The translations under genes and the position numbers were made by a program. From Lytechinus pictus (lineage: Eukaryota): a stretch of DNA of 64,000 nucleotides. The notes beneath the pieces are model-generated. The model saw nothing but the letters and a program-made list of their open reading frames with translations, ran no database searches and was not told where the DNA came from. Positions 1 through 64,000 of the stretch are shown here, piece after piece. Positions within the stretch are counted from its first letter, which is position 1; each line of letters begins with the position of its first letter. The stretch spans positions 12,340,001 through 12,404,000 of the forward strand of contig NC_087250.1 in assembly GCF_037042905.1 (NCBI RefSeq). Direction: 5' to 3'.

Positions 1-174
1 ACTCACATAGAAATAAACATTATCAACTGGAAATTCCTGTAAAATAAAAATAAATGCATGCTTAATTTTAACTCAAAGATTTAAGTGCGCAGATATGCTC
101 CCCCCCCCCCCCCTTCATGTACAAAAAAGATGAGAAGCGGGCACTAATTAAGAGAGACTAGGGCAGAGAGAAAC

Positions 175-240
175 CAACGAACGTAGAGGGCAGCACCACA
201 CAGCAATACTGCAAAGTGTTGCTGCCCTCTACGTTCGTTG
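175..240. mobile_element. Tiny CA...TG terminal-inverted-repeat remnant
   Basis: 21-bp perfect inverted repeat caacgaacgtagagggcagca, flanked by agagaaac / agagaaaa (7 of 8 match, putative TSD). Confidence 0.55.
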
Positions 241-262
241 AGAGAAAATTAAGCAGGTACGT

Positions 263-312
263 GTGCTTACCACTGAACTGAAAATACGTATTTCCAGTAC
301 AGTGGTGCTTAC
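263..312. mobile_element. P-element-type excision footprint (17+17 bp TIR remnants within an 8-bp TSD)
   Basis: gtgcttac + cactgaactgaaaatac/gtatttccagtacagtg (271-304) + gtgcttac. Confidence 0.6.
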
Positions 313-518
313 GCGCTAGTGTGTGTGAGGGAAAGAAAGAGAGAGAGAGAGATCATCAGTTGAGGGAATGGGCTGATTGATATGAATTCAGCACATATTT
401 GATTAATTATCTCGAAATCTAATCGCTGCCTGAATGAAATTCAATGGCCACCCCCTCCACCTACCGCGAAAAGGATAGTGATACATGATAATAATGAAAA
501 GGAAATAACAGGATCTCG

Positions 519-3500
519 TCACGGCAATTCGAATAAACAGAATACATCAAGTATTCTGACGGAACTGGTTCTTCTAGAGTGAGGACTTTTTACCCAAAAG
601 GATCTCTTGGGTTCTTCTGCGACTCTCAAAGTACTGAGATAAACTGAATAAAGTTCTCGAAAAGGCTTGCCGATCAAAACGTAGAGAGTTTTCGAATCGT
701 AGCTGCTTATAACCACGTTACCGTTTTCGAATTCCCTCCGGCCCGCGAATGAGATCTCGCGTAACTTGAAGTTGTCCACGTCTGAGAACTCGATGGAGTG
801 TTTTTCATAGCTAGGCCAGAACAGACGGCGCCCTGACTTTTAGAAATATAAAAGAAAGTGATGGAAACATTTCTTTAATATTACTTTTTAAGCAAATTTC
901 CCCGCTTAAGTTTACATATCTTGTAAGGAAGATAATAATGATGATAATGATAATGATAATGAGAGCAATAATAAAAAAATAATAATAACAATAATAACGA
1001 TATTTATAATAATGATACTAATAATAATAATAACGATAATAATAATAATAATGTTGATAATAGCAATAATGATGATGATGATAATAATAATAATACTAGT
1101 AATAATAACAATAATAATGATAATGGTAATAATATCAATAATGATAATGATGATGATAATAATAATAATAATGAGGATAATGATAATAATAAAAATAAAA
1201 ATGATAATGATAATAATAATCAGGATAATAATAATAAAAATAATGATAATGATAATATCAATAATAATAATAACAATAAAAAAGATAATGGTAATAATAA
1301 TAATAATGCGGATAATGATAATAATGATAACAATCAAAATGATAATGATAACAATATCAATAATAATAATAATGATAATAATAATAACAATAATAATAAC
1401 AACAACAACACCTGCTGTAAAGAACACGGTGTCACACAGTGTGTTCATTATTTACGCTTTTGCTCAAATTGCTCAATATTGAACAGTGTGAAGATATTTT
1501 CACACTGTGGACACCTCGACAGTGTGACTGTTCACAGAGTGTTCATATGGGCGCCGAAGTCCAGTGGTTCTGTCTCATCTTTAAATCAGAGGGCTCAATC
1601 GTTCCATCACTTAGCTACCTGGATAATGCAACTATTTTTTCAAAGTCATTTTAATTAACAAAACCAGCTGAACCAATGAACTTTTATGTAATAGCTTATT
1701 TGTCAGCATCCCTGAACAGATTCAAAAGAATTCAATATATTTAATGACAGATAAGCTTAACTCCACAATCTTGTCTTCGAAAAAAATGAATGACTTGCCC
1801 TTTTTATCGAAATGCAGGAATTTTGCTTCTGTGTTTTCGGCGAAGATGCTCGTTTGAACTATGTTATCAGTGACGTTGACTTTGATGATGTTTTCCAATG
1901 ATCCTAGATATATCATTCTGTTATTAAACGATATGAAATTGAGAAGACTGAATGTCTGACAATGTCACACAGTTAAAACTAAACCAAAATAAAATATGTA
2001 TCAATGGGATGCAACCATATGATATAGTAAAATAATATTAATGCATTGATCACATGTTTATTTTGTAAACAAAACGTGATTCTCTAAAATGGAAAGGAAT
2101 AGGCCTACGTGTTTTGTTTGCAGGTCAGAGTTCCTTCATACATAGAGCTGTGATTGATCCAATCAACCTCAATTATAAATGAAATTCCACCATTGTAATT
2201 TTTTTTAACCGAAATTTGTTTCTGAATAAATGCATTTTCCTACGGATTTCAGTAAACTCAATCAAATAAATTGATCAGCTAACAGCTTATTTTCATATAT
2301 GAATGAATAAGGAATTCGAGTCGTCTATATTCAACGATCTCTTGGTATTGAAAGTCACAGACCTTTTTCAATAAAGTATCAACGAGTTTCACCTATGTTG
2401 TTTATAGTAATTGTAAAATACAAAAACAAAAACAACAACCAAATCCTACCGATCTCGGTTGTCCATTACAAAGGATATCCAGCTATGAGTTGGATCAGTA
2501 GCAACCGTAGAGGGCGCAGTTCCATCTAGAAAGGACTTCTTAATATACCGTTTGTTCCCATCATCAGAGAGCCAATATATCTCGCGAGTTTCTTGAAGCA
2601 CATTGATAAACAATGCACCTGTACACCAAGAGATGAGTAAATAAAAAATCACATATAAATGAATAAATAAATAATGATAACAATGATAATGAGACCGAAA
2701 TGAATAAGCTTTTATGGACGAATTCGAGAAAAAGGAGAGGAAATAGAAACCCCCAATGATGTCATGCATTGGTCTGGCCGTGCTTTGATGCAACATGAGG
2801 GAATGTTCACTCCGCGATGTACGGCAGATTAAAAAAACACGGCAAATGTATTGAAAAATGCCCGTCAAAATTACAATGAACAGGTGGGAGGTATTACGAC
2901 ACTGCAACAAGTGGAGTGGTTCAGGAGCTACATCTTGAATAGGAAGCAATATGTCTTTTTAAACGGTTGCAATTCTCAAATGAAAAAAAATAATTGTGGA
3001 GTTCCCCAGGATAATATTTTAGGCCTGATTTTGTTTATAGTTTATATTAATGATTTTTGTAGATCATCAGATGTTCTTTCTTTCATTCTCTTTGCGGACG
3101 TCTCTAACTTATTTTTTTCACATAAAAATCCTCTTCACCTTGCTAATATAATCAACTCTGAACTAGAAAGTGTCACCGAATGGATAAGAGCAAATAAATT
3201 GTCACTAAATCTTAAAAAAACAAATATATGTTGTTTAGCAACTCTATAAATACACTTCCTGTTGATATTATTTAAGATGGAACTCCCTTGGAAAATGTAT
3301 CCCATATTAAGTTTCTTGGAATAACAGTCGATAATAAGCTCTCATGGAAATTTCACATAGATAACATATGTAAAACTATTTCACGCAACATTGGTATAAT
3401 TAACAAGCTTAAATTTTGTTTACCATTATCGTCCCTGCTTACATTATATTCATCCCTTATATTGCCTTATTTAAATTATGGAATTTTAGCGTGGGGTAAT

Positions 3501-6500
3501 ACACAACAAACACTCTTAGACAAATTACTCCTATTACAAAAGAAGTCTCTACGTATTATATGTCACACGGCATATTTGTCTCGTACTGACCCATTATTTT
3601 TTTAACATGAAATATTGAAAATTAAAGACTTATATTTGTTTAATCTCGGTCAGTTCATGTATAACTATAACAACAACAACCTCCCAAATGTATTTAATTC
3701 AATGTTTCCAAAAAATCAATCCATTCACAACTATCCAACAAGGCGATTGGGTGAATTTCATTTACCACTTTTAAGAACTTTGCGGGCTCAGAACACATTT
3801 ATATATGATGGACCGAAGTTATGGAACTCACTTCATAATGATATAACAAATGCTAAATCTTTGAACTCTTTTAAGATTAAATTCAAATTATCTCTATTAA
3901 AACCTTATAATATACTCCCAAATTAAGTTTACTTCATCATCTCTGTCAAGTCATCATTATTACTTTAAAGACTACAATTAAAACATAAAATAATTATCCT
4001 TTTTTATTTAAAAAAAAAAATCTGACACAAGTCCTTCTCAGATGTGCTCATTATTGAACCTCATACATTACTGTGTCTATCCTCTCTATTTTCTCCTCTC
4101 CTGTCCGCTTATCCGCCTTCCTACCGGTTATTTGTTCACGGCATCAATCACATTCTTCGTGCATTATATTCTTTCCAGGTTATTTTATATATCTTTTTCT
4201 CCTTTTATACACATCATTGAATCCAATTTGCTTGAGTCCAAGACGGCATGTGTTCTATCTACGTACAGCAGTACCCATCCATCTTCTCAGGGCATTCTCC
4301 CCTTTTTTCTTCTCTTTTTCTGGGGGGGGGGGTGGGGTGGAGAAGGGTGGATATTTTTAGGACGGGTTGTTTTGTCCTTTATCAAACTATATATTTTTGA
4401 TAACTTTGTATTTATTTTGTGAGTATTTCCCTCTAATGTATTTTTTTTCTCATTTGATTATCTGTATTTATACTTTGTTATTTTGTTATTTGTTGTGTTA
4501 TCTATTTTTTGAGGGGCCCACATTGTACAAGCATTGCTTTTTAGTGGGTCCCCCCATTTCCATCTTAATTTAATTTCTATTGAAAAATAGTATACATATT
4601 TAAAACCTATACAATGTGTTGCCCAAATTGTCTAAGTGTTTTTTCACAACATATGTATCATTAATTTTTTTTTTTTTGCAACGGATACAAATACTTATGT
4701 TTATATATGGTGTACAATTTGTTTTTGTTTGATGGAAGTGAAATAAATAAATTTGAATTTGAATTTGAACAAAATTAATAACAAGTTAGATCAATTCTAA
4801 ATTTGATCCCTTTCTTTAATTACAGGAACAGGAGGTATATAGATCATACACTTAATAAAATAAAAATTATCTCATGTATCTTGAAGAGTCAGTTATGGAT
4901 AATTCATGAATAAATCCTGTCCGTATAATGTCTAACTTGGGTGGCAATGATTCCTTGGACTACAATCCCCAAAACGGGCGATGATAAAATCGATGTTGAA
5001 ATGCGATGAATAATTACAGTCACTGTAGTGAGATGAAATGTCCGTGAAGATGAAGTTGATGATGATAAACATTCAATTTCAGCAATCCATTGGATGCAAA
5101 TTTCTTGTTTTTAGAACAGGTTGATGATCTCGATGAGAACTGAAAATTCCTCTCTTAAAATAACTGCAAAGAGCTAATTGATGGTGTGCAAATAATTCCA
5201 CAGAAGTTAATGTTGTATTTCACATAGAAATGAGCAATGCTCTGACAAGAAGACTGGCGTGAAACTCTGGGTTCTGATCTGATACGATGATCTCCTTGAA
5301 GGAACTACCAGTTTATAGATATATATATAAATTTCCACTATTCTGGAAGCTTTTAGTATTGTCTTTAAAAGAACATTATACTTCTGTCTAGAGCAGTCCA
5401 ATCTAGAAGACTCTTGAATGACCTGAGTGAAATCAACGACGTAAACAACATTTCTAATCTTATTGTCCTTTTCCACTGCCACAAAGAGGCCCTATTGTCT
5501 GCCAAGAATTATTGTAAATTACACAAAAACCAATTATTACTCTGCCCCATGCCTACATACCAAAGCTTAACTAAGACAGTCTGGAATCTTCTTATTATGC
5601 AATGAACTTCCTTAGAGAAAACGAATAATAACTAAATTGATGAATATACATGTAATTTATAATACATGTGGAGGAGCCATGGTGTAGTGGTTCTGACTCT
5701 CGCCTTGTAAACAGAGGGTCTTGTGTTCGTATCCCACCACGGTCTGGCGTCTTTTTGCAAGGCGTTAATCCACAGTTTGCCACTCTCGACCCAGGTGCTA
5801 TTAAATGGGTACCCGGTAGGATGTGAAAGTCAGTTTGTCCAGCACCGTGTGCGCCTCACCGGCGAATGACGGGAAAACTCCCCAGGGAGTGGAAGATGTG
5901 CACACATTGTGTGCGGGAATGACTGATTGAATCCGATGACCGGGGTAATAATATATCTGTATATCGCTTAGACACGTCGTTCCGATGTATTAAGCGCTAT
6001 ATAAAAGCAGATCATTATTATTTCTCTTACAATCATTCTTACATAACAGATGCCTTTGCCGAAAATGGAAGAACCGGAACAACAGTTTCGTCCTAAGCTT
6101 AAGAGCTGACGAAATTGCAAGTACGTCGTTTTTCCAGAGTCCATGACGTATTATTGCCGCTTTGATTCACAATTTTTTCGACAAAGACTTTTTCTTTTTC
6201 TTTGTCATGAAGGGCATTTGAGAATACACTTCTTCCGTTCTTGAAACCTCCGTTTGTTGCAGAGGGAATACTCCTTGTTCACATCGGCGACACGGACTCC
6301 AGACGGTAACACCGCATTTACTCCGGCGACAATCGTAAAGGCGTCGTACAATGGCCCTATGCTGCTCGTATGATGCACATACTTTTTACGATGCCCCTAC
6401 ACGGATCGTACGGTGTTCCAACGATTATATTTTGAAATAATAATAACTCCGCGTTAAAAAAAAAATCGTAGAGACTTTATACGATGATCGTCAATCCCTA

Positions 6501-9500
6501 CGAAAATCGTAAAACCATTGCACGCTGTTCTAAATACATAGTACGAATATACGATAATTTTACTCCAATCCAATTATTTCGCAATTCAAGGGAAATCCAA
6601 TAAAATTCACCCCAGTGTCCCGTTTCATAAAAAAAAATATTTTATAGTAACAAATGCTCGATTCCTCTAACAAATCTTCCATCAGCCAATCGGATTGAAG
6701 GATTTCAGTAGCTTTTATCTATCTGTTATTGTTGATTTGTTATCATAACGAGTTTAATGAAACGGGGGCCCCAGATCATGCAGAATGGGAACTTACGTTC
6801 AGATGTCATGACGAATTCTGCCCGTGTCAGGTCGTCAATATCACATCTTAAAATTCGGGACTCCGAGGGCTCCGTCCAATAAATCTTTCTCTCCAGGGCG
6901 TCGATGGACACATCTGATGTCAAACCAGGACCTGCAACCTTTTTGCCCTCCATTAATAAAACATTTAAGGGCGTTTGTCCCTTCCCCAGTTTACCGATCA
7001 AATGTAGGTAACGAGATGCCATAGAGACGTATATTCCTGTAGCTGCAAAATCATAAGAGCAACAAAATCGTCGGTTACAAACCAGTGAACCACCCCAAAA
7101 CTAATAATACACTGCTAGGAAATGTTTTCTGTAAAGAGAAAAAAAAATTGTAATTTGGTTTTCCAAAAAAGCAAAAGTTTAAAACTTAGCTTATTAGTGT
7201 TCTTCTTCTTCTTCATAGTATCAACATTTGAAGTTGCAAAGTCGAAGCAAAGACAAGACGCAAGAGTTTCATTGACACCAATAACGGCGCTGTGTCATTT
7301 AGCACCGATCTTGTTGGCGTAAGGGCATATTTATGAGTGTATATATCACCTTGTTTGGCCACATGACTATGTTGCACACCTCGAGCCGGGCCCGAAAAAG
7401 ACTAATCGCCAGAATTCAATTAAACATTCGTCGGAGCATCGTGGCCCAGTGGATTAGTCTCCGGACTTTGAAACAGAGGGTTGTGGGTTCAAATTCCAGC
7501 CATGGCATAATTTCCTTCAGCAAGGAATTCATCCACAGTGTGCTGCACTCGACCCAGGTGAGGTATAAAATGGGAACCGGCAGGAAGTAACTCCTCAAAA
7601 AGCTGTGTGCACCTGAATAGGTTGCCTAGCTTAGCCGGGTAATAATAATAGCAGGGCCCGCTGGGAGAACAGTTTAAGGAACTGAAGTGGCTACCCCATT
7701 TTATTTTTTTTCCTAAAGACATTTCATCCATTTTCATATAAAATATACTAATAAAAGATATCATGAATATATAGGAAAAACACAATGAATGTAAAATACA
7801 GTGTGTGAATTATGTTTATGGGATGTCACACAATTATTTAACGCAAATTATGTTTACACAAAATATGGATCGTAATGATACTACTATCTACTTTTTTAAA
7901 ATCTATTTGTTTATTCATGTATGCATTTACTTAATTAGTTATTTATTTATTTCATTTGTGTTAATTTGGCAGACCCCCCCCCCCCCCACACCATCCTCGT
8001 CCTAGATTTCCAAGTAGGGCTAAGGAAGCCATAGTGCATGAAGTATAATTATACTGCCAATTAGTTATCGGTTAAACTTATGTGCGTGTGTAAACATATA
8101 TAATGGCACGATTGAAATTAAATCAAATTGGAAGAATTAAGGGTTAGCCTAAAGAATGATAATAACCGAAATTGATTAATACCTGGCCGAATGCATCGTA
8201 AGTACCAAATGCGACCTGGGAGTAATGCAGTACCGGGTTTCGGAGACGGAATTAAAGAAACTTTCGAGCCTTGTATTTCAGCACAATGCTGATCCCAACA
8301 CGCAGCCTTAGCCCCTGAAAAATGAAGTGTCAAAAGTCGAGTGATTATTTCACGAAAGGACTTGTTTTATCCTTTTCACTTGACAAAATGCAAAAACCGC
8401 CCTAATGACAAGCTCGGTCGCATTGCTCCCTCTTTTTTGATTTTTTTTTTCGAATAAAGCTTACGAGTGCTGCCCCCCCCCCCCCTAGCGAAAAAGTGAT
8501 CTGCAAACGGCCATGAGAGTGTATGATGGGTTGACCGTAATTTGCGCACATCATAAAAATTATCATGAAGTTTATAATCAATCAAAAATTTCTCATGCAA
8601 AATCAATTAAATCATCCAAAACCAAACAGAAAGCAAGATCCTAGAGTCAGAGGCCTGTGTTCTGAAGTCGGGTTTAAGTTAAACTCAGGTTTAAAGTTGT
8701 GGTTTAGGTATGGGAAGCCAAAAGTATCAAATTTGTTATTAAGTTGTATGTTTCTTGTGTTTACTTTGCTCTTTCCTGATTCATCGATGGTGAAGACAAT
8801 CATCCTTTTATACTTCCTACACAATTATGAATAATTTGAGAGCCAAATGAGCTGAAATATGATAACTCTACTGTTAGTGATTTATGTAACAATTGGCTAT
8901 CCATACTTAAACCACAACTTTAAACCTGAGTTTAAGTTAAACCCGACTTCAGAATACAGGCCAAAATCTCTCGACGGAACTAAGAAATAGGTCAAGGGTT
9001 CCTCTTGTATCGCGATCTCAAAAATGTATGGCGATCGACTAGTGCGCACTCGACTGAAAAGGTGTTATAAAAATCATTACGAGTTGTAGGTCATCATAAA
9101 TAATATTTATACAGATTGCCTGTTAAGAGGAGGAGATTTTATTAAGGGCCAAGACCAAACTAAAACACAGTTCATTTGAATAAAAATATATAACTCAGTG
9201 CTATGCTAATGAGAGAGTTGTTGATGTCCCTCACCCACTATTTCTTATGTTTTTATAATTGTTTGAATTGTACAATATTTCAATTTTTACAGATTTGAAA
9301 ATACGGCCCCTCTTGTCTGAACCACATAATGTTAAAACAATGATAACTGCACACGTTCAGGGAGAAATTAAACTTCGTTTCACATGACCATGAGGAGAAA
9401 ATCAGAATACTTCATATTCCATTAATGAATACAAAAGATTAGTGAATGGATGATGTCATCAGTCTCCTCATTTGAAAACCGACCAGGTTGTGAACATACA

Positions 9501-10516
9501 TAAAAGTATTACTGTCATAAGTTCCTTCTTTTACATCCGATTTTGGTGAACTTGTCAATGTCATGCTTGTTGGATTTTTCTCTCTTTATTCAAACCAACT
9601 TTTTGTTGGGGTGAACTTGTCCTTTAACGATTGTAAACAAGAATCTTATCGGAATTATAAGTGGCAGAAACATATTTAGAAAAAAAAATATAGAAACACC
9701 TCAAATCATTTATTGAAACCTTTTCTGTTGAGAATTGGTGATTGTATTCATGATTGTTAAAAAGAAAAGATTCATCTCACCTATATAGCAACACAGGAGG
9801 TGCATGATCACTTGATGTATGACGAGCTAAAAAAAAAATATTTAACGATTTTGTTGAACTTTGGTTCACAACACAAAAAACAGAAAATAACGAAGAGTTA
9901 CCTCGAAATTTTCGGCTGCTAACTGCAACCTTCGTCAGCGATGTGACCCGATTTGACCTTAGTGACGTAATGGTCGATGATCGGGTCGTAGACATTCGGA
10001 AGCTTGTATCGCCCCCCCCCCCGTCTCTGTTGAGGTAACTTTTCGTTATTTTCTGTTTTTTGTGTTGTGAACCAAAGTTCAACAAAATCGTTATCTTTTA
10101 CCAACACAGATGAACTTTCATGATCGAAAAAAAAATATTTATTCACCCAGGGTAATTTCCTCAGGATAAAACTGCTTCACAAGAGAACCATGCACATTTG
10201 AAATAAAATTATGGTAAAGTGTAAAACAGGAAAATTACTATATATGTATATACATATATATATATGTATATATATTAATGAGGCAAAGTGGTAATGCATT
10301 GTACTTAGTTCCAACAGTTTATTTTGAATTCCAAATTTTCGACGTTAAACATACGTCTTCCTCAGGGATACAATAAAGCTCACAGAGACAAGAACTGAAA
10401 TAATAACATTCATGATATTGTGGTAGTCATGGAACCGCGCACAAAACAGCATCACCATCATGATAATAATAAAAAAAGCATTTTGGGGGCGCAGGCTGTA
10501 AAATTAGGTAATATCG

Positions 10517-10569
<53 letters not shown>

Positions 10570-11908
10570 CTCAATTATAAACAAGAAAACAGCACAAGAT
10601 GGCTGAACACTTAAAAACAAAACAATAACAATTTCGTGGAATGGAAGAATGAGGTTTGATAATTCCAGTTTTAAGGTATGTTTGGGATAGTCATGAACCA
10701 TGCAATAATGCATTCACAAAGTCTGTGAATGAAAGAAAAAGATTACCCTGAAGAAGAGCTGGGTTCATTAAAAGCAGGAATAATAAAGAAAAAAATATTG
10801 GTGAAAGTGTGATGAAAATATATCAAAGAATAACGCAGTTATGAAGTTTCATTTTTTTATGACGTCGTTTGCGAGCAAGGTTTCACTATCATCCAATATA
10901 AATGCCATAAATTCCCTTTTAAAGGCGGAGCATGATGAATAATAACATGAATAAGGACTTCTCATAGCACATGTATGAAACAATGTTTATGATGATATAT
11001 TCACAAATTCGCAAATAATTACACTTAATGTGAAAGCTGTGGATGCTAACAAAGTGGGTACAGGGGCGCCACTATGTTACGGGGGGGGGGGGGGGTAAGG
11101 AGAACTAAAATGTTGCTATTTTTCTCACTTGAATAGTAGGGCCATCGTAGATTATTGTTTCGTGTTCGGCAAAATATGTTACTTACCGCTTTAAAAGACA
11201 TGATCCACTTAAAAGTCACCAACACGGAATAAAACACACAAGTGATGATGATGATGATGATGATGACGGTGATGATGATGGCGCTGATGATGACAACGAA
11301 TTCAACTACGGTGGCGACGATGATGCATGATGTTTGTTATGAAGATATGGATCACGACACCAGTGGCTGTTAGAAGGCTTCTACCAATTGAAAATGGAGT
11401 TTTCTTCAATAGATTTAAAACTCTGCTCAATATCTTAACTGTCGTATTACTGCGCATGCTCAAACACACTGCTGCAATTCAACGACATATTATATTATCA
11501 CTAATACAAATTATGACCAATACATATCGCTACCAGGAACCAATCAGAATTCTTCTTTCAAATTAGCGATCAAACACTTACCTCTGTACTGGTACGGGGC
11601 CACGGAAAAGCCATAGGCTTGAAAATTCCAAGATTCTAAATATTTATTGTGTGTAAAACAGAAATTCGATATCCGCTGGCTCTAAATTGAAAATTGCACA
11701 AAAATTATTATAGACGGAATGCAAATATTCAACATATCAGATACGAATACAAACATAACAACACGAAGAATATAACAATCGCGTGTTGATCATCTTTTTT
11801 TTTAATATAGCTTCAGAACAGTTGGGTAGCAGATATACGCTCGGGGAATTATTAGTGCATGGACCCCCCCCCCCCCTCTTCAAAACTGCAAAACAGTCAG
11901 TTTACCAT
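519..11908 (-). CDS. YWTD (LDL-receptor class B repeat) beta-propeller protein, about 316 aa, spliced; 5' end uncertain
   Basis: Exons 11681-11582, 7042-6797, 2618-2450, 1917-1799 and 832-519 (TGA) join with consistent phases. The putative ATG is the last 3 nt (11908-11906) of an upstream exon 11989-11906. The translation has YWTD-type blades: IDALERKIYWTEPSESRILRCDID, ETREIYWLSDDG, DRMIYLGS, FDKKGRRLFWPS. Intron 1798-833 is GC-AG. Confidence 0.7.
930..1410. repeat. Degenerate (ATA/ATG)n trinucleotide microsatellite
   Basis: About 480 bp of ataata/atgata; explains the poly-Ile ORFs on both strands. Confidence 0.95.
2905..4769 (+). mobile_element. 5'-truncated, frameshifted CR1/L2-group non-LTR retrotransposon (RT C-terminal half plus 3' UTR)
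   Basis: WFRSYILNRKQYV, CGVPQDNILGLILFIVYINDF, LFAD, WIRANKLSLN, KFLGITVDNKLSWKFHI, LILPYLNYGILAWG, YDGPKLWNSL split across three frames; ends in aataaa followed by a (tttgaa)n tail. Antisense within an intron of the YWTD gene. Confidence 0.9.
5673..6022 (+). mobile_element. tRNA-derived SINE
   Basis: A-box tggtgtagtgg and B-box-like gttcgtatcc head, conserved core cactctcgacccaggtg...aatgggtaccc, tail aagcgctatataaa...attattatt. Confidence 0.85.
7433..7700 (+). mobile_element. tRNA-derived SINE (3' partial)
   Basis: gtggcccagtgg...ggttcaaattcc head and tgctgcactcgacccaggtgagg core shared with the other copies. Confidence 0.85.
8652..8962. mobile_element. Palindromic MITE
   Basis: About 55-bp TIRs ggcctgtgttctgaagtcgggtttaagttaaactcaggtttaaagttgtgg and its reverse complement. 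Confidence 0.8.
9150..9627. mobile_element. Degenerate copy of the ~600-bp TTAA-flanked (Kolobok-like) MITE family
   Basis: Internal sequence and the end ggggtgaacttgtcctttaa match the copies at 32520, 51897, 55835 and 58089. Confidence 0.75.
9844..10092 (-). mobile_element. Penelope-like element 3' remnant with inverted pseudo-LTR piece
   Basis: Minus strand encodes a frameshifted LNRDGG-GRYKLPNVYDPII, resembling the C-terminus after the GIY-YIG domain of Penelope-like elements. About 60-bp inverted repeats at 9844-9904 and 10032-10092. Contains a hammerhead-like core. Confidence 0.65.
9896..9947 (-). ncRNA. Minimal type I hammerhead ribozyme-like motif
   Basis: CUGACGA-A-[GGUUGC aguua GCAGCC]-GAAA-AUUU; helix I pairs UCG with CGA. 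Confidence 0.55.
10326..10372 (-). ncRNA. Second minimal hammerhead ribozyme-like motif
   Basis: CUGAGGA-A-[GACGU auguuua ACGUC]-GAAA-AUUU; helix I pairs UCC with GGA. Confidence 0.5.
10519..10566. repeat. (TA)n microsatellite
   Basis: Pure AT dinucleotide run. Confidence 0.95.
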
Positions 11909-12788
11909 ATGTTTACTGTGACCTTCCGAAAACTAGGTTAATATCGAAAACCCCTCGATCATCACACGTTTCTTTGTCATAAAGAAACCCTGCGGGAAAT
12001 ACAAGACAAAAATACATGACAATAAGCGTGTCATTGCAAGGCGACCCCACGAACCTCTTTGCTTGTTTTACTCTTTTTAAAGTTTAAAAGAGTGATGAAA
12101 TAGAAGTGATGATAAATTGTTTTAAGTACAAAAACGATAGCAACTTATTATTTTTTGTCATTTAACGACATGAAGGGTATAGCCACTTGTAATATTATTT
12201 ACTGTATCAACGGATTAAATCACCCTGGAGGAAAGTTAATCGTAAAACTAGCAGAAAAAATAATCAAACATATTGGTGAGGATTTGAGGAAAATTCATTG
12301 AAAATTAAGAACGATATTAGAATTTTAAGTTTTGGATTTGTGACGTCATTAACGAGCAGCTGTTTCATATTCAATATTTAATGGTTCGTGATGACTTATT
12401 TGCCTTTTAGGAAAGGATGTGAAATAATTTGTCTGTTGATGCACTAAATGAAATTATAGTAAAAACATTTTCAATTTTCTTAAAAAATATAAATTTATTG
12501 GCTTTATTACCATGTAAGTATTTCCATTTAATAACAGTTTATTCTATTACCATTTAACTGTATTACCACTTGATGACAATTTATTACCGTATAGGAAAAC
12601 TGCTCGCATAATGACGTCACAAATCAAATAATTAAAATTCTAATAACTTATTTTATTAGTTGATGGATTTTTCTCAAACCCTCGGCAATATTTGTTATTG
12701 TTTAGTTTCTATTTTTAAAATAAACATTTTGTCAGGGTGAACTACCCTTTTAAAAGAGGTCTCGACTACAAGTGAATATGGTGATATT

Positions 12789-13770
12789 CAGTGCGTATCC
12801 AAAAAAAGCTTACACTTAGAAAAAGTCCTGTAAAATTATACATTTGTAATATCCTGAAGATTTTTCCACATTTTAACATTGGTACAGATCCATTTAAGCA
12901 AAAGGCGATATAACTGTCGAAAAATATTTCCGCTTGAGTGAGCACCACTCACTTTTGAAAAGTTAGTGAAAAATGATTTGCGCAGAACTTTGAAATAGTT
13001 ATGCGAATAAAAGTAGACCTTAATCATGAAGAACACATGGAATTTAGCTAGTAAAATTGATTTGAAGATATCTTTTACCCTTTTTAACTTGTTTTCTTGC
13101 CCAAAACACTTCGAAGAGTGCATTGTGCCCCACCCCTCTCCCCCACACACCAATGCCATTGTGACGATATTTGCTTTACACTGAACTGTGATTTACATGA
13201 AATGGCTTAGGCTTGATTTTCATTTTGTTAATCATTGTCAAGCTTGGAATAACTGTGGAGAAACAAGTATTGAATGAAAAGTGAAATGTAAACCCACTTT
13301 ACATGATAAAACCTTAGTGAAAAATGCTTGAGATATCTCTAAACTTTTGTTCAGATTCAGTTATGTCTTCAGATCCAGCTGGCACAAAAGTGGTAAAGGT
13401 TGTGCTTACAAAGTGTTGAAATTTCAATTTGGGTGGCAAAATTGTTACAAAGTGTTTGAATGCATCCGTTTTATTCAATTAACTAAAAGTGCAAGGGAAA
13501 TGTATGAGAAATGTTTCGCAGGGAAAGTTTGATTTCGCCATTTTCCCTTGACACAGCGTGAAAACGAGCATTTCTGCGCAAACAGATTTCTGCGAGCTTT
13601 ACAAAAATGGACAGTGCTCACTCAAGTGTGACATTCTGTCAAAACTTTTACTTTCATTGGATAGATGAGACCCAAACCCAAGATTACATGTGAAAAAATT
13701 ACCCACATGTTGTATATTTTTTAATTCCCAGGGCTTTTTCAAAGTGTAAACTTTTTTTTGATACGCACTG
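12789..13770. mobile_element. Non-autonomous Tc1/mariner-like DNA transposon (~980 bp)
   Basis: TIRs cagtgcgtatccaaaaaaagcttacactt / aagtgtaaacttttttttgatacgcactg, followed by TA on the right; no transposase ORF seen. Confidence 0.75.
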
Positions 13771-15299
13771 TATAGCGTTGCAATCAAATGAAACTCTGAA
13801 GATCATACGTCACTTAATTTTCAATCAATCAAAATATTGCATTCTGGTTTTGTGATTGATATTTATATGATCTAGTTTATTTTTTTTTTATTAATTTATC
13901 TATTAACATAACTCTATACAGGAAAACATCAGTGCTCAATGACTGTTTTTTCAGCATGGTCCTGTTAACATAAAATATAACAATACAGGATACATAAAAG
14001 AGCAAGTTAGGTTCTGCCATGGACCCTACGGTTCTACAATTATAATAATGAATTCAATTCATCTTCTAGATAGGCTGCATAGCCCTTTGAAGAATATAGC
14101 AATTGATGATGATGATAAATACATTAAAATCAGATTAATCACCGAAACAAATCATTAAATATAACATAATGAATTAACGAGGAATCAGTGAATGAGAAAG
14201 GTTATCATATAATTAAAGTAACATACAAGTGTATGATATCATTAATATATTAAATAATTCTACAAAATTATCAGCAAACCCCAAACCAAATGATTTTTTA
14301 TGTCGCCCAATTTTTTTTTGAGATTTTCATTTGAGTTCGAAGAAGCACATCCAACGCTTCAAGGGGTATATCTTGTCAAAAAAGATTAACATTAACTCAA
14401 ACTCTTGGTTAAATATAGGCGAAACTCGGCGAGAGCGTACAAAAAGAAGAAGCAACGTTTGAAGTTCAGGATTCTCTTCACTTTGTGCATTCTTAAGAAA
14501 CTTCCGAGCAGTCCGCAAAAACCTAAGTCAAAGAAACTCTTGTATTTGTTTTCTGTAAATTGTGTAATAAGCAGATTACTCTTTCAGATTGAAAAAAAAT
14601 TATTCATTGATCTTTATTTATGTAGTTTCTTCTTGCTTCCTTTTAGCAGAGAACCGTCCCTGATCATTATAATGATGACGACTTATTGTTGGTTTCGTGG
14701 TAAGTTGCAAGTGACATTTCAGTAGACTTTAAACATAAGGCAGCACCCCCAGGATAGGATGTTGGTGTTGTAAACCGCATAACATGTGGAATGAAACATT
14801 GGGTGAGACTTTCTTTTCTTGTCCATTTTTCTCTCTCCTCAAAACCTTCATTTTGGAGTGATATTTTTTTTCTTTAGATTTTTTCTGGGCTTGGTATTTT
14901 TTTTCCAACGAGCACCCTACTTAAAAAGACGTTCCCGTGTTCCAGATAGGCAAGTAAATTAAGTCGAGTAATAGCTGTAGGCCTATGTATATATTTCTTT
15001 TACAATGGATAAGGAGGGTTAATAACACGTTTTAGCATGTCGTATAACACCAAGAATCGTTATTTTATTGTATTTAAACTAGATCGTCGGTGTCAACAAC
15101 ATGGTAAAAATTATTGATATATAAACCTATAATTGTTAAGTCATATATTTTCTTACTGTATAATCGATTTGTACCAAATGAACCAACACACAAGTTTCAT
15201 GGCCACTGACGTAGCTCTCTTCTTAGCTCCTCTTCATTTTGGAATCTTTTTATCCTCCAGCCCCCATTTTTTTTTATTCGTCTTGGTCTACTCTAAAAA

Positions 15300-15900
15300 A
15301 ATGATAATAATGATATGATGCTGATTAAAACGATAGTGATGATGATGAGGAGGACTAGGACGACGATGATAATGACGACTATTGATCATGATCATGACGA
15401 TTATATTGATGAAAATGACGATTACATGATGAAGAAGATGATAATGACGATTATATATAGAGTCACGGTATACTGCAGTGCCATATAGGCGCTGTCATAT
15501 CAAATAATTCAAGGAAATTCTTCTTATATACCTTCCGGGGACCACCTCGATCACCTGGATTGAGTGCAGCTCAGTAGAATGTGATTGAATTGCTTGCTGA
15601 AAGAAAACACGCATTGGTTAGGAATCGAACCTCCGTTCCTCAGATTGAAAAACGAGAGCAAGGACATCGGGTAGACTACGACACCCCGCATGATTAGTAT
15701 AGGAAATAACGATGATGATGCCGCCTAATGATTATGATGATAATGATGGTGATATGATGATTATGATGATAATGATGACCACGATTGATAATGATGATGA
15801 TGACGATCATAATTATATTGATAATGATGATAATCATGATGATGATGACGATAACATCGATAATGAAAATATGATGCATGATTATAGTGATGATTGGAAA
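15300..15900. repeat. (GAT)n degenerate microsatellite interrupted by an eroded minus-strand SINE (~15460-15690)
   Basis: gatgat/gataat runs flank a segment with cacctgg...gagtgcagc and ggaatcgaacc, reverse-complement SINE motifs. Confidence 0.75.
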
Positions 15901-15910
15901 TGAGGAGGAC

Positions 15911-18596
15911 CATAGGCGGATCCAGCTTTTGGCGAAAGGGGGGGGGGGGCGCACTGCCGAGCGGCGCACATATTTTTGCACTTCACCGGCGCCATAAAAG
16001 AAAATGTTGAAAAAGGAGTAAAGTCTGACCCTGTCGAATGCTCTTTTCAAAATGTAGGATTTCCAGTCATGCCATTTTGCATGACCACACGCAGATAATA
16101 TTTCCGGGGGGGGGGCAAGACTCGAAAATTTGGTGCACATCTCACATTTGCACATTTTTTCATAGTTTTCATGAAATGTTAAGGAAAAAAATTGTTTTTC
16201 ACAACAGCAGATCGCGAATGTGCCCCCCCTTCCCCCTTGCTGCGTACGACCATTCCCTGAAGTCCACTTAAACATATCTCATTATAACAGAAATATACAT
16301 CAATTTAAACATATAATCTTTCTAAAACATATATAGAGAGATTGAAAAACTTATTAAAGAAAGAAACAAGTAAAAATGTTATGTGCTATTTCAAAATCTC
16401 GTGTATTAACCCTTTTATTGCGATGAGGCCAATACTTTTGTATATTAATAGAGATACAAGATTTTTTACTATATGTATATATATATATATACACAGGGGC
16501 GTCGATCCTTTTTTTTAAGATTTGGGGGGCAAAATCATGACTCAACTTTCCAAAGGCGCTCGATATCACACAAAACAAACAAACTCACACAAACACACAC
16601 ACACATATGCATATATATATATATATTTATATGACTCATGAGATAGAAACACATATCTCACCAACAAATTAATGCGAGCGCGAAGCGCGAGCTGAAATTT
16701 TTTAGTATACTGACCTGAAAACAGGAAAAAGGTGCCTGTTTAGGACTGTTTGTAGTAACTCATGAGGAGGATACATATCTCACTACACAGATAATGCGAG
16801 TGCCGAGGGCGAGCTGAAATTTCTTTATATTCTGACCAGAAAGCTTGATATTTTATGCATTTTTGGTACCAATGATTAAGATGGGTATCTAAAAAAACAA
16901 TAGATGCGAGCGCAGAGCGCGAGATTAAAATTTTGATATTTCGATCTGAAAAAAATGACAGTTTAATGGACGTTTGTAATAAAGAACAAGATTATATCCA
17001 GCAAAAGATTATTGCAAATCGAAGCGGGAGTTCTTTTGACGTTTAGTCCTGAAAAAGGGACATTCTATTCACCTATTTAATCATGAAAAGTATGGGGTTT
17101 TGCTACAGAAATGATGCGAGCGCAAAGCGCGAGCTGAAAATTTTTATATTCCAATCTGAGAAGCGGATAATTTAAGCACGATTTTAAATAAAGAACGAGT
17201 TGTGTAGCTCAATCTCAATATACGACTGGTTGCGTAATTATACACTCCCGGTACTAGCAACGGGTTTTAGCAAAGTTTTGGGCTAAAATATCGAATCATC
17301 TTCATAAAACACTATAGTAGCTGTTTTAAACCAAAGGCCATAGAGGTGGCACAATGTGGAATGTGTAAAGAAGAAAAGTGACTGACCTTCTTTTTATTAA
17401 AGCATTCGAAAATAAGATCAAAATTAAAGGATTTGCTCTACGCTTTTGTATGATTCTGGAATTTTTAAAATAAATTAAAGATTTCATGACATATGTCATT
17501 CTGTGGGCAACTGTCCCGCCCCAGTCCACTCTGTATGGGCATGCGATAAGCTTTGTTATGACCATTCAACAATAAAATGCATAACCAGGTGCCGCTGATC
17601 ATTCTTGACCGGCGCCGATCTAGATTTGGTTGGCAATAGGCCCTTCTTCATTATTCTACCGGCACCTATTTATTGGAACCAGGGGACGCTGAATATTCTT
17701 AACCGGCGCCGATTTAGAACAAGTAGTGCTGATTATTTTTACCGATGTCACGTAAGATTCAGGCAGCGGCAATTCATAATTGACTGCATGGCGCCGATTT
17801 AGAACCAGGAGGCGCCGATTATTCTTGACTGGCGTCGATTTTTAACCAGGTGGTGCTGATTATTCTTGTCCGGCGCCAATTTAGATTTAGGTGGAGCTGA
17901 TTATTCTTGATCGGCGCCGGTTAAGACTCAGGCAGCGCCGATTTATAACCAGATGGCGCTGATTATTCTTGACCAGCCCCGATTTAGATTTAGGTGGAGC
18001 TGATTATTCTTGATCGGCGCCGGTTAAGAACTCAGGCAGCAACGATTTTTCTGTACCGGGGCCGATTTATAACCAGATGGCGCCGATTATTTTTATCTGG
18101 TGCCGATTTAGATTTAGGTGGCGCAGATTATCCTTGATCGGCGCCGGTTAAGACTCTAGCAGTGCCGATTTTTCTCAACTGGCGCCGATTTATAACCAAA
18201 TGGCACTGATTATTCTTGTCTGGCGCCGATTTAGATTAAGGTGGCGCTGATTATTCCTGATTGGCGCCAGTTATATGCAGGCAGCGCACTGCTGATTATT
18301 TTTAACCGGCGAAGTTGTTGGGAAAAGGGTAGTTAAAAGAAAAGATAAGGAAGATGATATGATTGTGCTTTGCTGGGGGATAGTCTTTCCTTACTGTTGC
18401 TAATATTATATCAGTCTATGATTTTTTTAAGCGGCGCCTTTTCTTTTCTTTCCTTTCTTTTTATTCTTTCAAGCAGCGCCTTTTCTTTCTTTTACTTTTC
18501 TTTTATTTTTTTTGAGCGGCGCCTTCGGCGCCGCTCAAATATTAGGGGGGGGGGGGGGCGCGCGCCCCCTGCGCCACCCCCCTGGATCCGCCACTG
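15911..18596. mobile_element. Composite hAT-like non-autonomous element (~2.7 kb) with nested repeats
   Basis: Ends cataggcggatccag / ctggatccgccactg with G-tract and C-tract subtermini; flanks aggaggac / aggacgat (6 of 8 match). Nested caggggcgtcgatcc segment at ~16494 and gcgagcgcgaagcgcgagc repeats. Confidence 0.55.
17585..18310. repeat. GC-rich minisatellite, ~40-bp units with ~120-bp higher-order period
   Basis: Repeated ttgaccggcgccgatttagatttaggtggcgctgattattc variants, most containing GGCGCC. Confidence 0.9.
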
Positions 18597-18846
18597 AGGA
18601 CGATATGTGATGATATGATGATGATGATGATGATATGATGGTACCAGTAGTAGTGGTGTTTCACTGTGGCGAACGATTCTAGGCCTACATATGATGACGA
18701 TTCATGACTTGATTGCATGCGTTTCCAACTTCTGATGCCTATTTGAGGGAATTTTTTCGAGCACGGGGGCGTCTGGATCTCCGCGTTTGACGAAACCGTG
18801 AAAACGCCATCTACTCTTCGAATAAGGCCTAGGTTTCAATTCAAAC

Positions 18847-31778
<12,932 letters not shown>

Positions 31779-32518
31779 AATGTTAAGTTGGAGTAACCTC
31801 GAAAATATGGTTTATTTTCAATTGATTTCATGCTAATTCGTCCAATTACCAACTCGTCTACTTTCATTTGGACTATCATCGGTTCGTCCACTGTCCACAT
31901 GGTCTAATTGCCATTTCCTCTAATAACCAGTCAGTGGTCCAATAGCCATTTAGTCCATATACCATTTGGTCTAATTGGACTAAGTGGTTACCTCTTTGCC
32001 TGCCACAGACAGAATCACTCCTGTGCCACATATTTCAAGGTGCAACCTGAAGAGGGGTTTTGCATGGACTATGCTAATTCAGCTCACAATAGCTTTTGAT
32101 TGGTTTATTGAATGAAATTGGATTCGGAAAAAGTACTTATGGATGCTTTGAAAACAGAATCACTATGAATTCAAGCTCAACTCAAATTAGGAATTTTTGG
32201 GGTCAATTGTGGCACGTTGTTAGAATAATCCTTCACTCTCTATGTATGAATACCATTGATTCATCTATTGACATAAATTTGTTTTTGATATGCCTCTTCA
32301 AAGTGCCTTTTCTCTCGGTGATGGGGACCGTTTCATCAACATTTTTTCTCTGACAGACAAGTTGTCAGATCTGACAACTTTCCTTGATTCTGATTGGCTG
32401 ATAAGCACTGTTACTATGGTAACTGCTGGACAAGTCCTTTCATGCAAGGCTCCCCAGTAATATGTTAGTTTATATTTTGATATTATGTTGTGAAGATGAA
32501 TTGCAGATGTGTCTGCTA

Positions 32519-33106
32519 TTAAAGGTCGAGTCCACCCCATACAAATCTTGATTTGAATAATTATAGAAAATCAACTAGCATAATGCTTAAAATTTCATCA
32601 AAATCGGATGTAATATATTAAGAAAGTTATGACATTTTAAAGTTTCGCTTATTTTACACAAAAGTGTGATATGCACAATTCAGTGACAAGCACATGAGAC
32701 AGTCAATGATGTCCTTCACTCACGATTTCTTTTGTTTGTTATTGTTTGAATTGTACAATATTTAATTTTTACTGATATGATAATAAGGACCAACTTGACT
32801 GAATCATATAGTATTTAACAATGCCAATTACACATATTCAGGGAGGAATTAATCATTGTTTCACTTGACAATGAGGAGAAAATTAGAATATTTCATATTA
32901 CAAATAAAAAGAAATGGTGAGTGGATGACATAACCAGTCTTCTCATTTGCATACCGACCAGGATGTGCATGAAATTAAGCAAAATTTTGAATGTCATAAC
33001 TTTCCTATTTTACATCTGATTTTGATGAAATTTTCAGTGTTATGCTTGTTGGATTTTTCTCATTTTAATCAAATCACCTTTTTGTTGGGGTGGACCTGTC
33101 CTATAA
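32519..33106. mobile_element. ~600-bp TTAA-flanked (Kolobok-like) MITE
   Basis: ttaaaggtcgagtccacccc ... ggggtggacctgtcctataa with long imperfect subterminal inverted repeats. Confidence 0.8.
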
Positions 33107-36100
33107 GTAAATCATATTAGGATCACAGAAATCTGTTTAAAATTTGATGAAACTCAACTTATTGATGTATAACGCATGACTGCTTATTAAAGGTTGAAAT
33201 GTGCACACTCGCTGTAATGATGTTAAATATCTAATATTTGAAAATGTGTGCAGTGGTGGATTTGTGGGTCTACAAATGGTCATGATGCCTTTTCAGTCGA
33301 TTTATATTTCTTTCATAGTTTGATTACACTTGAAAATGTACAATTTCTTATCGTTCCTCTGATATTCATACATACCTGAAGCACTTGAAATAAGGGTTAT
33401 CTATTTATTTCCTCATCATTAATTGTTTTGAAAACAAGCATTTATAATAATACAAATTATATCATTTCAGTGCATATTGAGCTTGAATTATACCCCTCTT
33501 CGATTATTTTTTACGTTTCACGGCACCTTTACGAAAGATTGTACAAAAACAGATAATAATGACACTATAAGGGGAGGACTCGATACTTTGGCAATTTTGT
33601 GAAATGCTGAATTTTGTATATGGGGAAGGTCACCCAATTGCGTTGGGAAGGTAAACGTGGCATATCTGCAGAGGAGTTGTGTATCAACGGAAACCAAAAT
33701 ACAAGGATAGAATCAATCTTATCAGAAAGTATAAAATGAGAGGAGCAATCTAAAACTTGGTTTTATCGAAATTGGTTATAGAATAAGCGGGTTATGGAAG
33801 TTTGAAAAGTCTTGTACTTTCTATGGGGATCCTCAAATTGGCAAATGTCCTTCAAAATGGCTGCTTTTGTTGACAAATCTCCATTTGTTTAGTACACAAA
33901 TTCTGATATTTTCTCCTCTACTTCACATTATCTCCTTCTGACCTTGACATGTGGTGTGAATTATTTTTTCCCCATGACATATGCATGTATTATGCTCAGA
34001 AGGAGACAAGATGCAATTCGAAAGATACTGAAGGAAATCTGAAAATTTGTGTACAGAAGGAATGGAGGGTTCTCCACAGAATCTGCCATTCTGAAGCATG
34101 TTGGCCAATTTGAGGATCCCCATAGAAAGAACAACAAGACTTTTTAAATGTCCATAACTTGCTTACTCAACAACCAATTTTGATGAAACAAGATTGCTAC
34201 TCTCATTCTATTCTTTCTGACAAGATGGATTCTCTTAGGTAAGTTTCCTTTAGACGTGGAGGGGGGGGGGTTATAGGGGGTTATGACATCAGCCCATCTA
34301 ATGAATATTCATGAAGACATGCCCTGATTTCTTTCACGGGAATAATGCAAATCTTTAAAATTCAATAACCTCGCTATTTGATTTTGATCAAATTTTCAGC
34401 ATTTTGCTCTGAATTTTACTCTATTTATTAAGATATAAATATTTTCTGCCTGGACCATCCCTTTAAGTGTCCAGTCTTCCCCTTGTAGTATACCTGGGGC
34501 CTGCTTCACGAAACTTGTTATAATAACAAATTGGCAAAACCAGTTTAAAGCTACTGAAATCATTCTATTTGATTCGCTGATAGTAGACTTGTTATTGATA
34601 TTGTGCATTTGTTATTATAACAAGTCCTTATGACACAGGACCCTAATGATATCCACATCTTTACCTTGCAAACACCATCTATGGAAAATAAAATTCTTTA
34701 TGAACTGAATCAATTTTAATAACATTAGTTTACTTTTTTGTTTGGTTAATGTGTAAAGTAGATTAGTCAGTAGTAAATCATAGATTAAATTTGCTACAAG
34801 ATGGTAACTTCAAAATCACTGTTTTCACCACAATTTGGAAAATGTTTAAATTTCAAAGGCATCCTTTATCACTCTGTATATGTCATCCATATACTTATTA
34901 TAAGGAAATATGTAAACCAAAATACAAATGTTGCCAATTTAATGAGAAAAAAAAAACCCTGTTCAAATAAAGCGTCAAATAACCCAAATGTGGCCCCATT
35001 TCTTGAAAGTGTGTAACTCCAGCCGCTATTTCTATGGACAGCCAAGCTGGACAATAGGCAGGTGGGCAAATGTGGCTGGATGGAATTTGCTTGTACAAAA
35101 CACATGTCTGTTCACAAGCGATTATTGTCCTTCTTAGCTTTCCATAGAGACGACATGGAGCTTATTTCGCTTTCATGAAACCAGCCCCAGGTTTCCATCA
35201 TATCAGGATGTGTTTTTTTTTGTGCAAGCAGCTGTTAGAAACTAACAATTGAATTTACGTATCACCAACCTAAAACCTTAATGAATGCTGTTAAAAGGAT
35301 TTGGAACCTTTAATTATGTTCTCACCTTTATTACCAGTGTAGTTTTAATACCTAAATTATGTAAAGTTTGTGTCCAAAACGACACCTTTTGATTAAAAAT
35401 ATACTTCATATTCTTTGTTTAATAAGTTTCGTTTCAGCTCATGATAGAGAAATATTATACAGGCACACCTTAAAACTTTGTATGGTGGCTTTCAAAGAAA
35501 TATTTAATATTCAAGCTTTTTTTTTCATTAAGCATGCCTGCCAACTGAGTATATGAATATAGGTAATGATCAGAGTCCATCTTAGTTTCCTGTGCAAACT
35601 CGTCACTCAAGTAAAGAGGCCTGAATTTACAGCCTACATTGCCTTGTGTACTGATGGCCCTCTCTGAAGTCTAAACTTGTTGATCAAATTTCAATCAGGG
35701 TCTGTGCCTATAGACTAAGTCAAGTCCATCTCTTGGCGAAATCTAGTTTAAAATGGGATATTGTTGCTTTTACTCAAGTCTATCTGTGTAACGTCTATCC
35801 CGTAATTCTACCCAAAACTGCCTGGAAATACATGAAAAAATTGACCACAAGCATCATGGCACATACACAAAAAATATTCTGATTTTCCTGGTTTTGGACT
35901 TGGGTCGTTCTTATGTCCATATACTCAAGTATCATTGGTAAATGCTTATACACATAACAGGACACTATTTGCTTTAAGATTAAGGCATCTGCAGTGCCCT
36001 GAGAACGATTTTTTTTGGGGGTGGGGTTGCTGAAGTTAATTTGACAAGCAAAAGGAAAAAAGATTCGCCATTCCATATTGAAGGTCGTTTTGGTCCAAAG

Positions 36101-37024
36101 AAATTTGACAAGCAAAAAAAATGTTTGTCTTTTACATACATTTCTTTATCACACCGGAGCAAACAGTGACTGGATGAGAAAAGCTTCAAAATTTGTAGAG
36201 TGAAAATGCTATTGTAAACCACCTTACAGCTTGAGTAGGATGCTTATGATAGCAATTACTATATATTTTATTTCAGCTTTCTTTCAAAATTTATAGGGAG
36301 AGGGGTAATGCCTGTTTGTGCCGCCACTAATGTGTAGTTGAGGGCAGGACAGGGGCAGAAATCTCTCCCAAAAAGGAAGGGGTGACAAGGGGTTGGTTAT
36401 CACCCCAAATGTAAGGTCATTTCGACCAAAATAAATTTGACAAGCAAAAAAAAAAAGAGGTTTATCACCACATAAGTAAGGTCATCTCGTCCAAAATAGA
36501 TGTTATATTTCGATTTTGAATGAAGTATTTCTTTTCATCACAAAAGACCAAAAATAGTAAGGGACATTTGATATTGAGTCACCCCCTACTATTTTGAGTA
36601 GGGGGGCGCGTCCCCCTAGGATTTCCGCCCATGGTTGAGGGCTTGAAGTGGCTCCTGCTCCGCTCCTGCTTCATATTTACTTTAATGAGTGTTGTGCTAT
36701 TTAGGTTACGCACTTCTATGCATGGCTGCGTGGATATTCCAATCGGATGGTGGTTCCTTGAAATTTGCTTCGGCAACAATTGCTCTGCTGCAAATCCCCA
36801 CACTGAGGGAATTACCACCATCAACTCTTAATCTAACACCATACCTTATCCTGAACCGTAAGCGGATCGAGGGGCCCCGGTCCCTCTATTGGCGGAGCAA
36901 AAGAAAATGAAAAAAGGGGGAAAGATCGAAAGAAAAAAGAAAAAGAAAGAAGGAAAAATAAGAGGAGTGAGGCGAGTGAATAGAATAAGGTCAGGGGAAG
37001 TCTTAGAAAATGATATCATTTGCA

Positions 37025-37935
37025 GCTTTTTGCGCTGTGCGCTCGCATGATTTGATTTGCCAAGTAGGCCTACATACTGCCTTTGTTTATTCCATAAGAT
37101 TCTTTATATTTTAATTCTATAACAAACTAGTTAAAATCCCACTTTTTATGACAGTTTATCACAAATTTCGTCTCGCGATTTGCGCTAGCATTAATTTTTA
37201 CAAATATATCAACTCATAAATCCTATTCATGAATACAATAGTGCTTAAAATATATATTTTTTAGGCCTCAATGAACAAATTTCACTCACTCATTAGGCTT
37301 ATTACTTTAATAAATATGATAATAAAATTTTCATGAATTCCTAATAACCAAATTGTTCCTTTTTTCAGAAAGGAATATCGACAACTTTCATATCGCGCTT
37401 AGGAAGGGGAATGGGAAGATATAGTCATCATTTTAATATGATTACAATTTACAAAATGTCCTTAAGCCTAGAATGTCCAGGTCCTAGGTCAAAATAATAA
37501 TAAAACATATCAGCTCGCGCATCGCACTCGCATCATTTATTTAGGGCTATCCACTTCACAATTCCCCTATACACGTGCTTAATTTCACCCTTTTCATGCT
37601 GGATCAAAAAATTTCCGCTCACGCTTCGCGCTCGCATTATTGATTTTCATGATAAAAAATGAAATGTATTCAGAATGCCCAGATTCAGTCTAACTCTAAA
37701 ACACGCACCCACATGTTTATTGAAATACGCTGCTTGATCTTTACTCAGAATATGCTAAAATTATCCAGTTTCAGATAAGAACTATTCTCGCGCTTTGCGC
37801 TCGCATCATTAATGTAGGAAGATACCAAATTACCCATCCTTTTTCATGATTTATAAAACATGAATAGGGTGTCCCATTTTCAGGTCTGAAATCTCTTCCC
37901 TTTTTTCCGCTCGCGCTCCGCGCTCGCATCAACTT
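37025..37935 (-). repeat. Interspersed repeat with periodic ctcgcgcttcgcgctcgcat motifs
   Basis: Motif recurs at roughly 100-150-bp spacing; reverse complement of the motifs at 16672-17135. Confidence 0.7.
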
Positions 37936-38446
37936 GTTTGGTTTACTTATACCGTTAATGATTACAAAAAGTGCTTAGAATGTCGGAGCCATGGAGTGTC
38001 ATTGATACAGAAGACGAAAATAGTTTTTCTGGGGATTGAGAGGGAAGGGGCGCAAAATGCGACATCAGAGTCCCAATAAAAATATAGCTTATCAATATAG
38101 GAATATTCTGATGAAAAGAACAAAGTGTCTCAGGGCCATTTATTCAGAGAGTTCACTTATTCGACTATGTTAGGATGTAATTCTCAATGTTAATATGTTC
38201 AGATTTAACAGTATGAGGATGATTTTACATCGGTTCCGGGCATATCATGAAAGAGAGGCCGAGCACCCTCATCACGAATGGGAAGTTGTGGGTCCAATCG
38301 CCGGCGGAGTTATACCAAAGACTTAATCAAATGGGGCCCTCTGCGAGTTGGTCAACACGAAATTTTCTCGCGCTGCAATTGCTCCCGGCCTAATTTCGTT
38401 TAAGATAAAGGGTCAGGGTTATGTCTCTAATAAGGTTTAATGTTAC

Positions 38447-38685
38447 ACTGTAAAAATTGTGGTGTTAAAACTGACACCAGTGGGTGTTAATAGAGGACCA
38501 CACCCCGAGGTGTTAAAATTACACCCTAGAGATTGAACATAACACCAAAGAGTGAAAATGTAACAACCAAAGGTGTTGTAATAACACCTATAGGTATTAA
38601 ACTAACACCATCAATTTAACACCGGAGTAAAATAACTGGTGTGGTCCTATATGTACACCGGTTAACACCACAGTTTTTGCTGTGT
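38447..38685. mobile_element. CAC...GTG MITE (EnSpm/CACTA-like) with TA flanks
   Basis: ta-cactgtaaaaattgtggtgttaa ... ttaacaccacagtttttgctgtg-ta with internal aacacc/ggtgtt repeats. Confidence 0.7.
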
Positions 38686-38947
38686 AGAGTTTAATGTTAG
38701 GTTTAGGGTAGGGTGTAGTGTTAAAACCCGGGGTGAAGTAGGTCATTCGATTAGCGTGCGGAATTTAGAGCGGAGCAATCATCGCCGGAGCAAATATCGT
38801 GGAACATTCTGCGATGTCGTTTCGTGCCTCATCCAATTACAACTTCATATCTACATTGGATGTCCGCACTAGCTGTATCATTGTTTAGAACCCCCGATAC
38901 CCTTGACCATTTATCCCCCTTCCCTTCCTATTCCTGGCTAACAGTTC

Positions 38948-39500
38948 TGGGTCCCGTCATACAAAGAGTTACGATTGATCCGATCAACCTCAACTATGGA
39001 AAGCCAGCCACGTCAACATTCAAATGCATGTTTGTTCAAAATATTTTGTAGATCTGGGCCCCGTCTTACAAAGAGTTTCGATTGATCCAATCAATCGTAA
39101 ATCTATGGAAATCCATCAGTATCATAATTTTTTCTACAGGAAAACAGCAGAAATACACCAAAATGTCCTTTGTAAACAAAAGAGATCAGACCAAATTTTC
39201 AAGAAATCAATGAATTCATGGATATACATTTATATCTAGATTTTTTTAAAACTAAACATGAATTTTATATTTGACTTTGCTGGCTTTCCATAGTTGCGAG
39301 TGATTGGATCAATCGCAACTCTTTGTAAGATGGGGCCCTGATGTATGTTCATACATTTATTTTTTGTTAAGTTCAGTGTGCTTCTCTTTGCTTACAAGGG
39401 GCATTATGCAAACTTCACGTAGAAAAAAACATGACATTGATGGATTTCCATATAGCTAAGGTTGATTGGATCAATCGTAACTCTTTGTAAGACCGGGCTT
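38948..39500. mobile_element. MITE containing an inverted copy of its own family (39055-39340)
   Basis: Outer halves match the uninterrupted copy at 26697-26960; the inner copy has its own TIRs and reversed internal sequence. Confidence 0.8.
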
Positions 39501-39683
39501 GGCATGTTTTATTTTATTTTTTTTTTTTTTTTTAGCTGTTCGTACTGTAAGAAAAAAAAACATTTGGTAACATTTTTACCAGTACGAGGGTAATTATGTG
39601 TTCAACCAATTTGGGGCAATATTTTACCCATATTGTCCAGTAAGGTTAAAAAATAAGCAGCAATTTTATTAAGAATGTGCAAA

Positions 39684-39942
39684 ATTTTCATCACACTGAA
39701 TAACTAAAAATGCCCCCAAAGAATTGCCTAATATTGGTCGGACACATAATTATACCATGGACCTATTACGAATGGACATTCAACGAGAGCATTTTATGAC
39801 CACCACCTGTTTCGAAACAGGTGGTGGTCATAAAATGCTCTCATTGAATGTCCATTCGTAATAGGTCCATGGTATAATTATGTGTCCGACCAATATTAGG
39901 CAATTCTTTGGGGCATTTTTAGTTATTCAGTGTGATGAAAAT
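39684..39942. repeat. 259-bp near-perfect spacerless palindrome
   Basis: Centre cctgtttc|gaaacagg at 39813/39814; arms of 130 and 129 bp differ by one substitution and one 1-bp indel. Confidence 0.95.
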
Positions 39943-40728
39943 CCAGCTGTCAAAATTGCTGTCTAACCCTTAACTTTCTCTTTACGCGGTTTTTACGACG
40001 ACCGCCCGGGGCGATTGTTTACACAAGCTCCTTTCGGCCGATGATCGTCACCGATCGATCACTGGCCCTCTTTCGACCAAAGACGGTCATGTTGTAGCCC
40101 CGATTGCCAATAGGGAAAGTCCCTACATTACCTAGAATGCAATGCGCAATTCATATCCGGTTTTTCAGTACATTATTTTAGGCTGTCTATAATGTGCGAT
40201 TGTCGTCTGTCCATCAAAAAAAAATCCCGTTAAATTTCATCAATCCTGTGGAATTTTATGCCCAAATGAAAATCAACTTCTGACCGAAGGTAAGCGCTAC
40301 TATCGACATCAATACTGTCCGAAAAAGATGAAATTTTAACGTTTTTCCGCAGATTTTTTCGTCAAATTTCAACTGCTTTTTTGCCGTAGATATATGGATC
40401 TGCAAGGTGATGTCAATGCATTTCATTTCCGGTTGTTAGCGATGTACGTAAAAAATACGTTTATGCACGCCTGTTTTCTTGTTTCTGCTATCATTTTCAT
40501 AGCGCTAACGTTCGCTGATGTGCGTTGCTTTTGATAAAGTGAACGAACAACATCGCAATGGGTAGGAGCAGCGTACAATTGATTTCCGCTGTCCATCAGT
40601 GAGAGCGTGTTTTACGACCGGCTTGATGGGTGTCAGCTGCCAGCGCTCTGTTTATAAAAGGATTAGCGGCGACGGTCTTTGGGTCAAAGGAGGGGATTCG
40701 TTGAATGTCCATTCGTAATAGGTCCATG
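39756..40728. mobile_element. Non-autonomous P-element-like transposon, 31-bp perfect TIRs, 7-bp TSD
   Basis: TIR catggacctattacgaatggacattcaacga at both ends; TSD attatac at 39749-39755 and 40729-40735; CAT...ATG termini. Confidence 0.85.
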
Positions 40729-40930
40729 ATTATACCCACGTGGAGCACTTTTACCCAATATTTTTGTGTTTTGAGTGGCATGGACCTGGGAACGATTTTA
40801 ACAGGGTTGCTGGTTAAAACTTAAGAAGCAACCAAGCAAGCAAAACAAGTAGTGGCCCAGTGGATTGGTCTCCGAACTTTGAAACAGAGGGACGTGGGTT
40901 CAAATCTATATCAAATATATATATATATAT

Positions 40931-41751
40931 GAAGAGTTTAGTTGCAAAAGGGGTTAGGTCCACTTTGGACCATTCCGAGAAAAAACACGTTTTTTATTTT
41001 CCCTTATTGCAATATTCTTATGAGAAACTAAATTGTCATGATGTACTACCCTATCATCTGAACATACAATTGGGTACAAAAGAAATCTACCTGTCTTCAT
41101 TTTTTTCTATATGTTTTAAAAAAAAATTATCATTGTGGACCTAACCCCTTTTGCAAGTAAACTGAAATGAATCCAATCTCTTTTGATTAAAAAAGTGATT
41201 TTTCTTTGCCACTTTCATTCACGTTTTCATTTGAATTTCAAATTTTCTTTGGTATCATCAAAGTGACTTAAAATTTAGAGGTTTAGAGACAGAAAACAAT
41301 AAAATTCATGAAAAATGGACCTAACCCCTTTTGACAAATGAGTTTTTCAGAAGAATTTAGTTGCAAAAGGGGTTAGGTCCACTCCAAGAAAATCCATTTT
41401 TTTATTCTCTCATATTGCAATATTCTTATGCGAAATTGAATTTTCATGATGCCCTACCATGAAAACATAAAATTGGGTATAAAAGAAATCTACCTGTCTT
41501 CATTTATTTTAAGATATTCTTTTCCAAAAAAATTATGTGTGGACCTAACCCCTTTTGCAACTAAACTGAAATGGACCTAACCCCTTTTGAAAAAAAAGTG
41601 AATTTTCTTTGCCATTTTAGTTCACTTTTTAATAGGAATTTCAACTTTTCTTTGGTATCATCTTATAGAGCTACTGAAAATCTATACATTGAGACATAAA
41701 AATCAAATTTGATAAAAAATGGACCTTACCCCTTTTGCAAGTGAGCTCTTC
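40931..41751. mobile_element. Tandem dimer of a ~410-bp TIR element in an AT microsatellite
   Basis: atat-gaagagtttagttgcaaaaggggttaggtcc ... ggaccttaccccttttgcaagtgagctcttc-atat; the second unit starts at ~41350; internal ggacctaacccctttt repeats. Confidence 0.75.
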
Positions 41752-41790
<39 letters not shown>

Positions 41791-42411
41791 TGTGTATAAA
41801 AGAACAATGGAAAACTCAATAGTGCCCCCACCTTTGAGGAGAGATTTCAGCACCCCCACTAAAAAAATCGTTCCCAGGTCCCTGAGTAAAAACGCTTTTA
41901 AGATTTTATACAACGCTGCTTACTATATATGAACCTCACAGTATTTGTTTAATCGTTTGAACAATCATGTTTAATTTATTGAAGATTAAATATTGAAAAT
42001 TAAACTTTGTTGCTTAAGATTAAACACTTGTTTAAACAATTACTGTAAGGTTCAAATAGTAAACAGCGTTGTATAAATTTTTTTACTGTGTATAACACAA
42101 AGGGAAGTACAGGCAATAAAAAAAGTCCAGATTACTTCTTTTTTTTAGAGCAAAGTACAGGATAACTGTTAAAATATTAATTACAAATAAACAATATGAC
42201 AGGAAAATGTACATATACCTTTATCAAGAAAGACTGACTGTCATACCAATGCACTTATCGAAATGAGCAAGGCACACAACACTGAAACTTATACATCAAG
42301 ATTCCTATAAATTGCTAAAGACTCATTTCGGAAAAAAGGGTAGTTTTACTTTGTACATGTATATAACACTTGCAAGACGAAATGCAGAAAGCTAGCGACA
42401 ATATTGGAATT

Positions 42412-45400
42412 TCAGACAAGCCACTCTCCAATAAACGCATCCCACATTTCATTAGTCTCGTTGACAGCCTTTTGATGGGTGCTGTAATCCAGGCAGTCCG
42501 CGTGGAACACAGATACCCCGCGTAGCTGCTTTTCTTTGGCCATCTGAACGCGTAGAGCGAGACTAGTTGCGTTGTCGTACCACACTTGATGCGTTTGCCC
42601 GGTTTCAGTATCCTGAATGTTCGAAGAGAAATGATGATAACAATGATATTGCTGACAAAAGTGATAATGAAAATGGAAATGCTAATCATGATGGTCATGT
42701 TGGTAACACTAATTTATTGAGGATATTAATTATTATAGTGATAAAAATAATCACCACCACATTGAATTTCGTCACCAGCATCATATTAATGATAAGGAAT
42801 GATAACAATAACGATTATGAAAATGATAATGATGAAAGTACAGCCTATTTCCCAACCCTATAAATGGTCACAAAAAGTCACTTCAATATATTTATCTAAA
42901 CACATTCCTGCACCTTTGCCTAATTATGTATCTAATAGCTGGCCCATGTTAGTGTTACAGTCGCTAAATTAATTACAAACTTGGCACTGACTTAAAATAC
43001 AAAACGATTTTTCGGGTTTTTTTTCTCGGTTTGCCCGATCGAAAATTGCAGATTTTTTAATATATTTATTTCAAACTCACAATCAATTCCTTTACGTTTC
43101 CCCGCAGGCGATATGGCGCGATTAATTGAGATTGGCAGGAAGTCAACGGGGGGGGGGGGGGGGGGGGGGGATAATTTTGTTTCCAACGTTTGAATTTAAA
43201 GAAGCATATTGCCTTGTTATAGTAATGGTGATGGTTGGGGCCTTCAGCGCGTTTATTTTCCCCTATGTTTAAATCCAGGGTTACACCAAAACCGAGTTCT
43301 CCCGAATAAATTTGGACGATTCTAGCCAAATTCGGCCTAATTCGGATGGTTTCTGTGGATTCGAATATTCCCTAATCCTTATTTTTTCATTTTCTCGCAT
43401 TCGCGGAAGGAGAACAGAATAACCCCGAAACCACCCGAATACGTGTTTTCGGATGAATTCGCAGCTGATTCGGTTCCGGCGTAACTAGGCCTTAAAGGGG
43501 AAATGAAGCGTGTGTGGTCTGTTATTGACTGGGTGTTAGTCTCAAAATATTCGTTTTCAGATCTATAAATACTACAGAGAATAGATTGACCTATAATTGT
43601 ATTTGTATTGAGAAACTAACATGTTTTGAGAGGAAAAGTAATTCTTTTGCTACTTGGTAACATAATTATTGCAGTATAATGTATTGAGTAGTTAATTAGC
43701 ATGTTATCATTCAAGTGGGTCTTACTAGACTACACTAGCATTTTGGGTCAGGAAACTGGCCAGGTATGAGTAGTTGAGGACTCGAGATGGCGCTATTGGT
43801 TCGTATCTGCTTTAAAAGAGGAATATTACCTTGTAATCAAAGTAAGGTGATTCGTAAGAGTCACTCCACTTTGCACCTGTTGTCGACTTATCCAGGAGTT
43901 TCATGATATCTCCAAAACCTTTTTGATACTGTACAGAAAGCCTCTTGTACATGCATACATCACCCTGGTTAAACATGAACGATGGGGAAAATATTAATTG
44001 TTTATCGATGATTACGATTACGATATGATTATGATTATTACCCGATTCTCAAATAAGCAAACTGCAGAGAGTTAATAAAAAAAGTGCACGTTTGATATGT
44101 CGTCTCCCCAAAGTCTCTCCAGTCACCTCATTATTGAGAGAATTACACTGGTTACCTGTCCGGCAAAGAACCACATTTAAGATCCTAATGATAGTCTTTA
44201 AAGGTCTTAATGATCAGGCCCCAAGTTATATCTCAGATCTCTTGAAATCCCGATCTCATGACCATCACCCACGTAGATCACAAGATACAGTAACACTGCA
44301 CATGCTGCAAGTACCCCCATACAAGACTAAAGCAACACTAGGAGATAGATTATTTCTGATGTCAGCCCCACGACTATGGAACAATTAAACTTCCCCTCGA
44401 CAGTAGGAATATGAAAAAAATACGTAATTTCAAGTTAAAATTAAAAACCCATCTATTCCAATAGTATGTACAGCACCTAGGAAGCTCTTGCAGCGCAATT
44501 GAATATATATAGAAATAGTTTTTGCGCTATATAAATGCATATTATTATTATTATTATTATGATATGATAATTCGTGATTAAAGATCGTGGACATTAGGAC
44601 CTCATATGAACCCCATGCATTCAAGTTGTGCAATGGTTTTGGGCCATAAATTTATTGATTTGAAGGATTTTAAATACTAAAATTTTCAAATTTTCATCAA
44701 AATCAAAATAATGAAAAGTAAAAAAAAAAAAAAATTGTCTTCAAAAAGCAAAACATAGAAAATTTACTTATCTGAAAGGGTATAATATTATTCTTCTTCA
44801 CACTGTCGAAGTTCGAAGTTATAAAGTTGATTAAAATACAGGATAGAAGAGCTACTTATACACCATTTTTGCGGACTCCTCGAAAGTTTCAACGAGATCG
44901 CATATTTTAAACGTATCATGCCAGAGTGTACCCTTGTTTTTACCTCTCAAGCTCTCGCAGAATTTCTTAAGGTTTTAAAAATTACTTGCGAGGGTTATCG
45001 ATGATCGATTTCAACAAGTTATATATATATATATCATTTTAAAGCTTACAATGAGTTCTTTCAAACTTAGTGGCAATATAAAAATCATTTTGGGCGTTTT
45101 ACTGCTGGTTTTGGAGTCACTGGCCACATTTTACAGTTCTATTTTTGTTTGAGCTTAGGTCATACTTTACCTCTTTCATCGTTGAACATGGAAAGTCATA
45201 GCCGTACCAAGGTACAATAAGAACAAGCTTGCTCGAGGGAACACCGATCTGGATGAAATCATCAACACCTGTCATGTATAACAATGATAATGGACATAAC
45301 CACTCGGTGATATACTCGGTGTTAAGCGTTGGGGGTTCGTAAAATACTAAAATCCTCATTTATCCTGAGTAGGGTGAGGGGCTGATACATTGTCTCGGTT

Positions 45401-47616
45401 AAATCATGGACCTATAGGTCCATGGTTAAATCCATTCAGTGTTTGGGAATGTATCAATATCACTTATATTACTTTTATATACAGAAACCCGGTATGAAGA
45501 TTTAGAAAAAGGTTCGTGGACCCTGAGTTGGTGTCATGACATTTTCTCCGGTTTTAAAATCTCAGAGGGCACAGATCTAGAGTAAGGATTGGAATATAAT
45601 TTTTGGTTCAGAATAATATAAAGATTAAGATAAGGGTTTATTTAGTTTCGGAGGTTAGGTTTTATGCTTGGCTTAACGTGCAGATTTTCCATTCGAGCAA
45701 TTGTCGCCGGAGCGAATGTCATGGAACAAAACTATCCATATTTACGTTTTAAAAAAACATGAGAGACTGAGTTAAGACCCCCCCCCCCTACCCCCACCTA
45801 CGTCTACTCTGCGTCCCCTGTTACGATCTGCGGAGGGGCATCGTATGATATTCGCAGGGCGTCTGTACATCTTTGTTTCGAATTGGCCCACTTTCCATTA
45901 AATCCATCTCTGTGTAACTACAATGACACAGGTTATTCCATCTTGATGATTATGATGATGATGATCCACAGCATTTTCTTGAGCAATATTTATGTTTAAA
46001 ACATTCATATGCGCAGGTTCATCATCATCATCATCATCATCGTCAGCATGATCATCATTATCATCATCACCTCACCATCAACATCCTCGTCATCATCACT
46101 ATCGTGATGATGATGATGATGATGTGGTGGTGATGATGATGACGGTGATGATGATGATGATGGTAATGATGGTGACGATGATTATCATCCTCATCACCAT
46201 CGCCATCATGCTCACCACCATCAACATCATCACCTTCATCATCATCATCATCATCATCATTGCCATTATCATCGTCATCATTATCACCATTATTATCATC
46301 ATCATTCCCATCGCCATCATCATCATCACCATCATTTCATCTTACCTCTGATTGTCTTGTTGAATGGTGCATTGGCCATCGCCCTGCCATCGAAGTCCAG
46401 TTCATCATAGGCCATGATCATGATATAATCCAAGATCTCGCCGATGGCATGGAAGTCGTAACACCGCTTGAAAATTGTGCAGTCCGGTGTGTACGGGGAA
46501 TCTAGCGTCACCTTCGAGGAGGGGGGGTTGTGAAAATAAATGTATGGCCTGTACATTAGTAAAATTGTGCCGAGGTGATCGACTGGAACGTGGCTTCTTA
46601 TACAAGGATCGTTATCATGGTTATGATACGATCATATATTGTAGTCTTAATTACGCTTTCGGTATATTAAACCATTCAAATTAAACGGCGTGTATGCTTT
46701 ATATGCAACCTGGTTTACGTAGCAAGTAAAGAGAGTTGACAAAAATATATTAAAAGGTAAACAACAATGTTAAACCTTCGAATATTATCATTGGAATTTT
46801 AAACATTTATTTCTTTTTATTTAAACTATCCCTTATTAATAACGTAAGCCAAGATGTATATGCCATTATAATTGTGTAACTGAGAATTTAATCTAAAACG
46901 TTTGATAAGTCAAATTAATAAAAATTAATAGTGCTTATTTTCAATTTTCAATTGGACTTATTTGTTTTTCAAACAATTCTGAACCCCCTGCCTCTTTCTT
47001 CGCAATGTATGTTTGTTTTTCATCACCTCTTTTAAACCCTCATCCACCCACACACACACCCTCACACCTACGCATTTTCACCATTCTATCTCCATTTATT
47101 GCCTTATTTGTATATAATCAATTGTATTATTGGTAAATTTATTAAAGAAAAATAACCATGCTTAAAAATCAAAGCATAAATACGATTAATATTACTGCGT
47201 GATTTTACCAAAATAAATAATTTCAATATGTTTTGGGAAATGATCAGAGACTGACCTGCGAGTATGGCATGGCCTTCGTAAAAGCATCCTTTATTTGTTT
47301 GACCATCTCAGTGAGAACACCTGCCTGTGACTTGTCTAATGGTTGTTCAAAATCGATGTTAAATCCATCGGTAAAGTTACCAATAGCCGAGTCCACCGTT
47401 TGCTCAATCCAGGCGATGCGGGCGCTCTCGTTGAATAGGGTATCCAAAGAAAATGTTCCTAAAATGAACATATGAAATAGTTCTTGTAAATTCCTTTTGA
47501 CTATGATATTGGACGCTCATGATTTTTCATCCCTTATAAACGCTATTGGAAATGTCATAATGTCCCACAGTATGTTTCACCATGTCCACATTGTGTGTTA
47601 ACAGTGTGGCATCCTA

Positions 47617-47672
<56 letters not shown>

Positions 47673-50218
47673 TGACTATGGAGTACCCCAAGGATCTGTT
47701 TGTGGGCCTATATGTTTTATTTTGTTCAAGTATCTGCAATATCTTCAAACCGTCAGTGTATTTACGCACTGGCATTCAGAACCCCAGCAGCACACTGAAT
47801 AACACTGATATTTTGTGTCCGTTGTGGTCTAGTGGTTCTGACTCTCGCCTTTGAAACAGAGGGTCGTGGGTTCGAATTCCAGCCATGGCGTGTTTTCCTT
47901 CAGCAAGAAATTTATCCACACTGTGCTGCACTCGACCCAGGTGAGGTGAATGGGTACCCGGCAAGAGTAATTCCTTGCATGCACTGAGCGCCGGTGAAGG
48001 TAGCTCGAGCTAAAGCCGGGGTAATAATAGCAGCGCTTTGTATCCTATGGCAAAAAGCGCTTTATAAATCCAGCTAGTATTATTATTATCATTATTATTA
48101 TTAAAACTTGGAATGCTGAAACAGACACTTTGCTGACAAATTAACTCACCCATCATAACGATCCTGACTCCTTTAGAGTGAGCATGGCACAGTATCTGCG
48201 GATCAAATCCCTCCCTCACAATCACGGCTGTCATATTGTCCCAGAAATAATGTTTCCAGTACGCCCCACTTCCTGAAAACGCCACCACCTGTGAAAGAAT
48301 GATCGTTGATGGCAATAATGAAAAAAAAAATGATGTTAAAAGTGGTCATCCCGACATTCCTAATTATGATTATGGTGATTATATCACCATCATTTAATTC
48401 ATAATAATTTTTCATGATTAAAGTGCAAGTTTTTGGTTATCGATCTCTACTCCTGTTTATTTGCTAAACAAATTATTGCTGAGTTAGAGAGAAGATTGTA
48501 TATGTAATGTATTTTCATTTAATTTACAATGTATATTCTTGTTATTCTTCTATTTACGCATCCGAACTCTGTAGAATTGCATTCACGTCCTTACGATAAC
48601 ACTTCTAAATTAGTAACTTTATAAGCATTGTGTAGGTCTACGACTATGTGTAGACAATAATTGGCATTCCTGATTATTATTTAAAAAAAATTACTGCATA
48701 ATTGCCTCCCCCAACTAAATAAATAATCAATAATAAATAGATTAATTAAACAACATAAAAAAGGTATTATATATTCAACTGCCCATGACCATAATGCAAA
48801 GTTAAGGTTTTACAATCGATTTTGTGATTATTTGTAAAAAAACAAAAAACAAAGTTGGAATAAATAAATGTGTATACAAGCCTGCATGGCTGGCATATAG
48901 TATGCTGCAAATTTACACTACACGTTTACTACACTTCAAGGTCGGACGCATCCGAGAAAGAATAACTTTAAAGGTCTCCGTCGGCTATGAGGGAGGTGCA
49001 ACAAAAGTAGAGTCAGAAATATACTTCCTTCTCACTACGGAAACAGTGAGCAATTCTCATACTACATTTAATTAAGGCAGGGGCGAATCCATGATTTTTT
49101 TTTAAAGGAGGGGGGTGGCACATTTTTCCGAGGAAAAATTTGAGAAGCAAAAAAAAAAAAAAAAAAAAAAAAACAGGGGGTTTAACAAAAAAATAAGGGT
49201 ATACTTTGTCCACGAAAAGATTTGGCAAGTATATAAGAACAAAAAACACAAAAAAGGTCTTCACTTTCTAAGGGGAGAGGGGCACCCTTCTATTTTATAG
49301 GCATTTTTACATCACAAATCTTAATTGTGCCTATCCGCCAGTGCCTGGTACGTGGAGATGGGTGTAAGGTCTCCATAAAGTTCATCTTCTGTTTTGAGAT
49401 CTGAATATTTTGTAACCTTAAAATTCGAGTTTATGTGCCATCTGGGATCTTGCCTATCTTTTAGGGCCTAGCCTCCTTGACTGTCCATGTTTCTTGACAT
49501 TCACTTTCTACACCTGCCGTAAACAGGGAGAGTTTTGCGGACAGAGAAATATTTTAGTGATTCCCAAATCAAATGCAGCTTATTACATGAATTCCATGCA
49601 AGAGCTTTCCTACATGTAGATAGAAAGTCTTTCACTGAGTTACATACTGCATGTATGAACCTAAATACTTATAATCATCCACTTCTTTAATAATAATAAT
49701 ATAGAGTATTTCTAAAGCGCCAAATCGACATTGATTATGTGCTCAAGGCGCTGAAATATACTTGATATATTACTATTACCCCGGCTGTATAGCTGAGCGG
49801 CCATATAGGCGCTAGAGCATTCAAGGAATAAATCCTACCGGGTACCCATTCACATCACCTGGGTCGAGTGCAGCACAATGTGGATAAATTTCTTGCCGAA
49901 GGAAATTACGCCATGGCTGGGATTCGAACCCACGACCCTCTGTTTCAAAGTCCGAAGACTAATCCACTGGGCCACAACGCTCCACAATAGCCACTTCCCT
50001 TGTCAATATATTTTAGAAATCTGTGCAATACCAACCTCCTTCATCGCCGTGGTTCGAATCGGCTCACACAACGTGTGATTGGAACAAGGACATGATGTCG
50101 GGCGAAGAACCTTTCCGCAGGCAAAACACAGCAATCCAGTCATCAAAAACGTGAAAATAACCAGTAGATAAAGCTGCAATACTTTGGACGCCATTTTCGT
50201 AAGAATGGCTGTGATCAT
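42412..50218 (-). CDS. CTBS: Di-N-acetylchitobiase-like glycoside hydrolase family 18, 374 aa, 7 coding exons
   Basis: Exons 50218-50036, 48288-48150, 47458-47256, 46511-46346, 45268-45171, 43964-43830, 42612-42412. GT-AG introns, consistent phases, 1125 nt. Signal peptide, CPCSNHTLCEPI, LCHAHSKGVRIV, catalytic DGFNIDFE, IMAYDE, VPWYGYDFPC, HQVWYDN, CLDYS and EMWDA match chitobiase. May be a divergent paralog. Confidence 0.9.
44040..44560 (+). mobile_element. L2-type LINE 3' fragment
   Basis: SARLICRLPKVSPVTSLLRELHWLPVRQRTTFKIL...APSYISDLL...APRLWN; tail gcgctatataaatgcat(att)n. Antisense within CTBS intron 5. Confidence 0.85.
45398..45431. mobile_element. P-like excision footprint of the CATGGACCTA family
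   Basis: gttaaat + catggacctataggtccatg + gttaaat. Confidence 0.75.
46019..46335. repeat. (CAT)n/(GAT)n microsatellite with an internally inverted block
   Basis: CAT run, then GAT run (~46105-46180), then CAT run, ending about 10 bp from the CTBS exon 4 donor. Confidence 0.9.
47619..47672. repeat. (TA)n microsatellite
   Basis: Nearly pure AT dinucleotide run. Confidence 0.95.
47817..48102 (+). mobile_element. tRNA-derived SINE, near full length
   Basis: Very similar to 28560-28840, including the (att)n tail. Confidence 0.9.
49688..49983 (-). mobile_element. tRNA-derived SINE
   Basis: Reverse complement ggagcgttgtggcccagtgg...ggttcgaatcccagccatggcg...tgctgcactcgacccaggtg. Confidence 0.9.
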
Positions 50219-50533
50219 GAGTTCCGTCTCGAAGTCGTGCAGTCATGTGAGATATATATAGACCCACATATTTACATATATCGCGACCTTGCACTTTAAT
50301 ATTATCATGATTATAGGCCTATTGTTTATATTTATGATAGGCACATCATGACCCGGGAGTGCATGGTCCATTATCTTTTAATGCATTAGGGGGGGTCTTA
50401 GAGAGAGAGAGAGAGATAGATAGAGGGAGGGAGAGAGAGGAGGTGGTGGGGAGGACTAGCTGAGAGGAAAGGAGGGAGGGAGCGAGGGAGAAAGAGGTGA
50501 GAAGGGGAATAACTTACTTTTGAGATATACAGG

Positions 50534-50714
50534 CAGTGGCGTGTACCTAGGATTTTCCACAGGGGGGGGGGCAAATTCGTCCGCCAAAAAATTTGACAAG
50601 CAAAAAAAAAAGGTTTTCAAGACTCGTCAGGGGGGCAGGGATATGTCCCTTGTGTGGGTTGTGACTCGTCAGGGGGGGGGTCAGTCTGCCCCCCCCCCCG
50701 TAGGTACGCTAGTG
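50534..50714. mobile_element. hAT-like MITE with 8-bp TSD, upstream of CTBS
   Basis: cagtggcgtgtacctag...taggtacgctagtg flanked by tatacagg on both sides. Confidence 0.85.
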
Positions 50715-50884
50715 TATACAGGGCAACCGAAAAGAAACCAAAAAATGTAAAGAACGGAACAAAAAAGAAAGACCACAAAGAAAATTGAAATTAAAAGAAG
50801 TGGCTTGTTTGGACGTAAACAGAATACCCCTTAAGATTTTAATCACATTTTAGATATTGTTCTGTAGTAATGATAGCTCAGTTG

Positions 50885-50918
50885 GTGAAACAATAAGTAT
50901 ATAGGTCCATGGTGAAAC
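50885..50918. mobile_element. Asymmetric P-like excision footprint
   Basis: gtgaaac + aataagtat-ataggtccatg + gtgaaac; the right TIR remnant matches the 39756 element. Confidence 0.65.
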
Positions 50919-51519
50919 AGGCATTCCAGACACTATAGACAAGGACATTACTATGCAGACCCCTTAATTGTTGTTTTAATTAGTTACAAGCATTCATCCT
51001 ATAAAAAATAATAACAATGCACTAAATCTCAATATTGGGTCCCCCACCCCCTCCCCCTGCCCCATGCAGGTCTCTGAGTCTAGGATATGACTTTGAAATT
51101 TAAGACGACTGCGATCGAGTATATTCCTTTCTCCAATTACGTTACTAAAAATGTAGGGCCGTAACAACAAATTTATGGGCATGGTACGACCTGAAAATGA
51201 TAATAGGATCGATTTCAAATCGATAAACTTTAGCAAAGTGAAATGATGACCTTAAATGCATATATCTAGTTTTTAAGGTAAGCTATAACGTTTGGCAATA
51301 AAGGTGGAAACCAGGGCAATGCCACGGGGGAGCTGGAGTGGCAGAGTCGACATCCCCCATTTTTTATATCGAGGGGCGGTGGCAGAGGAAAGGGGGGGGG
51401 GAGATGAAGGAGAAGAAAAACAAAATCGAAATAAGAGCCTGACAAAAATGGCATGGGTCATTTAACGCTAAAGTACATCTATTATTCATTTCATAAAAAT
51501 AGGCCTTCACCAGGTTTAA

Positions 51520-51775
51520 GGGACGCACCATTAGATACCCAGGGGGGGTGGCTGGAAGTTTGGGTGATACAATTTTTCTTTCTTTTCTTCTTTGAGTAAA
51601 GTTTTTTTTTTAGTCCATTGAGAATTTGTTTGGCCCTTTTCAGATGATTTGTCAGTGGACCATTTTGTTTTGTTTACTCTGATGGTGAGTCAATTTTTTT
51701 CTGCTCATAATAGCAAGTCAATTTTTTGAAAAACTTCCAGCCCCTCCCCCACCTGGATATATAATGGTGCGTCCC
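51520..51775. mobile_element. Small TTAA-type MITE
   Basis: ttaa-gggacgcaccatta ... taatggtgcgtccc-taaa, with subterminal ggctggaagt / acttccagcc. Confidence 0.75.
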
Positions 51776-51894
51776 TAAAGGGGTACTCCAGGCTGAAAAT
51801 AATATATAACAGACACGTAAGACCAGAAAAACAAAACACTGCAAACTTGATCAAATCGGGCACAGAATATGCCTTTGTGAAGTTACAACACTAT

Positions 51895-52450
51895 ATAAAG
51901 GATAAGTCCACCCCAACAAATTGCTGATTTGAATAAAAAGAGAAATATCCAACAAGCATAACACTAAAAATTTCATCAAAATCGGATGTAAAATAAGAAA
52001 GTTATTACATTTTAAAGTTTCGCTCAATTTCACAAAACAGTTTATATGCACATCCTGTTTGGTATGCAAATGAGGAGACTGATGACGTTATCCACTCACT
52101 ATTTCTTTTGTATTTTATTATAGGAAATATTAAATATTTAATTTTCTCCTCATTGTTAAGGGAAACATCGATTAATTTCTCCCTGAACATGTGGAATTAG
52201 CATTGTTTAATACTATATGGTTCAGTCAAGTTGGTCCTTATTGTCAAATGTGTAAAAAATGAAATATTGTATAATTCAAACAATAAAAAACAAAAGAAAT
52301 AGTGAGTGATGGACATCATCAACTGATTCGTTTGAGTTGTACATATCACTGTTTTGTGAAAATAAGCGAAACTTCAAAATGCCATAACTTTTTTTATTTT
52401 ACATCCGATTTTAATGAAATTTTCAGTGTTATGTTTGTTTAAATTTTCCT
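51895..52450. mobile_element. ~600-bp Kolobok-like MITE (truncated, opposite orientation)
   Basis: aaaggataagtccacccc start and family-specific internal sequence. Confidence 0.75.
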
Positions 52451-53485
52451 TATGGGGGAGCAAGAGCAAAACAATTGCAAAACAATTGGTATGAACAGGC
52501 AATGACGTCACAAAGCAACAAATTTGAGAGGGCGATCTGGTGTATCGGGCAAAATAAAAATTTAAAAAGATGCGAGCGAGTTAAAAAAAAATATGATATT
52601 TTCATTTTAAAATTCCAATTTTGTGATAGATTTTGACATAATGTTTAAAGCATAATATCATATTTTACTAATCTCTCTCTCCCTTTCTCTTTTTTTTCTT
52701 GGTCTGTACGCCACGCTGAACAGGATTTTTTTTATGATTGTGCATGCGCGAGCATCAGGGCGAAGCTCTATACTCGAAGGGGGCCAGTATGGCGCGTGTG
52801 GCAAGAGGTAGCTCCCGAGTAAGCGAAGCGAGCGAGATAAAATAAATCACCTTTTCGTGAGAATATAACTTTAAGATAGATTTTTACGTGATATTCAGAA
52901 AAATATAATAGGGCCTACACTTTTTCTTTGCTTTGCTTTCTTTCCTCCTTTCTTTTTTGTTTGGTTGAAGAACTTTTTTGGGCCATGGTTCAAATTTTTC
53001 CATACAACAGTGCTATGTGGGTGGGGTCCGGGGCGGAGCCCCCGGAACCTCATGATACTATAAAGTCATTTTAAACCTTACCGATGGCCACTATTTTAAA
53101 AATCAAATTGCGTCTATATTATATAGCTTTCACAGTGACACAACACATAAATTAATTGCAGTTGCGTAATATTTTATCCAAATATTTTGAGGGGGCACAC
53201 CATACTAAATGGGAGAAAATTTGTAAAAAGTTCCCAGCGAGCGAAGCGAGCCAGAATGAAAAATGGACCTTTGAAATGAAATTCTAATTATGTGATAGAT
53301 TTTTACATGATAGCAAACAACATGTCATATATTGTTTCCATTCATCTAATTTCGCTGCCTCGTTGATTTTCGTTAATTTCCCCTTGGCTGTGGAACCACC
53401 CCCCCCCCCGTACGCCAGTGCTTCAACGCAAAGCTTATAATGCAGGAAGGGTCCATACAGGGGCCCGTTATATAGAGCCCTTTAA

Positions 53486-54417
53486 GGACGTTCCACAGAA
53501 CATATTTGTGCGCATTATGATCTGCGCATAGTTTACACTCTGCGCGCTGACGTCACAATGGATGAACAGGTGATAGCTGCGGGTATGAGCTGATTTTTCT
53601 CATCTTCTGCACTTTAACTGCAGATCCGATGCGTTATTTCATGAAGCTAAAAAATTGAATTATTCCATGGACCATTCAAAAATATATTCTCTACAATTTC
53701 AAAATACTTTACTCTGCAGTGCTGCCAAGAATCACGAATATTACCCCGAGTTTGAATAAATGGTAGAGTGGTTTTGATTTTTTCTTCACATAGATACTAA
53801 GCATTTGGCCCATTTTTTGTGTTTTAGAAAGCACATTTGCTCTAATAAAAATGCTGATAGTTTAAAAACAAGCACATGAACCCCTATTTTTTAATGTTTG
53901 CACCTCTTAGGTATACCTTCCTCTACAACTCTGCAAATTTTGGTGAAAATGACATGGATTTTGAATAAAGTGCAGCATTTATCGTACGTTTGTAGTTTGT
54001 TACTGAAATTTTACATTTTTTAGATTGGGATTTTGTTATCTTTTACGCCATTTTTAAGAACTGACAGTGCTGTTAAACTTAAAATTGCAAACAAATAGCA
54101 CTATTAATAGATTCTCCATTCTAACGATACAATTATCAACTCTCTTGCGAAATTTGATGACTTTTTCATGTATTTTGACTGAGTAATAGAGGTTTAAACT
54201 CATTGTAGTAATCTTGGGCGGTCTAAAAATGCCAAATTCTTTTGAATGCGCAATTCTTAAGAACATCAATTTGGGTGAACTTTGAAGCTCTATAGCAAAA
54301 AATCAAGCACATGGACCTATGTTAATTTTTGCATATTTCGAATATTAAGGTTCTAAAGTATCTATGTGCAAAGTTTGGTGAAAATGACATGGATTTCACT
54401 TTAACTGTGGAACGTCC
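53486..54417. mobile_element. Non-autonomous DNA transposon with TTAA TSD (Kolobok-like)
   Basis: ttaa-ggacgttccacag ... ctgtggaacgtcc-ttaa; internal direct repeat tttggtgaaaatgacatggattt. Confidence 0.8.
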
Positions 54418-54752
54418 TTAAATGTTACAGATGAAGAGCCCCTACTGCACGGGGTCTTGGGCAGAGCCCCCGGTAGCTTTGGAGATTTAGCAAGCTTATA
54501 TAGAATTTCGTACATTATGCTATTATGCCATCCATCTTTTAGATGTATTGCTGTACACATGCATGACCAAATTATTTGGTACCCCCTAAACGAGTTTTTC
54601 TCTGTGTGCAAAATAATCCCCTTATCAATTTTTTTCGCGCGCTTCAGTCATATTGGCCCCTAAACAAGTTTTGTCTCGGGCCCGAACACTTTTCAGAAAC
54701 GAGGAGGAGAAAGCACCTTTTATTTGAAAATCGGTGTTTTTGATACCCTTGA

Positions 54753-55166
54753 AAGGCCACCGCACACCTTACGACTGGTCTGCGACCCGATTTCAGAATA
54801 AAATGTAATAGAATTTGATGCTAGTATTGAGACTTGGAATATCTTACTGTGTAATGTTCGAAATCATCGTATACCTATGATCAAATTTGTGACTATGCTA
54901 TCATCCTTCTTAGAATAAAAGCGAATTTAATATATAGTCGTTATGACGTCATAGGAGTCTTACGATTGGGTACGATTTGAAACTAATTTGGACTTTACTC
55001 CAAAATAAGGGCATGCAATCTTTCAAAATTGTTATAATATTATTATTTCAATTAATTTTAACCTCAAATAAAATGATATGTTCCATTCACATCTTCAGAA
55101 AATGAGCAAAATGCGATTTGTTCCAAAATCGGGTCGCGGACCAGTCGTAAGGTGTGCGGTCGCCTT
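54753..55166. mobile_element. MITE; partial relative at ~23473-23850
   Basis: About 39-bp TIRs aaggccaccgcacaccttacgactggtctgcgacccgattt / aaatcgggtcgcggaccagtcgtaaggtgtgcggtcgcctt. Confidence 0.8.
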
Positions 55167-55309
55167 AACGAGTGCACTCGCGGCCCGCGTCCAAAACTGA
55201 AAAAAAAAACCAACACCCCTTTAATAGCGTTTTTTGGTCATTTTTTACAGCAATATTTTTGACTGCCCCGGGGTTTTCCCTTTTTATGTGTTTCTTATAG
55301 TTTTCTGTT

Positions 55310-55600
55310 CCCTTTCATTTCCCTTTCCTCCCCCCCGGCCCCCCCCCTTTCCTCCTTTTCTTCCTTTTCTTTCCCTTTCCATTTCTTTCTTTCTTTTTTT
55401 CTTTCTTTCTTTCTTTCCTTCCTTCCTGTCTTCTTCCTTTCTTTTTTCCTTCCTTCGGCATTCCTTTCTTTCGTTCTTTCTTTTTTCCTTCCTTCGACAT
55501 TCCTTTCTTTCGTTCTTTCTTTTTTCCTTCCTTCCTTCCTTCCCAAGTTCCTCCTTCCTTTCTTTCTTTCTTTCTTTTGTTCTCTCTCCCTTTTTTCTTT
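55310..55600. repeat. Polypyrimidine (CTTT/CCTT)n low-complexity tract
   Basis: Pyrimidine-rich tetranucleotide repeats. Confidence 0.9.
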
Positions 55601-55833
55601 TTATTATAATTTTCCCGGTGAAATCCGCCAGGGGGGCGGGGGAGCTTGCCCCATTCTGCCCCCCGCCTGTTACGCCACTGCCTATAGCCTACTATGGGGG
55701 TACTATGATCTTACTGAGATCATAATCTTTTTCACTGCATGCACCGAAATAATGCTCACTTTAAAATGTCACAACCTTGTTATCCTTTTAGTATTTTGAT
55801 AATTTTTTAATTGTTTTGTAGGTCTGATTTTAC

Positions 55834-56454
55834 TTAAAGGACAATTATAAGTCCACCCAAGCAAAAAATTGATAAAATTAAAAGAGAAAAATCCAACGAG
55901 CATAACACTGAAAAATTCATCAAAATCGGGAATAAGAAAGTTTTGACATTTAAGTTTTGCTTAATTTCATATAACAGTTATATTCACATCCTGGTCGGTA
56001 CGCAAATGAGGGGACTGATATGACATCACTCACCTATTATTTATTTTGTATTTTATTATTCATAATAATATGAAATATTCCAGTTTTCTTCCCGTTGTAG
56101 CCTACTATATAGTTTTATTCCTCCTTGAACATGTAGAATTACCATTGTTTTAACATTTTATGGTTCAGTCAAGTTGGGCCTTGTTTTAAGATCTGTAAAA
56201 ATTGAAATATTATATAATTCAAACAATGAAAAACAAAAGAAATAGTGAGGGACATCATCGACTCATTATTTTGCTCGTCACTGAGTTGTACTGCATACAT
56301 GGCATAGGGCCTAACTGTGATAAATAAGCGAAACTTTAAATTGTCGTAACTTTCTTATTTTACATCCGCTTGTGATAAAATTATTAGCGTTATGCTTGTT
56401 TGATTTTTCTCTTTTGATTGCAATCAACATTTTCTGGGGTGGACTTGACCTTTA
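55834..56454. mobile_element. ~600-bp Kolobok-like MITE about 300 bp upstream of WDR76
   Basis: ttaaaggac...aagtccaccc ... ggggtggacttgacctttaa. Confidence 0.8.
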
Positions 56455-56758
56455 AGACCTTTAATCTGTTCAAATCAATATTTTTATGCAGCACTACGTA
56501 TTCGTCTTCTGAAACACCCCTTCCCTCCCCGGGGACGAGGTTGCAGCAAGCCGATGTTTCGTAATCAAAGCGCGCGCAATTTATGTAAACATGACTTTTC
56601 ACGTGCATAAACACGACATACCGTATATACTGTGCATGTGCTGTGTGACATCAATTGATAAATTCGTGGATCTGTCTGTGACTGTGTACATGCTCTCGAC
56701 TGTTCATCAGAACCTGCTATAAATGATCGCAACTAAAACATTTTATAAATCAGCTAAT

Positions 56759-59700
56759 ATGGCCCCTGTAACTCGCACTCGAAATCCAAGACCAAAGCGA
56801 GAAGGAGGTTCTGAACTTGAAGCAGCCGAATCAACATTGGCTTCGAAGAGAGCAAAGCGGGTAAGTCATGCAGGCTCTTGTTGATTTCATCGATGGTCGC
56901 CGCCGAGGGATGCCGGGATCTCGCCGGACTTTGACTTGTAATGAACCGAACCGTAGCCTGGCCAGAGACGAAGCTGTCACTGTCACTGTATTCAGCTTCA
57001 TATTTTAGTGTGTTAGTTAATTCTTACATCTAATTCTAGAATTATGATATTAAATTCAAATGTATAAAATGATATTAGGAACCTGTCAGCTGTCTTATTT
57101 GTTTTAATAATTTAATTTCTTTAATAAAAATAAATAGATTGACATAGGCCTAGTTAGGCACTTAGTTAGCAGTAGAGGCGCACGGCCAATATTGGAGACT
57201 GTCTCCAATGTGGGAGATTATCTCCAATATCAGAGACTTTTGTAAAGAATTTGGGTATCCAATTTCAGAGACAGTCTCCAGTTTTGGAGACCAATTTCCT
57301 TTGTTTACATTTGCTGCAAAAGGATTACCTTGGCGGCAAATAAAAATGTGATAAGGAGATTCCTCATGAAAAATTACCCCTTTTCACCGTCTACTTTAAA
57401 CATTCACCGTCTACTTTTGTTTTGATAAGGATTTTTGTTGTCAATCACACACAAAACAAATGGACTTCTGACCTCAGTGAGACAAACTTTTGGGTGGAAA
57501 AAATAATGCTTTTGTTGGTGTTTCTTTTGTCCTTTTGCAAAGCAAGTCTCCAATGTGGGAGATTGCCTCCCCTATTGGAGAGAGTCTCCTATATTAGCCG
57601 TGCGCCTCTACTGGTTAGGGTCTAACTTGTTAGGCCTATATAAGTTACTAAAACTCTAACCCTAACGTCTGACATTTGGGCGAGGCAGTATAAGTTTCAG
57701 GGAAATTTAATCTAAGTTAATTAAAGTTGAATGTTACTTTATGTTAGCTGGCTTTGTTTGATTTTAAAATTTTTATTGGGTCAGCCTTAAAAAAAGGTAG
57801 GCCTAGTATTTTGAATGCAAAGTCAGTACTATTAATTACAAACAATAACTTATTAATCTAAGTTAATTAAAGTTGAATGTTACTTATGTTAGCTGGCTTT
57901 GTTTGATTTTAAAAATTTTATTGGGTCAGCCTTAAAAAAGGTAGTCTTTGGAATACAAATTAAGTTAGTATTAATTACAAACAATAACTTATTAAGACAG
58001 AGAAATGAAGAAGAGGAAGTCTGGAAAACAGAAAATATAACGATGGCATGCAGCCTGCAGGACTTCCTCGATGTAGCCTTCGAGTGCTTAAAGGTCAAGT
58101 CCACCTCAGAAAAATGTTGATTTTAATCAATAGAGAAAAATCAGACAAGCATAATGCTGAAAATTTCATCAAAATCGGATGTAAAATAAGAAAGTCATGA
58201 TATTTTAAAGTTTCGCTTATTTTTCACAAAATAGCTATATATGCACAATTTAGTCACATGCAAATGAGATAATCGATGATGTCCCTCACTCTCTATTTCT
58301 TTTGTTTTTTATTGTTTGAATCATACAATATTTCAATTTTTACAGATTTGACAATAAAGACCAACTTGACTGAAAAAAAAAAAGTTAAACAATGGTAATT
58401 CCACATGTTCAGTGCGAAATAAAACTTTGTTTCACAGGACAATGAGGAAAAAATTAGAATATATCATATTTCATATAATAAAATACAAAAGAAATAGTGA
58501 GTGTGTGATGTCATCAGTTCCCTCATTTGCATACCGACCAGGATGTGAATATAACTATTTTGTGAAATTAAGCGAAACTTAAAATTGTCATAACTTTCTT
58601 ATTTTCCATCCGATTTAAATGAAATTTTCAGTATTCTGCTTGTTGGATTTTTCTCTTTTTATTCAAATCCACTTATGGTTGGGGTGGACTTGTCCTTTAA
58701 TTAATAAAATAACCTTGGCCAAAAAAAAGTGCCAGAATATCCCCATTCATTACTATGTTGAAGCTTTTCTAATACTGCAGATTTATCAATTAGGTTGTGA
58801 AAATTGGTCCACCGAACCTATTTTTTTCATCTTTCTATTTTTTTTTTTTTTTTCAGACTTCTGTTAGTTTGAAAGCAGAGATGCCAGATGCCGACTTGTC
58901 GCCCGCCGTCAGACGCTCACCAAGAGTTATGAAAAAGGACGCAAAGGTGTCGCTGACCAGGACAAACATCTTGAAGGAAAATGTTCAGAGAGGGAAGGAA
59001 AAGGTGAAAAAGGAAATCAAAGAGGAGGAGGATGAAGAAGAGGAGAATGCGGATATCAGACCTCTAAAAGAAGAATCAGATGTAGAAATGGTAATAATGA
59101 TATTTCATTTACTTAGGGTAGCCACTATAGTTGGGAATGATAATAATAACTCTTATTTACCCAGTATTACCACTATTACCATTTCAGCTGCAAGCCGTTT
59201 TTACCGCTGGTAGAGAAGAGAAACTCTACCGTACCATGACATAAGATGTTATTACTATCCTTCTCTAATCTTAAGTGCTGAGCACCTAGCGAAGGTGAAG
59301 GTCCCATTTTTATACATGTTAGTCTTTGTCAGGGGCGGATCCAGGATTTTCCAAAAGGGGGCGGGCTACATGTAAGTTCGAATTCGGAGTCCAAAGGTCA
59401 CAGCTCATATATGCGAGTTGGTTCAAAGGTCTAAATTCATTGTTTTGGTTTCTGCACGATATTAAGTTCAATCATATCGAATGAATTTCTGATCGCGTTA
59501 AGCGGGGGCATCTGTGTCCTTTGGACATGTCAAATTTCTAGTTTTTTCAGTGTTTTGTTCTGTTGCATCATTATTAGTTTTTGTCTTCTATCTATCTCTG
59601 TAGGGAAGTCACTGTAGAAATAGAATTATCATTATTTAATTAGATACAGAGCATAGTTGAAATCTGTTCAAATTATTTAACTTTTATCTTCATATTTCTT

Positions 59701-62323
59701 CAATATTTCATTAATACAGAGTGATGGGGAGGAGACCCACCCGGGTTTATCAGAATATGAGCAGAGGAGGATGGAGAACATCTCCAAGAATGCTGAGTTC
59801 TTCGCTTCTCTTGATATCTTCAAGGTCAGTTTCTTCAGGACCATTCACATCGCTCCGTGCTGACCTTGCGGGCGAGTTGTGGTCAATCACCCCCAACTCA
59901 CTCGTAACATGGTTTTGAGCATGTTCAAAACTTTTCTGGGGGCAATCAAACAAGTTTGCGTGCGCTCCTGTGGGTAACTGTCACGTGCAAGACTTGCACG
60001 GAACAATGTGACAAGGCCTTATAAATTACAAATCTTATTGCATATTATCATCTGTTTTCGTTGGGAAGTTGACACCATTCGGACACAAATCATAAAATGG
60101 AATGAGATTTATATATTCTAGGTCAGGTTCGTTAGGGTCTGAGGCCAATAAAAACTATTTTCAGAGTAAGAAATGATGGTGATAATAATACTGATAAAAT
60201 GATGATGAATAATTATAATAAGGCATTCATGATACCAAAGACTATACTTGTAGCTTGAGAAGGCTGTATCAAGTTTCATTAGTTTTGCCTACATTTATAG
60301 TGGAGATGATCTGAGCTGTCAGGGGCCTGTACAGAAAAAATTGTAATTAAACACAACTACAAAATGAAACAACTTTACTTCCAACCAACCTGTTGCATGT
60401 AATTGGGACTTGCTTTTGGTTTGTTGCATTGTGTAGCTATTTCTGCCAATGATCCAGAAAGGTTTACATAATATACATTGAACAGTTGACCCTTTGACCT
60501 TCATTGCTCCATTAATTGCTCTTTTATTACTCTTCAAGCCCACAAACCCGAGCAATAGACCCCTAACATAACTTACATTGGATGACATTTTACCTTTAAT
60601 GATCTTTTGACCCTTTGATCGTTGAGGCCTTAAGTGGAATGTTGTTGCCCTCACTCCTTCCACAAACCCATGAAATAGACCAGGGTCCTGTAACACAAAA
60701 GTTAGCGATTGATTGCTAATTAAAAAAAAACAATTCTGATTGGTTCATAGTCGGTCTACTTAGCAAAATATGCTTGCAACGATGATCTTGATCGGTCATT
60801 TCATTAAGTGATTAATCGCTAAACCTATGTCTTATGGCGCCCAGTACTGGCTGCACAGAAATGTTAGCAAACAAGGCTCTCTGTTACTACCAGTAATGTT
60901 GCAGCAATGCCTAATGTCACAACAGCATGTTATTTACGTTTTGGATCAATGTATGTCATCACCATCCGAAAGATGTGATCAGGGGCCCGTTTCGTAAAGA
61001 GCTACAACTGTTTTAACTTTGCCATAATGGCAACTACCATGGTAACCTTGAGTTTGATTGGCTGCTGAGCCCTGTTGCCATGGTAGTTGCCATTATGGCA
61101 AAGTTACAACAGTTGTCACTCTTCATGAAACGGGCCCCAGGCCGACTGTTAGTGTTCTGTTAGCGCTTACAACATTTCTGAGCGGCCGGTACAGGTTCAC
61201 GCAATGTGTGGAATACTTGACCTTTAATGATCTGTTGACCCTTTGACCTTTTATTTTGTAGGCCAAGGAGAATCTTATTGCTCTCAGTCCTCAAGCCCAG
61301 AAACCCAAGACACAGACCAGAGGACTAAAGAGGTATGTATAGTAATATTTTTTATGACCTACCACCCCAAACCAATGCTTAGTCACCCCATTGTGACACT
61401 TATTTAATTTTAAAAAGCACATCCCGACCTTCAAAATGATATAAAACTTGTCAAAATTGATCACCAATAACCCACCCAAGTATACTTGGTTGAAAGTAGA
61501 AGAAATTTAGAGAGCCCTTCAAAGAATTAGGAGGAAACAAGGTTTGAAGTTTTGGGGTTCACTCAAGCATGAGATGTGCATACTGTACAGTCTCAGTGAA
61601 ACTTCCAAGCTTTTTAATCAGAACTTTGTTTTAGATGGTGTATTTACTGCTGCACCAAGATCATGGGTGGGTGCAAGAACATTTTCTTAACCCTGACTGC
61701 TGAATTCTGTAGTTCCCATGTATACTTTCTATAGGGTCCTTTTGGTTCCAGTAGGCAACTGGTTAAGTCCTCACATCAATCAGGTTTACATTTTCATTGA
61801 CTTAAATTCCATGTTTTCCCAAATTAATCCTTTTTTGTGTTAAAAAAAAACAAATTTCTATGGATTCTGATGAGTTGGAGAGTCACAGGTACCTTCTGGA
61901 AAAGAAATATAGCCCAATTATATATCTATGAAACCAACAACTTTGCATGATGTTCTAAGTACTGATAATTTAGAATGAAGATTTGCTCATGATTTACTCT
62001 CGTTCTGATTGCTGTTTATTTGGTTATTTTCTTTAATTCAGTCAGCGACAGTCCCATTCCCCTATTGTCCGAAGAGCGCCCTCGCTCCGTCTGCAGAAGA
62101 AGAGCCCGGAAGGAACGGCATTACCAGAGGGTTTCAAGGAACCACCTCTTCAAAGTTATTACACACAGCAGACCAGAGAACGCGTAGGTTTTTTTCATTT
62201 TATATTTTTTATGTTATGCCAATAATTGGGCTAAAATAAGACCACATGTCCCTGTATCCCCCTCAGTGGCGTACCTAGGATTTTCCACAGGGGGGGCAAA
62301 ATCGGTCGCCAAAAAATTTGACA

Positions 62324-62362
<39 letters not shown>

Positions 62363-63494
62363 TCCTCAAGAAACTCGTCAGGGGGGGCAGGTATATGTCT
62401 TTTGTATGGGTTGTGACTCGTCAGGGGGGGCAGAGTGCCCCCCCTGCCCCCCCCCCCCCGTAGGTACGCTAGTGATCCCCCTTAACCCATGCACACACTA
62501 ATTCTATTTGAATACTCATCCTAGTATTGGTCAATACAGGAGAGATTGCGCTCTGACCCTATCAAAAATGGAGGCCATGAATTTCAAGCAAGATCTTTTG
62601 AAAAGAAGGGGGTATAGTATTTGTGAGAGAGTAGGAGCATACAGTGGTGCCTAATTTGGGCTGTAAAAGGAACACATTCCCCTGCCATGAATACGCCAAT
62701 TCTATTTGAATACTCATTCCTTATTGGTCGATACAGGAGAGATTGCCCTCTGACCCGATCAGAAATGGGAGCCACGAATCTCAAGCAAGATCTTTTAAAA
62801 AGAAGGAGGTACTTTAGTGGGGGTATGATGCCAATAATTGGTGCAAAAATAGGAGCACATGCCCCCTGTATCCCTCTTAATCCATGCATACTCTAATTCT
62901 ATTTGAATACTCGATCTTAGTATTGGTTGATACAGGAGAGATTGCTCTCTGACCCGATCAAAAATAAAAATGGAGGCAACGAATCTCAAGCAAGATCTTT
63001 TGAAAAGGAGATTCTTTGGTGGGGGTTATGATGTCAATAATTGGTGCAATAATAGGAGCACATGCCCCCTGTATCCCTCTTAATCTGCACACACCCCAAT
63101 TCTATTTGAATACTCTATCTAAATTGTTTGATACAGGAGAGTTTACCCCCGACCCGATCCAAAAATGGAGGCCACAAATCTCAAGCAAGATGTTTTGAAA
63201 AGAAGGGGGTATATTATTTGTGAGAGAATAGGAGAATATGGCCAAATTTGGGGCTATAAAAAGAGCACCTGCCCCCTGTATCCCCCTTAATCAATGAATA
63301 CTCCAATTCTATTTGATGCTCAATCCTGATTGTTCGATACAGGAGAGGTTGCCCTCTGACCCAATCAAGATGGATGCCACGAACGTCAAGAAAGAGGACA
63401 AGTCGGATGCTGGGGCCGACTTTGTGAAGGGGCTTGCTGCCCTCGCAAAGGGGAAAAAGACAAGCATCAAGGCTGATGACAGGGATATTGACAA
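56759..63494 (+). CDS. WDR76: WD repeat-containing protein 76 (CMR1 homolog), N-terminal six exons; gene continues beyond the window
   Basis: Exons 56759-56860, 58857-59090, 59720-59824, 61262-61332, 62042-62183, 63343-63494 with consistent phases. GLSEYEQRRMENISKNAEFFASL followed by RRAPSLRLQKKSPEGTALP resembles the WDR76/CMR1 N-terminal motifs. The WD40 repeats are not reached within the window. Confidence 0.8.
57170..57613. mobile_element. MITE with ~38-bp TIRs and apparent 5-bp TSD
   Basis: gttag-cagtagaggcgcacggccaatattggagac ... gtctcctatattagccgtgcgcctctactg-gttag. Confidence 0.75.
57708..57995. repeat. Local tandem duplication, 2 x ~145 bp
   Basis: taatctaagttaattaaagttgaatgttactt... 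occurs at ~57708 and ~57854. Confidence 0.9.
58088..58700. mobile_element. ~600-bp Kolobok-like MITE, best-preserved copy
   Basis: ttaaaggtcaagtccacc ... ggggtggacttgtcctttaa. Confidence 0.85.
62214..63395 (+). repeat. Tandem array of five ~200-bp units, each carrying the WDR76 exon-6 acceptor and exon start
   Basis: atacag|gagag.tt.c....gaccc.atc at 62540, 62737, 62936, 63137 and the true exon at 63343. Confidence 0.9.
62264..62474. mobile_element. hAT-like MITE with 8-bp TSD (same family as 50534-50714)
   Basis: cagtggcgtacctag...taggtacgctagtg flanked by atccccct on both sides. Confidence 0.9.
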
Positions 63495-64000
63495 GTAAGC
63501 TCTTATTTCTCTTTAACATTAAAGCCCACGGGCTGTATTCTGAGGTCATTTTATCTTTGAAATATTTTATTATATCTCTTGAAATGAAATTGGTATTCTG
63601 AGATGACATTTTATCTCTATATTTTATTTTATATAAATAAATGAATAAAAAAAAGGAAATCTCTTTGAAGAAGTGATAGCGAATATTGCAAGTGTATTTG
63701 AAGGAAAAGTTGACGCAATCTTACTCCTTTGCCACACCTCTTGGCGGAATGGATTTCTTTTGGTTGAGTGAGATGAGAGAGTTGTTAAAGCGCGTTTCTC
63801 ATTGGATATTGCTTAAAAAGTAGGTGTGTCTTACAGAGATAAAATGAAGATAACATTGTTCTCAGATACCAATTCGGAGAGATTTTTAAGGTATTTTCTC
63901 TCGCTGATTATTTTCGGAGATAAAATGGATCTCAGAATACCACACCAGCACACTCTATGCGATCAAATGAGACATATTTGTAATGAATTGCATTTTGCTT

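What the first reader, a model, noticed from the sequence alone, without database searches (positions are those of the whole stretch)
62214..63494. Tandemly multiplied splice acceptor and exon start in WDR76 that would give frame-preserving 72-nt cassettes
Seen: intron 5 contains four extra ~200-bp copies of the exon-6 3' splice site plus the first ~55 nt of exon 6 (starts at 62540, 62737, 62936, 63137; true exon at 63343). All four keep the AG. Copies 1, 2 and 4 have a GT exactly 72 nt downstream (62612, 62809, 63209) and no stop codon, so each would insert 24 aa in frame (e.g. ERLPSDPIRNGSHESQARSFKKKE). Indels among the copies are +6/-3 (copy 3, which lacks the GT) or a compensating -1/+1 (copy 4). 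Inference: either a nascent array of alternative micro-exons in the N-terminal linker, or competing decoy acceptors that must be skipped. The donors are weak (gtatag, gtactt, gtatat).
Basis: partly seen in the sequence, partly recalled or inferred. Interest (0 to 1): 0.7.

Follow-up and report, generated by a model that had tools for sequence, protein, structure and literature searches.

The report
Duplicated splice acceptors skipped inside intron
A sea-urchin WDR76-like gene carries four extra tandem copies of one intron-exon boundary inside its fifth intron, and the RNA data at hand show the cell splicing straight past them, so they look like silent leftovers of a duplication, not new mini-exons.

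Summary
Intron 5 (62184-63342) of a WDR76-like gene, most likely of Lytechinus pictus, is almost wholly a ~200-bp tandem array. It has four full units plus a partial first one split by a 211-bp MITE. Each unit repeats the last ~113 nt of the intron and the first ~52 nt of exon 6. All four keep the AG; copies 1, 2 and 4 have GT at +72 and an open frame.

The micro-exon reading is not supported. In three RNA-seq runs, 20 of 25 listed junction reads from donor 62183 go to the true acceptor 63343. A 2216-nt transcript contig joins exon 5 directly to exon 6. No junction from any +72 GT is listed. All 5 annotated proteins from two Lytechinus species lack an insert.

Five reads were laid on the copy-3 acceptor (62936). 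They reach about 26 nt into it and spell the exon-6 peptide, so they are probably mis-laid reads of a divergent exon-6 allele. This is unproven.

The open frame is unremarkable: a second frame is open in every copy, dN/dS is 0.5-0.86, and chance gives 0.10-0.36.

Best reading: an intronised tandem duplication whose decoy acceptors are skipped. Interest is low to moderate.

The parts
62042..62183 (+). Coding exon 5 of the WDR76-like gene (142 nt), with donor GT at 62184
   Evidence: Exact threading of P0004 on the DNA; RNA depth and junction reads
62184..63342 (+). Intron 5 (1159 nt, GT..AG). Apart from its first ~25 nt it consists of the tandem array plus one MITE
   Evidence: junction 62183->63343 in 20 reads of 3 runs
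62209..62263 (+). Left half of the partial first unit (type B tail). It continues at 62483-62539 after the MITE and ends in the first decoy AG
   Evidence: Local alignments to the tails of units 2-4, scores 46-62; flank comparison
62264..62474 (.). 211-bp MITE holding a 34-A run. Exact 8-bp target-site duplication ATCCCCCT at 62256-62263 and 62475-62482; terminal inverted repeats match 13 of 16
   Evidence: 2562 first-look candidates genome-wide, 40 scored, 79 matches; RNA reads of both strands with loose ends at 62263/62264
62540..62736 (+). Unit 1 (197 nt, type A). Decoy acceptor AG at 62538-62539, pseudo-exon 62540-62611, GT at 62612
62737..62935 (+). Unit 2 (199 nt, type B). Decoy acceptor, pseudo-exon 62737-62808, GT at 62809
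62936..63136 (+). Unit 3 (201 nt, type B, 89% identical to unit 2). Decoy acceptor, no GT at +72. Five short-overhang RNA reads were laid on this acceptor
63137..63342 (+). Unit 4 (206 nt, type A). Decoy acceptor, pseudo-exon 63137-63208, GT at 63209. Its 3' part is the working branch/acceptor region of exon 6
63343..63494 (+). True coding exon 6 (152 nt), with donor GTAAGC at 63495

Best explanation
A segment spanning the intron-5/exon-6 boundary of a WDR76-like gene was duplicated in tandem. It held about 113 nt of intron, the first ~52 nt of exon 6 and ~35 nt of junction sequence. It was then amplified to four and a half units, probably by unequal crossing-over, giving unit types in the order (B)-A-B-B-A. 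A MITE later landed in the first unit. Together these grew an intron of roughly 140 nt to 1159 nt. Only the last copy is followed by the rest of exon 6 and its GTAAGC donor, and that acceptor is the one used. The upstream copies are now intronic pseudo-exons that drift neutrally and are removed with the intron. SHOWN: the array and its anatomy; splicing from 62183 to 63343 as the main product in four runs; no insert in the annotated proteins. INFERRED: the order of events; neutrality of the copies; the way they are skipped. For the skipping I favour recognition of the exon as a whole, through the exon-6 body beyond +52 and its donor. The local acceptor signals of real and decoy copies score alike and cannot be what tells them apart.
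For: Array: TRF period 197, 4.6 copies. Units are 197/199/201/206 nt; units 2 and 3 are 89% identical and the other pairs 75-80%. Identity to the real copy is 48-50 of 63 columns for intron -60..-1 and 40-43 of 52-58 for exon +1..+52, then falls to 23-24 of 47-49. RNA: the junction 62183->63343 has 10, 5 and 5 reads in X6, X7 and X8, with up to 60-73 nt on the shorter side. The X1 contig of 2216 nt joins exon 5 to exon 6, with four allelic letters in place of the last 4 nt of exon 5. No joint from a +72 GT is listed. Depth over 62510-63302 is 0 in 13 of 13 bins of X8, where exon depth is 9-19. Annotation: 5 of 5 proteins (3 L. pictus, 2 L. variegatus, 617-621 aa) read ...TR(E/D)R|ERLPSDPIKMD... 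with no insert. P0004 threads exactly on the genome. Neutrality: dN/dS is 0.50-0.86, differences fall 2/4/3 by codon position, and the frames stay open by chance in 0.10-0.36; a second frame is open in all five copies. Reading on from any decoy acceptor meets a stop after 25-31 codons, so use of the last acceptor is what keeps the protein intact. The array is not an assembly artefact: reads of another individual run unbroken over 62571-62997 (X6), and an X1 contig covers 62506-62696 with 0 differences.
Against: Five reads (X6 1, X7 4, X8 0) are listed as a GT..AG joint 62183->62936, the copy-3 acceptor. If real, that is 5 of 25 junction reads. Only about 6% of each raw run was read, and a joint needs 3 reads in one run to be listed, so rare junctions can hide. 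Reads under 95% likeness were dropped, and this population is very polymorphic (one search lists 13 variant rows at 12 places within exon 6). Reads from diverged copies of other haplotypes may therefore simply not have been laid. The tissues or stages of the runs are unknown to me. By a crude 13-site matrix, decoy acceptors (-0.4 to 1.3) equal the real one (0.6), and the +72 donors (5.3-6.1) fall within the real range. Site strength therefore does not explain why the decoys are skipped; the exon-definition step is inference only.
Confidence: 0.75

Rival explanations
1. A decoy acceptor (copy 3 or a similar copy in another haplotype) is really used in a minority of transcripts or in one allele. 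Copy 3 has no +72 GT and reading on meets a stop, so the product would be unproductive and probably cleared by nonsense-mediated decay, or would use another donor.
For: Joint 62183->62936, GT..AG, 1 read in X6 and 4 reads at 3 start places in X7. The reads carry A at the sixth letter after the AG, as copies 1-3 do; one search lists no variant at 63348 for the exon-6 reads. Decoy acceptors score like the real one.
Against: The shorter side is 26 nt at most. X7 depth in bin 62937-62997 is 1.64, which equals four reads of about 25 nt, and the next bin is 0. The 26 letters, with the read variants 62946 T>C and 62947 C>A, translate to ERLPSDPI, the exon-6 peptide. They share the C>A change seen in exon-6 alleles at 63354, whereas the reference copy 3 encodes ERLLSDPI. 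With a short overhang such a read has 2 mismatches to copy 3 and 3 to the reference exon 6, so mis-laying is expected. X7 depth falls from 21 at the 3' end of exon 6 to about 6 at its start, as if junction reads of a diverged allele were lost there. No downstream joint out of copy 3 is listed.
Confidence: 0.18
2. The copies are genuine in-frame 72-nt alternative micro-exons, used in a tissue or stage not sampled here. Each would add 24 residues to the disordered N-terminal linker.
For: AG, a GT at +72 and an open frame in 3 of 4 copies. The +72 donors score within the range of this gene's real donors. Indels are +6, -3 and a -1/+1 pair.
Against: No such joint and near-zero depth in three RNA runs; a direct exon 5-exon 6 transcript contig. 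0 of 5 annotated proteins carry an insert. There is no sign of coding constraint and a second frame is equally open. The +6 is a duplicated AAAAAT and the -3 falls in GAAAAGAAGG, both slippage-prone spots (read). The GT lies in the part that is not exon-derived.
Confidence: 0.05
3. The array is an assembly artefact, a mis-assembled repeat with a wrong number of copies.
For: Tandem repeats are prone to wrong copy numbers in assemblies (general knowledge).
Against: RNA reads of an independent run cover 62571-62997 without a break, and an X1 contig matches 62506-62696 with 0 differences. The units differ by 11-25%, enough to assemble unambiguously. The junction read skips exactly 1159 nt, but that does not test the interior.
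Confidence: 0.02

Closest known systems
Intron birth or growth by tandem genomic duplication (Hellsten et al. 2011, PMC3265369, abstract read; Lehmann et al. 2010, PMC2891723, passages read)
   Same: An internal tandem duplication that includes coding sequence is tolerated because the extra copy is spliced out. The duplicated exon sequence becomes intron.
   Different: In those cases the duplication of an exonic AG|GT proto-splice site creates a new intron. Here an existing donor and an existing acceptor are used, no new intron arises, and an old one is lengthened about eightfold. The duplicate was also amplified to 4-5 units.
Pseudo-exons and decoy splice sites in introns
   Same: Segments flanked by AG and GT, of exon-like size and plausible site scores, that the spliceosome ignores.
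   Different: Ordinary pseudo-exons arise by chance. These are true paralogues of a working acceptor, 76-79% identical over the last 60 intron bases, and stand four in a row just upstream of it.
Alternative or mutually exclusive exons born by tandem exon duplication (recalled)
   Same: Tandem copies of exon sequence with their acceptor, lying within one gene.
   Different: Only the first third of the exon is copied, the copies have no inherited donor, and no inclusion in RNA was seen.
Minisatellite / VNTR in an intron
   Same: Head-to-tail units of ~200 bp with subtypes, consistent with unequal exchange.
   Different: The unit derives from a functional splice junction. Copy-number variation between individuals was not tested.

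Membership tests
Intronised tandem duplication of gene sequence | Direct tandem repeat that contains sequence homologous to an adjoining exon | tested here: met
   Exon +1..+52 is 40-43 of 52-58 columns identical to each copy; TRF array
Intronised tandem duplication of gene sequence | The extra copies are removed from the mature RNA | tested here: met
   20 junction reads 62183->63343 and one transcript contig joining exon 5 to exon 6; 5 ambiguous reads remain
Intron gain by duplication of an AGGT proto-splice site (Rogers/Hellsten model) | Both splice sites of the intron derive from the two copies of one duplicated exonic AG|GT | tested here: not met
   The donor at 62184 lies outside the repeat, which starts near 62209. 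The acceptor is a pre-existing intron end. The boundary is AG|GA, not AG|GT
Cassette or mutually exclusive exons from exon duplication | Copies are included in mature RNA | tested here: not met
   No joint from the +72 GTs; depth is 0 over the copies in X8 and at most 1.64 in X7; 0 of 5 annotated proteins carry an insert. Limits: about 6% of each run was read, 95% likeness filter, tissues unknown
Cassette or mutually exclusive exons from exon duplication | Coding constraint on the copies | tested here: inconclusive
   dN/dS 0.50-0.86 on 9-17 differences and no third-position excess; too few sites for a firm test
Recursive splice sites | The acceptor is followed at once by a donor (AG|GT) | tested here: not met
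   All five sites read AG|GAGAG
WDR76/DDB2 family (host gene) | C-terminal WD40 propeller most like DDB2, behind a long N-terminal extension | tested here: met
   Pfam WD40 52.6 bits against a cut-off of 27. The best solved relatives are DDB2 chains, E 5e-29, over residues 296-608. A source names it WDR76-like. That WDR76 and DDB2 form one family is recalled
hAT-like MITE (the insertion at 62264-62474) | Short, non-coding, terminal inverted repeats, 8-bp target-site duplication, many copies | tested here: met
   211 bp, TSD ATCCCCCT twice, TIR 13 of 16; 2562 first-look candidates. The link of an 8-bp TSD and a CAG... end to the hAT superfamily is recalled, not tested

The most novel reading that the evidence does not exclude
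The decoy array is not inert. In some haplotypes an upstream copy competes as acceptor, as the five reads at 62936 may hint. That would divert part of the WDR76-like pre-mRNA into stop-containing products, so copy number or sequence of the array would set the dose of a DNA-damage-response protein. A natural series of near-identical acceptors, all scoring like the real one yet mostly ignored, would also be a ready-made test bed for what defines an exon beyond its splice sites.
Probability: 0.15. Interest if true: 0.5.

Novelty: new member of a known kind. Interest (0 to 1): 0.25.

Why it matters
It is a clean natural example of a gene absorbing a tandem duplication across an intron-exon boundary: the extra copies become intron and the protein is unchanged. 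The point of some interest is that the decoy acceptors are as good as the real one by local sequence, and the real one is among the weakest in the gene. Choice of the last copy must therefore rest on information in the exon body or its donor. That makes the locus usable for minigene tests of exon definition in an echinoderm. It changes nothing known about WDR76 itself.

Tried and rejected
I used searches of the genome and 10-kb stretches instead.

2. The look-up of sequencing runs listed no holder on record as RNA. The usable RNA runs came by species label.

3. Earlier findings of this scan held nothing for this place or sequence.

4. Comparison with the orthologous intron of L. variegatus or other L. 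pictus haplotypes was not possible. No tool here holds that DNA; only proteins could be compared.

5. A paralogous gene as the source of the divergent RNA reads is rejected. The protein search of the assembly finds one set of 14 exons and nothing else.

6. The unit as a dispersed repeat is rejected. It occurs only at this locus in the DNA search (lower bound).

7. Recursive splicing is rejected (AG|GA).

8. Splice-site strength as the reason for skipping was tried with a matrix built from only 13 sites. It gave no separation, and its power is low.

9. Homology of the copies to exon 6 beyond +52, seen by eye as TTTGTGAGAGAG against TTTGTGAAGGGG, was not upheld by the segment identities.

10. 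The script failed because it read a gapped row of the alignment. It was repeated correctly.

That search gave no paper on multiplied acceptors at an intron-exon boundary among its 15 listed titles. This is no proof of absence from print.
Full report
WHAT IS THERE

The window is G000:C6:12340001-12404000 of an 811-Mb eukaryotic assembly. Translating exon 6 and searching longer proteins gave one hit, 98% identical. A source names it 'WD repeat-containing protein 76-like [Lytechinus pictus]'. Its 90% cluster has 5 members, 3 from L. pictus and 2 from L. variegatus. One of them, P0004 (618 aa), sits on a contig of 28,517,652 bases, the length of C6.

P0004 threads letter for letter on the DNA as 14 coding exons with GT..AG introns. 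Exon 5 is 62042-62183, exon 6 is 63343-63494 and intron 5 is 1159 nt. A protein search of the whole assembly finds only this one set of exons.

Pfam gives WD40 above its cut-off (52.6 bits against 27). The closest solved chains are DDB2 (E 5e-29, residues 296-608). This fits a WDR76/DDB2-family protein with a long N-terminal extension; the family link itself is recalled.

THE ARRAY

Tandem Repeats Finder reports 62475-63395, period 197, 4.6 copies, 76% matches. Anchored on the acceptors, the units are 197, 199, 201 and 206 nt. Units 2 and 3 are 89% identical; all other pairs are 75-80%.

Units 1 and 4 share one form of the variable middle part (type A). Units 2 and 3 share another (type B). 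The partial unit at the very start is of type B. The repeat begins about 25 nt after the exon-5 donor.

Its first unit is interrupted at 62264-62474 by a 211-bp element. This has an exact 8-bp target-site duplication (ATCCCCCT), terminal inverted repeats matching 13 of 16, and a run of 34 A. It belongs to a family with at least 2562 first-look candidates in the genome. Taking the element and one copy of the duplication out leaves the same ...CCCTGTATCCCCCTTAA... junction as in the other units.

Intron 5 is thus about 25 nt of unique sequence, a roughly 113-nt ancestral 3' part, four added units and one MITE. An intron of roughly 140 nt has become 1159 nt. This is inference from the anatomy.

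Against the working copy, each decoy is 48-50 of 63 columns identical over intron -60..-1 and 40-43 of 52-58 over exon +1..+52. Identity is only 23-24 of 47-49 over +53..+96. The exon-derived part is therefore about 52 nt, and the GT at +72 lies in junction sequence of other origin.

All are confirmed: AG at all five sites, GT at +72 in copies 1, 2 and 4, an open frame of 24 codons, and the indels.

They carry little weight as signs of function. A second frame is also open over the first ~69 nt in all five copies. Nei-Gojobori dN/dS among copies 1, 2 and 4 is 0.50, 0.73 and 0.86 on 9, 15 and 17 differences. The 9 differences between copies 1 and 2 fall 2/4/3 over the codon positions.

In simulations, a copy diverged by 10-25% stays open with probability 0.71-0.47, and three copies do so with 0.36-0.10. 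The GT came with the unit by descent. The +6 is a doubled AAAAAT and the -3 lies in GAAAAGAAGG, both places where slippage in threes or sixes is expected (read).

WHAT THE RNA SHOWS

Three ribo-depleted paired-end RNA runs of the same species label were laid on 61900-63700 at 95% likeness or more. These were X6, X7 and X8, raw reads, with about 6% of each read. One run kept as contigs (X1) was laid with them.

Exons 5 and 6 are covered on one strand, at depth about 8-28. The joint 62183->63343 (GT..AG, skips 1159) has 10, 5 and 5 reads, with up to 60-73 nt on the shorter side.

The X1 contig of 2216 nt holds exon 5 and exon 6 back to back. Four letters replace the last four of exon 5. They would turn ...ER into ...DR, as in protein P0001, so this is an allele, not another junction.

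No joint that starts at 62612, 62809 or 63209 is listed, and none that ends at 62540, 62737 or 63137. Over 62510-63302, X8 has depth 0 in 13 of 13 bins and X7 has at most 1.64. X6 has depth 2-4 running without a break from 62571 to 62997, across pseudo-exons and spacers alike. That is the pattern of unspliced precursor, not of cassettes.

All five annotated proteins read ...TR(E/D)R|ERLPSDPIKMD... without an insert, and the exon-6 start is invariant between the two species.

THE RESULT AGAINST MY READING

A joint 62183->62936 (GT..AG, the copy-3 acceptor) is listed with 1 read in X6 and 4 reads at 3 start places in X7; X8 has none. Taken at face value it is 5 of 25 junction reads. I think it more likely a mis-laying, for these reasons:

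- The shorter side is 26 nt at most. The X7 depth of 1.64 in the 61-nt bin equals four reads of about 25 nt, and the next bin is empty.
- All four X7 reads, and 1 of 3 X6 reads there, carry 62946 T>C and 62947 C>A. The 26 letters then spell ERLPSDPI, the exon-6 peptide. The reference copy 3 spells ERLLSDPI.
- The C>A is the same change as the exon-6 allele at 63354.
- Such a read has two mismatches to copy 3 and three to the reference exon 6, so a short overhang goes to copy 3.
- Exon 6 is very polymorphic here, with 13 variant rows at 12 places, many in reads with 3-6 other differences. X7 depth drops from 21 at its 3' end to about 6 at its start. That fits loss of junction reads of a diverged allele at the 95% filter.

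Against this view, no variant at 63348 is listed for exon-6 reads, and an A there is what the reads need. Places near the ends of pieces may go unlisted, though: the X1 piece has 10 differences, of which only 7 are listed. I give the real-use reading 0.18.

LIMITS OF THE RNA EVIDENCE

Few reads were laid. A joint is listed only from 3 reads in one run. Diverged haplotypes are filtered out. I do not know the tissues or stages sampled. Inclusion of a cassette at a few per cent, or in an unsampled tissue, is not excluded.

HOW THE DECOYS ARE SKIPPED

This step is inferred. A matrix built from this gene's own 13 introns has low power. By it, the real exon-6 acceptor scores 0.6 with 59% pyrimidines, among the weakest of the 13. 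The decoys score -0.4 to 1.3. The +72 donors score 5.3-6.1, within the real range of 2.1-11.3.

Local site strength therefore does not tell the real acceptor from the decoys. What differs is everything after +52: the rest of the 152-nt exon and its GTAAGC donor. I therefore favour recognition of exon 6 as a unit (exon definition; recalled concept), with the pseudo-exons lacking the needed exonic signals.

Selection explains why it must be so. Reading on from any decoy acceptor meets a stop after 25-31 codons.

COMPARISON WITH WHAT IS KNOWN

Tandem duplication inside a gene that is tolerated because the extra copy is spliced out is a known route of intron birth. Hellsten et al. 2011 (PMC3265369) covers it; I read only the abstract. 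Lehmann et al. 2010 (PMC2891723) covers it too; I read passages.

This case differs. No new intron is made and the splice sites used are the old ones. The proto-splice-site criterion is not met (AG|GA; the donor lies outside the repeat). The duplicate was multiplied.

It is also a set of pseudo-exons of known pedigree. I file it as a new member of known kinds, not a new kind. My two paper searches listed nothing on multiplied acceptors at an intron-exon boundary, which does not show that none is in print.

VERDICT

The micro-exon interpretation is not supported, and the decoy interpretation is supported. Interest is 0.25.

Noticed in passing
window 62264-62474 (another copy near 50460-50750): A 211-bp MITE with exact 8-bp target-site duplication ATCCCCCT, inverted ends CAGTGGCGTACCTAGG / CACTAGCGTACCTACG (13 of 16) and an internal run of 34 A. 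The genome search gave 2562 first-look candidates. RNA reads of both strands pile up on it with loose ends exactly at 62263/62264, so copies elsewhere are transcribed. The second copy in the window is seen as a look-alike translated frame at 50460-50747 and a terminal-repeat word at 50703.
   Followed up: partly
window 62042-62183 and 63343-63494: Very high allelic diversity in the RNA runs: 6 variant places in exon 5 and 12 in exon 6, forming at least three haplotypes. One allele replaces the last four letters of exon 5 (E to D) and has S to T at 63403, matching the annotated protein P0001 from another record of the species.
   Followed up: partly
window 63323-63342: The working acceptor of exon 6 has one of the poorest pyrimidine tracts of the gene's 13 acceptors (59% pyrimidine over -20..-4, tied with intron 2; crude matrix score 0.6, third lowest).
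   Followed up: partly
window 63530-63670 and about 63860-63950: Short look-alike words (gtattctgag...attttatct) recur in both orientations in intron 6. RNA reads of both strands cover 63547-63668, with loose ends at 63611 and 63618. This is probably another small repeat family.
   Followed up: no
window 2833-3923 (+): Three consecutive open frames of 106-138 aa whose translations look like the reverse-transcriptase part of a non-LTR retrotransposon. This is by eye from the ORF list; no family search was run.
   Followed up: no
window 46335-48345 (-): Several open frames on the minus strand look like exons of a glycosyl-hydrolase-18 (chitobiase-like) gene, the upstream neighbour of the WDR76-like gene. 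This is by eye only.
   Followed up: no
cluster of P0001: L. variegatus has two distinct WDR76-like protein records of 617 aa on one 47.8-Mb contig, and an older L. pictus record set has two of 621 aa. The present assembly has a single gene. These may be haplotype duplicates or a true duplication in the sister species.
   Followed up: no
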